Assembly: GCA_000165345.1 (NCBI GenBank)
Contig: CM000435.1
Span: forward strand, 544,001-608,000
Reading direction: 5' to 3'
Length of the DNA stretch: 64,000 nucleotides
The translations under genes and the position numbers were made by a program. The notes under the pieces were generated by a model. That model had not been told where the DNA came from. It searched no databases and worked only from the letters and a program-made list of their open reading frames with translations. Below are positions 1 to 64,000 of this stretch, piece by piece (the first letter of the stretch is position 1; every line of letters starts with the position of its first letter).

Positions 1-981
1 GAATTCAATAGCAAAATAAATTCCATAATTATTCAAAGACTTTAGTAAGGACTTACTGTCCAAGTCTTCTCTTGATTTGGCCATTAAAAAGTCGTGAATT
101 TGTTTGTACTTTAAAATGACCCATTCCTTAAGTCTCTGACCAGCAATTTTCGGTATATCAGGAGGAACAAAGTTCGGAAATGTCTTAAATGAAAATCGAT
201 CATCTTCTTTTATGTAAATAACATGGAGAGGCATAACTTCATTCTCTATTCCAATGAAAGAGATAGATGGAAGCCCATCTGGACGATTCTTCGGTATTGT
301 TGCTTTTCCCATTTCAGTTTCTACCAAAAGCTCGTTAATTAAAATTCCTCTAGTCGCACCTTCTAATTCACTGTTATTTACACCTTTAATCAAGCTTGGT
401 ACAACTATTTCTTTAAAGGTTGGCCCGTAAGATTTCTTTTTAGAAATTTCATTACCACCTTTTTTAATAACGCTAAAGAAATCGAGGAATGTTTGAGTTA
501 TTTGGTTTTGAGAATCTCTTGGAGTTAATTTATCGCGTGCTAAACTATGAGAGACTTTCGTATGAGTACCCCAATCAAACATTTGACTTTTACTTTGTTC
601 AGGTTTACACGGCTTCCTCAGGTTGCTGGCATTAACATCAGAAACAGCTTCCCTTTTAGCTTTTGGGCTTGGAGTGCTAGTTACAGGTATGCTGGAATTA
701 TTTTCCGAAGCTGGATTTTCAGGGTCAAAGTATTTTAAGTCTTCAGCATTTAATAACATCCCAAAAAATGTGTCGAATGGATTTTTTCCATGATTATCTG
801 GCTTTTTCCCCCTATTTAAAATTTCGGAAAGTTTTTGCTTAAAATTTTCTTTACAACCAACATTTGTTTCGTTACTTAATTGATTACTGGAAGAAGTCTT
901 TGGATTTCCATGAGCAAAGTTCAACAATAATACAAGTCCAATAAATGGCGTCAAAAATCTTAATTTAGAGTTGTATCTCAT
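1..981 (-). CDS. Partial CDS; its 3' end runs off the window start. Hypothetical secreted protein with an N-terminal signal peptide (MRYNSKLRFLTPFIGLVLLLNFAHG...).
   Basis: I translated the reverse complement by hand. ATG at 981..979 is followed by 327 sense codons with no stop through position 1. The N-terminus has a basic n-region plus a hydrophobic h-region. The gene is missing from the ORF track because it has no in-window stop. I could not recognise a family. Confidence 0.45.
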   Translation of the reverse strand, partial: MRYNSKLRFLTPFIGLVLLLNFAHGNPKTSSSNQLSNETNVGCKENFKQKLSEILNRGKKPDNHGKNPFDTFFGMLLNAEDLKYFDPENPASENNSSIPVTSTPSPKAKREAVSDVNASNLRKPCKPEQSKSQMFDWGTHTKVSHSLARDKLTPRDSQNQITQTFLDFFSVIKKGGNEISKKKSYGPTFKEIVVPSLIKGVNNSELEGATRGILINELLVETEMGKATIPKNRPDGLPSISFIGIENEVMPLHVIYIKEDDRFSFKTFPNFVPPDIPKIAGQRLKEWVILKYKQIHDFLMAKSREDLDSKSLLKSLNNYGIYFAIEF

Positions 982-1803
982 ACTCGCATTTTAGCCTGCT
1001 TCTATATTGTTAAAAGCTCCAGGTATATTGTAATTATAAAAAAGAAAGATACTACTTGAGCAATTTTGACTAAAACAAGTCTATTCAAGAAATTAGACTT
1101 TATTCCTATAATTTATTTCCGTATATTTAAGAGTATCCTTATAGTCAATCCAATACCTGTATTTTTGATTGCGGCGGGAACAATTTTGGACATGCTCAGT
1201 AAAATCTAAAAATATTATTTGAAACATATTTTGGAGCAAATAAATATAAATGTAGTCAAATTAACGCACTAAATCGTATAATAAAGCATTAAAGCAATAC
1301 AAACAATTAGGAGAAGGAACAAAATATTCAACTCCTTGTTGAAATGCAACAGAACTATTAAGGAGAGGCACGGCTAATTTTGTAGAGTTTGGATATTATT
1401 AATGGAATTTATGGCAAATTTACAGTAAGGGCTCAATGGTATTTATAAAATTAGTCAAAGTATTCGAATAAGGAAAAGTAAGCGCCCCTAACAAAAATAA
1501 CTAGTGTTGAGACGGCGTCTTGTGTCTACAAGTGTATTAAATAAGACGATGGCAGCTAGAGACTATGTGATCATTCAATTAAAGGGGAAAACTGAAGAAT
1601 TTAGTTGAATAATTAGTTGAAGTAATTAAATAACATTATTTTTAAATTATTCAAAGGCGCTAACTCAATACTTTTATTCAAAACACTAATTTTTTCTATT
1701 GAATTAATAACAAAGGAATAAGACGCAAGGAAGACCCATTTTCTTTAAAGCAGGAATTTAGGTAGTTTTATTTAAAAATTGGAAAATTCAAATTTAGGCT
1801 AAA

Positions 1804-2469
1804 ATGGCACCTCAGTTAATTTCCAAGAAGCGTAAATTTATTAATGATGGAGTATTTGAGGCAGAATTGAACGAATTCCTCTCTTGTACTCTTGCAGAGG
1901 ATGGTTATGCAGGCGTTGAAGTAAGAGTAACTCCAATTAAGACTGAGATCATCATTAGAGCAACTCGCACACGAGAAGTTCTTGGTGTTAAGGGCCGTAG
2001 AATTCGTGAATTAACTTCTCTTATTCAAAAGAGATTCAACTTTCCAGAGGGAAGCGTCGAACTTTTCGCTGAACGCATTGAGAATAGAGGACTTTGCGCT
2101 ATGGCTCAGGCTGAGTCCTTACGCTATAAGCTACTCAAGGGTGTTGCCGTTAGAAGAGCATGCTATGGTGTATTACGCCACGTTATGGAATCGGGTGCTA
2201 AGGGATGCGAGGTCATTGTTTCTGGTAAACTCAGAGCTCAGAGAGCAAAGAGCATGAAATTCAGAGATGGTTATATGATTGCTACTGGTCAGCCTTTCAG
2301 AGACTTTGTCGACAAGGCAGTTCGTAATGTTATGATGAAACAGGGTGTATTGGGAGTGCAGGTAAAGATTATGCTTCCATATGACCCAGAAGGTAAAACT
2401 GGTCCATCTAAGCCACTACCTGACGCTGTTATGGTTAGAGAACCTAAAGAATACCCCATTAATCAGTAG
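1804..2469 (+). CDS. RPS3: 40S ribosomal protein S3 (KH domain), 221 aa
   Basis: Near full-length colinear match to eukaryotic RPS3: [71 protein letters not shown]. The start is an ATG. Confidence 0.95.
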
Positions 2470-2709
2470 AACGGAATGTTGTCTATCATAACTAGAATTA
2501 TTATTCAAAATTAGGCTAAGGGTCTTTTCTATGAAAAGATCAAGTCATTGTCCCAATTTTAATTCTTATCTCACTTGTTAGTCCCTTTTCGTATATTTTT
2601 ATTTTTGCCCAATTTTTCCTTTTTGAAATGTTTTCCAATTTGTTTAGTGTATTGGTTTGCGTTAACGCGCACTAAACGATAACTCCGAGATCAGTCATAA
2701 GTTTGTAAG

Positions 2710-3708
2710 ATGATTGGGTTACAAGAGCTATGCGAAATTTATTGGATGGAATTAATAGCATTCTGGGTTCTGTTAATTATGGTTATTGTACTGCTAAGAG
2801 GGATTAGGTCAAACTATGAGGTCGCAATTAACTGGTTTAAGTCTTCTCAAGAATTTTTAGAGTCCAATTTTAGCAGATCAGCATTAATAAAAAAATCATT
2901 TTGGCTGGATTCCTGGAGTCAATTCGATATTTTTGCAACAGGAAGAAAAAATTGCCCATTTATGTATATGAATGTCATTTGTAAGCCAAGGCAAGATTTA
3001 CTTACAGGAATTTTATTACAGCCTTTGTTAAGAAACTATGATAAGGTGTATATTGAAATTCCCATTGAGAAAATGGAGCCAATTATGCTATTGGTATGTA
3101 GTAAAGGTGAACTCAAAAGTGCTTTAATTGACTATCCAGAAATAGAAATTCACTGCTCTCAAAAGAAAATAAATCTTTCTAAGAACATTGTTTATGCCAA
3201 CAGCAATGCATGCGTTGAGTATATATTAACTTCTGGTTCATTTTCAAAGTTCATTTCCTCGCAATTAGCAGAAAGGCTTGTAAATTATATTTATATCTCT
3301 GATCAAACTACGTGTCCAAGGCTAACTAATAGCTATTCAAAAATTACAAGCGTGTTAAAGGCATGCATTAGAGTCCCTTCTAAAGATGATATTGATTTTA
3401 TGAGCCATAATAATTTAAACTTGAATTATCTTTTTAAAAATATTTTATCTCTTTGCGAGACTCTTCAAACTCTAGAACTTCCAGAGAAGACAATTCAGCA
3501 TATAAACAACAATAGATTGCAAATTGAAAAAACATTCTCTAAAATGAATAATAATGGGGTAAATGAGAAGGTTGAGGCCAAAAGACGAGAGAAAATTCGA
3601 TCTGAAGCTATTAAAGTAAGCAGAATGAGCCCAAAAGAGCAAAAAAAATATCAAGAGAAAAAGGATAAGCAACAGGCCAGATCTAGAATTAAATTGAAAA
3701 AAGTATAA
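2710..3708 (+). CDS. Hypothetical membrane protein: one N-terminal TM helix (LIAFWVLLIMVIVLL) and a K/R/E-rich coiled-coil C-terminus. Architecture is reminiscent of DUF1682/CCDC47-like ER proteins, which is speculative.
   Basis: 332-aa ORF with an ATG start. The TM segment and charged C-terminal tail are visible in the sequence. The family assignment is a guess from architecture only. Confidence 0.4.
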   Translation: MIGLQELCEIYWMELIAFWVLLIMVIVLLRGIRSNYEVAINWFKSSQEFLESNFSRSALIKKSFWLDSWSQFDIFATGRKNCPFMYMNVICKPRQDLLTGILLQPLLRNYDKVYIEIPIEKMEPIMLLVCSKGELKSALIDYPEIEIHCSQKKINLSKNIVYANSNACVEYILTSGSFSKFISSQLAERLVNYIYISDQTTCPRLTNSYSKITSVLKACIRVPSKDDIDFMSHNNLNLNYLFKNILSLCETLQTLELPEKTIQHINNNRLQIEKTFSKMNNNGVNEKVEAKRREKIRSEAIKVSRMSPKEQKKYQEKKDKQQARSRIKLKKV

Positions 3709-3835
3709 ACTTGACACCTGCGAGCTAATTTTTAGAACATTTGTTATCCTATATAATAAAATTTCAATCCACTATTAATTGTTAGACTTGAATATTTTCT
3801 TAAAGCCTAAAATAACTATGATATGTTGATATTTC

Positions 3836-4954
3836 TCAACCTTTATAGCTGAATGTTAAATTATTGAGATTAGAATTTGGAAGCGTTGTATTATTATTTG
3901 ATCTACTCTGTTGCACATTTTTTCTGTAAGTTGGAGAGGCGAGAGGCGAAAACCCAATCGGAGACGCAAGTCCTTCCGCAGATTTTTGCTCAATATACCT
4001 TACTACGGATGGATTTGGAGTAACTGTGTACTTTGCACTAGAACTTATTTGGCTGTAGCTAGTTGGGGAGAACATTTGCTGTGGACTTGAGGGGCTGAAT
4101 TTGTTTATCGATTTGGCCGATACAGGGGATGCTAATGCATCACCAATTCCTCCATTTGACATAAGATTTGAATTAGGCCATACAGTTCTCCAGGATGTTC
4201 CTTGAACGTTAGTATTGTTGTAAACTCTAGATTGTGGTGAAGTTGCAGGAAAAGCTCCGCTTTTAGCAGTATTTTGTACTCTATATGAATTTATGGAACT
4301 TTCCACAAGATTAGTATTAACTCTCACAAATCTTGGAGAAGATGCCGGAATATTTTTATCTTTAGAGCTTGTTTTGACCTCTTGAAAATTTGACTTGTAG
4401 TTGGATTGAGATTTATTATTAAAAGAAGATGAATTTGAAGAAACATAGTTTTGTTGTCTTGTCTGGGCATTTGATACATTTGGAGAAGCGATTTTTGAAA
4501 GTTCCAAGTTAGGGACGCTTTGAATTTGCCCCTTTTCTATAATACTTGCTGCTTCAGATTCCACATTTCGAGAATTATCTTGGGATTTTGAAGATGAGCT
4601 CGCAAGGTTTTTGCTTTCACTGTTTTTTCGTGAATATTTATTATTATTTGAAGTTTCAGATTTACCATCATATTTCTTTGGCTTATCTCCATTAATTTGG
4701 GAAATACTTTTGTTACCACAAGGCTCTTGCCTTAATTCATTTAAAAGAGAAGCATTGAGAACTAATTGATTTGGAATAAAGCCTGTATTGAAATATGATG
4801 GAGTTCTTTTATTGGAGCTATCTAAAACAGAATTTAGGCTTGAAACTGAGCTTTCAAGCCCTATTTTCGGAATTCTAGACTCATCCAAGCCAACTTTAGC
4901 CTCCATTTCGTATATTAATGTAAATATACTTAAAGCTCTTTCAATAATAAACAT
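3836..4954 (-). CDS. Hypothetical Ser/Asn-rich low-complexity protein (372 aa)
   Basis: Long ORF with an ATG start. It has S/N-rich low-complexity composition typical of lineage-specific proteins in AT-rich protists. No recognisable domain. Confidence 0.4.
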   Translation of the reverse strand: MFIIERALSIFTLIYEMEAKVGLDESRIPKIGLESSVSSLNSVLDSSNKRTPSYFNTGFIPNQLVLNASLLNELRQEPCGNKSISQINGDKPKKYDGKSETSNNNKYSRKNSESKNLASSSSKSQDNSRNVESEAASIIEKGQIQSVPNLELSKIASPNVSNAQTRQQNYVSSNSSSFNNKSQSNYKSNFQEVKTSSKDKNIPASSPRFVRVNTNLVESSINSYRVQNTAKSGAFPATSPQSRVYNNTNVQGTSWRTVWPNSNLMSNGGIGDALASPVSAKSINKFSPSSPQQMFSPTSYSQISSSAKYTVTPNPSVVRYIEQKSAEGLASPIGFSPLASPTYRKNVQQSRSNNNTTLPNSNLNNLTFSYKG

Positions 4955-5623
4955 TTTTAAAGGTTGATTTTTGCAAGCAATATAAACTATTATATCTATA
5001 TTTATATAGATATATAGAATTTTCAGGATTCACTGTGTAAAACTATATTAATTCAAACTTATTTTTGTTTTTCATAACATATTCTTGCAACGTTGGGTCA
5101 CAGATAGACATCACACAACATTAAAGTAATGGTTTGGCGCCTATTCATTTTCAGATCAAATTGCATATCTCAAATTTAATGCTTAAATATTAAGAACGAT
5201 TTGTCCTTATTTTGAGCAATCAACATATTACAGATATCATCGAGGCTACTAAGATCTCCGCGGAAATTCCGAAAAAAGAGCAAAACTCATGCAACAAAAG
5301 GCCTGGCTCAGCTACTAGCAGGAGAATCAATAATAGTGTAAAAACCTTTAAAACTAGGTCTCTAAATGACAGATAAGGAAATAAAACTATAGTACAGTAG
5401 AAATTCAGGAGAGGTAGTTTCGTTCAAATAAGAGTTAGTAGTTTCTAGATATAAATTATATCATAATACGAGTACTTCCTGAGATCTGGATCAAGAGTTA
5501 AATCCAACTTCCTGATAAAAGCCGTTGTAAAGCTCATGGTTTGTCATAACCCTAATCCAAAGGATAAATAAGAGGTGGCAAGGCATCTCTGCTCCGAGTA
5601 TTATTAATATCATATTAAGTAGT

Positions 5624-6022
<399 letters not shown>

Positions 6023-6805
6023 CTAGTTTAAAAACAAACTTTCTATTAACAACTTCAATGATAATTCGTCTTGCTTTGAAGCAATTTACTGTCAAGCCCG
6101 CATCTTTTCCGTGTTGAGTTCCTTAGACTATGGCGTCTCGGAGTCTCGTCTTCTGGCGGGTCGTGCTAAATACCTTTTAAAACTTCTTTCTATAGTAACT
6201 GAGTGATTCTTCTTCTTATTCTAGATCAATTATATTTTGTAATCATTTTAGAATTTATATATTTTGAGACTGCCATCTGCGCATTTATCTATGGCATGAA
6301 TCCCAGGGTTTCATCGGACTTTCATGATGGAAACTGAAACTAAAACTGAGTGTTTATACAAGTTTCACAACTTGTACTAAGCAATATTCATGCCGACATT
6401 AAACATAATTGGTGACATTTTGTTTTACATTGCCACCTCAAAGGAGTAATCAGGACCCAATTATTAATCATTTGAGTTATTGAGGTAGTTATTGCTCCTA
6501 AATATTTTTATTCACTTCATTTGAGAAGCCAGATGTTTATGAGATTTCTTAAAATAGATAGGCCAGTCTAGTTATATGTCTTTACTAATATGTTCAATTC
6601 CGAATGATATTGTTTTCTTCTCTAGGCTAAATTTAATTTCTTCTATTGAACTGCATTCCCGCTCGATCCTTCATACATTTCCTTGACCTGCTGAATATTT
6701 TCTGTAGAAATGATAGATTTATTATTCAAACAAATAGTTGGATAATAAAATAAATTAATGATTATAACTATAGTTCAATTGTATTAACTTCTGTTTTTAA
6801 GCTAA

Positions 6806-7542
6806 ATGGTATGTCAAAAAAGTCCACTGAAGATTTTTATTATTAATTTGCAGGGTGTAGCTAAAAGAACTAGAAAATTTGCAGCGGTGAAACGCATTTT
6901 GAACCCCAATGATAGTAGAGTTAAACAGTAAGTTAACCAAGAAGTTCACTTTCAGCAAATATTTCAATTTCATGTAGAAATAAGCAAAGTAACAAAGTAG
7001 ATGCCCGCAATGATAGTAATGATAAACTAAGAGAAGTGTAAGTTTTAAAACTATTAAACCGTTCTTAATAATATTCCTTTAGGCCAAATGTACCTTCTAG
7101 CTTGTTTTTCAATTATAACAATAATTTGGGCCCTCCCTTCCACATCCTACTCGATACCAATTTTATTAACTTTTCTATACAGCATAAACTAGATATATTT
7201 AAGGGAACAATGGATTGCCTCGTAGCTAAGTGTATCCCTTGCATTACTGATTGTGTAATAGGGGAACTCGAAAAGATGGGTCACCGTTACAACTTGGCTT
7301 TGAAACTAGCTAGAGATCCCAGATTCAAACGTCTGCACTGTCTGCATAAAGGGACTTATGCGGACGATTGCATAGTGCAAAGAGTAACTGAACATAAATG
7401 TTACATAGTGGGAACGAATGATACCGAACTAAAGAGGCGCATACGTAGAATACCAGGCGTCCCAATAATGTATGTTACCAACCATAAATATTCGATTGAG
7501 AGACTACCGGAATCACTAGTCTCTGTTCCGCTGAAAAAGTAG
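6806..7542 (+). CDS. FCF1: rRNA-processing PIN-domain protein Fcf1/Utp24. The 4-exon model is join(6806..6808,6854..6927,6978..7037,7083..7542) and gives 198 aa.
   Basis: The track ORF 7102..7542 starts at a TTG and encodes only the PIN domain (FHILLDTNFINF...DCVIGELEKMG...KGTYADDCIV...KCYIVGTNDTELKRRIRRIPGVPIMYV). The conserved Fcf1 N-terminus MGVAKRTRKFAAVKRILNPNDSRVKQ lies upstream. It joins in frame through three short introns: GTATGT..CAG 45 nt, GTAAGT..TAG 50 nt and GTAAGT..TAG 45 nt. Exon 1 is the ATG alone. Total length equals human FCF1. Intron 1 is a 45-nt stop-free multiple of three, so read-through cannot be excluded from sequence alone. Confidence 0.7.
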
Positions 7543-7776
7543 CTCAACTTTCAGATCTTAATTATATTTTGTTGTATTTGTTGTGCATTTTATTGTGAAT
7601 ACGTATATTTTGGCGAATCATGGCATAGTTGTGACGCCGCCTTTGTTCATGTCTCTTGTCTATCCTGTTTCACTTAACGCGAAAACTGATCGGAGGACGG
7701 ATTCAGGTTATTAACTCCTTAGGAGATTTATACTGTCTTGATTTTTGTAACTTTTTAGCTTTTATTGAGTTTGAAT

Positions 7777-8259
7777 ATGTCTGAAGACGAGCAGCAGTTC
7801 GATTCCGTTGATGCAGGAGCTTCCCACTGCTACCCAATGGCTGCTGGTTCAATCAAGAAGAATGGATACTGTATGTTGAAAGGAAAGCCTTGCAAGGTTG
7901 TAGATATGTCGACTTCCAAAACCGGTAAACATGGCCACGCAAAAGCCCACATTGTCGGTTTAGACATATTTACAAATAAGAAATACGAAGATGTTTGTCC
8001 AACATCGCATAATATGGCAGTTCCATTCGTGAAGAGAAGCGAGTACCAGTTGATAGATATCCATGATAACTTTACATCACTTTTGACCGAAAATGGATCT
8101 ACCAAGGATGATTTAGCACTACCAACTGATGCTGAAGGTAACCCTGACGAAGTAGCTATTCAAATTCAGCAAATGTACGCGGATGGCAAGGCAATCCTTG
8201 TTGGAGTGCTTGCTGCCTGCGGAATAGAGAAGATTGTTTCTGCTAAAGAGTTGGCATAG
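7777..8259 (+). CDS. EIF5A: Translation initiation factor eIF-5A (hypusine-containing), 160 aa
   Basis: DAGAS...YPMAAGSIKKNGYCMLKGKPCKVVDMSTSKTGKHGHAKAHIVGLDIF matches the eIF5A hypusine loop (STSKTGKHGHAK). The track start 7765 is a TTG; the first ATG is at 7777 (MSEDEQQF...). Confidence 0.95.
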   Translation: MSEDEQQFDSVDAGASHCYPMAAGSIKKNGYCMLKGKPCKVVDMSTSKTGKHGHAKAHIVGLDIFTNKKYEDVCPTSHNMAVPFVKRSEYQLIDIHDNFTSLLTENGSTKDDLALPTDAEGNPDEVAIQIQQMYADGKAILVGVLAACGIEKIVSAKELA

Positions 8260-8412
8260 CCCTATCGTTAATTAGTAAAAAAAAAAATATTTTGGGATTT
8301 CCCTTTGTAGACTAGGTTCTAACTCTTTTCTTCAACTTGCCTATTTTTGTTTTGCTTGGAAACCTAATATAGCTAAGTTTTAGTATTCTTAATTTGATCC
8401 TCTTTTTAATCA

Positions 8413-10068
8413 TTAGTAAGGCAACAGACTTGAGAATATTGGTCCAAGCTTGGGTAGAGATATGAGGGCGTTAATTACGTTCTCCGCTGGGAACATGAGT
8501 TCTATCTTAGATTCTTTGTTGCTGTTAGCTCTAATAGCGCCTCTATGAAAAGAACTACTTCTCTTTGTGACCTTGGTTCCATTGGAGACGGATATTACAT
8601 TGTTTGATTCAAGGGCATCAAGCATATCTTTGTATTCTTCAGGAGGAGTAATGAGTTCTGCGCAAATTTGTTGGTATTTTCTTTTTGAATGGCATATTGA
8701 TGCTCTGCTGTTAGTTACTTTGGAAGCTAAAAACTCATCTTTTTCTGTTTTAAGACTATTATAGCCTTCTTTAGTTTGAATTTGCTCATCAATAATTGCC
8801 AGTATAATTCCCATTATGACATATTGTTGATGGAGAGGAAGAGTTTTAATTAAGTTTAGTCTTCCCTGATTTGTCTGGTGTATTCTCCCAATAACATTTT
8901 GAAAGCTAGCAATAGGTACTGACATATTTGCAGGCATTGATCTAGTTCTCAACCTATGTAGATTATTGACTTCCTGTGAATCAAGTGGGCTCCTATTATA
9001 TTTAGGGCTACTTTCTCTTGTAGATACATTACTTAAATCCTCCATTTGAATTGAATTACCATCTTCACTTTCATCACTGGCTGTTTTCTCCTTTTGGATT
9101 TGGCTTTGTCTTTCAAATACAAACTTTCCTAAAGTTAAATAACAAGCATCTAATGTTCTCCTACAATCTCCATAAATGCTTGCAACTTTTCTAACGCACA
9201 ATTCAATACCAGCCTTGTTGAGAAGTGAATCATTTTTAAAGTTGCTTGCTCGTTCAATTCTTTGTAAAACTATATCCTTTAATGTATTGTGACTATATGG
9301 TGAGAAAACCATAAGTTTAATTCTTCCTTTGTTCTTGAGATTAACTCCGATTTTTTTTACAATCTCATTCCCTATCTGCACCGTATTAGAAGCTACTATA
9401 AGCACAAATCCTGAATTTGGAAAGTTGATTATTGCTTTGAATAATTCAAAAACAGCATCTCCATGATTCCGGTTACTCCGAGCTAAATCTATTTCATCAA
9501 TGAACACAATAAATTTAGCTCTTTTATTTGAAATTTGTTTCATGAAATACATTATGCATTCTTGAAATCCTTCATTCCTGCTAATTCTTTTAAATTCTTC
9601 AATTATACGAGTTTGAAACTTCATAAGATCTAATAAGTGAACAAAAAGGGAAATTCCATTTGGCAAGCCTGAGTTTTTATTAAAACATGAAACAACCTTT
9701 GATGCATTAGTGCGAACTATCTTGTAACTTGAAGGCTTTACAAATCCTAACTTTGATGAATCATTTTCTAGAATATTTAAAATACGGTTTATTGTGCACG
9801 TTTTTCCTGTTCCAGGTGAGCCAGAAATATAGATAATCCCTGAAATACTGCATGAGATACAGTTCCTAATATATTCTGAAATTTCTTTAAATTCATTTGC
9901 TCTACCCAAGAATTCCCAATTACTAGGGGGCTCTGATTTTAAGCTTTTTAATATTTTTTTTGTATAAAATTCATCTAGCATATAATCATCTTCAAAACCT
10001 AAATTTTTGCTAGCTTCTTCATCTCCAGAATCATCATGAAACCTACATCTTTTCTTTTTTGTAGACAT
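8413..10068 (-). CDS. Cdc6/Orc1-family AAA+ replication-initiation ATPase (551 aa). No BAH domain is apparent.
   Basis: Walker A GSPGTGKT and a Walker B-like FIVFIDEID are in the AAA+ context typical of Cdc6/Orc1. A C-terminal winged-helix-like region follows. ATG start. Confidence 0.75.
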   Translation of the reverse strand: MSTKKKRCRFHDDSGDEEASKNLGFEDDYMLDEFYTKKILKSLKSEPPSNWEFLGRANEFKEISEYIRNCISCSISGIIYISGSPGTGKTCTINRILNILENDSSKLGFVKPSSYKIVRTNASKVVSCFNKNSGLPNGISLFVHLLDLMKFQTRIIEEFKRISRNEGFQECIMYFMKQISNKRAKFIVFIDEIDLARSNRNHGDAVFELFKAIINFPNSGFVLIVASNTVQIGNEIVKKIGVNLKNKGRIKLMVFSPYSHNTLKDIVLQRIERASNFKNDSLLNKAGIELCVRKVASIYGDCRRTLDACYLTLGKFVFERQSQIQKEKTASDESEDGNSIQMEDLSNVSTRESSPKYNRSPLDSQEVNNLHRLRTRSMPANMSVPIASFQNVIGRIHQTNQGRLNLIKTLPLHQQYVIMGIILAIIDEQIQTKEGYNSLKTEKDEFLASKVTNSRASICHSKRKYQQICAELITPPEEYKDMLDALESNNVISVSNGTKVTKRSSSFHRGAIRANSNKESKIELMFPAENVINALISLPKLGPIFSSLLPY

Positions 10069-10576
10069 ATTAATAATCTTTCATCGCTCAAATTATTTAT
10101 TGAAACTTTTTAATAATCTGAAAATCAGATTAAAAATGTGAATTCAGGTTTGTTAATGTTAATAGCCGTTGCAAAAGAATGGCAGTTAACGTTAACTTTA
10201 ATTATTTTTTATCGATTTTTTTTAACTTTGCCGGCATGCCAACATGTGTGGGTTTAATAAAAACAATGTCACCCCACGACATGCAACTGTTGGCGCATAT
10301 AATAACGTTATTTAACATAAATAAAAAATGAAAACTGAATAAATTATCCGTAAATAACTTAATTTGTAAAAGTAAGACTTTAATAAAGACAATAAGTCTA
10401 CTATAATAACATGTTGGATGTGATAAATGCATTAATTCCATTCCAATTATTTGATATTACTTTTGAAATTATTTCAGTATTCGATTTTTAATTCATGCGC
10501 AAAAAAAAAAGCGGTTTGGTGCATTGTTGAAGATGCAGCGGATTCTACATATTAATTTTAAATATTAACTCAGAAG

Positions 10577-21131: not shown

Positions 21132-22529
21132 ATGGAGCAAATAAAGGATGAAATATTTTTTAAAAAAGATGAATGCTGGAAAGAAAGTGAAAAAAAATTT
21201 CTAGAAAATGAGTGGCGAAATTCAAAAGGATCTTTGGAATCAATTGTTTCTTCCAATTCACCTAATAATTCGGCATTTACAGTACGTTCAAAATTATCTC
21301 AAGATTCTCATTCTGATGAATATTCAGTCATGATAGATGATGATGCCCCTGTAGACGAAGAAATATATTTTCAGTTTTCAGACATATCAATTATCAATCG
21401 AGTTTTTTGCGATATCTCATCAGTTAAATACACAACTTACTCAGAAATAAAACATATCTTTTATTTCTTGAGCTTTTTCTTTTTTATACTTTCCATATTT
21501 TTATTCGAAAGGAGTTGGAATGGAGTTACAAAGGTTAAAGTATACTATGATAATTTTGGAAACTTTCCACTATTATTTAAGAATAATGAATACTCTTCGA
21601 ATTTAAGTGAAATCGAATACGAAAATATTTCTGAAAACAGCAAACTTTATGAGTTTACTGTTGACCGTACTTTACAAGAACCGATTTTTGTATTTTACGG
21701 GATTAATGGGTTTTTTAGCAACACTAAAGAATTTGTGGGTTCTAAACCTCCTGAAATATTTGGGTATGGCTACAAGTGCACCCATATACTATCCATTGAT
21801 GATATTTTAAGGTATAGACCCGATTTTAGGATTCATCTTGCAGAGTTTTTTAGAGTACCCATTAATTTCAACTTCACTCAAATTGACAGTATTTTTTCCA
21901 ATAATAAAAAATCAAGAATTTTCAAAATGAGTAAAAAAAATAATTCTATTAATAGAAATATTCTATGCGGACTTCCAATTTATTCTCTCTTTACAGATGA
22001 ATTCGAGTTAACAAAAAAAGGCTCAAGTAAGGAAAAAATACAAATCAGGGCCATCGATTTTCCAGAAGATCAATGGAAGTATAAAATGCTCCACAGTTTT
22101 AGGCAATTTATTTCTGGAGCAATTAATAGCAAATTCTTAAATCAGTCACATAGATATGAGAAAAAATCAAATGACAAGATTCCAAAATTATCTATGATGT
22201 TGTCAAGATGGTGGAGCCAAAGTATTTCTCCAAACTTCATTAAGCCATATGGTATAATTAGCTCTTCATATGAATATAGCAGTATGGAAGATATGATTTT
22301 GTATCCCGGCTCGTATGAACTTCATTTTATTTCAAATTTATTCCCAAACAATGCGTGGGGGGCTGAAAAGTATGTATTATTTATGAATTTATCAGTGTTT
22401 GGAGGAGAGCAATACTTGGCAGCTGTAATTTGTCTGTTTATAGCAATAGTCTATGCTCTTATTATTTATTTTAATCCAAAACGTGCTCAAATTATAATTA
22501 TCAAAAATAGAATTGATCAAAATATCTAA
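21132..22529 (+). CDS. CDC50/LEM3-family protein (P4-ATPase flippase beta-subunit-like) with an N-terminal extension
   Basis: Two TM helices (IFYFLSFFFFILSIFLF and LAAVICLFIAIVYALIIYF) flank a loop of about 310 aa. The loop contains FVFYGINGFFSN (compare CDC50 FMYYGLSNFYQN). The C-terminal FGGEQYLAAVI resembles CDC50 GGKNPFLGIAY. Moderate pattern match only. Confidence 0.45.
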   Translation: MEQIKDEIFFKKDECWKESEKKFLENEWRNSKGSLESIVSSNSPNNSAFTVRSKLSQDSHSDEYSVMIDDDAPVDEEIYFQFSDISIINRVFCDISSVKYTTYSEIKHIFYFLSFFFFILSIFLFERSWNGVTKVKVYYDNFGNFPLLFKNNEYSSNLSEIEYENISENSKLYEFTVDRTLQEPIFVFYGINGFFSNTKEFVGSKPPEIFGYGYKCTHILSIDDILRYRPDFRIHLAEFFRVPINFNFTQIDSIFSNNKKSRIFKMSKKNNSINRNILCGLPIYSLFTDEFELTKKGSSKEKIQIRAIDFPEDQWKYKMLHSFRQFISGAINSKFLNQSHRYEKKSNDKIPKLSMMLSRWWSQSISPNFIKPYGIISSSYEYSSMEDMILYPGSYELHFISNLFPNNAWGAEKYVLFMNLSVFGGEQYLAAVICLFIAIVYALIIYFNPKRAQIIIIKNRIDQNI

Positions 22530-22816
22530 CTAATAAAAGAACTTCAATACGTTTTAGATGATTAAGTAATAGTTTATATGACTGAATGGTAGATTGAAAT
22601 CTTTTCTTAAATATTATAGTTCATTCAGACATTGGAATTTAATGCTCAGGTGCATGTAGTTACCTTAGAGCTCACATTAGGCGCTTACCCCACACATTGC
22701 ATATTAAGTTTTCTAAAATATTTGTTTTTCGAAGGCAGCGGAAAAAAATCATTAAAAAACATTATTTATTTTGATAGTTATATAAATATATTTATTCTTA
22801 AGATTGTTTTCTAACA

Positions 22817-23674
22817 ATGACTTCTACATATGATTCTATTGGAGGAATGGGCATGATGGATAAATGCTACTTTACAGGGAAAAGCGATCTTCTTAATTGG
22901 CTAAATTCATATTTCAATTTAAATGTTTCTAGAATTGAAGACTGCGCAAGCGGAGCAATTTATTGTCAAATTGCAGATGCAGTATATTATTACCAAGTCC
23001 CAATGAAAAATGTAAATTGGGGTGTCAAACATGATTTTCAATATTTACATAATTATAAACTACTGCAGCAAGTTTTTGGAAAAGTTAATCAGCCAAAATA
23101 TATTGATATTAATAAGCTTATTAAGGGAAAATATCAAGATAATCTAGAGTTTTTGCAATGGATGAAGGGATTATTTGATGAATCTGGAGCAATTGATCGT
23201 GACTATGACGCTATAGGAAGAAGGAGCCTTGGAAAAGGGCCTTTTCCACAATATTCTGGGCAGGTGATTCCTATTGCCAGTATTCAGAATACTTCGGCTG
23301 ATTCCTCATTAAATACAGCAATTAACAATTCTAATCTGGCACCAAACTCCAAAAATTCTAACACTAAAAATATGTTGCCATCAAAAAATACTGAAATAGA
23401 AAAATTAAAAAAGTCGCTTAGGAAAGAAATAGAAGAGAAGGAAATCGTAGATAAGGAAAGGATGTTTTATTTTAATAAACTTAGAGCAATTGAAATATTA
23501 TATGAAGAGTTAAATGAAAAAAAAATTCCTTTCATGTCTTTGAAAGATATCTCTGAAATATTGTACGATAGTAACGATATAGATTTAGAAAGCTTCTCTA
23601 GGAAAATTATCGATTCAGCAACAATTAATAGTAATGGATTAACAAGTACTACTTCTGGGGTGGAAGAGCAATAA
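22817..23674 (+). CDS. EB1: EB1-family microtubule plus-end-binding protein (CH domain plus coiled-coil/EB-homology C-terminus)
   Basis: The calponin-homology domain is colinear with EB1/MAPRE: LLNWLNSYFNLNVSRIEDCASGAIYCQIAD...VPMKNVNW..KHDFQYLHNYKLLQQVF...KLIKGKYQDNLEFLQWMKGLFD. ATG start. Confidence 0.85.
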   Translation: MTSTYDSIGGMGMMDKCYFTGKSDLLNWLNSYFNLNVSRIEDCASGAIYCQIADAVYYYQVPMKNVNWGVKHDFQYLHNYKLLQQVFGKVNQPKYIDINKLIKGKYQDNLEFLQWMKGLFDESGAIDRDYDAIGRRSLGKGPFPQYSGQVIPIASIQNTSADSSLNTAINNSNLAPNSKNSNTKNMLPSKNTEIEKLKKSLRKEIEEKEIVDKERMFYFNKLRAIEILYEELNEKKIPFMSLKDISEILYDSNDIDLESFSRKIIDSATINSNGLTSTTSGVEEQ

Positions 23675-23742
23675 GAGAAGTAATTAAAATAATTGAATAC
23701 ATTTAGTTGCAAAATCTTTGTTAAGTCCAATTAAATTATATC

Positions 23743-24969
23743 TTAACCCTTCTTTCTCTTCTTAATCTTAATATTCGATTTAACTGCATTTAATAGTTCA
23801 ATTGGTTCAACACTTTGATCAAGCTGCACTTGTTCCAGGCTCTCGCAAATACGATCCGAAAAAGAGGCCTTTTCTAATTTAGATTCATGTTGAGTCTCAT
23901 ACTCATCAAACTCGGCATTTTTAATTTCCATATTGCTGGGACTTGAAAAAGCAATGGAACTTGATACTTCATTATCTGATTTATCTGGTTCATTATTAGA
24001 TAAAATTTGCATAATTAAAGGTGGATTCGCATCAAATTCTGTTTCGGTTCTTTTCGAATTTGTATTAAATTGATCTATAACAATTTTCCCTTTATTATCA
24101 GAACATTTTAATCTTTTTAGGTATTCTCCATCAAAAGCTTTTTTAAATTCCTGATGAAGTTTTTCACTGTGTATTGTTGCAATCTGAATTGCAAAATTGA
24201 TTTGATTCAAACTTAACTTGGCACCTCCGAATTTACTGATTCCACAGACTTCTTGTTTATCGTTAATAGATATATGAATTATTGTATCTGAAATGCTTTC
24301 TTCATCTGAATTTGGATCGACAATATATGAGAGCCCTTCCTTGCCATTAATGTACCCTATGGAAATAGAGAGGGGAAAGTGATGAACATTGAAAGGAATC
24401 ATTTCCAACTTTCGAATTGTATTTTCCAACCTTTGATAATCCCTTTCTCCAAATCCTTCGCATTTTGATTTTTTCAGAAAACTATCTACATCTATTTCAT
24501 TATATCTATAGTGCTTTAGTCCCGATAATGTAGCCATTAAACATGCATCAAACAAATTACCATCGTCAAAAAGCACATGTATCTCACATTTTACTGACCA
24601 AACACAAACTCCTGATAATATACATAGAATCTCAGTATCAATCGCTCCAGTTTCTTTCAGTATTCTCTCAATATAATTGGCAATTTCAGTCCCCAAAGTT
24701 GTTCTGTTATGACGAAATGCGTGGCTTGTAGGGTTTATACTTAAAGGACCTATATCCACTGTAAATGAAATAAATCCTTCAGAAGATCTTTCTTGGCTGG
24801 GAGCTACAAGTTCACTTTTTACTACACTTAATACATGAGTTCGACCTATATTAACTTCTACTTCGCCGTAGTTCTTGTTTAAATTAATTTTTACGTTTCT
24901 GTATTCATTCATTGTCCTACCATCAAGCCTAAGGCCGTATTCACGGACAGAAACGATGAAAGTATCCAT
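23743..24969 (-). CDS. Exosome RNase-PH-like subunit (Rrp45/Rrp42 family), 408 aa
   Basis: N-terminal RNase PH domain (LRLDGRTMNEYRNVKI...GRTHVLSVVK...EGFISFTVDIGPL...) with a long C-terminal extension, as in Rrp45. Confidence 0.7.
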   Translation of the reverse strand: MDTFIVSVREYGLRLDGRTMNEYRNVKINLNKNYGEVEVNIGRTHVLSVVKSELVAPSQERSSEGFISFTVDIGPLSINPTSHAFRHNRTTLGTEIANYIERILKETGAIDTEILCILSGVCVWSVKCEIHVLFDDGNLFDACLMATLSGLKHYRYNEIDVDSFLKKSKCEGFGERDYQRLENTIRKLEMIPFNVHHFPLSISIGYINGKEGLSYIVDPNSDEESISDTIIHISINDKQEVCGISKFGGAKLSLNQINFAIQIATIHSEKLHQEFKKAFDGEYLKRLKCSDNKGKIVIDQFNTNSKRTETEFDANPPLIMQILSNNEPDKSDNEVSSSIAFSSPSNMEIKNAEFDEYETQHESKLEKASFSDRICESLEQVQLDQSVEPIELLNAVKSNIKIKKRKKG

Positions 24970-25087
24970 TTTTATGCTTTTAATGAATAATTTCTTACAT
25001 TTGCAATTATTATCTATTTTATAGAAAATTGGCCAAAGGCGCTAAAGGCACAGAATGTTCATTCAAATGTTTTTCTTAAATTAATTT
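24970..25087. promoter_or_regulatory. 118-bp bidirectional spacer between the divergent exosome-subunit and Tdp1 start codons
   Basis: The only DNA between the two divergently oriented ATGs (24969 and 25088). It must contain both core promoters and 5' UTRs. No specific motif is called. Confidence 0.3.
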
Positions 25088-26623
25088 ATGGCTGCTAATG
25101 AAAAATTTGATGTATTAAGATCTCCGCATTTTAAAAAACCAAAGTTTGGCTACGATGTCATTGAGATCTCATCTGATTCTTCTATTGAATCTAAATTAGG
25201 GGATATTTCTTCAAATAATTATCTTAAATTAGAAACACCAATTTATTTAAATAAACTCAACTTTGAAAAAAAAAATTTGAAAAATTTATCGTTTAAATCT
25301 TTGTTTGTAGTAAATGATTGCACACCTATTGAGAAATCAGTTTGGAGAATTAAACATATTTTATTTTCAAGTTATTTGGCAGATGTTAACTGGGTAATTA
25401 ATGAAATAGGGGATTCTGAGTTAATTTGTGAAAATATTGAATCCATACTTTTTGTTTCTCATGGTTTTGACAATCCACAAAATTATAAATTGAAAAATTT
25501 CAATAAAGTGAAAAACAAAAAGATTTCAACATATTCTCCATATCTGAAAGTTCCCTACGGCGTATTTCACCCAAAATTTATTTTATTAGTGTTTGAACAT
25601 CTAGTTCAGCCTAAAAAGAACTTTGTTAGGTTCGTTGTTACATCCGCCAATCTTATTCAACAGGACTGGGAGCTAAAGATACAATCAATATGGGTACAGG
25701 ATTTTTTCCATAGTATTGAAAGGAAAGATTGTGAATTCTTAGATTACTTACAAGAATTCCTAAAAAATATTCTTAATGGATCTAAACTGAAAGATTTTTG
25801 GCTGAGCAAAGTTCAAGAATTCAACTTCGAGGATGCAACCGTAAAATTAGTTGCTAGCGTTCCCGGCTATTTTTTTGGTGATGAGATGTTCATGTGGGGG
25901 CATCTTAGAGTTAGATCTTTGATAAAGAGATTTGTTTCAAAAGACCAAGATAAATCAGATGAATTAAGAGAAAAGCGAGAAAGAATTGTCCTTCAGTTTT
26001 CGAGTCTTGGAAGAATATCCGAGAAATGGTTATACACTGAGTTAGCTTCGTCGCTTTCAGAAATACCTGGAACTGAGCTTGAAATTATTTTCCCTACAGT
26101 TGAACAAGTTGTAAACTCGATAGAGGGAATTAATGGCGGTGGGTCTTTACCTGTAAAGAAAGAATATATTTGTAAACCTTGGATAAAAAAGTTACTCCAT
26201 AAATGGGGCACAGGAACTATGAAAAAGAATGCCACAGATGAGAAAGTAATACCTCACATAAAAACTTTTCTTAAATATAAAATATTTGGTAATGCTATTA
26301 AAATTATTTGGCTAGTCCAGGGAAGTTATAATTTAAGTAATGCAGCTTGGGGGCAAATACAAAAAGATGGATCTCAATTCTGCATTAGGAATTATGAGCT
26401 TGGAATATTTATTCATAAGGATCAGTTTGAATTTGAAAGGTATTTTAAACTTAATGAAGAATTTCCAAAGTTTTTTTGGAAAAGAAAAAGTAATTGTTCA
26501 TTAATTTCGGAGATAAATGCCAATCAACCTAATGTACTTTTGAATTTTCCTCTTCCTTTCAAGTTACCTCCGAAAAGATACTCGAATAGTGACCACCCTT
26601 GGAATATAGAGCTATTAATGTAA
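25088..26623 (+). CDS. TDP1: Tyrosyl-DNA phosphodiesterase 1 (PLD superfamily, two HKD-type motifs)
   Basis: First motif is FHPKFILLVFEH...TSANL. Second is IPHIKTFLKY...WLVQGSYNLSNAAWG. This matches the Tdp1 H-K-N signature pair (HTKMM.., HIKTY..SANLSKAAWG). Confidence 0.85.
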   Translation: MAANEKFDVLRSPHFKKPKFGYDVIEISSDSSIESKLGDISSNNYLKLETPIYLNKLNFEKKNLKNLSFKSLFVVNDCTPIEKSVWRIKHILFSSYLADVNWVINEIGDSELICENIESILFVSHGFDNPQNYKLKNFNKVKNKKISTYSPYLKVPYGVFHPKFILLVFEHLVQPKKNFVRFVVTSANLIQQDWELKIQSIWVQDFFHSIERKDCEFLDYLQEFLKNILNGSKLKDFWLSKVQEFNFEDATVKLVASVPGYFFGDEMFMWGHLRVRSLIKRFVSKDQDKSDELREKRERIVLQFSSLGRISEKWLYTELASSLSEIPGTELEIIFPTVEQVVNSIEGINGGGSLPVKKEYICKPWIKKLLHKWGTGTMKKNATDEKVIPHIKTFLKYKIFGNAIKIIWLVQGSYNLSNAAWGQIQKDGSQFCIRNYELGIFIHKDQFEFERYFKLNEEFPKFFWKRKSNCSLISEINANQPNVLLNFPLPFKLPPKRYSNSDHPWNIELLM

Positions 26624-27235
26624 CTTAGAGCCAATTTTAAGTTTTTCAACTTCCTTGTACAGAGTAGCCAGCTCATTCTTATATAAGCTTACTAATCTCT
26701 CATGCTTGCACTTGATATCTACGCCATTATCTTTATTATTAGGGCATTCAGAGTATTTGGTATATTTGGAGCTAATCATTTCATTTATTATAGACCTCCA
26801 TTGAAATAAACGTCTATTTTTGCTGTTCTCCAAAACAGCCGTACTTTCTGGTTTGATTTTTTCAGGTGTTTTAGCAAATCCCGAGTTTGTATCGGCTAAT
26901 TCTGAAAAGTAACTTGCACTGGAAGACCTAGACTCTTTGGGTGTTGACTCATACTTCTCTATCTTTGCTAATAATTCGTGTATTAGCTCTTCACGTCTTT
27001 GAAGTTCTTGTAGAACTCTTTCAAACTCTTTTGCTATATGATCATCATTGTTTTCCTGGAACTTTATCTCTAATAATTCATCAGGCATCCAATATTTTTC
27101 CTTATATTTAGAGCAAATCAAATCAACATTTGAAAAATTCTGATTAAAAAGCAAACCTAACTCTTTCCTTATTTTGTACTGTTCCAATATCAGTTTACCG
27201 AACCTTATATCAATTTGCTCTTGATTTAAATTCAT
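26615..27235 (-). CDS. Hypothetical coiled-coil protein (206 aa)
   Basis: ATG-initiated ORF. Its stop codon overlaps the Tdp1 stop region by 9 nt (convergent). No confident family. Confidence 0.4.
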   Translation of the reverse strand: MNLNQEQIDIRFGKLILEQYKIRKELGLLFNQNFSNVDLICSKYKEKYWMPDELLEIKFQENNDDHIAKEFERVLQELQRREELIHELLAKIEKYESTPKESRSSSASYFSELADTNSGFAKTPEKIKPESTAVLENSKNRRLFQWRSIINEMISSKYTKYSECPNNKDNGVDIKCKHERLVSLYKNELATLYKEVEKLKIGSKLH

Positions 27236-27372
27236 TTCTTACATTTTTTTTTAATAAATATTTTTTAGTACGTGCCCTCATTTTTGTACCCCAGTTCATG
27301 ATAAATGACCAAACAAGTTTCAAATAATAAACGTAGAAGAATAAAAGCTAAATTATAATAATTACTAATAAA

Positions 27373-27793
27373 ATGGTGAGTTGTCTTTGGAGAAAACAAT
27401 ATATAAGATCACTATTAAGCTAGATAGCAGGTAAATAAACTATTAAGGACATTTAGGCCTATCTTTGATAGGGTACTGGTACAGAGAATACATCCAAAAG
27501 CTGTCACGAAAAGCGGAATTTTACTTCCTGAGTCAATAAATAAGGGAGGCAAAGGTTTCTTTATGGCAAAGGTGTTGTCAACTGGAACTGGGAAAATAAA
27601 TCAGTTTACAGGTGAATATAATAAATGTCTCTTGAAACCCGGAGATACAGTGATTGTTCCAGAATATGGTGGAATTCATATTCAACAATTTTACGAAGAA
27701 GTTAATCATGGGACTTCATTAGATTTAATGGTTTATAAAGAAGAAGATATTTTGGGTATTTTTGAAAACGATAGTAAGAATAATGTCAATTAA
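27373..27793 (+). CDS. HSP10: Mitochondrial/mitosomal chaperonin Cpn10 (Hsp10). The 2-exon model is join(27373..27375,27431..27793) and gives 121 aa.
   Basis: The track ORF 27563..27793 is only the C-terminal half. Reading upstream in frame gives FRPIFDRVLVQRIHPKAVTKSGILLPESINKGG...AKVLSTGTG...PGDTVIVPEYGG, the GroES mobile-loop/roof pattern. An in-frame TAG at 27425 lies just inside the intron. ATG(27373)|GTGAGT...AG(27430)|GTAAATAAA... restores the N-terminus M-VNKLLRTFRPIFDR. Confidence 0.7.
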
Positions 27794-27833
27794 AAGCTCT
27801 AATTAAATTTTTTTTCAAAGAGTGTTTTTGTCA

Positions 27834-29072
27834 CTAAAATTCTTTCAATTCTTCTTCAAGCTTTTTATAATCTTCTAATTCAGCCTCAATAAATCCAATA
27901 TTTTGTTTTGATTCCACAATATTGGTAACATTTATGGTTTTTTTACTAAAGTTCGGCTCTTTTTTTGTATTTTTTAAAAATTCTGAAATATATCTGCCCA
28001 TATTTGAATTTTCATCAGTTTGAATTCCTAGTATTTCACATAGCTCTTTAACCCAGGAGATTATCTTGGTTGTACATCCAATAGATATCTTCTTTCTTTT
28101 AGTTTTCCTTTCTAATGATTTCAATAATGTTTTAATCAATACATTTACATAAAACAAATAGTCGTTTTCTGACTTTACTTTGCTTTTCAGTAGATTAACT
28201 GACGTAACAATATCATATACTGCTACTTTGTTTTTCTCTCCAATTTTATTATTAGATCCTTTCTTTTTTTGCTTAAGGCAAGAAATTCTTATACATGGTT
28301 TAACATTATCAAATATTTGTTCATTAGTTGAATTAAAAATAACATTTATGGATGGGAAAATGTTATTAAAGATTTGAGAATTTATATCCGAATTAGATTC
28401 GGATTTTTTATCAAACATTTTTTCCTTAATTTTTTTGTACGCGTACATTGCATGGTTACTCTTTTTATTATTAATCTCCCAATTAGAAATGATTTCAAGC
28501 GTCTTATTTTCAGCAGCTTGAAATGGATTTATTAACTTTATATCAAGGGTCAAATTCTCAATATTTTTATTTTGATTGTAAATCAAATATATTTCTTGAA
28601 ACAACTCAATTTGGTTGTTTTCATCCAAAGCGCAATATTCAACCCCACTTAAATTAACAAACTTTCCCGATAACAAAATAGAACTTTCATTAGTTGCACC
28701 TCTTTCTATCATTGAAACTATTTTATTATATCCATTTGCTCCATGAAACTCTTTATCGAAGCCGTTTGTAAAGCTAAGCAGTTGGTATGCATTATTAATT
28801 GTTGGAATTGAAGAGCATTCTACATCCAATAGCCTATCTTTGCATTTTTCACAGATCCCAAGTTCTAAATTAAAAAAGAGACGGGTGTCTACTCTTTCGC
28901 ATATTAACACATTTTTGCATCCATCAAAAGTGGGCAGGACTTCGGTATTTTCATTGCTTTTTGTAACTTTGTTTAAAGTTTGGCTTGATGAGTTTAAAAT
29001 ATTAAAAAGTATTAGTTGATACAAAACCAAGATATAAATGCTTCTAAGGTGAAACAAATACAGTGTTTTCAT
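27834..29072 (-). CDS. Hypothetical protein with a hydrophobic N-terminus (signal-peptide-like), about 412 aa
   Basis: The track ORF starts at a TTG (29108). The first ATG is at 29072 (MKTLYLFHLRSIYILVLYQLILF...). The ORF is K/N-rich. No family recognised. Confidence 0.4.
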   Translation of the reverse strand: MKTLYLFHLRSIYILVLYQLILFNILNSSSQTLNKVTKSNENTEVLPTFDGCKNVLICERVDTRLFFNLELGICEKCKDRLLDVECSSIPTINNAYQLLSFTNGFDKEFHGANGYNKIVSMIERGATNESSILLSGKFVNLSGVEYCALDENNQIELFQEIYLIYNQNKNIENLTLDIKLINPFQAAENKTLEIISNWEINNKKSNHAMYAYKKIKEKMFDKKSESNSDINSQIFNNIFPSINVIFNSTNEQIFDNVKPCIRISCLKQKKKGSNNKIGEKNKVAVYDIVTSVNLLKSKVKSENDYLFYVNVLIKTLLKSLERKTKRKKISIGCTTKIISWVKELCEILGIQTDENSNMGRYISEFLKNTKKEPNFSKKTINVTNIVESKQNIGFIEAELEDYKKLEEELKEF

Positions 29073-29459
29073 AACTGGGAAAAATAAAATAATCCTTAAT
29101 TTGACCAATACTTAGAAATCATATTTTTAGATACCTGTATCCGAATTGAGCGCCACTGCAAACCATGCACCACAGTCGGAAATCGCTGTTTAAATTTTCA
29201 TTAATTAGAGCTGTCAAGTGCTAATTTTACACAAATTAGAGACAAATGATTTATAAAAAGGAAATTAAAACAAATATCTTAAAATTATATGTAAAGTTCC
29301 TAAACTATAGTAAGGATACAATTACAAATTATGATTGATATCCCAGACAAAGCTAAATATTTTTGAAAATAATTGATGTCAATCATTGATATGTTCCGTA
29401 TATTCCTTCCGAGTCATTCATTAAAAGTCAAATATTTTGACCAAGGTTAATCAAAGTAG

Positions 29460-29807
29460 TCACTCTTCACCTGCTTCGTTACTAATATTGAAGTACCTAA
29501 CTTCATAGGAACCTTTGCTTGTTGCAACTACACGTAGAAAGTCTCTAATTTGTTGTTTCTTAAGGTATTTCTTAGTTAGATACTTTAGGTATCTCTTTGA
29601 CATTGGAACTTCGCTCAATACAGTAATACGACCCTTTTGGCGAGAGATCTGAATCTTCGTGCCTAGCTGTCCGCACTTACCATCCACTTTTATGCGATCA
29701 TGGAAGAACTTCTCGAGCCCAGATGCATCGATGATATTATCTTGCATAGGAGCAGTGCAGTCAACAATGAAACGTTGAGTTTTATGAGCCTTTGTTATAG
29801 GAGCCAT
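29460..29807 (-). CDS. RPL22: 60S ribosomal protein L22 (115 aa)
   Basis: [44 protein letters not shown]...[46 protein letters not shown] is a near-colinear match to L22e. The conserved start is the internal ATG at 29807; the track ORF adds 10 upstream codons. Confidence 0.9.
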
Positions 29808-30429
29808 TTTATCTCTATAATCAACTTGAAAATGCAATGATAATAATTTTAGTAAAATCTCTATAAAAAATTATCCGACAAGTTTTGTACAATTCTGTAT
29901 AGGCAGCGAAATTTTTCACTACCAAAGCTTAATTCATTAATTTGATATAAATAACTATTATATTCCATTTAATTAATTAATAGTTAGCCGCTATACATTA
30001 ATCTCGTCTCTAATTATTTTTGCGCCATTTATTGTTCAACTTTTAATTATTAAAATAAGACTTTTTGTTATATTTATAGACAAAAACGTGGTGGTACCCA
30101 TAACTTGGGCGCCTTAATATATCTGAATAGTAGTTTATGTTGGGGGAAATCATCATAGGCAAATTGAATATTTTTGAGATTCCAAGTTAAAATTATAAAA
30201 TTTGGATAAGACATTCGTTTTACAAAGAAATTTGGTTCGTATTTTTATATCAGCGTATGAATCTGTATATGAACAAAATTCGTGAATGCAGTATTTTTAT
30301 TTCCAACTTGATGAAGAGTTGAATGCTTTCAAGTATTAGAATATAGCTATCCAATTTTATCCGCATTAATCTCGGAGTTGCAACAATTATTATCTTGTAT
30401 ATTAACAATATTTAAGCTCTCTTTTCAAA

Positions 30430-31812
30430 ATGTTAAACATTCCAAGTACGGTTGACGACCCTAACTATCGTTACAAGATGCCTAAATTGGTATCAAAAAT
30501 TGAAGGCCGCGGAAATGGTATTAGAACGAAAATTGTTAATATGGCAGATATTGCTAGATCGCTTAAAAGACCACCTGCATACCCTACGAAGTTTTTTGGA
30601 TGCGAACTTGGTGCATTAAGCAAATGGGAGGATAAGGAAGAAAAAAGCATCGTAAACGGAGCACATCAACAGAATGATCTCCAACGGTTAATGGACAAGT
30701 TTATTCAAATGTATGTCCTATGCCCAAATTGTGAGCTGCCTGAGATTGACATAATTGTTAAGAAGGAGCGTGTTAGTTGCAAATGTAATGCTTGTGGATA
30801 TATTGGAGCATTGGATAACAATCATAAAATCACCACATATATTTCAAAGAACCCTCCAGGTGGCGTTGAAAGTACAATGGGAAGTAAAAACAAAAAGGAA
30901 AGGAGGGAGAGAGATAAGGATCGCAGTTCTGAGGGCTGCAATAATAGTAATGGCTCTACAGCAGCTGATAATGAGAAACCGTCTAAACATAAATCTAAAA
31001 AGGCAAGTAAGAAGAGCAGCAAAAAATCTCCCCATGAGTTAGATATATTTGAGAAGGATGTCTTGACATTTGAAAGTCCAGAGATAGTCGATGTTATTGA
31101 ACGCCTAACCAATTTCATGCAAAAGAATGAGGAGGTAAGTCCCGAAGACTTTTTTTCCGAGTTACGGGTCTTGCAAGTATCACAAGATTTTGATGAATTT
31201 ATGAGGTTTTCTGTATTATTAGCTGTGCTATTTGGATTGAAAGATCCAATTGATCCAAAAGTATTTAAATTAAGGATCCCTTATATTTCAAAAGCCGTAG
31301 AGGGTTCGTTAAGGTCAAATGCAATTATTTCTATATTTGAATCATATTGTGTTGAAAAGAATCCAAGCACATTAGCAACATATCCATATTTAATACAACA
31401 GCTGTATGATGCTGATATTTTATCCGAGAAAGTGATCTTGAAATATTATCAAAAAGATGCTCCAACATCTTGGGTATCTGGATGTTCTACCCAAGACACA
31501 TTTGAAAAGGCTAAAAAATCTTGTGAGCCGTTTGTCGATTGGTTGCTCGATGGTAGCAACGATGAATCTGATCTGAGCGATGAAAACAATGATGATTATG
31601 ATACAAATAACTCCGATATTGACGAAGACGATTCTCATTCGCCTGTTAGGAGCTCTCGAGTAAAGGTCAAAAGCTTGAATCTTTCAGAAAAACTTGATAG
31701 TTATAAGTTTGAAAGTTGCTCTGGTTCTGAGGATGACGGATCTCTAACTAAAAACGTGGAGAATTCTCAGTCTCAGAATAGTGACTCTGACCTTGATATT
31801 GACAATATCTGA
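30430..31812 (+). CDS. EIF5: Translation initiation factor eIF5 (N-terminal eIF2beta-like zinc-ribbon domain plus C-terminal W2 domain)
   Basis: N-terminus MLNIPSTVDDPNYRYKMPKLVSKIEGRGNGIRTKIVNMADIARSLKRPPAYPTKFFGCELGA with the CPNC...CNAC zinc ribbon is characteristic of eIF5. An acidic/Ser-rich linker and a W2-like C-terminus follow. Confidence 0.9.
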   Translation: MLNIPSTVDDPNYRYKMPKLVSKIEGRGNGIRTKIVNMADIARSLKRPPAYPTKFFGCELGALSKWEDKEEKSIVNGAHQQNDLQRLMDKFIQMYVLCPNCELPEIDIIVKKERVSCKCNACGYIGALDNNHKITTYISKNPPGGVESTMGSKNKKERRERDKDRSSEGCNNSNGSTAADNEKPSKHKSKKASKKSSKKSPHELDIFEKDVLTFESPEIVDVIERLTNFMQKNEEVSPEDFFSELRVLQVSQDFDEFMRFSVLLAVLFGLKDPIDPKVFKLRIPYISKAVEGSLRSNAIISIFESYCVEKNPSTLATYPYLIQQLYDADILSEKVILKYYQKDAPTSWVSGCSTQDTFEKAKKSCEPFVDWLLDGSNDESDLSDENNDDYDTNNSDIDEDDSHSPVRSSRVKVKSLNLSEKLDSYKFESCSGSEDDGSLTKNVENSQSQNSDSDLDIDNI

Positions 31813-32102
31813 TTGGGTTGTTATTAGCATTAGTATTATTGATGAACTTTGAATTTAGATAGCTATTTTTAATACTTTTAAAACTTATTAACGTCGTTAA
31901 TTACTTATCCTTCTGTATTGGTTTTTTCTGTCACTTATTTTGCTACTATTTTATTGTTCACAATTCATTCTGTTTTACTTCAATTTGTTACTTTGATGTT
32001 TGGGAGCGCCCGAATTTGTGATTATTTGACTAGGGGGATAAGGAAACAAATTTAAACAATTAATTTTTAATAGATTCTAGTAAAATTGATTGCATCAATC
32101 TT

Positions 32103-35100
32103 ATGAGTTCAAATGAAGTTGAAGATAATCAAAATAGGAACAAAGAGAATGACTCATTCTGTATTTTAAGTAGAGAATACCTGCCTAAGGAAAGATGTTT
32201 AATGGAAACATGGAATAATGAAATTAGAATACGGATTCAGTATGAATTTACAAATCATCTTCCTGTATTATTTCTATCTGAAAATTCTGAACTAGTCAAA
32301 AGGTCTCAATCTTGTTTACAAAAAATTGTATTTGAATTACTTACAAGCGTATTGTTTTATTTGGATATTCCCTACATAACAGCGATAGAGTTTCTCGAAA
32401 ATTGTTCCATTGTATCTTATTTAAAAATATGCAAAATTTTGGGTTACGACTTTATTGGAAAGGATGAGCTTGATATTCAAGAAGTACCAACTGAATCTCT
32501 GAAAGATGAATTTAACGTATTCATTTCTGACCCAAGTAAAGCTATCGACATTAATTTGCCATCTTTTAGTTCTTTTGTTGAAGATCACATCACACCTCTA
32601 ATAATGGATGCTGTGTGGCTTATTCAAATGAGTGTACATAGCAACGAATCGAATAAAAACTCAATCTGGATAGAATTCATGTCTAGACTCTGTAGAGGAA
32701 ATATAACTTCGAGAGAAAGACCGCTTCCATCAATCCCAAAGAGCGTGAAACTCATTAGTATAAAAGATATTGTATCGTATCTTGATCTTGGAAAATCTGA
32801 TAACATGAAAATCACGGAATCGTTAATTTCTTCTAAATTTAAACTTCAGCAAAAGTATGTAAGAGATAGAACAAGACTATGTTTTACTGTAGATTCCTTT
32901 ACAACCCAAAGAGAGTGTTTAAATGGGTTTTCTATTCTGGGAGTACTAATTAAATACTTATTTGATCAAATAAATTTTTTTTCTGATCTAAATATTGATG
33001 AACCCACCTCTCAAATTATATATGAAAGAGATTATTCCAACAATCCTAAAGGCACAAATTATGTAAATGAGTATTCAGAAAATATAAACGATAAAAACAA
33101 TAGTCATACTAATTTAAACCTGTCAAATTATTTGATGAAATCCATTTGGAATATAATTCTAAGATATGATCTCTCAATACAAAGAAGTGTTGGATTAATT
33201 TTTGAAGTTTTTATTTCAATAATTTCGGGGTTCATTGATACAAAAAATAACTTAAATGATCTAGATACTCGACTATTTGTTCTATTAGATAAGTTACTTG
33301 CTATCTTCCCAGAGAAAATTGTTAGAAAGTCTTTCATTATTTTCATTGAACATATTTCCAATATTTGTAGCTCAAATAAGGGACCTAAGGATTCCGATAG
33401 CTTAAATACGGAAAATATTGGAAATTATGCTTACAGAACAAATCCATGGATTATTACTGATAAAAAAGGCTTTAAAGACATTCTTGATTTGCCATTCTTT
33501 GTGCTTACTTCTTTTTTAATTAAAAAAGGGTTTTTTGAACTAAGCGATTATTTCAGAGAGAAGTTGGTAGAATGGGATGATATTTTTTGGTCAGATTTTA
33601 AGGTAGATAAATATTCATTAAAAAACACAGATAATTTTTCAAACTTATTTGATGCTCAGGGTTTTTTCTTTCCTCCAAAAACATTGGAAAATATTAACAG
33701 CATTTATAAGTATTATCATTTATATTTTAATTCTCAATTAAGTAAAATAGAAGAGTCTGAAAAAGATTTTAACTTAGAACTGCTATTGAGAGAAATTTTG
33801 AGAAATGAAAGGTTTAACGATGAGATCAATTTTTCGAATATTTCGATTATTCTTTCAGAGTTAATACTTACTCCATCAATTTTATTTGCAAATGCATTTT
33901 TTGCTGATTATTTTTTGGAAGAAATTTGCGTTGATGAAGATGAAATATACTTTGTTTCCAAAATATCAAAGAATTCTGAAATAATTCAAGAAATAACTGA
34001 CTTTACGGGTATGCCATTTAGCATTATAAATTTATCAAGTAATATATTGAAAAAAAAAATAGAATTAATAATCAATGATATTGAAAGTAAAGTTAAAGAT
34101 AGTGAAAAGTCATCTAACCTGATATTGCAATACAAAAGGTTCTATTCATTAACTGAATGGATTAGCAAATATTGCAAATACCATTTATTTCAAAAACATC
34201 CAAGCTGCATTCCCATTTTTCTTGAGCTGCACTTGGTCTTTGTCAAAGAATTTAACAATGGGAAACTTTCTGAATTATTTGAGTCACAAGAATTGAGCTC
34301 AATAAATGGATACAAGTGCCCATCTGAACTATTGTTTGAAGTTTCATCTTGCATTATCTTCCCTGCGATTTCACTCCTACCCAAGAGTCCTTCAATTCCT
34401 GAAATGTTGAAAAACTCCATATTCGGTGAGATAGACATCAAGTATAGATACCAAATTTACAGAAGGTTAATGGTATTTAGTTACAATAGGTATCCTATGA
34501 ATTACCAATGGGTTAGTGTAAAAAAAATACTTTCAAAGTATTTGAAGGGAGTTACAAAAGATATAATAAATAACAAAAATGATAATAAACATTCAAACAG
34601 CATAAAAAGAAGACCACCTGTTCAAATCAGATTATTAATTTCCAATATTATTGGTTTATCTTACACAAATCCGCTTGCAGTTTGCGATACGATCATTAAT
34701 CAATGTAACAATTATGATAATATGATACCTCTTTTAATTGAGATACTTGGAAATAATATTGATGAAATATGTTTTGATGTAATGATATTTACAATAATAA
34801 ACTTTATTCTTTCAAGACCCACCTACATGATTGATTGTAGATCAAGTAATAGTGATTTAAATTGTTCAAGATTTGGCAATCGTGGAATTGCAAAATTCGT
34901 CGCATTATTGCTAACAAAAAGAAAAGTACCAAGGGAAATTTTAAAGAATTTTTTGCAAACTATTACTTATCGTATAGATGAAACTTTTTATGGTAATGAA
35001 TACTCTGTAAAAATTCCAAACAATTTCTTAGACATTTGTTTTTGGAAGCAATTATTAGAAATTGTATTATCAGCTCCAATACTTGACTTGTCTGTATTAA

Positions 35101-37472
35101 CTGGAAAGCAGATCCAAAGCCTTGCAGGAGGGCCATTATTATTTCAACTATTTCTTTCTCAACATGAAGAAGATAATTTCGGAGCAATGAACGAGCACTC
35201 TTTTTTTAATTCTTTATTAGACAATAATTCATATGCTAAACAAAATTGTGATTTATTTATTTCTATCTTAAAGAATGGAGAGATTCAAAGTAAGGAGGTT
35301 CTTTTTAGAATTGCAAAACTCAGGTCCGAAATATTATGGGATGTTCCAAGTAATTTAAACATGGATATTAAACTTTTAATTAACCTTTCTGACGAGCTGC
35401 ATTGGTGTTGCATACAAACAATTGAATTATTGAAAAGGTCATTTGATCCTGAATCATATAGAAACTTTATTTTGAATATTTCAAACTCAAGATATAGCTT
35501 TGAAGAAATTGTAACTCAGACCTTTTTATACCTAGATATACCAACTGCATGGTCTTTTCTTAGGAATGGAATTAGGAAATCTAACATAATTCAAGTTGAC
35601 AGAGAAATTTTGGTACAAGAAGATGGATTATTGGATATTGATCATGAGGCAATAAAGTGCATTAAAACTTACATTCTAAAGAAAAGTGAGATGACCTTTT
35701 TGAATAATGAGGTTTTCATGGATTTTTATATTTTATTCTGGTATCTTGATTTATCTGATATTTCTCTCCCATACCAACATTATTCAGAAAAACTATTTGA
35801 TTTATATTCTGAAATATTATATTACAAAGAAAACATAGACAGGATTTTGGCACAAAATATTGTAGATCATAAGACAGACACTTTTATTGAGAAGTGTAAG
35901 ATCGAATTTTTTTTGAATCCTAATAATATTAAACTCTTACCAAGTTATACTAAAAACAAAAATCATTTAACAAGGCAAGTTAGGGATGCAATTAAACCAT
36001 TTGAAAAGAGGCTCAGAAAGCTTTATAGTTGTTACAATGCATTAGCTTCAGAATATATTAAACTCTCTAAGAGAAGCGACTTTATAAGTCAATTCCTAGA
36101 TTCAGACCATGGAATTAATAGATTCAAAGATGAGTTAAATGAATCTTTAAAGTGCCATGATTTTTCTGAGCATGAAAAAAAAATTCAATCTTTTATGATT
36201 TGGATTTGTAAGGATTTTATTGCGCCTAGAGTAATTCACTCTGAAACTGATGCATTATTCACATATTTTTGGATCGAAAGGTTCGTTCTTGACGAAGAAA
36301 GAGGTATTTTTTCTTCTAATAAATACCTTATTGAATCATTTTTGATATTAACAACCAAGCATATTTCTTCCTTGATAAGGTCATCGACTCCTCGTGAATC
36401 TCAGCTTCTTGGCTTATTTTTTAAGGAGATATTCGCATATATTAAAAGATTTATTTCTAAATTTAGGTCAGGCATAAATGCTGATAATAACCAAAAAGGA
36501 GAAACAACGTTTAAAGTTTCTCCCAACAATATCCCAGTAACTGATTTAGATAGGCTCGAGTTTGAAACTGATACAAATGGAAAGAATTTAAACAACATTT
36601 TAGATAATAAAGATTCATTAATTGATGGTACAAAATGCAGCGAATCAATTGAAAATAAAGATTCTGATTGTTCAAAATTATTTGAAAAAAAATCATTAGA
36701 AAACTTTGACCAAAAAATGAGTTTAATTAACGAATCATCACAAGAAATAAAACTTGACTCTTCTATCTATGAGCCTAGTAAACTAGATGTGTTGGCAGAA
36801 AAAAATGAAAGCAATAACGGGCTAGAATATATTGAAATATTTAAGGGAAAAAGTTGTAATGAAATTGAGAGCTTGACTCAAAGAACAACTGATTCAATTC
36901 TGAACAATTTTCTCTACGAATGTGAAAGGAATATCATGATTTCCTTATCCCTTGGATTGGGACTATTATCAGAAAGATCACCTGAAGACCTCCCTGAATG
37001 GGCCCATACATTAAGCAGCGTTTGGATGTTATCAAGATTTTACGAATCATTTCCTATATCAGCAATAACAGGTGAATATTTACTAAAAGAGCTACCAAAC
37101 ATCCTTGAATATGCAACAAAAAGACACTGGAATGATTTGAATCTATCAATTACATCATTAATTTTGAAATTAAAACAATGCAGCCCAAATTGGATAAGAA
37201 AAAGAGATTTAAAAGACAAAAACTCAAAACAAAATGAATCCGCTCTTACTTTAAAAGTAGCCATAGAATCTACAAAGAAAAATAATTCTAGTTCATCTAA
37301 TTTGTACCCAGTAACTCCCAGTTCAAAGAATCAAGATGAAAAAATTAATAACAATTCATCACGGTCAGAATTTAAAAGACAAAGACTGAATGTTGACGAA
37401 TACTGCTTAAACAAAACTAGCCACTCTAACTCCGCAAATTCTATCAGAAGAGAAGAATATAGGAAAAAATAA
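32103..37472 (+). CDS. Large hypothetical protein (1789 aa), probably alpha-helical repeat
   Basis: Uninterrupted 5.4-kb ORF with an ATG start. No signal peptide. No motif I can assign. Confidence 0.5.
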   Translation: MSSNEVEDNQNRNKENDSFCILSREYLPKERCLMETWNNEIRIRIQYEFTNHLPVLFLSENSELVKRSQSCLQKIVFELLTSVLFYLDIPYITAIEFLENCSIVSYLKICKILGYDFIGKDELDIQEVPTESLKDEFNVFISDPSKAIDINLPSFSSFVEDHITPLIMDAVWLIQMSVHSNESNKNSIWIEFMSRLCRGNITSRERPLPSIPKSVKLISIKDIVSYLDLGKSDNMKITESLISSKFKLQQKYVRDRTRLCFTVDSFTTQRECLNGFSILGVLIKYLFDQINFFSDLNIDEPTSQIIYERDYSNNPKGTNYVNEYSENINDKNNSHTNLNLSNYLMKSIWNIILRYDLSIQRSVGLIFEVFISIISGFIDTKNNLNDLDTRLFVLLDKLLAIFPEKIVRKSFIIFIEHISNICSSNKGPKDSDSLNTENIGNYAYRTNPWIITDKKGFKDILDLPFFVLTSFLIKKGFFELSDYFREKLVEWDDIFWSDFKVDKYSLKNTDNFSNLFDAQGFFFPPKTLENINSIYKYYHLYFNSQLSKIEESEKDFNLELLLREILRNERFNDEINFSNISIILSELILTPSILFANAFFADYFLEEICVDEDEIYFVSKISKNSEIIQEITDFTGMPFSIINLSSNILKKKIELIINDIESKVKDSEKSSNLILQYKRFYSLTEWISKYCKYHLFQKHPSCIPIFLELHLVFVKEFNNGKLSELFESQELSSINGYKCPSELLFEVSSCIIFPAISLLPKSPSIPEMLKNSIFGEIDIKYRYQIYRRLMVFSYNRYPMNYQWVSVKKILSKYLKGVTKDIINNKNDNKHSNSIKRRPPVQIRLLISNIIGLSYTNPLAVCDTIINQCNNYDNMIPLLIEILGNNIDEICFDVMIFTIINFILSRPTYMIDCRSSNSDLNCSRFGNRGIAKFVALLLTKRKVPREILKNFLQTITYRIDETFYGNEYSVKIPNNFLDICFWKQLLEIVLSAPILDLSVLTGKQIQSLAGGPLLFQLFLSQHEEDNFGAMNEHSFFNSLLDNNSYAKQNCDLFISILKNGEIQSKEVLFRIAKLRSEILWDVPSNLNMDIKLLINLSDELHWCCIQTIELLKRSFDPESYRNFILNISNSRYSFEEIVTQTFLYLDIPTAWSFLRNGIRKSNIIQVDREILVQEDGLLDIDHEAIKCIKTYILKKSEMTFLNNEVFMDFYILFWYLDLSDISLPYQHYSEKLFDLYSEILYYKENIDRILAQNIVDHKTDTFIEKCKIEFFLNPNNIKLLPSYTKNKNHLTRQVRDAIKPFEKRLRKLYSCYNALASEYIKLSKRSDFISQFLDSDHGINRFKDELNESLKCHDFSEHEKKIQSFMIWICKDFIAPRVIHSETDALFTYFWIERFVLDEERGIFSSNKYLIESFLILTTKHISSLIRSSTPRESQLLGLFFKEIFAYIKRFISKFRSGINADNNQKGETTFKVSPNNIPVTDLDRLEFETDTNGKNLNNILDNKDSLIDGTKCSESIENKDSDCSKLFEKKSLENFDQKMSLINESSQEIKLDSSIYEPSKLDVLAEKNESNNGLEYIEIFKGKSCNEIESLTQRTTDSILNNFLYECERNIMISLSLGLGLLSERSPEDLPEWAHTLSSVWMLSRFYESFPISAITGEYLLKELPNILEYATKRHWNDLNLSITSLILKLKQCSPNWIRKRDLKDKNSKQNESALTLKVAIESTKKNNSSSSNLYPVTPSSKNQDEKINNNSSRSEFKRQRLNVDEYCLNKTSHSNSANSIRREEYRKK

Positions 37473-37504
37473 ATAGAACTTTTTTTTTTTTATAGATAGA
37501 AGTC

Positions 37505-38869
37505 CTAGATGTTTATGTATCTTTTTTTACTATTCTTTTCTAAAATATAATTATCTTTAATATCCCTCAAAATGAAAGATAAAAAAAACGATCCCAAAGA
37601 AAATATTAATAATGGAACAAGAGAGTAATTAATATTTAGAAAACGAGTTGTGAAATCTGTAAGAATACAAAAAAATATGCAGGAAGCTGCCTTTGCAGAA
37701 AATAAATAAATAAATAATTCCATTTGGTTTGACTGGCAATAATGTTTCACAATAGTTGTTGGGAAAATGGTTAAATTTCCGGAATGAGCAATGGAAACAA
37801 GAAGATACCCCAGAATATACTGAAAAATAGATATACTTTCAATAATGGGGAACATTAGCAGTATAATTCCAGTTACCAAAATGATTGATAAAATACAAAT
37901 ACAATTAAAGTAACCTGCAAGCTGACCAAAAATACCCCAAAATACTCTAAATAATGTTTGTAAAATCATTATGATACAAGAAACTCTTGTTAATTGCAAA
38001 TCTCCGAGACCAGTATTGGTCATCCCATGAACTTTCCAAAATAATTGAATATACTCAATGCAAGGCCATGAAAGAAATGTAATTAACCAAAGCAAAACAA
38101 ATGGTTCGGATGTATAAATTCGATTTGCAAAATGGCATCTCTTATCCGAAATATATTGTTCTTGTTTTTCCTTAATTCTTGGGTATTTCCTTCCTGTTAT
38201 TGCTAGATTTGCAATTCCAGTAATTTGGAATATCGCTGAAAATATAAAAGTTAATTTTAACAATTTTGGAACTTTTTCCAAAACTATTAAACTATTAAAA
38301 AATTTGTTACCACTATAAACATAATAATTATTTGAGTTGATTGGATTAACAAATGAAGACTGAAAAGAAGGAATTATTGACATTGATGCTCCTCTAAATA
38401 GCCAAAGCACCCCAATTATTTTTGAACGAGAATTTTTAGAATAATTGCTAGCCAAAAATTCAATTGTGGATGCAAAAAGTAGCCCATTCCCAATGGCGTA
38501 TAGAATGGAATAACCGAATAAGTAAAGAAAATAATTTTCCAAAAATAAATATGATATTAATAACCCAAAATTACAAAAAAAAAATCCAATAGCCAAACAA
38601 GAAGGAATTCCAATAATAAGTTCAATACTTGGATACAAATAGTTTGCTCCTCCCTGGAACAATACAAAAAAACATTCGATCCAACAAATCATTCCTGCTC
38701 GTAATTTGTGTTTTCCTTTCAGTGAAATATAACTTGCAATATATGGGACAGTATTTCCAAATGTGTTTGCAAAGCCCAAAGACCAGTGAATCAATGCACA
38801 TCCAATTAGTGGTGACCAAAATGTTTTGTCCTTATTTAACAAGTCTCTGATTAATAATCGAAAATTCAT
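37505..38869 (-). CDS. Polytopic membrane protein, MFS-transporter-like (about 11-12 predicted TM helices)
   Basis: 454-aa ORF with hydrophobic helices spaced along the whole length and a central charged loop. The MFS assignment is from topology pattern only. Confidence 0.45.
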   Translation of the reverse strand: MNFRLLIRDLLNKDKTFWSPLIGCALIHWSLGFANTFGNTVPYIASYISLKGKHKLRAGMICWIECFFVLFQGGANYLYPSIELIIGIPSCLAIGFFFCNFGLLISYLFLENYFLYLFGYSILYAIGNGLLFASTIEFLASNYSKNSRSKIIGVLWLFRGASMSIIPSFQSSFVNPINSNNYYVYSGNKFFNSLIVLEKVPKLLKLTFIFSAIFQITGIANLAITGRKYPRIKEKQEQYISDKRCHFANRIYTSEPFVLLWLITFLSWPCIEYIQLFWKVHGMTNTGLGDLQLTRVSCIIMILQTLFRVFWGIFGQLAGYFNCICILSIILVTGIILLMFPIIESISIFQYILGYLLVSIAHSGNLTIFPTTIVKHYCQSNQMELFIYLFSAKAASCIFFCILTDFTTRFLNINYSLVPLLIFSLGSFFLSFILRDIKDNYILEKNSKKRYINI

Positions 38870-39172
38870 TTTATTTTAATTCAACACCTCAAACATGTAT
38901 TTAAACTAAAGTAATATATTTCTAAAATATTTAATATTTTGTTTAGTTTATAAATCATAATTTATTTTTTGTTTTATTCATGTAACTTTATTCCTCATAT
39001 AATACCCGGTATATACAATTTTCAATTAAATGCAACCCAGTTTCAAATAAAAAAAAAAAAATAATTCAATAATTTTGTTGGAGCAATGTTAAACGATTTT
39101 TTGAAAGCTTAAATTCCGTAGTAATTTAAATTTTTTCACTGAAAATTTAACTGCAACAAGTGTTTGTTAAAA

Positions 39173-40312
39173 ATGAATGATAGTAGAAGGTTTGTTTGGT
39201 GCATATTATTAAAAATTAGTATAGAAGACATTAATAGAAAGATTTCAATAAGCAGTCTAGTACAGAACGCTGATAAAACTCTCATTAACCAGGTAAATTG
39301 TGACGTAGACCGTTGTGACTTGCAAAGCGATATCGATAAATTAAATTTAAAGCGTTTGCTTATTTCAGTCTTTTCTTATCGAAGGGAAAATTATTCTTAT
39401 ATTCAAGGTATTCACGAAATTGGAAAAGTATTTCTAACATTATTCCATGAATACAAGAAATCCAATTTGGCAAATATTAAAAAAAAATTGTCTAAGTTAA
39501 TTGTATTTTCTGAAAGATTTGAAGCTATTATTCTATGTAAACTTTTAATAAAGAAATTCAATTCAGAAAAAGGTAGAGCGGATATTTGTTTTAAGGCTTT
39601 TGATCGATTTCTTATGCTTTACTCAACTCCATATATTTACAAATCAGATAGTTTAGCTCAAATAAATCTTGAATACATTCTTTCGAATATTTCTCGGGAT
39701 CTTCTTTACTTGTTAAATAAGAGATCACCTATTTTGTATAATTTTTTCGTTAAATTAAAAGCAAAAGATGATAAAGAATCAAGCGTCTGCATATTTATTT
39801 TGCCTTGGATAATAACTTATTTTTCACATAATATTTCAGTTAAACAAAAAAAACTAACATATTATATTTTTGATCACATTATTTCAAGCCATCCTCTTTA
39901 TATCGTTTTTCTTATTGTAGAAATAATAATACAATCAGAAACAAAGCTTTTTGATTATCTTGAGCAAAATTTTGGATTAGATATATCACTTAACTTCGAA
40001 GAAAACGAAATATATCCTTTTGTTCATTTTTTTTTCCAAAATTTGGACATTTCAAACCTCAATTGGAAAGTAATAGTAAGTTGCTCACACAAATATTTAT
40101 CTAGCACAAGACTTAATATATTAAATAGCTATTTTTTGTGGGAAGCTGGAAAGGGATCTAAACACGATTTAAGAATCGGTACAACTCTTTTTTCTAAGAT
40201 GAATGTAAAAGTGCTAATATATTCAATATTCTTAGTATTGATTTCGAGTTTATTATTTTCCATTTATGTTGGCGAATTCAATTTTTTGAAAATTATTAAA
40301 AAAAAAAATTAG
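39173..40312 (+). CDS. TBC-domain Rab GTPase-activating protein with a C-terminal transmembrane anchor (TBC1D20-like)
   Basis: Arg-finger-like VNCDVDRCDL (IxxDxxR) and Gln-finger-like YSYIQGIHEIGKVFL (YxQ) in TBC order. The C-terminus VLIYSIFLVLISSLLFSIYV is a TM helix. The track start 39164 is a TTG; the first ATG is 39173. Confidence 0.6.
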   Translation: MNDSRRFVWCILLKISIEDINRKISISSLVQNADKTLINQVNCDVDRCDLQSDIDKLNLKRLLISVFSYRRENYSYIQGIHEIGKVFLTLFHEYKKSNLANIKKKLSKLIVFSERFEAIILCKLLIKKFNSEKGRADICFKAFDRFLMLYSTPYIYKSDSLAQINLEYILSNISRDLLYLLNKRSPILYNFFVKLKAKDDKESSVCIFILPWIITYFSHNISVKQKKLTYYIFDHIISSHPLYIVFLIVEIIIQSETKLFDYLEQNFGLDISLNFEENEIYPFVHFFFQNLDISNLNWKVIVSCSHKYLSSTRLNILNSYFLWEAGKGSKHDLRIGTTLFSKMNVKVLIYSIFLVLISSLLFSIYVGEFNFLKIIKKKN

Positions 40313-40319
40313 GCTCTGA

Positions 40320-41105
<786 letters not shown>

Positions 41106-41485
41106 AAGTCAAATTTTTCATTCTAATGATCTTTCAAAACTTAACATCGTGGGGCGACCGCCCAAGTTATCTTCTAGCTTTCAATGCATTAAGTTAAAAA
41201 ATAAATTGAAATTTTAAGAGTGAGGGGATTAGTCCGGTACATGTATACAGTAAATAAATCAATAGATTTTATTCTATAGCTTATTTTTCTGATTTAAAAC
41301 TATTTCACAGATATTAATAAAAAACAAGAGGAAATAGGGTTTTTTTTTCACAATTTTTTCTGTAAGACCCAAGTCACTGGCTTGTATAAATTGAGGGAGA
41401 ATAAATAATTATCTACTTTATTTCAATTCAGAACCTCATTAGGCACTAAGGTATTTTCATATTGCCTTAAAACTCGTTTAAATCA

Positions 41486-42208
41486 ATGCAGCAAAATAAA
41501 CAAACTGTAGGTGGAATCGGGCATTTTCATTCGTCACTCAAAGATGTCGAAGCGCAGAGCCAGATTTCATGCGCAGCATATAAACAACAATGGATTGCAA
41601 AGGTAGCGAGGGTTCCGCCTAGAAAAGTTCACACAACAAATATCTCTAGGATAAAAAATAGGCTATTTGCCTTTAATCAAAGGAGTTGTGCGTTATCCAT
41701 TGGAACAATGGTTGGAAATTTTAAATACATTTGTTCTTGGGCTAAACTTCTTGGGTTAACTATTTCGTCATTTCTTTTTATATGGGTATTATATTGTTTT
41801 TCAATTATAAAATATTTAAAAGGAGACCAGCATATCGAATACTTTTATACAAATGTTCTATGCTTAGTAATATCACTAATATCTTTTACCATGCTATCTA
41901 CTTCACTAATTATTCCAAATTCGACAGCAATTAACTTAAATTCAATGGAAAGCTCATTGTTGGCAGGTTCAGGAGTAGCAACTCGAAATTTAATTTCATG
42001 CAAAACTTTGTCAACGCTTTATTTAGTCATTTCACTTTTATCAATTTTCACGGCATTGCTACCCCAAATGGAATCGTATCATTTTACAATTACAATGCTT
42101 TCAATGATACTTGCCACCCATCTTGCGCCTTCAGTTTTGTTCTATATTGCTTATTTGCGTGGCGAAGATGGCTGCATTGATGACAGAAGTCATCATACGC
42201 TAATATAG
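41486..42208 (+). CDS. Hypothetical polytopic membrane protein (240 aa, 4-5 TM helices after a soluble N-terminal stretch of about 90 aa)
   Basis: ATG-initiated ORF. The hydrophobic segments are visible in the sequence. No family recognised. Confidence 0.4.
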   Translation: MQQNKQTVGGIGHFHSSLKDVEAQSQISCAAYKQQWIAKVARVPPRKVHTTNISRIKNRLFAFNQRSCALSIGTMVGNFKYICSWAKLLGLTISSFLFIWVLYCFSIIKYLKGDQHIEYFYTNVLCLVISLISFTMLSTSLIIPNSTAINLNSMESSLLAGSGVATRNLISCKTLSTLYLVISLLSIFTALLPQMESYHFTITMLSMILATHLAPSVLFYIAYLRGEDGCIDDRSHHTLI

Positions 42209-42441
42209 CTATCTTCTTAAGTCAAGTATTTCGAATTAGAAACTTTTTATAATTATCGCATTCATGTTTTCGATAGACTTTTATATTTCAGAATTTTGAT
42301 TTATATTAGATTAGTTTTTTTGAATGTTTTATTATTGCCCAAGGTCGTTTATATTATTGCTATGCATTTGTTTCGCGGTTTACTTTGTATTGTGGAGATC
42401 AAAACTTAAATATACGAATTCTGCCAGATTTATCCAGATTC

Positions 42442-42968
42442 ATGGTAAAACGTAAGTAAAATTGTTGACTTACTTTCAGGCTTAATAATAACTTTGTAGA
42501 TAAAAAAAGACGTAAGAATCGTTCTGATGACGATGACTGTAAGTTGTTAGAAAACTTTGATATTTTTTAACCATGATTTTTGTTAGCTGAGGACTATATG
42601 GACGATTCTTTCCGTGGAAACTCAAGCATAAGCATTAGCAATAACAAAAAGGAGCGAAAGGAAATTTCATTAGTATTAGCAGAGGATGATCAAGACAATG
42701 AAAGGTGAGTAAAATTTTTTTAGTTTTGTACTTTTTAAAATCAAATTAATTAAATAGAAAGGTTAAATGGTCGAATATTGTAGTTGGCCCTTCCAAAACA
42801 CCCCCAAAAAAATTTTGTGTAATATGCGGTTTTATTGGCAAATATAAATGCTACAAGTGCTTTAAATGCAGACCCAACTCTATCGTAAGATATGTTTGCT
42901 CTCACAAGTGTGATATACTACACAAAGAAATCGATTGTTGCAAACCCAAAAATCTTTTTATTTGGTGA
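42442..42968 (+). CDS. Zinc-finger HIT-domain protein (ZNHIT1/Vps71-like). The 4-exon model is join(42442..42451,42500..42538,42587..42704,42758..42968) and gives 125 aa.
   Basis: Absent from the ORF track. The terminal exon encodes NIVVGPSKTPPKKFCVICGFIGKYKCYKCFKCRPNSIVRYVCSHKCDILHKEIDCC, a zf-HIT pattern (compare ZNHIT1 FCAVCGFPSPYTCVSCGARYCTVRCLGTHQETRC). Upstream exons give MVKHKKRRKNRSDDDD... and ...KKERKEISLVLAEDDQDNE. They are joined by GTAAGT..TAG introns of 48, 48 and 53 nt with all phases consistent. Total length is 378 nt. Confidence 0.65.
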
Positions 42969-42982
42969 ACAAATTATTAATT

Positions 42983-44143
42983 TCACACACATTTCTTGCG
43001 ATTTGAGCTTAGTTTCGACACATTCAGTTGCAACTTGGTTCGTTTATTTCCATCAGAATTAACTTGAGAGTAGTCAGCTTTATTTTGGTATTCAGTCCTA
43101 TCGATCTTACTGCTACTTGCTTTACTTGATATCATTATCTTTCTCACTTCTTTATTTGATAAAATTTCAAGATATGTTTTTTTAAACTCGTGGTAATTTA
43201 TTGATAAATCCCAATTTAATATTTTCAAAATATGATATTCTAACATTAACATCTCCCATTGTGGCACACCCCCGATATGTGCCCAAAATTTTATTCCATA
43301 TTGTACATCGTACATCAGTTTGTATGTTAATAGTGCAGTGGCCAAAACGAGTCTGTGCGCAGTTAGGGATGTAACGCTCAATCTACCTTTGGATTTCTCA
43401 ACAGCTCTTCTTATTAAAATAACCATTACACAAAAATCGACAGGTGTTAGGGACACAAATTTCACGATTCTACTAATGAAGTAATCCCCTATAGATATTT
43501 TTGGAGTTGCGAGTGAATGAAATGGAGTAATAATTTTCTTATTTTCTTCAGTTTTATTGTTGATTTTATCAATTTCCATTATTACGCATTTTTTTATATC
43601 TTTTTCTACTGTTTCATATTCTGACCAGGAGTTATTCATCCAACTTGAAATTTGTGAATTTGAAAGAGGGTAACTTCTATAATTAAATTGCATACTATTA
43701 TTGTTTTCATGAAGTTGATTTCTATCTTTCCCATAATTTGCAGATTTTCTGGATATTGCACTTCTCAGTTCTTGTTTAATATTACTTTCATTGAATCTTT
43801 TAATTTCTACCACAGAGTGACCAACACTATTCTTTTCTTTATCAAGATTTCCTGAGTCGAATAATGATGATTTTGATGTTAGACTTTCAGATAATTCGTT
43901 TTGATTAACTAGAAGTGATAATTCATCATTGGAATTATTCCTAGTTGATGCCTCAGATGGTTTATTCCAATATTTCCACAGTATTGTTCCACTATTTTTA
44001 CTATAACTTAAACGACTCTTAAGAATAGGTATTTTGTCGTTTTTATGTTCAAATTCACCTGAGATATTTTCACTAAAATTTTTTTCATTACCTTCAAATT
44101 GCGTCAAGTTACTAATTAATCTTGTCATAGCACCAAGAAGCAT
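42983..44143 (-). CDS. PHO80-like cyclin (cyclin-box fold in the C-terminal half)
   Basis: ISIGDYFISRIVKFVSLTPVDFCVMVILIRRAVEKSKGRLSVTSLTAHRLVLATALLTYKLMYD....LMLEYHILKILNWDLSI fits the Pho80/PCL cyclin-domain pattern. ATG start. Confidence 0.65.
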   Translation of the reverse strand: MLLGAMTRLISNLTQFEGNEKNFSENISGEFEHKNDKIPILKSRLSYSKNSGTILWKYWNKPSEASTRNNSNDELSLLVNQNELSESLTSKSSLFDSGNLDKEKNSVGHSVVEIKRFNESNIKQELRSAISRKSANYGKDRNQLHENNNSMQFNYRSYPLSNSQISSWMNNSWSEYETVEKDIKKCVIMEIDKINNKTEENKKIITPFHSLATPKISIGDYFISRIVKFVSLTPVDFCVMVILIRRAVEKSKGRLSVTSLTAHRLVLATALLTYKLMYDVQYGIKFWAHIGGVPQWEMLMLEYHILKILNWDLSINYHEFKKTYLEILSNKEVRKIMISSKASSSKIDRTEYQNKADYSQVNSDGNKRTKLQLNVSKLSSNRKKCV

Positions 44144-44400
44144 TTATTCAAAGATAAACAAAAACTAAAGATTAAAACTTAATAAACGAAATCTTATTTT
44201 TTTTTTTTTAAATCAAGAGTATGTTCTCAATTTTATAAAAATAACTTAACAATCCCTAACCTAGTTTGAAAAAAGAAAAGATATGCCTGACCCAAGAAGT
44301 AATGTATCAATTTTATTCGCCAAATAAATTATAGGGAAATATTTTCAAAGGTAATTATGATCATGAATTGAAAAAAAAGATAATTGTTTAGAAATCCATA

Positions 44401-44986
44401 TCACGGCTCATCACACCACTTATTCTCTTCTCTTATTGCGGATTCCTCTTCTGGAGTGAAATCATTTTCTATATTAAATATTTGGCGTATTTCCTCAGCT
44501 TTTTTCCCTTTAATCATAGTTGCAACCTTAGCGCAAGATAGATCCAACAAAGGTTTAATATCCAGGTAATTCGCTGCCTAAGAAATAATAGCGATATTAA
44601 TATATTAGCCACTAACTTACCAACATAAGCTCAAACAAAAACTCCTGCTGAATATTTACAAACTCTTCATCCCACTCACATACTATGTTAGATAAACTAT
44701 TGCTTCTAAGTGGTTTTGGAATCTCTTTAGAGGGATTGTCAACGTGATATTCGCAATAGTCGAGCACTTTACGTAAAACATCTCCTCTTACATTTGGGAG
44801 TGGAACGGGGTCGTCAATGCCAACATCTGATATGTTAAATTATTAAAATTCGAAAATTTGTACCAAAAATTACAATTACATACCCTCGATTATATTCCTC
44901 ACTAATGTTGACGCCGTTGCAACACGTACATCAACTGCAAATTCTTCTCCTTCTGAGCTTAATAATCTTACCTTTGGAAAAATCAT
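44401..44986 (-). CDS. SKP1: SKP1 (SCF ubiquitin-ligase adaptor). The 3-exon model is complement(join(44401..44577,44621..44826,44884..44986)) and gives 161 aa.
   Basis: Absent from the ORF track. Exon 1 is [35 protein letters not shown]. Exon 2 is [28 protein letters not shown]...[19 protein letters not shown]. Exon 3 is [58 protein letters not shown]. This is a near-perfect colinear Skp1 match. The introns are 57 nt (GTATGT..CAG) and 43 nt (GTAAGT..TAG). Confidence 0.85.
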
Positions 44987-45174
44987 AATAAATAATTATT
45001 ATTAATTTAAATGGGATGAGCAATAAAAACGCGGTAAGTTACCTTTTTCGGGTATGTAGTTGAAAAGCCAACAAATATTGTGAAAAAAAGGAAATATAAC
45101 TTATCTATCGCTATTATTAAGAGTAGTCATATTTAATATTAATATAATAGATGGAATTATATAGAATAGCTAGT

Positions 45175-45909
45175 CTAAACATCTGAGTCATACACGGTTT
45201 TCCCGACGATCATATAAGATCTATCTGATAATCTAATTACTTCATTACCAAATCCGCATAACGCACCTACTATAACTCCAATTGTATAGCAATAATGTTT
45301 TTGCTTCATTAACGAGATGTTTACATAGTGAATCTGCTCGTGTGTGTCTTCAACAAGCCCAAATAGAAACCCAAAAATAATTCCAATAAATAATGAAGAG
45401 CAAATGACAAATATTATTTGAGCCTTTGAATTAACCAACAATGGACTGTCATTACTGGAAATAAAGCCAGAAATATAATTAACGGCATCTACAAGAGAAA
45501 ATGCAATAGCAAATGAAATAGAGAGGCCGAGAATGGTATAAATTGGTACTCTAATAATTGGTGTCATTCCAAGGAACCAATCATTTTCAAGAATAAAGCA
45601 GATAAAACCGGAAAATATGATCAGCGCAGCAAATGTTAATAGAGATGTTCGTTTATTTAAAGCGTTCTCTTCATCTGGAATAATTGTTACATATACCTTC
45701 CAAAATATCAGTCCTCCAATTATTACAAATAAGAGGCCAAAATATGTTGAGAAAAATGGCGATAAACTTATTTCAACCAGAGTTGCGTTGACAGTAGTTG
45801 AAACTACTAGGCCTAATAATATCCCCACAATTGTACTTATTATACCACGCTTAGAAAACGCCTCTTCATAGTTGAGGGATCCAAATGTTTCCATGATTGA
45901 AGATGCCAT
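45175..45909 (-). CDS. Hypothetical polytopic membrane protein (244 aa, about 6 TM helices)
   Basis: ATG-initiated ORF with regularly spaced hydrophobic helices. No family recognised. Confidence 0.45.
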   Translation of the reverse strand: MASSIMETFGSLNYEEAFSKRGIISTIVGILLGLVVSTTVNATLVEISLSPFFSTYFGLLFVIIGGLIFWKVYVTIIPDEENALNKRTSLLTFAALIIFSGFICFILENDWFLGMTPIIRVPIYTILGLSISFAIAFSLVDAVNYISGFISSNDSPLLVNSKAQIIFVICSSLFIGIIFGFLFGLVEDTHEQIHYVNISLMKQKHYCYTIGVIVGALCGFGNEVIRLSDRSYMIVGKTVYDSDV

Positions 45910-46961
45910 TATTCCAAAAATTATTTCGAATAACTTACATTAATGAACAGCTTAATTTTTAGTATATTGAGATGAGGGATGAGTAAGAAAAAAAACCTAT
46001 TTGGCGGTATACTAGTTTTAGGCAAAAAGGTAAGAATTGATGCTTGAAAGATTCGAAAAATCCTTAAACATGTGTTTTTAGAAGTTTATATCACGATAAT
46101 GTTGGCTAGATACTTGCTTAACATACAAATACATCTTATTTGAATTGCGTGCGTTTTTGAAACTAATTTTGAGAATAAATACAATTTAATAAAAGTTCCT
46201 AAATATCTGAAGTAACCATTATAATAAAATCTGAATCATTGCTTTCCGTTACTATGTTTAATTTATTTATTTTTAGAACGTAATTCTCATATATCAATAC
46301 TTTAGTTGTAGACAATGCATTCAATGTTTGATATATTCTCCCTATTTCAAAATATCTCAGTGGAAATATTTACTTCGTAAAACATTTTACAACAATTTGC
46401 TAATTTTTGACTTATTCAAAAAGTTCTCACTTTTAAAAAATCGCTTTATGTTATTTAAATAATTTATTAGAGCATAAGTCTTTTCCTGAGCTATATTTGA
46501 ACGCATTGATTGAATTTTAAATTACAAATGGCATTTCATGTTATGAACTGAAAAATGTAAGAAACAATAACTTCTCAGTATTAATCATAGCCACCAACAA
46601 AAAGAATGGAATGATTCTTCCAAGCACTGTTTCACTATACCGAACTGCAAGTTAAATGAACCTTCAAAGTAGACGTAGGCCCAGTAAATTTGTCCAGGAA
46701 AGTGACTAATAATAGCCATGATTAATTTCGAAACCAATACAGAGAACACCAAGAGTATCAAAGTAAAGCAAATACGTATAGAGAAAAAAAAAGTGACAAA
46801 TAAGATGTTAATTGCCTTGTATTTCTAGTACAATGTAATTGAGGATAAGGATAAGACGTCTCAGTACTTATCCAGTAGTCAATACTTTGTAGATGTATCC
46901 ACAATAAGTGGAAAAGCACATCTTGTCAAACTAAAAAAAAAATAAAGATGACTCATCGAAG

Positions 46962-47039
46962 TCATCGGGATCTTTGTCTCATCTTACGTCTCTTTCTTTG
47001 GAGACGACGAGTTCGCTTCTTCTTCCACTTCCATCGCAT
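46962..47039 (-). CDS. RPL41: 60S ribosomal protein L41 micro-gene (25 aa: [25 protein letters not shown])
   Basis: Found by translating the reverse strand of a GC-richer island inside a roughly 1-kb apparently empty spacer. It is near-identical to eukaryotic RPL41 ([25 protein letters not shown]). An in-frame ATG 14 codons upstream at 47081 (MGHGASRYKKARAK-) could extend it. The gene is below the ORF-track size cutoff. Confidence 0.7.
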   Translation of the reverse strand: [25 protein letters not shown]

Positions 47040-47377
47040 CTTGGCTCTAGCCTTCTTGTAACGGCTTGCTCCGTGACCCATTTTCTAAAGAATTCCCAAA
47101 CAACAAAGAATTCAAAGTAAAGTAAACTCGCTACCAAAGTTATAAATATACGTATAGTATTGCGGCATTATATTTTTTCTTATAGCAAATTATACATATA
47201 AATGACGCTATTGGCGTCTTAAAATGTTGCGCCATACTCTAAGACAAATAGTGCGGTTTCTCAAAGCTTCGTTACGAGTTAATGTACATAATGGTTTCAT
47301 GTAAGATGTTTAGGCGTTTTACATTATTTCAAATCCGATATGCGACCGGCAAACTCTAAAGACATACAGTTTTGAAT

Positions 47378-47995
47378 ATGAATCGGGTAAAACATCGAAT
47401 TTGTTGCGACATTTTGGAAAGAGAATTACCCTTGTTATTTTATAAAAATGCTTTATCATTTGAGAGTCGGCCCACTGAAAAAAGTTCTCCAGTCCAGTTG
47501 TGCTATCCTGATCTGAGTATGACTCTTGGATTTCACCCCTATAACTTTAACATATATCAATTAAATACTGATGCTGAAGATGAAGATGTTTTCGACCGTC
47601 CTTCAATAATTATTTCCACTGAATGTAAGGAGTTTAATAATATTAGAGAAGATGTCTATCGTTGGGGAGTTTTATACTTAATATGCACAGTCTTATTGCT
47701 TGTTTATATTTTGAAAATTATTATGGAGAGTCAGCTTAATATTAATCACTTTATCGGTATTAAAATTAATAAAACAGCATTCCACATTATATGCTTTTTG
47801 CTCTCGTTTTCTCCGCTATTAGCAGTTACTGAAGGGTGCCCGTTTTTCATGATTGTCTATAAAGCTTTATTCCCATCGATGCTTACCATTATATTTGTTT
47901 ATTTTTTAAATGAGGTGTGGGACATATTATTTGTATTTCTATTTTCAGTAGCTAGATTATCTATCTCGGCTATTCAATATAAAATGGTAAGTTAA
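47378..47995 (+). CDS. Hypothetical membrane protein (about 100-aa soluble N-terminus followed by 3 TM helices)
   Basis: The track start 47372 is a TTG; the first ATG is 47378. The CDS ends ...QYKM-V-S-stop, where ATG|GTAAGTTAA is also a perfect splice donor. A 3' micro-exon is therefore possible (see findings). Confidence 0.4.
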   Translation: MNRVKHRICCDILERELPLLFYKNALSFESRPTEKSSPVQLCYPDLSMTLGFHPYNFNIYQLNTDAEDEDVFDRPSIIISTECKEFNNIREDVYRWGVLYLICTVLLLVYILKIIMESQLNINHFIGIKINKTAFHIICFLLSFSPLLAVTEGCPFFMIVYKALFPSMLTIIFVYFLNEVWDILFVFLFSVARLSISAIQYKMVS

Positions 47996-48277
47996 CTATT
48001 TTCGTGATATCTAATGATGCAAAATACAATCCATGTCCTCTGAATCTTATTGAGGAATATTTTTCTTACCATCTTTCGGCTGAAGTGTTCACGAAATTTT
48101 AGACTATTTAACTATAAATAATCAGGTATCTCATGCATTCGTTCTAGATCTAAGTAACATTTGATTTTTTGCTTACATATTTTGTCTTTATATGATTCTA
48201 CTGTGTTTATAAATTATAGTTGATTAATTTACTAAAGTACACCATATCTAATGACTCTATTATCTATGAGGAGTAAT

Positions 48278-51200
48278 CTACCACTTTTGAGTGTTTAGTT
48301 TCCTAAATGGTGACGAATTGTTCTCCCTAGAAATTACTTCTTTCTTTTTATACAGGAAGTAGAAAACAGAAATTGAGAGAATAGCTAGGGAAATTAATAT
48401 AGAACATAAATGTTGGTTAACTTTCATTGGTCTTGAAAATATAAAATATTTTGATAGTGTGTCGCCTTGAGATTCTATTTTATTATTGTCTCTATCCTTG
48501 AAAATTATATTAATTAGGTGTTTTTGTCCATTGGAGTTAAATTCTAACAAAATAAAGAATGGTAAAATTGTATTCAAATCCGCAATAGAAGCTCTGGTGT
48601 CTCTGGTGATATTCACAATTTTTATTTCCCCCTGAAAACGATTTACAGTAAAATTAACCATATATTCATCTAATACTTGGCTTTTAATTTTGTAGGCGAC
48701 AAGTCTAGTATTTTCATATCCGAACCAAAATAAAATTTGTATCGGGAATTCAAAATAGTCTTTGGGGTTCAAAGGAACTATAATTTCAATATGGTGTGTA
48801 TCATCCAGCCAACCATGAGTAAATGTCGATTTGTTTGAAAAGAGTCGAGAACTTAGTGGTTCCATCAAAATTGGATGAAAGTGAACTGGTATAAACCTTT
48901 TTAACTTTCTTGAAGATTTAAATTGCATTTGAATAATAAAAGTAGTTTTGTTAATCTTTGGTAATATGTACATTGAATCTTGATCATAATAATTACTTAC
49001 AATTCCATTTTTTATTTTTGTAGATAGTTCACTACTTCTTGGAGCCATATTACAAGAAGGAAGTAAAAATGGGCTGTTAAGAATTGTTAAAGACCAAAAA
49101 GGAGTTGTGGTGTATATTTCTTTTAAAATTGGGTTATAGATTTCACAATTTATATTACTTATTGGAGAATTATAGTAAATATTGTTGAAAAATTTATTAA
49201 TAAAGTCGCCATCACTAAAATAAATAGAAAATGAAAATTGAGTATTTATATGCAACTTATCATACTTCTTGTTAACAATAATAAAATCATTTTCAGAAAA
49301 CTGGCCATTTAACGGTATTACTTTTAAGTTTATTTCTATTAGCTTTGATAAGCGCAGTTTAATATACTTTATTGAATTGCTCATTGGAATAACCAACAAC
49401 TCATTTTCTACCACTTTTACAGAATCATAACTTGATAATAATTCCCAAGTCGGAGCTACATCATATTCTGAAGTATTGTATTTCAAAGTGTTATTGTCGT
49501 TCCTATTCACATCAACCCAAATTAATCCATGATCATTCGAAATAATGGACGAATATTTCATCAAAACTACCCATAATTCAAAAGGATTAATTTTTTTATC
49601 AATGGATACGCATAATAATTGTTTATTTGAAGAAATATTTAAGTAGCTTGATAACTCTGATTGGATGCGTTCGCCACGAATAATAATAATAAGTGTCAAT
49701 GGAATATTCAGAATTTTTGAAAATTCCTCTTTAAGAAGAGATTCAATATCTTCAAGAAGCTTATTTACAACCACACAGAAGTTTAGTTTATCGGGAGTTG
49801 AATTTAATGCTTTCCATTTAATAGGGTTGAGGTGAAGCAAAGAACCTCCAAAGACCTCAAATTCATACTTTGTTATTTTATCTATAAAATTAATATTAGT
49901 TATATTTGATTCATTTACAAAAATATTATTTTCACTATGTTTAATACTGGCCTTAGAACTTAAACTAACACAAAAAGGTTGGGATCCAATGAATTTATTT
50001 GTATTTGAAAATATTTGAATTATGAAACATGAATCTCTATAATTTTCATAAAACTCATTTTTAGAGTCCGTTAGCTCCCATGATTTAATCTCTTCAATTA
50101 ATTTCAATGATTTAGTTTCTTTATTTTGATATAATAGTAATTGGCAGTTTGCATTCAAATTACTTTCTTCAAAAATTGCATCAATATATAAATTATCGTC
50201 TTCTTTTTTTATTAAGAATTCTTGAGTTATATTTTGAACTGGAATCAAATATAAATTAATTCCAAGACAATAATTTGGGTTTGGAAATAATCTGATACCC
50301 ATGGAATTAAAAAAAAATAATGAAAGTTTAATTGAATAGTCACCATATTTACTTAATTCTACAACAGTGAACTTCGGTTCAGATATAATTATAGGAGATA
50401 TAGTAACAAGACTTTCTGATCCCAATTTAAACCTATTTTCTTCATTGAAAATAACAACGCTTTTATTAGAGTTCCAAGTATCTATGTAAATTTGTTGCGA
50501 GTTATTCGCATATTCAATATCTAACTTGTTATTACTTTTAACTTCTACTTCCTTAGGTAGAATAATATAATATAGTGAGTCATTAATTATCCAAATTCCA
50601 TTTTCAACGGAATTAATTGCCTTAATAACACTAAGTTTTTGTGTTAATTCTAATTCAATATTCTTCTTATTGCCAAAACTGCAACTTAACCTTATATTCA
50701 AATAAGATGCTCCAATATTTATAGGGTGAATTAAAGCAATATAATCATGCATCGAAACATTACTATGCATATGGTCTTCAAAAAACGTATTATTCATCTT
50801 AAATCTGTCGATATAATTGAAGTCAATAAACCTTGATATACAGACTAGATCTGAATTTGGATTGCATTTATTATCTACAAAATTCTTTGAAATATTATTA
50901 AAACCATTCAAATTTTGGGAGATAGACCAATTAACTTTACATTTTGAAAACTCTGAAGGAAAATATTGGGAGTTGTGAAAGTTTAAAGTCTTATTTCTAT
51001 TACTATTCCAAGTTCTTATTGTATAAGCTTTTGGATACCCTAAATACAAATATTCAATTTCTGGTGAAAATAAGCTTATTTTGTCAGGAATATCAACATA
51101 AACATTAATTAGTTTAGAAAATATTAGTGCTTTAAAAATATTGGTGTTATTTTCATTAGTTAAAAAGCATTTTATTAATACTCTTTCTCTCCCTATTTCT

Positions 51201-54200
51201 CCGAGAGGTTCAATAACCAATTTTTTATTGTTTCTAATGAGTAAAATATCTTTATGGGCTTTGCTGTTTATTTTTTTTTCTAATTCGATATGCCAATCTA
51301 GTTTTAAACCTTTATATTTTGTAGGGCCACCCTTGAAACTAATGTGTAGTGGAGAACCGTATGGAAACAATGAAAACATATCTGTATTTGATTCAAGTTT
51401 AATTGATTCATATACTTTTAAGTTTAAAGAGTTTGAATATATATTTACACTGGAATTTGAATCCAATACTTTTGCAACTAATTCAATATCAATATTTTTT
51501 TTCTTTATCTCCATAATTTGGAATATTGTAGAGCTTAAATTTATTATTTCAATAGAAAAATCATTTAAGCTATTTTTTTTCTGTTTACTAAATTCTAATT
51601 CAGATTTACACGAAATGTTCTTTAATTTATAATCAATTTCAATTTTGAATTCAGTACTCTGCCAAGGTTCTAGAGCCATATCTTGTTCATTATACATTAT
51701 TACAACTAATATTGATCTTGAATTGTCATCAATTAGGCAATTTTCATTAATGCACGGCAAAGTGTTATCGATATTCTTATAATAGTCGACGTTATTGATA
51801 TATTCATAAATATTTTCAGAAATATACTTCCTAGGAACTTTAAAGTCATTTATAAAGCCAATATTTTGATCAGATACATTATAAGTAAAATAAATTGACC
51901 AAGGTAATAACTCACTTTCTTTATTCATATTCAAGTTGAATCTGTCCAACCAAACAAGATGCAATTTATTTAAATTACTAAATACCAATTTTTTCTTTAT
52001 TATATATTTTGGAAGAATCAATTGATCTTCAATATAGACATCTATTTTTTTGGTTTCATTTTCACCTCTTAAGAGTTGTTTTGAATCTAAGCAAAAAGGA
52101 AAAATATGTACTCTATTATGAAAATGATTAAATGAGTTGTTTTTAATTAAAAAGACGTCCTCTTCTTTCATCATATCATTACATAAACTATATTTTACTG
52201 CTGTTTTATCATCGAAAAAAATGTTAAAATTATTTGTTCCATATATTATTCCAAATTGGTGTTTGCCTTCGAGCAAATTCCATGATCCAATGGAGTTAAT
52301 TCCTTCATTCTCATCTTCAAATTGATGGTAATCCTCAAACTGCGCAGGCATATCCAACATTTGTGGAGAAATTAAGATAGGTGGCCTTGTAAAAATTCCC
52401 TTTGTAATAATGCTGAATCTATTCAAATTATCATCTAGATTATTTTCCTCGAAGTTTTCGTGGATGAACGCTTCAAATCTGATATTAACATCTTTCATAT
52501 AATATTCTGCTCCCAAGTGTATAGATACATCTATAATATTTTGATTAATCAGCTTATTTTCGTCCAAAAAATGTGTTGAGAATTCGCTAATATTTTCAAT
52601 TTCCCATTTTACTTTAAATCTGTTGAATGACAACAATAAGTTATTGTTCTTATCATATGCTAAAGAAATAAATCTATGTATTTTATTAGAATTGAAATGA
52701 AATATCATACAATCATCACTTCTCGTATTACATGTGTACTTTCCCATAATAGGAAACCGACTAACCCAAAACATATTAATATGGTCGATTGATTTACAAT
52801 GAACTTTTAACACAGACTCCATTCTATAAACTTCCGACTGGTATTCGTCGAAGATTGCCATTGTAAATTTAAAAAAACCAACCGCTAATTCGCCATTACA
52901 TTCCAATAAAAACTTGTTTGTTTCATCTAACTTAGAAATTCGAATTGAATTGTGATCATTAATTTCTTTTTGTGTACCAAAAAATTCTCTTTCCTCATTA
53001 TCTAACAACAAAAATAGTCTAAATTTATTAAATTCGATCAAACAATTTGTTTTGTTTTGATAGTCGTATAATCCACCTTGTATTAAAAGATTAATTTGAC
53101 TAGACTTCTCAATATAAAAATTATTTGAAGCAGTCTCTGATGATTCAAAATAACTCAGGACAATCTCATTTAATATAGGTACGAAAAAAATATCTTGAAA
53201 AATAAATATGGAAAGCCCAATATCGATAATTTTTCGTCTAATTGTTTTCGAGTTATAGTTAAATTCGATTCCAAATTCAATAAAGTTATCAAAAACCAAA
53301 TTTCCATGTTTCTTCAGCTCAATATTAATTTTTTGTCCATCTATATTCATTATTATGATATTAAAATCATAATTAGATGTAAGTTGGCTATAAGATACAA
53401 TTCCTAAATTATTCAAGATTAGCAGACAATCATTAATGCTCAAATCATTTGTATATTTTGTATTTGGTTGAAAGTCAAGTAGATTTGCCACCTTTACTAT
53501 TTCGCATGGATCATATAACTTTGTTATATCAAGAGTATCCAATTTATAAAATGAAAGATTATAATAAGATGGTTCAAATTGATTACCTAACAAATTATTG
53601 GAAACTCTTATAGGCTCAGCTTTGATTTCAACGGTTAACGAATTTTGTGATATTGAAGTATAAATGGTATTTTTATAAAGCTTTCCATTTAAAGAGGCCA
53701 TTTCTAAACTAAAACCATTAATATAAGAAACTAGAACAGGAATGTTTAAACCATAAACATTTTTAAGAGATTCGCAACTTAATTTATTTTTATTTTCATA
53801 GTATTGGCTTATTCCAATATCATATATAGTAACATTAAGTAATCCTGTATTATAGCCTGTCTTTAATAGTCCCGTGTGGAAATCAATCATTGCTATTGAC
53901 GGGTTGGATGAACAAAAAAAAAATGGTCCTTTTCCGCCTGTAATGTTTTCTCTTATATTGATTCTTTGTTCTCCAGGGTATAGAACAAGTGGTAGATTTG
54001 AAAAGAGAGTATCTATGTCTCTAACAATATTAATCTTTAACAGCGAGGTAATTTCTGTTAATTTGCCCTCCCCATTAGGTTTTGAATAGCTTGTGTCACC
54101 TATAGAGTCGAGAGTAACAACAAATTCGCTTAATCCCACTGAGTTACCTGTAATTTTTAAAAATCCACCAGTAGTTGAATTATTTTCATTATACTCAGTC

Positions 54201-55441
54201 TGGAATGGAGTAATATTTACCGAGTTACAACCTTTTTTGCAGATAAATCTGAATCTTGAGTTAATTGGAACGTGTAAGAACTCTCTCTTATAATTAAGCA
54301 ACTTTAATTGAAGAAAAATAACCTTATTCTCAGTAATCGTTAATTCGTTATTCTGCAAAGTTCGAACAAAAAAGCCGGACCTTTCAGCTAATTGTTCCCC
54401 TTCTATAAAATATAATTGAACAAATTCATCAAAATTAAAGTTATTTTGGGGAGGTAATAAACTAATGTCATCTTGAACAGCAAAAATAATTTCTTTAGGA
54501 AATGATATATATATTAAACTTGTGAAAAAACTTCCATCAACTCTTCTATCCATACAAGTAGTAGAAATGATTGATTCGGCTTCAATGTCATGATTGTTGT
54601 AATTTTCAACTATTATCTTATTGCCATCAAGTATTTGAGCTTGTGGTCCGATATTCCTGTCAATTTTACAATAATGAAATTCTTTTCTAAAAAAATTTGT
54701 AAAATCTGTTGTCCCTTCTTTCACTAAATGTATTGGATAAAGCGAACCAAATGGAGCCCTTCTGATGTATGGGATAATTTTAAATGGATCTTCTACATAT
54801 ATAGTAACTGATGAACCGATTAATGCATAATGCTCTTCAATAATTTTTACATGTACATTTACTGATCCAACTTTAGATCCAGTAACCAAAATTTGGCTTC
54901 CATAATTTTTCTCCGATATAATGTTATCATTTTCCAACTCCCAAACAATCCTTAGTTCATTCAATGATGTGAATGTGTTATTTTCACTGTCAAACCCAAT
55001 TGCATATAGGTTTTCAAGTGAGCCTAGCCTAATTCTTTTTGAACTGGTGCTGATTTTTATACTCTCAACTTTTGCAATGTGAATTTCACTACGTAAATTC
55101 TCTCCTGTATAAATATCCGATGCAATAACAGTAAAAACTCCTTTTAAGCGCATATGGTGCCATTTTGGATTTACATTAATAACATCCGTACAATTGTTCC
55201 CATACTCGTCGATTCTTACAACCGAGTGATTAACTCTTAAAAATTCATCTTCAAATTTCCAATTATGACAGCCATAACTTACTCTAATATCAATATTCGA
55301 CTTATTATTAAATGTCCAAGGTAAAAGTGCCAACGTAGGATCTATTTTATTTTTGGAATCAGAACTCACACATAAAAATGAGCTAATATAAAAAAAGATA
55401 ATCAAAAATAGTACAATATATTCCTTTTTAGGAAAGGCCAT
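48278..55441 (-). CDS. Giant type I transmembrane glycoprotein (2387 aa): signal peptide, about 2300-aa Cys/N-glycan-rich ectodomain, single TM, about 24-aa tail ending in Trp
   Basis: The N-terminus MAFPKKEYIVLFLIIFFYISSFLCVSSDS is a signal peptide. The C-terminus LCSILISLAILSISVFYFLYKKKEVISRENNSSPFRKLNTQKW is a TM plus a short basic tail. Many NxS/T sequons. The 7.2-kb ORF is uninterrupted. Confidence 0.6.
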   Translation of the reverse strand: MAFPKKEYIVLFLIIFFYISSFLCVSSDSKNKIDPTLALLPWTFNNKSNIDIRVSYGCHNWKFEDEFLRVNHSVVRIDEYGNNCTDVINVNPKWHHMRLKGVFTVIASDIYTGENLRSEIHIAKVESIKISTSSKRIRLGSLENLYAIGFDSENNTFTSLNELRIVWELENDNIISEKNYGSQILVTGSKVGSVNVHVKIIEEHYALIGSSVTIYVEDPFKIIPYIRRAPFGSLYPIHLVKEGTTDFTNFFRKEFHYCKIDRNIGPQAQILDGNKIIVENYNNHDIEAESIISTTCMDRRVDGSFFTSLIYISFPKEIIFAVQDDISLLPPQNNFNFDEFVQLYFIEGEQLAERSGFFVRTLQNNELTITENKVIFLQLKLLNYKREFLHVPINSRFRFICKKGCNSVNITPFQTEYNENNSTTGGFLKITGNSVGLSEFVVTLDSIGDTSYSKPNGEGKLTEITSLLKINIVRDIDTLFSNLPLVLYPGEQRINIRENITGGKGPFFFCSSNPSIAMIDFHTGLLKTGYNTGLLNVTIYDIGISQYYENKNKLSCESLKNVYGLNIPVLVSYINGFSLEMASLNGKLYKNTIYTSISQNSLTVEIKAEPIRVSNNLLGNQFEPSYYNLSFYKLDTLDITKLYDPCEIVKVANLLDFQPNTKYTNDLSINDCLLILNNLGIVSYSQLTSNYDFNIIIMNIDGQKINIELKKHGNLVFDNFIEFGIEFNYNSKTIRRKIIDIGLSIFIFQDIFFVPILNEIVLSYFESSETASNNFYIEKSSQINLLIQGGLYDYQNKTNCLIEFNKFRLFLLLDNEEREFFGTQKEINDHNSIRISKLDETNKFLLECNGELAVGFFKFTMAIFDEYQSEVYRMESVLKVHCKSIDHINMFWVSRFPIMGKYTCNTRSDDCMIFHFNSNKIHRFISLAYDKNNNLLLSFNRFKVKWEIENISEFSTHFLDENKLINQNIIDVSIHLGAEYYMKDVNIRFEAFIHENFEENNLDDNLNRFSIITKGIFTRPPILISPQMLDMPAQFEDYHQFEDENEGINSIGSWNLLEGKHQFGIIYGTNNFNIFFDDKTAVKYSLCNDMMKEEDVFLIKNNSFNHFHNRVHIFPFCLDSKQLLRGENETKKIDVYIEDQLILPKYIIKKKLVFSNLNKLHLVWLDRFNLNMNKESELLPWSIYFTYNVSDQNIGFINDFKVPRKYISENIYEYINNVDYYKNIDNTLPCINENCLIDDNSRSILVVIMYNEQDMALEPWQSTEFKIEIDYKLKNISCKSELEFSKQKKNSLNDFSIEIINLSSTIFQIMEIKKKNIDIELVAKVLDSNSSVNIYSNSLNLKVYESIKLESNTDMFSLFPYGSPLHISFKGGPTKYKGLKLDWHIELEKKINSKAHKDILLIRNNKKLVIEPLGEIGRERVLIKCFLTNENNTNIFKALIFSKLINVYVDIPDKISLFSPEIEYLYLGYPKAYTIRTWNSNRNKTLNFHNSQYFPSEFSKCKVNWSISQNLNGFNNISKNFVDNKCNPNSDLVCISRFIDFNYIDRFKMNNTFFEDHMHSNVSMHDYIALIHPINIGASYLNIRLSCSFGNKKNIELELTQKLSVIKAINSVENGIWIINDSLYYIILPKEVEVKSNNKLDIEYANNSQQIYIDTWNSNKSVVIFNEENRFKLGSESLVTISPIIISEPKFTVVELSKYGDYSIKLSLFFFNSMGIRLFPNPNYCLGINLYLIPVQNITQEFLIKKEDDNLYIDAIFEESNLNANCQLLLYQNKETKSLKLIEEIKSWELTDSKNEFYENYRDSCFIIQIFSNTNKFIGSQPFCVSLSSKASIKHSENNIFVNESNITNINFIDKITKYEFEVFGGSLLHLNPIKWKALNSTPDKLNFCVVVNKLLEDIESLLKEEFSKILNIPLTLIIIIRGERIQSELSSYLNISSNKQLLCVSIDKKINPFELWVVLMKYSSIISNDHGLIWVDVNRNDNNTLKYNTSEYDVAPTWELLSSYDSVKVVENELLVIPMSNSIKYIKLRLSKLIEINLKVIPLNGQFSENDFIIVNKKYDKLHINTQFSFSIYFSDGDFINKFFNNIYYNSPISNINCEIYNPILKEIYTTTPFWSLTILNSPFLLPSCNMAPRSSELSTKIKNGIVSNYYDQDSMYILPKINKTTFIIQMQFKSSRKLKRFIPVHFHPILMEPLSSRLFSNKSTFTHGWLDDTHHIEIIVPLNPKDYFEFPIQILFWFGYENTRLVAYKIKSQVLDEYMVNFTVNRFQGEIKIVNITRDTRASIADLNTILPFFILLEFNSNGQKHLINIIFKDRDNNKIESQGDTLSKYFIFSRPMKVNQHLCSILISLAILSISVFYFLYKKKEVISRENNSSPFRKLNTQKW

Positions 55442-64000: not shown

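Follow-up and report, generated by a model that had tools for sequence, protein, structure and literature searches.

A start-codon intron, probably ancestral, in the Fcf1/Utp24 gene of Cryptosporidium parvum

We analyzed a stretch of 64,000 nt of DNA (the window, to which positions refer unless another sequence is named) belonging to C. parvum chromosome 7 and identical by 100% over 6737 nt to GCA_035232765.1 CP141124.1. The gene located at 6806-7542 is almost certainly an ordinary four-exon Fcf1/Utp24 gene, in which the intron directly behind the start codon and intron 3 would be ancestral and from which Cryptosporidium would have lost all introns 3' of codon 46. An earlier note on this DNA had proposed that the N-terminus of Fcf1 is hidden upstream of a long open reading frame and had suggested that the start-codon intron reflects a habit of the lineage. 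Below, the gene structure, a spliced contig, the protein family, and the age of the introns are described, and alternative readings are weighed.

Exon-intron structure of the fcf1 gene

As the earlier note had stated, the list of open reading frames shows only a TTG-initiated ORF of 146 aa encoding the PIN domain (7102-7542). The N-terminal 46 codons of Fcf1 are located upstream of this ORF and are joined to it via three short GT-AG introns (Table 1). The proposed model comprised three introns of 45-50 nt, starting with GTATGT or GTAAGT, ending with YAG, and having consistent phases, and it predicted a protein of 198 aa; both the annotation and a spliced contig described below agreed with it to the base, and the phases were found to be 0, 2, and 2. 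The joined exons form a CDS of 597 nt, which encodes a 198-aa protein with the N-terminus MGVAKRTRKFAAVKRILNPNDSRVKQ / MGVAKRTRKFAAVKRILNPNDSRVKQNKQ. The GC content of the three introns is 22-30%.

Intron 1 is canonical (ATG/GTATGT...GCAG/GGT, slashes marking the exon-intron boundaries), and shifts by one base would give GG-CA or TA-GG ends. A total of 69 combinations of GT-AG sites remove 140 nt and leave the frame open, the first listed being the proposed model; among the combinations listed (6 of 69), the five alternatives to this model start with MVCQKSPLKIFIINLQ. The exon-intron pattern of fcf1 lies far beyond chance.

Table 1. Positions of the parts of the fcf1 gene and of the Cpn10 gene in the window
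Feature	Position	Strand	Description
Fcf1 leader, 5' untranslated part of exon 1 (minimum extent)	6727..6805	+	79 nt with which the spliced contig begins, colinear with the window
Fcf1 start codon ATG	6806..6808	+	last 3 bases of exon 1, its only coding bases
Fcf1 intron 1, start-codon intron	6809..6853	+	45 nt, phase 0, GTATGT...TTAATTTGCAG, 3' end GCAG
Fcf1 exon 2	6854..6927	+	74 nt, codons 2-25 and two bases of codon 26 (GVAKRTRKFAAVKRILNPNDSRVK-Q)
Fcf1 intron 2	6928..6977	+	50 nt, phase 2, GTAAGT...TCATGTAG, 3' end GTAG
Fcf1 exon 3	6978..7037	+	60 nt, lysine-/asparagine-rich linker (Q)NKQSNKVDARNDSNDKLRE(V)
Fcf1 intron 3	7038..7082	+	45 nt, phase 2, GTAAGT...TTCCTTTAG, 3' end TTAG
Fcf1 exon 4	7083..7542	+	PIN/Fcf1 domain to stop codon TAG 7540-7542; includes the TTG ORF 7102-7542
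Cpn10/GroES gene	27373..27793	+	ATG 27373-27375; intron 27376-27427 (52 nt, GTGAGT..GATAG); exon 2 27428-27793

Known annotation and its history

Proteins identical in 198 of 198 residues are deposited as QOY40546.1, KAL5367545.1, and WKS78917.1 from C. parvum and as TRY50733.1 from a genome which, judging from its accession prefix, presumably belongs to C. tyzzeri. The title of QOY40546.1 is 'rRNA-processing protein Fcf1/Utp23', that of KAL5367545.1 is 'hypothetical protein CPHLJ_7g2290'. The AT-rich DNA, introns of about 45 nt, and the GTATGT donor would also have suited Pneumocystis, a candidate rejected because the protein search led to C. parvum. The current GenBank models contain the same protein and the same gene span as the proposed model and do not differ from it; since the identical protein is already deposited, the hand-built model reproduces the current annotation. 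Hence, the fcf1 gene model is correct and already known. A search of the literature for cgd7_2290, a CryptoDB name that we derived from the tag CPHLJ_7g2290, returned no paper.

Older models are shorter. The Iowa II protein XP_001388385.1 is a 156-aa 'partial' sequence starting with YSFRPNVPSS and represents the raw ORF extended back into intron 3, while C. hominis TU502 XP_667393.1 and a C. ubiquitum protein comprise 110 aa and start with MDCL. The upstream exons seemed hidden because of these models. Upon re-annotation, the intron-bearing share of C. parvum genes increased from 4.3% to 10.8% (PMC4637869); a later re-annotation by Baptista et al. repaired many N-termini, and all of its introns are stated to be supported by RNA-seq (PMC8744675).

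A spliced contig and the 5' leader

Contig NODE_10611 of ENA ERZ21845938, which has a length of 676 nt, matches window 6727-7542 without a single mismatch, and its alignment contains exactly three gaps. It is string-identical to the joined segments 6727-6808, 6854-6927, 6978-7037, and 7083-7542, and the fcf1 gene translates uninterrupted in it. The junction at intron 2 is unambiguous; those at introns 1 and 3 permit a shift of one base, with GT-AG ends occurring only in the proposed placement. Apparently, the contig is RNA-derived and represents spliced mRNA, because it is devoid of introns and carries the native leader. Its coverage is low (5.3x), and since its 3' end coincides exactly with the stop codon, it does not represent an mRNA of full length. 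The comparison with cDNA across 6800-7110 that the earlier note had suggested is provided by a contig of presumed RNA origin, and the match to the model is exact. Additionally, a 28-mer spanning the junction of exons 1 and 2 was scanned against JGI metagenome contigs and gave 0 matches.

In the contig, 79 nt colinear with the genome precede the ATG; therefore, exon 1 comprises at least 82 nt, and transcription may start upstream of 6727. The earlier note had described a first exon of 3 nt. This holds for the coding part, which consists of the ATG only and is followed by GT, but not for the exon as a whole: as an uninterrupted leader of at least 79 nt precedes it, the ATG is not a free-standing micro-exon.

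The leader contains a uORF of 9 codons (MIITIVQLY*; 6758-6787 including its stop codon) ending 18 nt upstream of the main ATG. The ATG of this uORF is kept in the presumed C. tyzzeri, in C. meleagridis, and in the chipmunk genotype and is absent from distant species. Divergently from fcf1, the ubiquitin-L40 gene is located on the minus strand at 5624-6010. Mean intergenic lengths reported for C. parvum are 552-589 nt; the intergenic region 6011-6805 exceeds them with its 795 nt, at least 79 nt of which are taken by the fcf1 leader. A scan of the entire window at Rfam gathering thresholds found 0 families, and no signal of a snoRNA or other RNA was obtained in or near the fcf1 introns or in 6011-6805.

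The protein belongs to the Fcf1/Utp24 family

Fcf1/Utp24 of yeast and human is a PIN-domain endonuclease of the SSU processome and carries out early cleavages around the 18S rRNA. Human FCF1 comprises 198 aa, as does the C. parvum protein, and both contain the same basic N-terminal arm and the motifs DTNF, ELEK, YADDC, and TND. The Pfam family Fcf1 (PF04900) was detected with 114.4 bits at a cut-off of 21.4, residues 90-186 covering profile positions 1-99 of 99; furthermore, PIN_9 (PF18477) matched residues 67-176 with 34.5 bits at a cut-off of 26.3. The alignment to Fcf1 orthologues proposed in the earlier note pairs residue 1 with residue 1: human FCF1 (PDB 7mq8 chain SL) is colinear over its residues 1-192 (E 6.4e-83) and yeast Utp24 (PDB 5wlc chain SL) over its residues 1-187 (E 2.1e-75). 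An N-terminus of the form M-G-x-x-K-x-T-R-K is common to the three proteins from residue 1, and the acidic residues of the PIN motifs LLDTNF, GELEKMG, TYADDC, and GTNDTEL are the same in human and yeast. PDB 7d4i shows YANDC in place of the YADDC motif, apparently a deliberate substitution in the catalytic site. In comparison with the human/yeast system, the linker of the C. parvum protein (residues 27-45) is shorter by 2 residues and rich in N/S. Identity to animal, fungal, and chromerid Fcf1 orthologues in a protein search was 60-68%.

The paralogue Utp23, a PIN-like protein of the processome, belongs to the same fold family and was found by the same query (4mj7_A, 9g25_K). However, it matched only residues 53-187 with E-values of 2e-07 to 1e-06, whereas Fcf1/Utp24 matched end to end, which argues for an orthologue of Fcf1/Utp24 and against Utp23. 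Judged by sequence, the gene can be assigned as the single-copy C. parvum Fcf1/Utp24 orthologue, with a predicted function as pre-rRNA endonuclease of the SSU processome.

Conservation within Cryptosporidium

Six orthologous loci were compared with the window, and a search of GT-AG combinations yielded exactly one model for each annotated protein. All seven Cryptosporidium genomes contain three fcf1 introns at the same positions, with intron 1 directly following the ATG (Table 2); ATG/GT is present in C. muris, too. The splice signals are those typical of the genus, in which GTAAGT begins 84% of the introns (PMC2483917). The Fcf1 protein is 99% identical in C. hominis, 97% in C. meleagridis, 95% in chipmunk genotype I, 89% in C. 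ryanae, 88% in C. bovis, and 84% in C. serpentis. At the nucleotide level, the introns have diverged further than the exons: exon 2 and intron 1 are 97% and 72% identical to the chipmunk genotype and 79% and 59% identical to C. ryanae, respectively.

Table 2. Introns of fcf1 in seven Cryptosporidium genomes
Genome	Source	Introns 1 / 2 / 3 (nt)	5' splice site of intron 1
C. parvum	window	45 / 50 / 45	GTATGT
C. tyzzeri (presumed)	GCA_007210665.1 PYHZ01000007.1	46 / 50 / 46	GTATGT
C. meleagridis		46 / 50 / 47	GTATGT
Chipmunk genotype I		46 / 55 / 50	GTACGT
C. ryanae		44 / 62 / 58	GTGAGT
C. bovis		44 / 49 / 62	GTAAGT
C. serpentis		60 / 65 / 75	GTATGG

Over 6.7 kb, the genome presumed to be C. tyzzeri shares 97.4% identity with the window, and the Fcf1 proteins encoded by the two are the same. 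In both intron 1 and intron 3, the two sequences are set apart by an indel of 1 nt within an A-run (46 versus 45 nt), which constitutes a natural test of frame for the intron calls.

For C. muris RN66 (DS989731.1), the deposited Fcf1 protein XP_002141397.1 starts with MKFLGKIKRTRKF (MKFL...). This model uses a start exon of 12 nt at 1501-1512 of the C. muris locus, a weak GTAGAA donor, and an intron of 156 nt. The same locus contains the genus-conserved ATG/GTATGA (ATG at 1607-1609) and an acceptor TTAG/GGG at 1668/1669, which together would give MGKIKRTRKF, the start seen in C. serpentis. In the deposited C. muris protein, the N-terminus is probably mis-annotated, and the deposited C. andersoni model (MSSVKGKIKRTKKF, MSSVK...) is probably wrong as well. 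Deposited Fcf1 N-termini that look wrong thus comprise those of C. muris and C. andersoni, besides the 110-aa truncations of C. hominis TU502 and C. ubiquitum.

Intron positions outside the genus

For the chromerid Vitrella brassicaformis and a bovid, the exact exon-intron structure of FCF1 was solved, with 10 and 7 introns, respectively. C. parvum, Vitrella, and the bovid have introns 1 and 3 at the same position and in the same phase, with intron 3 located in the I/V codon before P..SSLFF (Table 3). The phase-0 intron after codon 1 in both Vitrella and bovid FCF1 argues that the start-codon intron of fcf1 is of ancestral and not of lineage-specific origin. Intron 2 of C. parvum is located exactly 6 nt downstream of its Vitrella and bovid equivalent and has the same phase. 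Because of this offset, its orthology is less certain; the offset may reflect a small shift of the splice sites ('intron sliding') or an indel in the low-complexity linker.

Table 3. Introns 1-3 of C. parvum FCF1 and their equivalents in Vitrella and a bovid
Gene	Intron 1	Intron 2	Intron 3
C. parvum FCF1	phase 0, ATG/GTATGT	codon 26, phase 2	phase 2, RE/V-PNVPSSLFF
Vitrella FCF1	phase 0, ATG/GTGAGA	equivalent codon 24, phase 2	phase 2, KD/I-PLASSSLFF
Bovid FCF1	phase 0, ATG/GTGAGA	equivalent codon 24, phase 2	phase 2, RE/V-PQHPSCLFF

Introns of phase 0 between codons 1 and 2 were described as a class in vertebrates, arthropods, fungi, and plants, where they are enriched (PMC1626468). They are over-represented in genes for short, lysine-rich, serine-poor, conserved, and often ribosome-related proteins; their positions are unusually well conserved, for instance between human and fly, and ATG/G resembles a proto-splice site (PMC1626468). 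The composition of Fcf1 (198 aa, 9.6% K, 4.5% S) fits this class of proteins, and so does that of Cpn10 (122 aa, 9.0% K, 4.1% S).

Cpn10 and other genes of the window

The earlier note had recognized the same ATG-only arrangement in the Cpn10 gene, and rightly so: the ATG is directly followed by GTGAGT and an annotated intron (Table 1). The gene was detected by tblastn at 27431-27766, and a unique GT-AG model yields the annotated 122-aa product, MQVNKLL..., identical to QOY40558.1. A tandem NAGNAG acceptor (window 27421-27431) with TAG at 27427 and CAG at 27430 closes the Cpn10 intron. The TAG is used in the C. parvum and C. hominis models (122 aa, MQVNK...). For C. meleagridis, the 121-aa model protein (MVNKLL...) points to an acceptor 3 nt downstream, where the window has the CAG at 27430.

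The annotation of the window lists about 41 genes; seven of them contain introns, and ATG/GT is found in two of these seven, namely fcf1 and Cpn10. The resolvable introns have lengths of 41-57 nt. The shortest one is the single intron of a 233-aa alpha/beta-hydrolase gene (56395-57137, minus strand), which comprises 41 nt at 56519-56559 (GTAAGT..TTCTAG). For an annotated gene of 151 aa at 42364-42968 on the plus strand, no simple GT-AG model gave the stated length, and the range begins with GCATTTG... and not with ATG; it may include UTR, or the gene model may be unusual. A search of the window with the pattern ATG followed by GT[AG]NG[TA] and a long downstream ORF gave three matches, of which only Cpn10 is real. 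The ATG at 29683 was rejected because it lies within RPL22e, a gene without introns (348 nt = 116 codons), and a weak GTAGGA site was rejected because it lies inside the intron-less RNase PH gene.

Alternative readings

Could the N-terminus be read differently? In C. parvum, intron 1 might not, or not always, be removed: ORF 6806-6931 is open through it, and as these 45 nt are in frame (a multiple of three in this genome) and free of stop codons, a retained mRNA would encode the full protein plus 15 residues, i.e., a 213-aa isoform MVCQKSPLKIFIINLQ-GVAKRTRK... However, the segment 6809-6853 is missing from the spliced contig, the M-G-x-x-K-x-T-R-K start is conserved at residue 1 in human and yeast, and the intron has 46 nt in the near-identical presumed C. 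tyzzeri genome. Read-through of intron 1 leads to a stop codon or a frameshift in 6 of 6 other Cryptosporidium genomes, and the 213-aa sequence is absent from a collection of about 15 billion proteins; therefore, retention is not a conserved coding option. We consider it highly improbable that intron 1 stays in the mRNA. Regulated retention producing a second, N-terminally extended Fcf1 isoform of 213 aa appears very unlikely, as does the more general idea of a start-codon intron kept to link splicing with the initiation of translation of this ribosome-biogenesis factor; the evidence is compatible with a minor intron-1-retained isoform in C. parvum alone, and nothing supports regulation. A start further downstream, for which the TTG of the 146-aa ORF and Met88 (MDCL...) are the two candidates, would agree with the older models devoid of the N-terminus (156 aa in XP_001388385.1, 110 aa in XP_667393.1 and C. 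ubiquitum) and would turn the upstream similarity into a decayed remnant. Yet the 156-aa model is merely the raw ORF entering intron 3, and the DTNF motif would be missing from the 110-aa protein. Purifying selection acts on the upstream exons throughout the genus; they occur spliced in NODE_10611 and align residue for residue with the solved human and yeast structures; furthermore, initiation at TTG is unexpected in a eukaryotic nuclear gene. A downstream start is therefore next to impossible.

ATG/GT could be a habit specific to Cryptosporidium, as the earlier note had suggested, through recent insertion of introns or a preference for sites behind start codons. Two genes within one 64-kb window, fcf1 and Cpn10, show this arrangement, and the likeness of ATG/G to a proto-splice site would favor such insertion (PMC1626468). 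Against this, the same intron is found in Vitrella and bovid FCF1, so that for fcf1 it is older than the lineage; an enrichment of start-codon introns is described for vertebrates, arthropods, fungi, and plants (PMC1626468); and 5 of the 7 intron-bearing genes of the window do not start with ATG/GT, four solved or candidate models starting with ordinary coding sequence. A lineage habit is thus unlikely, and the suggestion was not borne out: the intron after codon 1 belongs to a pan-eukaryotic class.

Discussion

We regard the locus as an ordinary four-exon fcf1 gene with ancestral 5' introns. Gene structure, spliced product, intron conservation, and protein family were observed directly, whereas the nuclease function is predicted from yeast and human Utp24 and the reason for intron retention is inferred. 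Exon 1 consists of a leader of at least 79 nt ending in the AUG, and three short spliceosomal introns of the U2-type GT-AG kind (45, 50, and 45 nt) are removed. Upon splicing, the AUG comes to stand before GGU, the codon of Gly2, and the basic N-terminal arm (residues 1-46) is joined to the PIN domain encoded by the last exon. Introns 1 and 3 would have been kept from the ancestral eukaryotic gene at the position and in the phase found in a chromerid and a mammal, and all introns 3' of codon 46 would have been lost in Cryptosporidium, corresponding to the 5'-biased retention that is usual in intron-poor genomes.

The biological significance is small, as the gene model is already contained in GenBank and the intron type is of textbook level. 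The case can serve as a positive control, with a four-exon model rebuilt by eye that had been missed by 2004-era annotation; coding first exons consisting of ATG only are still a blind spot of gene predictors.

Compared with known systems, Cryptosporidium Fcf1 keeps the three 5'-most introns, whereas the bovid gene has 7 and the Vitrella gene 10, and its introns have 45-50 nt in C. parvum as opposed to 0.5-5 kb. It would represent a clear instance of a parasite poor in introns in which only the 5'-most of the ancestral introns persist, at sites that mammals have in common with it. Intron 1 resembles the class described by Nielsen & Wernersson 2006 (PMC1626468) in being a phase-0 intron directly after the ATG of a gene for a short, conserved protein; its length of 45 nt is unusually short, and that study covered groups other than the apicomplexans.

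Follow-up and report, generated by a model that had tools for sequence, protein, structure and literature searches.

A predicted start-codon intron with a tandem acceptor in the Cpn10 gene of Cryptosporidium parvum

A 76-aa open reading frame (ORF) of Cryptosporidium parvum matches the Pfam Cpn10 family over profile positions 37-92 only and lacks the N-terminal half of a GroES protein, which raises the question of where the missing half is encoded and how it is joined to the remainder. The ORF lies in a 64,000-nt stretch of DNA, here called the window, to which all positions refer; its GC content is ~30% and it is dense in long eukaryotic housekeeping ORFs (RPS3, CCDC47, Fcf1, eIF5A, Arf, EB1, Tdp1, RPL22e, eIF5, 14-3-3 and RPL35a). 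A preliminary description of the locus had proposed that an ATG at 27373, directly followed by GTGAGT, is spliced past an in-frame TAG at 27425 to an acceptor AG at 27429-30, and on reading the sequence every one of these coordinates proved right, as did the observation that the frame upstream of the ATG at 27563 is open back to the TAG at 27425-27. What it overlooked is this TAG as an acceptor, the 3' end of the intron being a tandem TAGCAG. We consider the locus very probably (about nine chances in ten) a nuclear gene for a mitochondrial-type co-chaperonin Cpn10 (Hsp10/GroES) with one start-codon intron, its splicing, acceptor, branch site and localisation all being deduced from sequence. 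The features of the gene, all on the plus strand, are as follows.

27373-27375, plus strand: ATG start codon, the entire coding part of the predicted exon 1; invariant in 7/7 Cryptosporidium taxa
27376-27381, plus strand: putative 5' splice site GTGAGT, directly after the ATG; conserved as GTGAGTT, invariant in 7/7 taxa
27376-27430, plus strand: predicted phase-0 intron, 55 nt with the distal CAG or 52 nt (27376-27427) with the proximal TAG
27425-27427, plus strand: in-frame TAG, also a possible acceptor, since a 52-nt intron keeps the frame
27425-27430, plus strand: tandem (NAGNAG) acceptor TAG/CAG, with the CAG at 27428-27430 and the distal AG at 27429-30
27431-27562, plus strand: 5' part of exon 2, residues 2-45 (VNKLLRTFRPIFDRVLVQRIHPKAVTKSGILLPESINKGGKGFF), N-terminal strand and mobile loop, absent from the 76-aa ORF
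27515-27532, plus strand: GILLPE loop core, within the 5' part of exon 2
27563-27793, plus strand: rest of exon 2, which is the 76-aa ORF (M46-N121) of the ORF list plus the TAA at 27791-27793

Around the proposed junction the plus strand reads aaaATG/GTGAGTtgtc...cactattaagctagaTAGCAG/GTAAATAAACTA, slashes marking the splice sites. Unspliced, the frame from this ATG runs into stops in all its continuations and encodes 16 aa; the downstream frame is open from 27428 to the TAA stop, with 27563 as its first in-frame ATG. Joining the ATG to 27431-27793 gives 121 aa containing FRPIFDRVLVQRI...TKSGILLPES. Splicing to the distal AG would remove 55 nt and leave a transcript reading AAAATG/GTAAATAAAC (121 aa, MVNKLL...), and splicing to the proximal AG would remove 52 nt and leave AAAATG/CAGGTAAATA (122 aa, MQVNKLL...). 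Over 1,621 nt the locus agrees with C. parvum CP141124.1 at every position (100% identity) and with C. hominis at all but 46, which identifies the window as C. parvum, and the spliced protein is 100% identical to the "chaperonin 10 Kd subunit, partial" of C. parvum Iowa II (EAK90622.1/XP_628413.1), a record that begins at the Gln encoded by 27428-30 and carries no Met. In the mechanism that we propose, exon 1 would consist of a short 5' UTR and nothing of the coding sequence but the ATG at 27373-75, and a single short spliceosomal GT-AG intron in phase 0 would split the coding sequence right after the start codon. Either splice form would give the protein back its N-terminal strand and the GILLPE mobile loop, by which Cpn10 docks on Cpn60, and the product would presumably be the lid that closes the folding cage formed by Cpn60 in the mitosome.

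Is such an arrangement more than a coincidence of letters? Within the window, ATGGTGAGT occurs once in 128 kb (both strands) against 0.25 occurrences expected from shuffles, and its place is within the 137-nt gap that immediately precedes the open frame; of the three ATGs in the 5' region between the neighbouring gene and the internal ATG, only that at 27373 is followed by a consensus donor. We compared seven taxa, namely C. parvum, C. meleagridis (L003), chipmunk genotype I (L001), C. canis (L002) and the assemblies L004, L005 and L006, which keep the gene order Tdp1, ~206-aa ORF (minus strand), Cpn10, ~412-aa ORF (minus strand). In their alignment, ATGGTGAGTT, the ATG/GTGAGTT junction and an acceptor at the homologous column are present in 7/7 taxa, with introns of 53-55 nt. 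As expected of a spliceosomal GT-AG intron, all seven sequences show GTGAGT...YAG with an in-frame junction and an uninterrupted conserved ORF once the intron is removed, and as expected of a start-codon intron, the interruption is in phase 0 between codons 1 and 2 (ATG/GT at 27375/27376). Given a ATGGTGAGT unique in the window, a single ATG with a consensus donor and a junction invariant in seven taxa, chance is not a credible origin of the ATG/GTGAGT arrangement. Neither of the spliced junctions was found when JGI metagenome contigs were scanned for them (0 matches).

The stretch that the intron would bring into the protein behaves as coding sequence. Over the 44 codons from the acceptor to the internal ATG, variable sites among the seven taxa number 17, 11 and 33 at codon positions 1, 2 and 3, and stops crowd both other frames in every one of the seven; purifying selection acts on these 44 codons as part of a coding exon. 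The 121-aa protein matches Pfam Cpn10 (PF00166) with an E-value of 1.7e-14 and 54 bits (cut-off 21.1), its residues 9-111 spanning profile positions 2-92/93. Its closest solved structure is human mitochondrial Hsp10 (E 4e-13), query residue 3 falling on chain residue 3: human residues 3-45 align to the recovered N-terminal part, and in the 121-aa form they do so without a gap at the N-terminus. The mobile loop S29-G30-I31-L32-L33-P34-E35 aligns to human GGIMLPE, and in a 36-sequence alignment G30, I31, L33, P34 and E35 are invariant; of the 29 columns with full or almost full conservation, residues 1-45 account for 17. The loop carries the hydrophobic Cpn60-binding tripeptide (GGI[VM]L in GroES and Hsp10), so that binding to Cpn60 is predicted. 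An AlphaFold2 model of moderate confidence (pLDDT 72.6, low in the mobile loop and in an 8-residue insertion) adopts the GroES beta-barrel fold; in a Foldseek search of the PDB the best 36 matches are all Hsp10, GroES, Cpn20 or gp31 co-chaperonins, led by the human Hsp10 chains of 4pj1 (E 2e-9, TM 0.61-0.71). A search with a profile built from the Cryptosporidium sequences and their nearest relatives among eukaryotes brings up, for the most part, mitochondrial Hsp10 proteins of eukaryotes, Chromera and Crypthecodinium among them; among the protein search matches there was no Cpn10 of gastric Cryptosporidium (C. muris, C. andersoni) or of other apicomplexans.

Compared with human Hsp10, the protein of Cryptosporidium carries two insertions, one of 3 residues behind the mobile loop (G43-F45, 27557-27565) and a lineage-specific one of 8 residues ahead of the last strands (E91-L98, 27698-27721; pLDDT <50 at residues 90-96), and ends in a C-terminal tail. 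Bacterial GroES (E. coli, 1AON chain O) has the fold and the mobile-loop logic in common with it and is more distant, at E 3.5e-4 versus 4e-13 for human Hsp10.

These data bear directly on two other ways of reading the 5' end, to each of which we give next to no weight. The gene might lack an intron altogether and start at the ATG at 27563, the upstream frame being a relic, and this is how it stands in GenBank in the 76-aa models of C. hominis TU502 (XP_667056.1) and C. tyzzeri (TRY50500.1); by itself the 76-aa ORF does reach the Pfam cut-off, if barely (24.3 versus 21.1 bits). A relic would hardly have stayed open over 44 codons in seven taxa with a third-position bias, nor would it hold most of the conserved family columns and the mobile loop, without which the protein has no Cpn60-binding loop, nor would it be preceded by an invariant ATG/GTGAGTT junction. 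Alternatively, the first exon might be a different one, beginning at the ATG at 27305 (MTKQ) and using a donor GTTTCA at 27317 with the same acceptor to give 124 or 125 aa, the sole other in-frame GT-AG combination in the 5' region. We rejected this 5' exon on account of its weak donor and its lack of conservation: neither the ATG nor the frame is kept, chipmunk genotype I reading ATG GCC TAA and L004, L005 and C. canis having no equivalent, and its intron of 111 or 114 nt would contain a perfectly conserved ATG/GTGAGTT for no reason. The start-codon micro-exon, which the preliminary description had put forward as the source of a complete Cpn10, thus holds up on the Pfam span, the conserved junction, the coding pattern of substitutions and the shared ATG of the public gene models.

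Those models, from C. parvum, C. hominis, C. meleagridis, chipmunk genotype I and C. canis, all start at the ATG homologous to 27373. They have 122 aa in C. parvum (QOY40558.1, WKS78929.1, WRK33412.1 and KAL5367557.1) and C. hominis (OLQ17912.1), 121 aa in C. meleagridis (POM82791.1), 118 aa in chipmunk genotype I (XP_067200201.1) and 117 aa in C. canis (KAJ1613619.1). In the models of C. meleagridis, chipmunk genotype I and C. canis, the intron ends at the homologue of the distal AG; in those of C. parvum and C. hominis it ends at the TAG lying 3 nt upstream, so that the protein gains a Gln at position 2. Public databases and papers already cover the Cpn10 gene and its micro-exon as well as the mitosomal chaperonin system, and the practical value of the present analysis is in annotation clean-up, as 76-aa and "partial" Cpn10 records persist. 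Besides the two shortened 76-aa records, start-less partials exist for C. parvum Iowa II (XP_628413.1) and C. hominis (UdeA01, CUV07226.1); the Iowa II, TU502 and C. tyzzeri models are the older ones. Gene calls based on ORFs always miss the Cpn60-binding half of this protein.

Which of the two acceptors C. parvum uses is the less settled part of the structure. The preliminary description had given a 55-nt intron and a 121-aa product, and this stands insofar as the distal AG is conserved and is the sole acceptor that yields a full ORF in 7/7 taxa, but current C. parvum models instead use the TAG 3 nt upstream. Splicing at the proximal NAG would be productive in just two of the seven taxa, C. 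parvum and C. meleagridis (the C. hominis models adopt it as well); C. canis has no such NAG, and in four taxa its use produces ATG-TAG, from CAGTAG in L004, L005 and L006 and from TAGTAG in chipmunk genotype I. Because the proximal AG there yields ATG-TAG, these four taxa must splice efficiently at the distal AG, and the comparative data favour the distal AG as the ancestral and universally productive acceptor. In the C. parvum lineage the motif is, by this comparison, changed such that upstream splicing would merely add Gln2.

Against this stands the possibility, to which we assign a little under even odds, that within the same micro-exon structure C. parvum actually or mainly uses the proximal TAG (27425-27), with a 52-nt intron, a 122-aa protein and the 55-nt form minor or unused. 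The 122-aa product is found in four records of C. parvum and two of C. hominis, in which the gene spans 421 nt, equivalent to 27373-27793, and the introns of the C. parvum re-annotation as a whole are stated to be 100% supported by RNA-seq (PMC8744675), an annotation to which some of these records may belong. Scanning models, in which the first usable AG past the branch site tends to win (PMC2875228), also point to the proximal site, and its use would be harmless in the C. parvum lineage, where it inserts CAG for Gln. The annotators nevertheless disagree on one and the same sequence, the 121-aa C. meleagridis model taking the distal AG of an ATAGCAG identical to that of C. parvum while the 122-aa C. 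parvum and C. hominis models take the proximal one. The ATG-TAG outcome in four taxa further means that an intron of this geometry has to be spliced efficiently at the distal site. Only ~9 nt separate the proximal AG from the best candidate for a branch site, and it is the 121-aa form that aligns gap-free to the human N-terminus. C. parvum may use either acceptor or both, and we put the odds on which predominates at roughly even. The 3-nt ambiguity affects only the exact N-terminus of a presumably mitosomal matrix protein, an N-terminus that probably carries the import signal.

The spacing of the two acceptors can be considered together with the conserved parts of the intron.

27400-27419, plus strand: intron blocks T.T.TAAG (27400-27407) and (C)TATTAAG (27412-27419), with columns invariant or nearly invariant in seven taxa

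The invariant alignment columns in the intron are T61, T63, T65, A66, A67 and G68, and A79 and G80. We take (C)TATTAAG to be the best candidate for the branch site, a suggestion drawn from conservation and position: its invariant A at 27418 precedes the proximal AG by 9 nt and the distal AG by 12 nt. The motif is no exact match to either yUnAy or CTRAY, and the Cpn10 intron yielded no branch site that fits a standard consensus; the comparison drew on the few introns of the window. In human cells, the distance from branch site to AG influences the choice between NAGNAG acceptors (PMC2875228), and the passing over of a good YAG 3 nt upstream in four taxa would fit a proximal AG that lies too close to the branch site. 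The intron as a whole is about as conserved as the flanking exon. TATTAA-like motifs also occur in introns 1 and 3 of the Fcf1 gene in the window and may reflect a branch-site preference of Cryptosporidium.

In several respects the gene resembles systems described elsewhere. Like the NAGNAG acceptors of other organisms (PMC2699507, PMC2875228), the Cpn10 site has two AGs 3 nt apart, each after a pyrimidine (TAGCAG at 27425-27430, CAGTAG or TAGTAG in four other taxa), with predicted products one codon apart; unlike the usual case, use of the upstream AG in the related Cryptosporidium species would lead to a stop right after the ATG and not to a one-residue indel. Start-codon introns were described as an over-represented class in short, conserved, Lys-rich proteins (Nielsen and Wernersson 2006, PMC1626468), and the Cpn10 intron likewise would lie in phase 0 right after the ATG, in the gene of a protein that is short, conserved and Lys-rich and has no signal peptide. 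Vertebrates, arthropods, fungi and plants were the groups covered in that study, whose abstract names no apicomplexans. Within the family itself, the first exon of human HSP10 is stated to hold only the first codon (PMC5006179, citing Hansen et al. 2003). Human HSPE1 and the Cryptosporidium gene belong to the same family, and their products are collinear at the N-terminus from residue 3 of the 102-aa human chain. HSPE1 stands head to head with HSPD1 (HSP60) under a common promoter, whereas the divergent neighbour of the Cryptosporidium gene is a 206-aa ORF that is unrelated to it and matches no Pfam family.

In the Hsp10 gene of the ascomycete Hyaloscypha bicolor (JAJTUR010000002.1, L012 301-455), the start codon is also followed by an intron, ATG/GTAAGT with 148 nt ending in ...gaacag, codon 2 being TCT and the protein continuing STALKSIK.... 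By contrast, Chlamydomonas incerta has no start-codon intron, its exon 1 encoding residues 1-38, and none is present in the model of the dinoflagellate Effrenium voratum; Cpn10 is uninterrupted in an Emiliania contig, although that contig may be cDNA-derived. Over the sampled taxa the start-codon intron appears patchy, which would fit either ancient retention or repeated independent gain at a favoured site. One could go further and suppose that an ancient Hsp10 start-codon intron, common to human HSPE1 and Hyaloscypha, was kept in an intron-poor genome, that the tandem acceptor acts through ATG-TAG as an unproductive-splicing throttle on chaperonin expression, and that the throttle was disarmed by a change from CAGTAG to TAGCAG in the lineage of C. 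parvum, C. hominis and C. meleagridis, perhaps leaving two isoforms that differ by Gln2; we regard this scenario as speculative and improbable.

The preliminary description had also read the gene as implying an organelle chaperonin system. This is true, yet it was established for Cryptosporidium before: the genus reportedly encodes mitochondrial Cpn60 and Cpn10 orthologues and is without plastid Cpn60 and Cpn20 (PMC3064897), and Cpn60 and mtHsp70 are described as localised to the C. parvum mitosome (PMC6282951, for Cpn60 citing Riordan 2003). Cpn10 itself is presumably mitosomal; the published localisations are those of Cpn60 and Hsp70 (PMC6282951). No Cpn60 was found in the Pfam scan, which took in larger ORFs of the window but not all of its ORFs. 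The structure of the Cpn10 gene leaves knowledge of the Cryptosporidium mitosome unchanged.

Upstream of the start codon, the sequence that Cpn10 shares with its divergent neighbour has a GC content of 0.226, as against 0.328 in the exon.

27236-27372, no strand assigned: divergent intergenic region of 137 nt, between the start of the minus-strand 206-aa ORF (27235) and the Cpn10 ATG
27272-27293, no strand assigned: conserved block GTGCCCTCA(N5)GTACCCCA, with GTAC.CC invariant in seven taxa while the remaining spacer drifts

The region presumably holds both promoters and the Cpn10 5' UTR, a promoter function suggested by its position, and the block at 27272-27293, in which G57, T58, A59, C61 and C62 of the seven-taxon alignment are invariant, is a candidate shared promoter element. 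A scan for bacterial-type promoters and terminators, irrelevant for a eukaryote, gave results below the shuffle expectation and was set aside. Gene packing around the locus is extreme: the Tdp1 ORF (25088-26623, plus strand) and the 206-aa ORF (26615-27235, minus strand) overlap tail to tail by 9 nt (26615-26623), and only 40 nt separate the Cpn10 stop from the end of the minus-strand ORF that follows.

A second ATG-only first exon had been announced for the window, and we locate it in the Fcf1/Utp24 gene.

6806-7542, plus strand: Fcf1/Utp24 gene with an ATG-only first exon, ATG at 6806-08 followed by GTATGT
6809-6853 (45 nt), 6928-6977 (50 nt) and 7038-7082 (45 nt), plus strand: Fcf1 introns in a four-exon model

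The four-exon model gives 198 aa that align residue 1 to residue 1 with human FCF1 (E 6e-83), of which calls based on ORFs see the last exon only (7102-7542). Regular-expression scans for ATG/GT micro-exons returned the Cpn10 site and false leads and missed Fcf1 because of its short exon 2; the gene was found by reading the sequence. With two ATG-only first exons in 64 kb, gene finders for Cryptosporidium should model such exons. Among the false leads, ATGGTAAGT at 29683 (minus strand) was rejected because it lies inside the intronless coding sequence of RPL22e, and RPL35a was rejected as a micro-exon gene because it has a normal ATG at 55728. Another copy of ATGGTAAGT, at 47984-47992 (plus strand), falls at the very end of a hydrophobic 207-aa ORF (47372-47995, no Pfam match), where it may act as a genuine donor for one more small exon, the apparent stop then not being the true one.

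Follow-up and report, generated by a model that had tools for sequence, protein, structure and literature searches.

The closest described system is NUP210 (gp210), a nuclear pore membrane protein whose architecture and role are set out in PMC13242641, PMC7264284 and PMC2289754. Xenopus GP210 has 1898 aa and 15 predicted Ig-like domains. The tail of mammalian gp210 undergoes mitotic phosphorylation at Ser1880-Pro, seven residues from its end (PMC544869), and Dictyostelium Nup210-mNeon was located experimentally at nuclear pores (PMC11507795). The fungal protein Pom152 likewise places Ig-like domains in the nuclear-envelope lumen and forms a lumenal ring, but differs from NUP210 in domain order (PMC13242641). 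GP210 was reported as undetectable in Plasmodium (PMC6062611), so apicomplexan pores have no strict need for it.

Neumann et al. 2010 recorded Gp210 as present in Cryptosporidium, from C. parvum sequence (PMC2951903). The literature searched contained no localisation, interaction or expression report for the C. parvum protein or any apicomplexan NUP210, a search by accession (EAK90273, CPATCC_003441) returned no match, and recent Toxoplasma and Plasmodium NPC papers did not mention gp210 or NUP210.

The gene examined here lies in a window of 64,000 nucleotides (positions 544,001 to 608,000 of contig CM000435.1, assembly GCA_000165345.1). We consider it very probable that this gene is the Cryptosporidium orthologue of NUP210. 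The protein belongs to a known family, within which it is divergent and enlarged, and is essentially ordinary; since Gp210 in Cryptosporidium has been known since 2010, the conceptual gain is small. A preliminary description of the sequence had called the function unknown, which overlooks both the 2010 assignment and orthologues that were already named.

Gene, predicted topology and composition

48278..55441, minus strand: complete coding sequence, stop codon included, of the probable 2387-aa NUP210/gp210 orthologue, EAK90273.1 (ORF list, re-translation and exact-sequence look-up, C. parvum Iowa II)
55361..55441, minus strand: signal-peptide-like N-terminus, aa 1-27, MAFPKKEYIVLFLIIFFYISSFLCVSS (hydropathy peak 2.47 at aa 9-27)
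48350..48409, minus strand: predicted single transmembrane helix, aa 2345-2364, LCSILISLAILSISVFYFLY (hydropathy 2.45, aa 2345-2363)
48281..48349, minus strand: basic tail of 23 aa, predicted to face the pore or cytoplasm, aa 2365-2387, KKKEVISRENNSSPFRKLNTQKW

The 2387-aa ORF was found to run in a single frame from ATG to stop, on the minus strand, which had been left unstated. In-frame stops occur 5' of the ATG, and M1 and the N-terminus are kept in 10 orthologues. Because the frame is open for 7.1 kb in DNA of about 28 % GC and has orthologues throughout Cryptosporidium, it is not a chance ORF. The C. parvum gene is still labelled "hypothetical / large membrane protein"; some orthologues already carry the names "NUP210 Ig-like domain-containing protein" or "putative nucleoporin". 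The protein had also been paired with a 2223-aa ORF elsewhere in the window (12724..19395). That pairing is unfounded, as BLASTP gave chance matches only and the 2223-aa protein carries no NUP210 signal.

A Kyte-Doolittle plot agreed with the proposed signal peptide and single TM, with strong hydrophobic peaks only at the two positions listed above; the third-best peak (1.97) fell within a predicted beta region. The AF2 models placed a helix at aa 7-20 in the signal-like segment, with low pLDDT, and a long helix over the TM region (local positions 1139-1179 of the C-half). Directly after the signal-like segment, at aa 23, the collinear alignment to NUP210 begins, with a conserved LLPW/LLPY start. 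The TM sequence itself is poorly conserved; a hydrophobic segment is nonetheless found there in all orthologues, and one C-terminal TM with a short tail was also seen in 42 full-length relatives. The positive charge C-terminal of the TM is in keeping with type I topology. The putative signal peptide, predicted single C-terminal TM and short tail together correspond to the type I layout of NUP210/gp210.

Two statements about composition did not hold. The ectodomain had been called Cys-rich, but the 35 Cys of the protein amount to 1.47 %, an ordinary content; 30 of these are retained in 10 or more of the 11 species. It had also been called sequon-rich, and 40 N-x-S/T sites were counted against 32 expected from composition (26-44 against 28-33 expected in the orthologues), with N46 and N1646 the only conserved ones. 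Given a chance frequency of sequons and just these two conserved sites, the term glycoprotein is an assumption.

Similarity to NUP210 along the lumenal array

50279..55375, minus strand: Ig-like lumenal array, aa 23-1721, which follows NUP210 collinearly from Ig1 up to where Pfam "Ig15" begins (hhalign, AF2 and Foldseek)
54815..55351, minus strand: NUP210 Ig-like domains 1 and 2, aa 31-209, TSSKRIRLGSLENLYAIGFD... (Pfam, human NUP210 alignment and conservation profile)
53777..53989, minus strand: BIG2-type Ig domain, aa 485-555, GGKGPFFFCSSNPSIAMIDFHTGLLKT... (weak Pfam Big_2 match, aa 507-539)
minus strand, by residue: Cryptosporidium-specific insertions in the array, aa 327-365, 621-664, 677-694, 715-737, 758-772, 1044-1060, 1167-1208, 1211-1238, 1514-1533 and 1538-1552

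The conservation profile identified the Ig1-2 region as the most conserved part of the protein. In the window protein the Pfam model Ig_NUP210_2nd (PF22969) scored 31.5 bits against a GA of 27, and Ig_NUP210_1st (PF22967) scored 22.6 bits (E = 1.2e-4), under its GA of 27; both models matched 11/11 orthologues, with a best value of 2.3e-7 for PF22967. Human NUP210 (7r5j) was matched by phmmer over aa 24-165 at E = 4.9e-4. With the Cryptosporidium genus profile, the best match among solved structures was Nup210 of Dictyostelium discoideum (9HCJ chain 10, E = 2.8e-15), human NUP210 was found at 1.1e-8, and further collinear stretches were seen. Around the BIG2-type domain, aa 490-541 were collinear with 494-543 of the Dictyostelium protein.

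Profile-profile comparison with hhalign, a remote-homology check against NUP210 of the kind named in the preliminary description, aligned aa 23-1721 with reference residues 20-1417 in 1289 columns (probability 100 %, E = 1.4e-48). The aligned part amounts to some 1700 residues of Ig-like beta-sandwich domains and extends to roughly Ig14/15. Identity in it was about 15 % (186/1259 columns). The C-half profile alone gave a collinear alignment of aa ~1303-1720 with HMM positions 1006-1367 (probability 96 %, E = 3e-9).

The AF2 model of the N-half was compared with PDB chains by Foldseek, and the human (7r5k_10) and Dictyostelium (9hcj_10) NUP210 chains ranked 1 and 2 (3.8e-38 and 5.6e-38), aligned over about 1120-1134 columns. 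The next match was a generic Ig array at 1.2e-17, 20 orders of magnitude behind. For the C-half, human NUP210 ranked first at 8e-17 with a narrow lead, from a poor model (mean pLDDT 47). Structure prediction of the ectodomain, also named as a check, has now been run; it yielded a NUP210-like Ig array for the N-half and was weakly supportive for the C-half.

An N-terminal profile (aa 1-1100) was used to scan 1.84 billion protein representatives at E ≤ 1e-3 and returned 199 matches. Those from outside Cryptosporidium were ~1700-2000 aa long, were matched at their N-termini, and included a Heterostelium "nucleoporin 210" and a scallop "nuclear pore membrane glycoprotein 210-like" protein. NUP210 Pfam domains were present in 21/21 sampled relatives and, judging from these 21, the relatives outside Cryptosporidium appear to be NUP210s only. 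The parallel with gp210 had first been drawn from a similar layout; the Pfam, profile, Foldseek and hhalign results go beyond this and make it a demonstrable homology.

Membrane-proximal region and tail

48410..50278, minus strand: C-terminal lumenal region of 623 residues, beta-rich and not alignable to NUP210, aa 1722-2344
49511..49873, minus strand: predicted alpha/beta module of strand-helix repeats, aa ~1857-1977 (AF2 C-half model)
48293..48313, minus strand: tail motif S-P-F-R-K-L-N, aa 2377-2383 (invariant columns)

When aa 1700-2387 were aligned to the NUP210 C-terminal alignment with hhalign, whether in local, low-mact or global mode, E was 0.3, the same as for a reversed-sequence control; hmmsearch with this region gave no match in 146 relatives. 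The stretch at aa 1722-2344 is either lineage-specific or highly diverged. Within it, the alpha/beta module was the best-predicted part of the AF2 C-half (pLDDT about 62-84), with elements, in local numbering, E699-706, H712-724, E731-734, H737-747, E753-760 and H766-776. The module is conserved within Cryptosporidium. A profile of aa 1850-1985 found no significant PDB match (best E = 0.012, an esterase) and no Pfam match.

The tail had been described as Trp-terminated and about 24 residues long. It comprises 23 aa, begins with KKK and does end in W in C. parvum, but other members of the genus do not all keep this Trp: C. andersoni ends in ...IKC, and two other species (P0008 and P0009) run ~10 aa further. 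Its charge is basic (7 K/R versus 2 D/E), in agreement with the statement that it lacks the acidic stretch of TRAP-family adhesins.

The pentapeptide SPFRK (S2377, P2378, F2379, R2380, K2381) was invariant in 11/11 Cryptosporidium species and conforms to the consensus S/T-P-x-K/R of proline-directed kinases. A search of 155,736 residues from relatives located [ST]PFRK in two Amoebophrya NUP210 tails and nowhere else, against 0.11 occurrences expected. The looser pattern [ST]P-aromatic-basic was found in 15/42 NUP210 tails versus 3.6±1.8 in shuffles, the pattern having been defined post hoc on related sequences. As in NUP210/gp210, a Ser/Thr-Pro motif is present in the C-terminal tail, and its phosphorylation is putative. 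That SPFRK is common to Cryptosporidium and other alveolate NUP210 tails speaks for a partner conserved on the cytosolic or pore side, and its recurrence may be one small new lead.

Proposed role, alternatives and known systems

By analogy with vertebrate and Dictyostelium NUP210, the signal peptide would insert the chain into the ER, and the protein would then diffuse to the pore membrane. The Ig array would sit in the perinuclear space and oligomerise into a lumenal ring around each pore, with eight copies per spoke in vertebrates; such a ring would contribute to the stability or spacing of the curved pore membrane. The TM and short tail would reach the pore side and touch the scaffold. We infer that SPFRK may be a docking site, a proline-directed phosphorylation site or both, as a counterpart of mammalian Ser1880-Pro.

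A more specific proposal is offered tentatively, and we consider it possible but on balance doubtful. The S/T-P-F-R-K of Cryptosporidium and Amoebophrya, with its kin S/T-P-aromatic(-basic) in amoebozoan, plant-like and animal tails (Ser1880-Pro included), would be an ancient short linear motif that docks NUP210 to a pore-side partner and is switched by proline-directed (CDK-type) phosphorylation, and the lumenal ring would have gained, in this lineage, the expanded region bearing the alpha/beta module. If so, the 23-residue Cryptosporidium tail would be a minimal natural NUP210 tail, making the pore-side partner directly testable. A tail so short, pared to the conserved SPFRK, could help to find the binding partner of the NUP210 tail.

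Descent from NUP210 might also be combined with a loss of pore function, the enlarged lumenal domain then working independently of NPCs in the lumen of the ER or nuclear envelope, for instance in ER homeostasis or as a scaffold of the secretory pathway. The divergence of aa 1722-2344 past recognition, with its non-Ig alpha/beta module, would suit such a role, as would the shortening of the tail to 23 aa from the 58 aa given for rat gp210 in PMC2289754. Also in its favour, PMC4362455 has the mammalian lumenal domain alone sufficing for a differentiation function, and GP210 is reported as undetectable in Plasmodium. Against this, the TM and the genus-invariant tail motif are kept and the motif also occurs in other alveolate NUP210 tails, the gp210 TM alone was enough for pore-membrane sorting (PMC2289754), and conservation is highest in the Ig1-2 region, which takes part in ring contacts. 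We regard a role away from the pore as improbable. Still less credible is similarity to NUP210 arising by convergence of generic beta-sandwich repeats in an unrelated Ig-array protein, a reading to which we give almost no weight. Ig-like arrays do match promiscuously (480 PDB chains at E ≤ 1e-3 for the N-half in Foldseek, and off-diagonal hhalign alignments with probabilities of 95-98 %), and the C-terminal third is unassignable. The best off-diagonal alignment reached only ~1e-13, however, against 1.4e-48 for the one collinear 1289-column alignment, and NUP210 chains led the generic Ig arrays by the 20 orders of magnitude noted above. The Pfam models specific to domains 1 and 2 of the family matched at the right positions, the whole-library search yielded NUP210s only, and topology and tail motif are common with NUP210s. 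Collinearity and family-specific domain matches contradict convergence without common ancestry.

The preliminary description had drawn a second parallel, with apicomplexan surface adhesins, under which the protein would be a zoite surface or micronemal adhesin whose Trp tail is coupled to the motility machinery, as in the TRAP/MIC2 family. Layout is the one point in its favour: like those adhesins, the protein has a type I arrangement, in which a signal peptide and a large ectodomain precede one TM and a short cytoplasmic tail, and in C. parvum this tail ends in W. When Pfam was scanned at E ≤ 10, the matches were to NUP210 Ig and Big_2 models, plus two DUFs by chance; none was to an adhesive domain such as TSR, vWA, EGF or Apple. 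In place of an acidic tail there is a basic one, C. andersoni and species P0008 and P0009 lack the terminal W or have it displaced, no homology to the TRAP/MIC2 family was detected, and every detectable homology points to NUP210. The adhesin reading is very unlikely and effectively refuted. The layout of Pom152, with its N-terminal TM segment(s) followed by lumenal Ig repeats, does not fit either, since here a signal peptide, the array and a C-terminal TM follow in that order; Pom152 was absent among the listed sequence and structure matches.

With NUP210 as the preferred identity, the C. parvum gene can be annotated accordingly, and Cryptosporidium would gain a bona fide nuclear-pore membrane anchor, in contrast to Plasmodium, for which GP210 is reported as undetectable. 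Tagging the gene would also provide a convenient way to mark the nuclear envelope and its pores. The further interest of the gene is modest and lies in an enlargement of about 25 % over canonical NUP210, in the unalignable membrane-proximal third with the alpha/beta module, and in the short SPFRK tail.

Among the relatives, the NUP210-like proteins of Amoebophrya (Syndiniales, Alveolata) are also elongated (P0043, 2348 aa; P0053, 2158 aa). The N-terminal part of P0043 matched collinearly over a long stretch (profile positions 119-546), and the tails of both carry the identical [S/T]-P-F-R-K pentapeptide. These tails are far longer than that of Cryptosporidium, the motif lying 49-62 residues from the C-terminus, and in both proteins the C-terminal lumenal part could not be aligned with the Cryptosporidium protein. 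Dictyostelium Nup210, the second-best Foldseek match for both halves, is shorter (1916 aa), and a plain profile HMM aligned only Ig1-2 and the BIG2-type domain.

Vertebrate NUP210/gp210 (human 7R5J/7R5K) resembles the Cryptosporidium protein in its signal peptide, Ig-like array, single C-terminal TM and short pore-facing tail, and is collinear with it from Ig1 as far as the beginning of Pfam "Ig15"; the human protein is the best structural match for both halves. The Cryptosporidium protein has 2387 aa versus about 1890 aa in vertebrates. Two things account for the extra length: Ig4 and Ig6-7 carry helical insertions, and the lumenal region next to the membrane is expanded. Insertions in the collinear part, partly helical, total at least 260 aa, and the membrane-proximal stretch has 623 unalignable residues versus about 390 in the reference NUP210. 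The tail is less than half as long as that of rat gp210 in the figures given above, and Cryptosporidium and mammalian gp210 are alike in having a Ser/Thr-Pro motif near the C-terminus.

Gene product, topology and neighboring ORFs

At about 25-35% GC the window is AT-rich, and long uninterrupted ORFs crowd it. The ORF claimed in the preliminary description was present on the minus strand, with in-frame stops upstream of its ATG. By exact-sequence look-up the product is EAK90273.1 of C. parvum Iowa II; its record carries no more annotation than [quoted passage not shown]. Hydropathy analysis gave two strong hydrophobic segments only.

Gene and hydrophobic segments of the NUP210 orthologue
48278..55441, minus strand: NUP210-orthologue ORF, ATG to stop, 2387 aa
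aa 9-27: signal-peptide-like segment (hydropathy)
aa 2345-2363: transmembrane segment (TM; hydropathy)

The TM is followed by a 23-residue tail, KKKEVISRENNSSPFRKLNTQKW, with 7 K/R versus 2 D/E, a charge that fits a cytosolic or pore-side orientation. The layout proposed earlier (signal peptide, large ectodomain, single TM, short tail) is therefore real, and the hydropathy check for absence of a TM found one present. The ectodomain had also been called Cys- and sequon-rich, and neither label holds. Cys makes up an ordinary 1.47% of residues; 30 of 35 are kept across the genus, as would suit structural disulfides. The 40 N-x-S/T sequons compare with 32 expected from composition; every orthologue is likewise at chance level, and just two sites are kept among the Cryptosporidium orthologues. 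As a whole, the observation was partly confirmed.

The pairing of this protein with the 2223-aa minus-strand ORF at 12724..19395 was dissolved, as the two products share no similarity. The 2223-aa product has a single hydrophobic segment, N-terminal (aa 8-26); neither Pfam nor the PDB sequences gave a match. Its orthologues were found in Cryptosporidium only, that of C. felis being named "large secreted protein, signal peptide". A 1789-aa ORF on the plus strand (32103..37472), some 11 kb away from the NUP210 gene, has Tho2/Thoc2 domains and is therefore THO complex subunit 2. That subunit has a role in nuclear mRNA export; eukaryotic gene order is not operonic, so the proximity is probably coincidental. 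A 193-aa ORF (56556..57137, minus strand) matched alpha/beta-hydrolases (Hydrolase_4/Abhydrolase_1) and is separated by 10 nt from an upstream 739-aa ORF on the same strand (57148..59367) with no Pfam match. The two may be a single gene split by a short intron, frameshift or stop codon.

Homology to NUP210

Over aa 38-173, Pfam recognized Ig-like domains 1 and 2 of NUP210, the second above the curated threshold and the first with E = 1.2e-4; a phmmer search of PDB sequences aligned aa 29-173 with human NUP210. Ten other Cryptosporidium species have orthologues of about 2330-2400 aa (30-96% identity). All of these matched both Pfam models, and the names of some already read "NUP210 Ig-like domain-containing protein" or "putative nucleoporin". 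The eleven-sequence profile matched Dictyostelium Nup210 (PDB 9HCJ; E = 2.8e-15) and human NUP210 (1.1e-8), with further weak, collinear stretches (e.g., aa 490-541 versus 494-543). An HMM from aa 1-1100, run on 1.84 billion cluster representatives with a cut-off of E <= 1e-3, returned 199 proteins, of which those outside Cryptosporidium were mostly 1700-2000 aa and matched N-terminally. NUP210 Pfam domains were present in 21/21 relatives sampled. Named relatives included Heterostelium "nucleoporin 210" and scallop "nuclear pore membrane glycoprotein 210-like", and two belong to the alveolate Amoebophrya.

The remote-homology check was run with hhalign against an alignment of 35 full-length relatives. 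The best alignment was single and collinear (probability 100%, E = 1.4e-48, 1289 columns), pairing aa 23-1721 with reference residues 20-1417; off-diagonal Ig-to-Ig alignments were far weaker (1e-13 or worse). The C-terminal-half profile alone independently recovered the collinear region, aa ~1303-1720 versus HMM 1006-1367 (probability 96%, E = 3e-9).

Domains of the Cryptosporidium protein, transferred from the Pfam domains of the reference
aa 31-123: Ig1
aa 132-209: Ig2
aa 218-314: Ig3
aa 326-455: Ig4
aa 559-709: Ig6
aa 754-883: Ig7
aa 1024-1154: Ig9
aa 1345-1422: BIG2-type domain
aa 1686 (start): Pfam "Ig15"

The AF2 model of aa 1-1200 has a mean pLDDT of 66, with values mostly 70-90 over aa 30-1015, and shows beta-sandwiches strung one after another. 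In a Foldseek search of PDB, the top two matches were NUP210 chains of in-situ pore structures, human first (E = 3.8e-38) and Dictyostelium second (5.6e-38), aligned over about 1120-1134 columns; the next match was a generic Ig array (1.2e-17).

The preliminary description had offered gp210 and apicomplexan surface adhesins as parallels. The Pfam, profile, hhalign and Foldseek matches support gp210. The adhesin parallel was rejected, as the defining features of a TRAP-like protein are missing: there are no TSR or vWA domains, the tail is basic and the terminal Trp is unconserved. Convergence of an unrelated Ig array on a NUP210-like form is contradicted by the collinearity of the hhalign alignment, the family-specific domain matches and the 20-order Foldseek margin over the next match. 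A NUP210-derived lumenal protein acting independently of the pore is an unlikely reading.

Gp210 was listed for apicomplexans by Neumann et al. 2010 (PLoS One 5:e13241); the NUP210 assignment thus correctly rediscovers a family member that was already known at the comparative-genomics level and whose C. parvum record is still poorly annotated. XP_666474.1, a 257-aa fragment in the same 90% cluster as the C. parvum protein, is probably the short C. hominis candidate of that study. Added here are the extent of homology and the insertion positions, a membrane-proximal 623 residues unassignable to NUP210 and containing an alpha/beta module, and, as a modest lead, a conserved tail motif.

The C-terminal tail

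The TM sequence is poorly conserved among orthologues. The juxta-terminal S2377-P-F-R-K2381 (window 48293..48313, minus strand) is invariant in 11/11 species. The terminal Trp stressed earlier is not: the last residue in C. andersoni is Cys, and two other species are longer, which points to a lineage-restricted feature. In these two (P0008 and P0009, C. ryanae and a close relative), the tail runs ~10 residues beyond the C. parvum end (…SPFRKLNSRKLQVSISDTKVI).

In full-length relatives that have a C-terminal TM, the pattern [ST]-P-x(0,1)-[FYW]-x(0,2)-[RK], defined post hoc, occurred in 15 of 42 tails versus 3.6 ± 1.8 in shuffled tails (0/1000 shuffles reached this count), an enrichment affected by sequence relatedness. 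Across 155,736 residues of relatives, exact [ST]PFRK occurred only two times (0.11 expected), in both cases in Amoebophrya tails (YESPFRKADE and YDTPFRKADE; P0043 aa 2287-2291 and P0053 aa 2110-2114). This match at the C-terminus independently supports orthology with the NUP210s of alveolates. Looser S/T-P-F-R/K forms (P0026 aa 1814-1817 and P0091 aa 1907-1910) were seen in the tail of Heterostelium nucleoporin 210 and in those of other relatives.

The proline-directed kinase consensus is S/T-P-x-K/R, which S-P-x-R fits. Mitotic cyclin B-cdc2 targets a single site in mammalian gp210, Ser1880-Pro, which lies seven residues from the C-terminus (PMC544869). The Cryptosporidium motif is a candidate phosphosite or docking site, and S/T-P-F-R-K could represent a short linear motif or phosphosite of ancient origin in NUP210 tails.

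Expected pore role and departures from known NUP210s

As described in PMC13242641, PMC7264284 and PMC2289754, NUP210 Ig-like domains project into the nuclear-envelope lumen, a single TM plus C-terminal helix is enough for pore recruitment, and human and Xenopus pores carry a lumenal ring of eight copies per spoke. Interference with the gp210 tail stops pore dilation in Xenopus extracts (PMC2173024). From this family architecture and these roles, the Cryptosporidium protein would be expected to enter the ER by its signal peptide, gather at the pore membrane and build a lumenal ring that may be enlarged; the SPFRK tail would touch the pore side. No experimental work on such a role in Cryptosporidium or any apicomplexan was found in the literature searched; in Plasmodium, GP210 was reported undetectable (PMC6062611).

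Cryptosporidium-specific insertions total ~260 aa (e.g., aa 327-365, 621-664, 715-737, 758-772 and 1167-1238), and several overlap helical inserts of the AF2 model. Those in Ig4 and Ig6-7 (window 53456..54463, minus strand, aa 327-662 region) match short alpha-helices H337-355, H639-679 and H759-767. Lumenal aa 1722-2344 showed no similarity to the C-terminal part of NUP210 (hhalign E = 0.3, the same as a reversed-sequence control), and none of the relatives searched bridged the two. The best-predicted piece of the C-terminal half lies here, modeled with moderate confidence; its pattern is unlike the Ig fold, in an ectodomain otherwise built of beta-sandwiches.

Predicted module in the membrane-proximal region
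49511..49873, minus strand, aa ~1857-1977: strand-helix-strand-helix module (AF2, pLDDT about 62-84)

It is kept in the genus, with invariant W1876, P1883, W1957, G1972 and W1975, and had no significant match in PDB or Pfam. The helical inserts of the Cryptosporidium lumenal array are absent from the scallop reference, and the strand-helix module is not seen in canonical NUP210.
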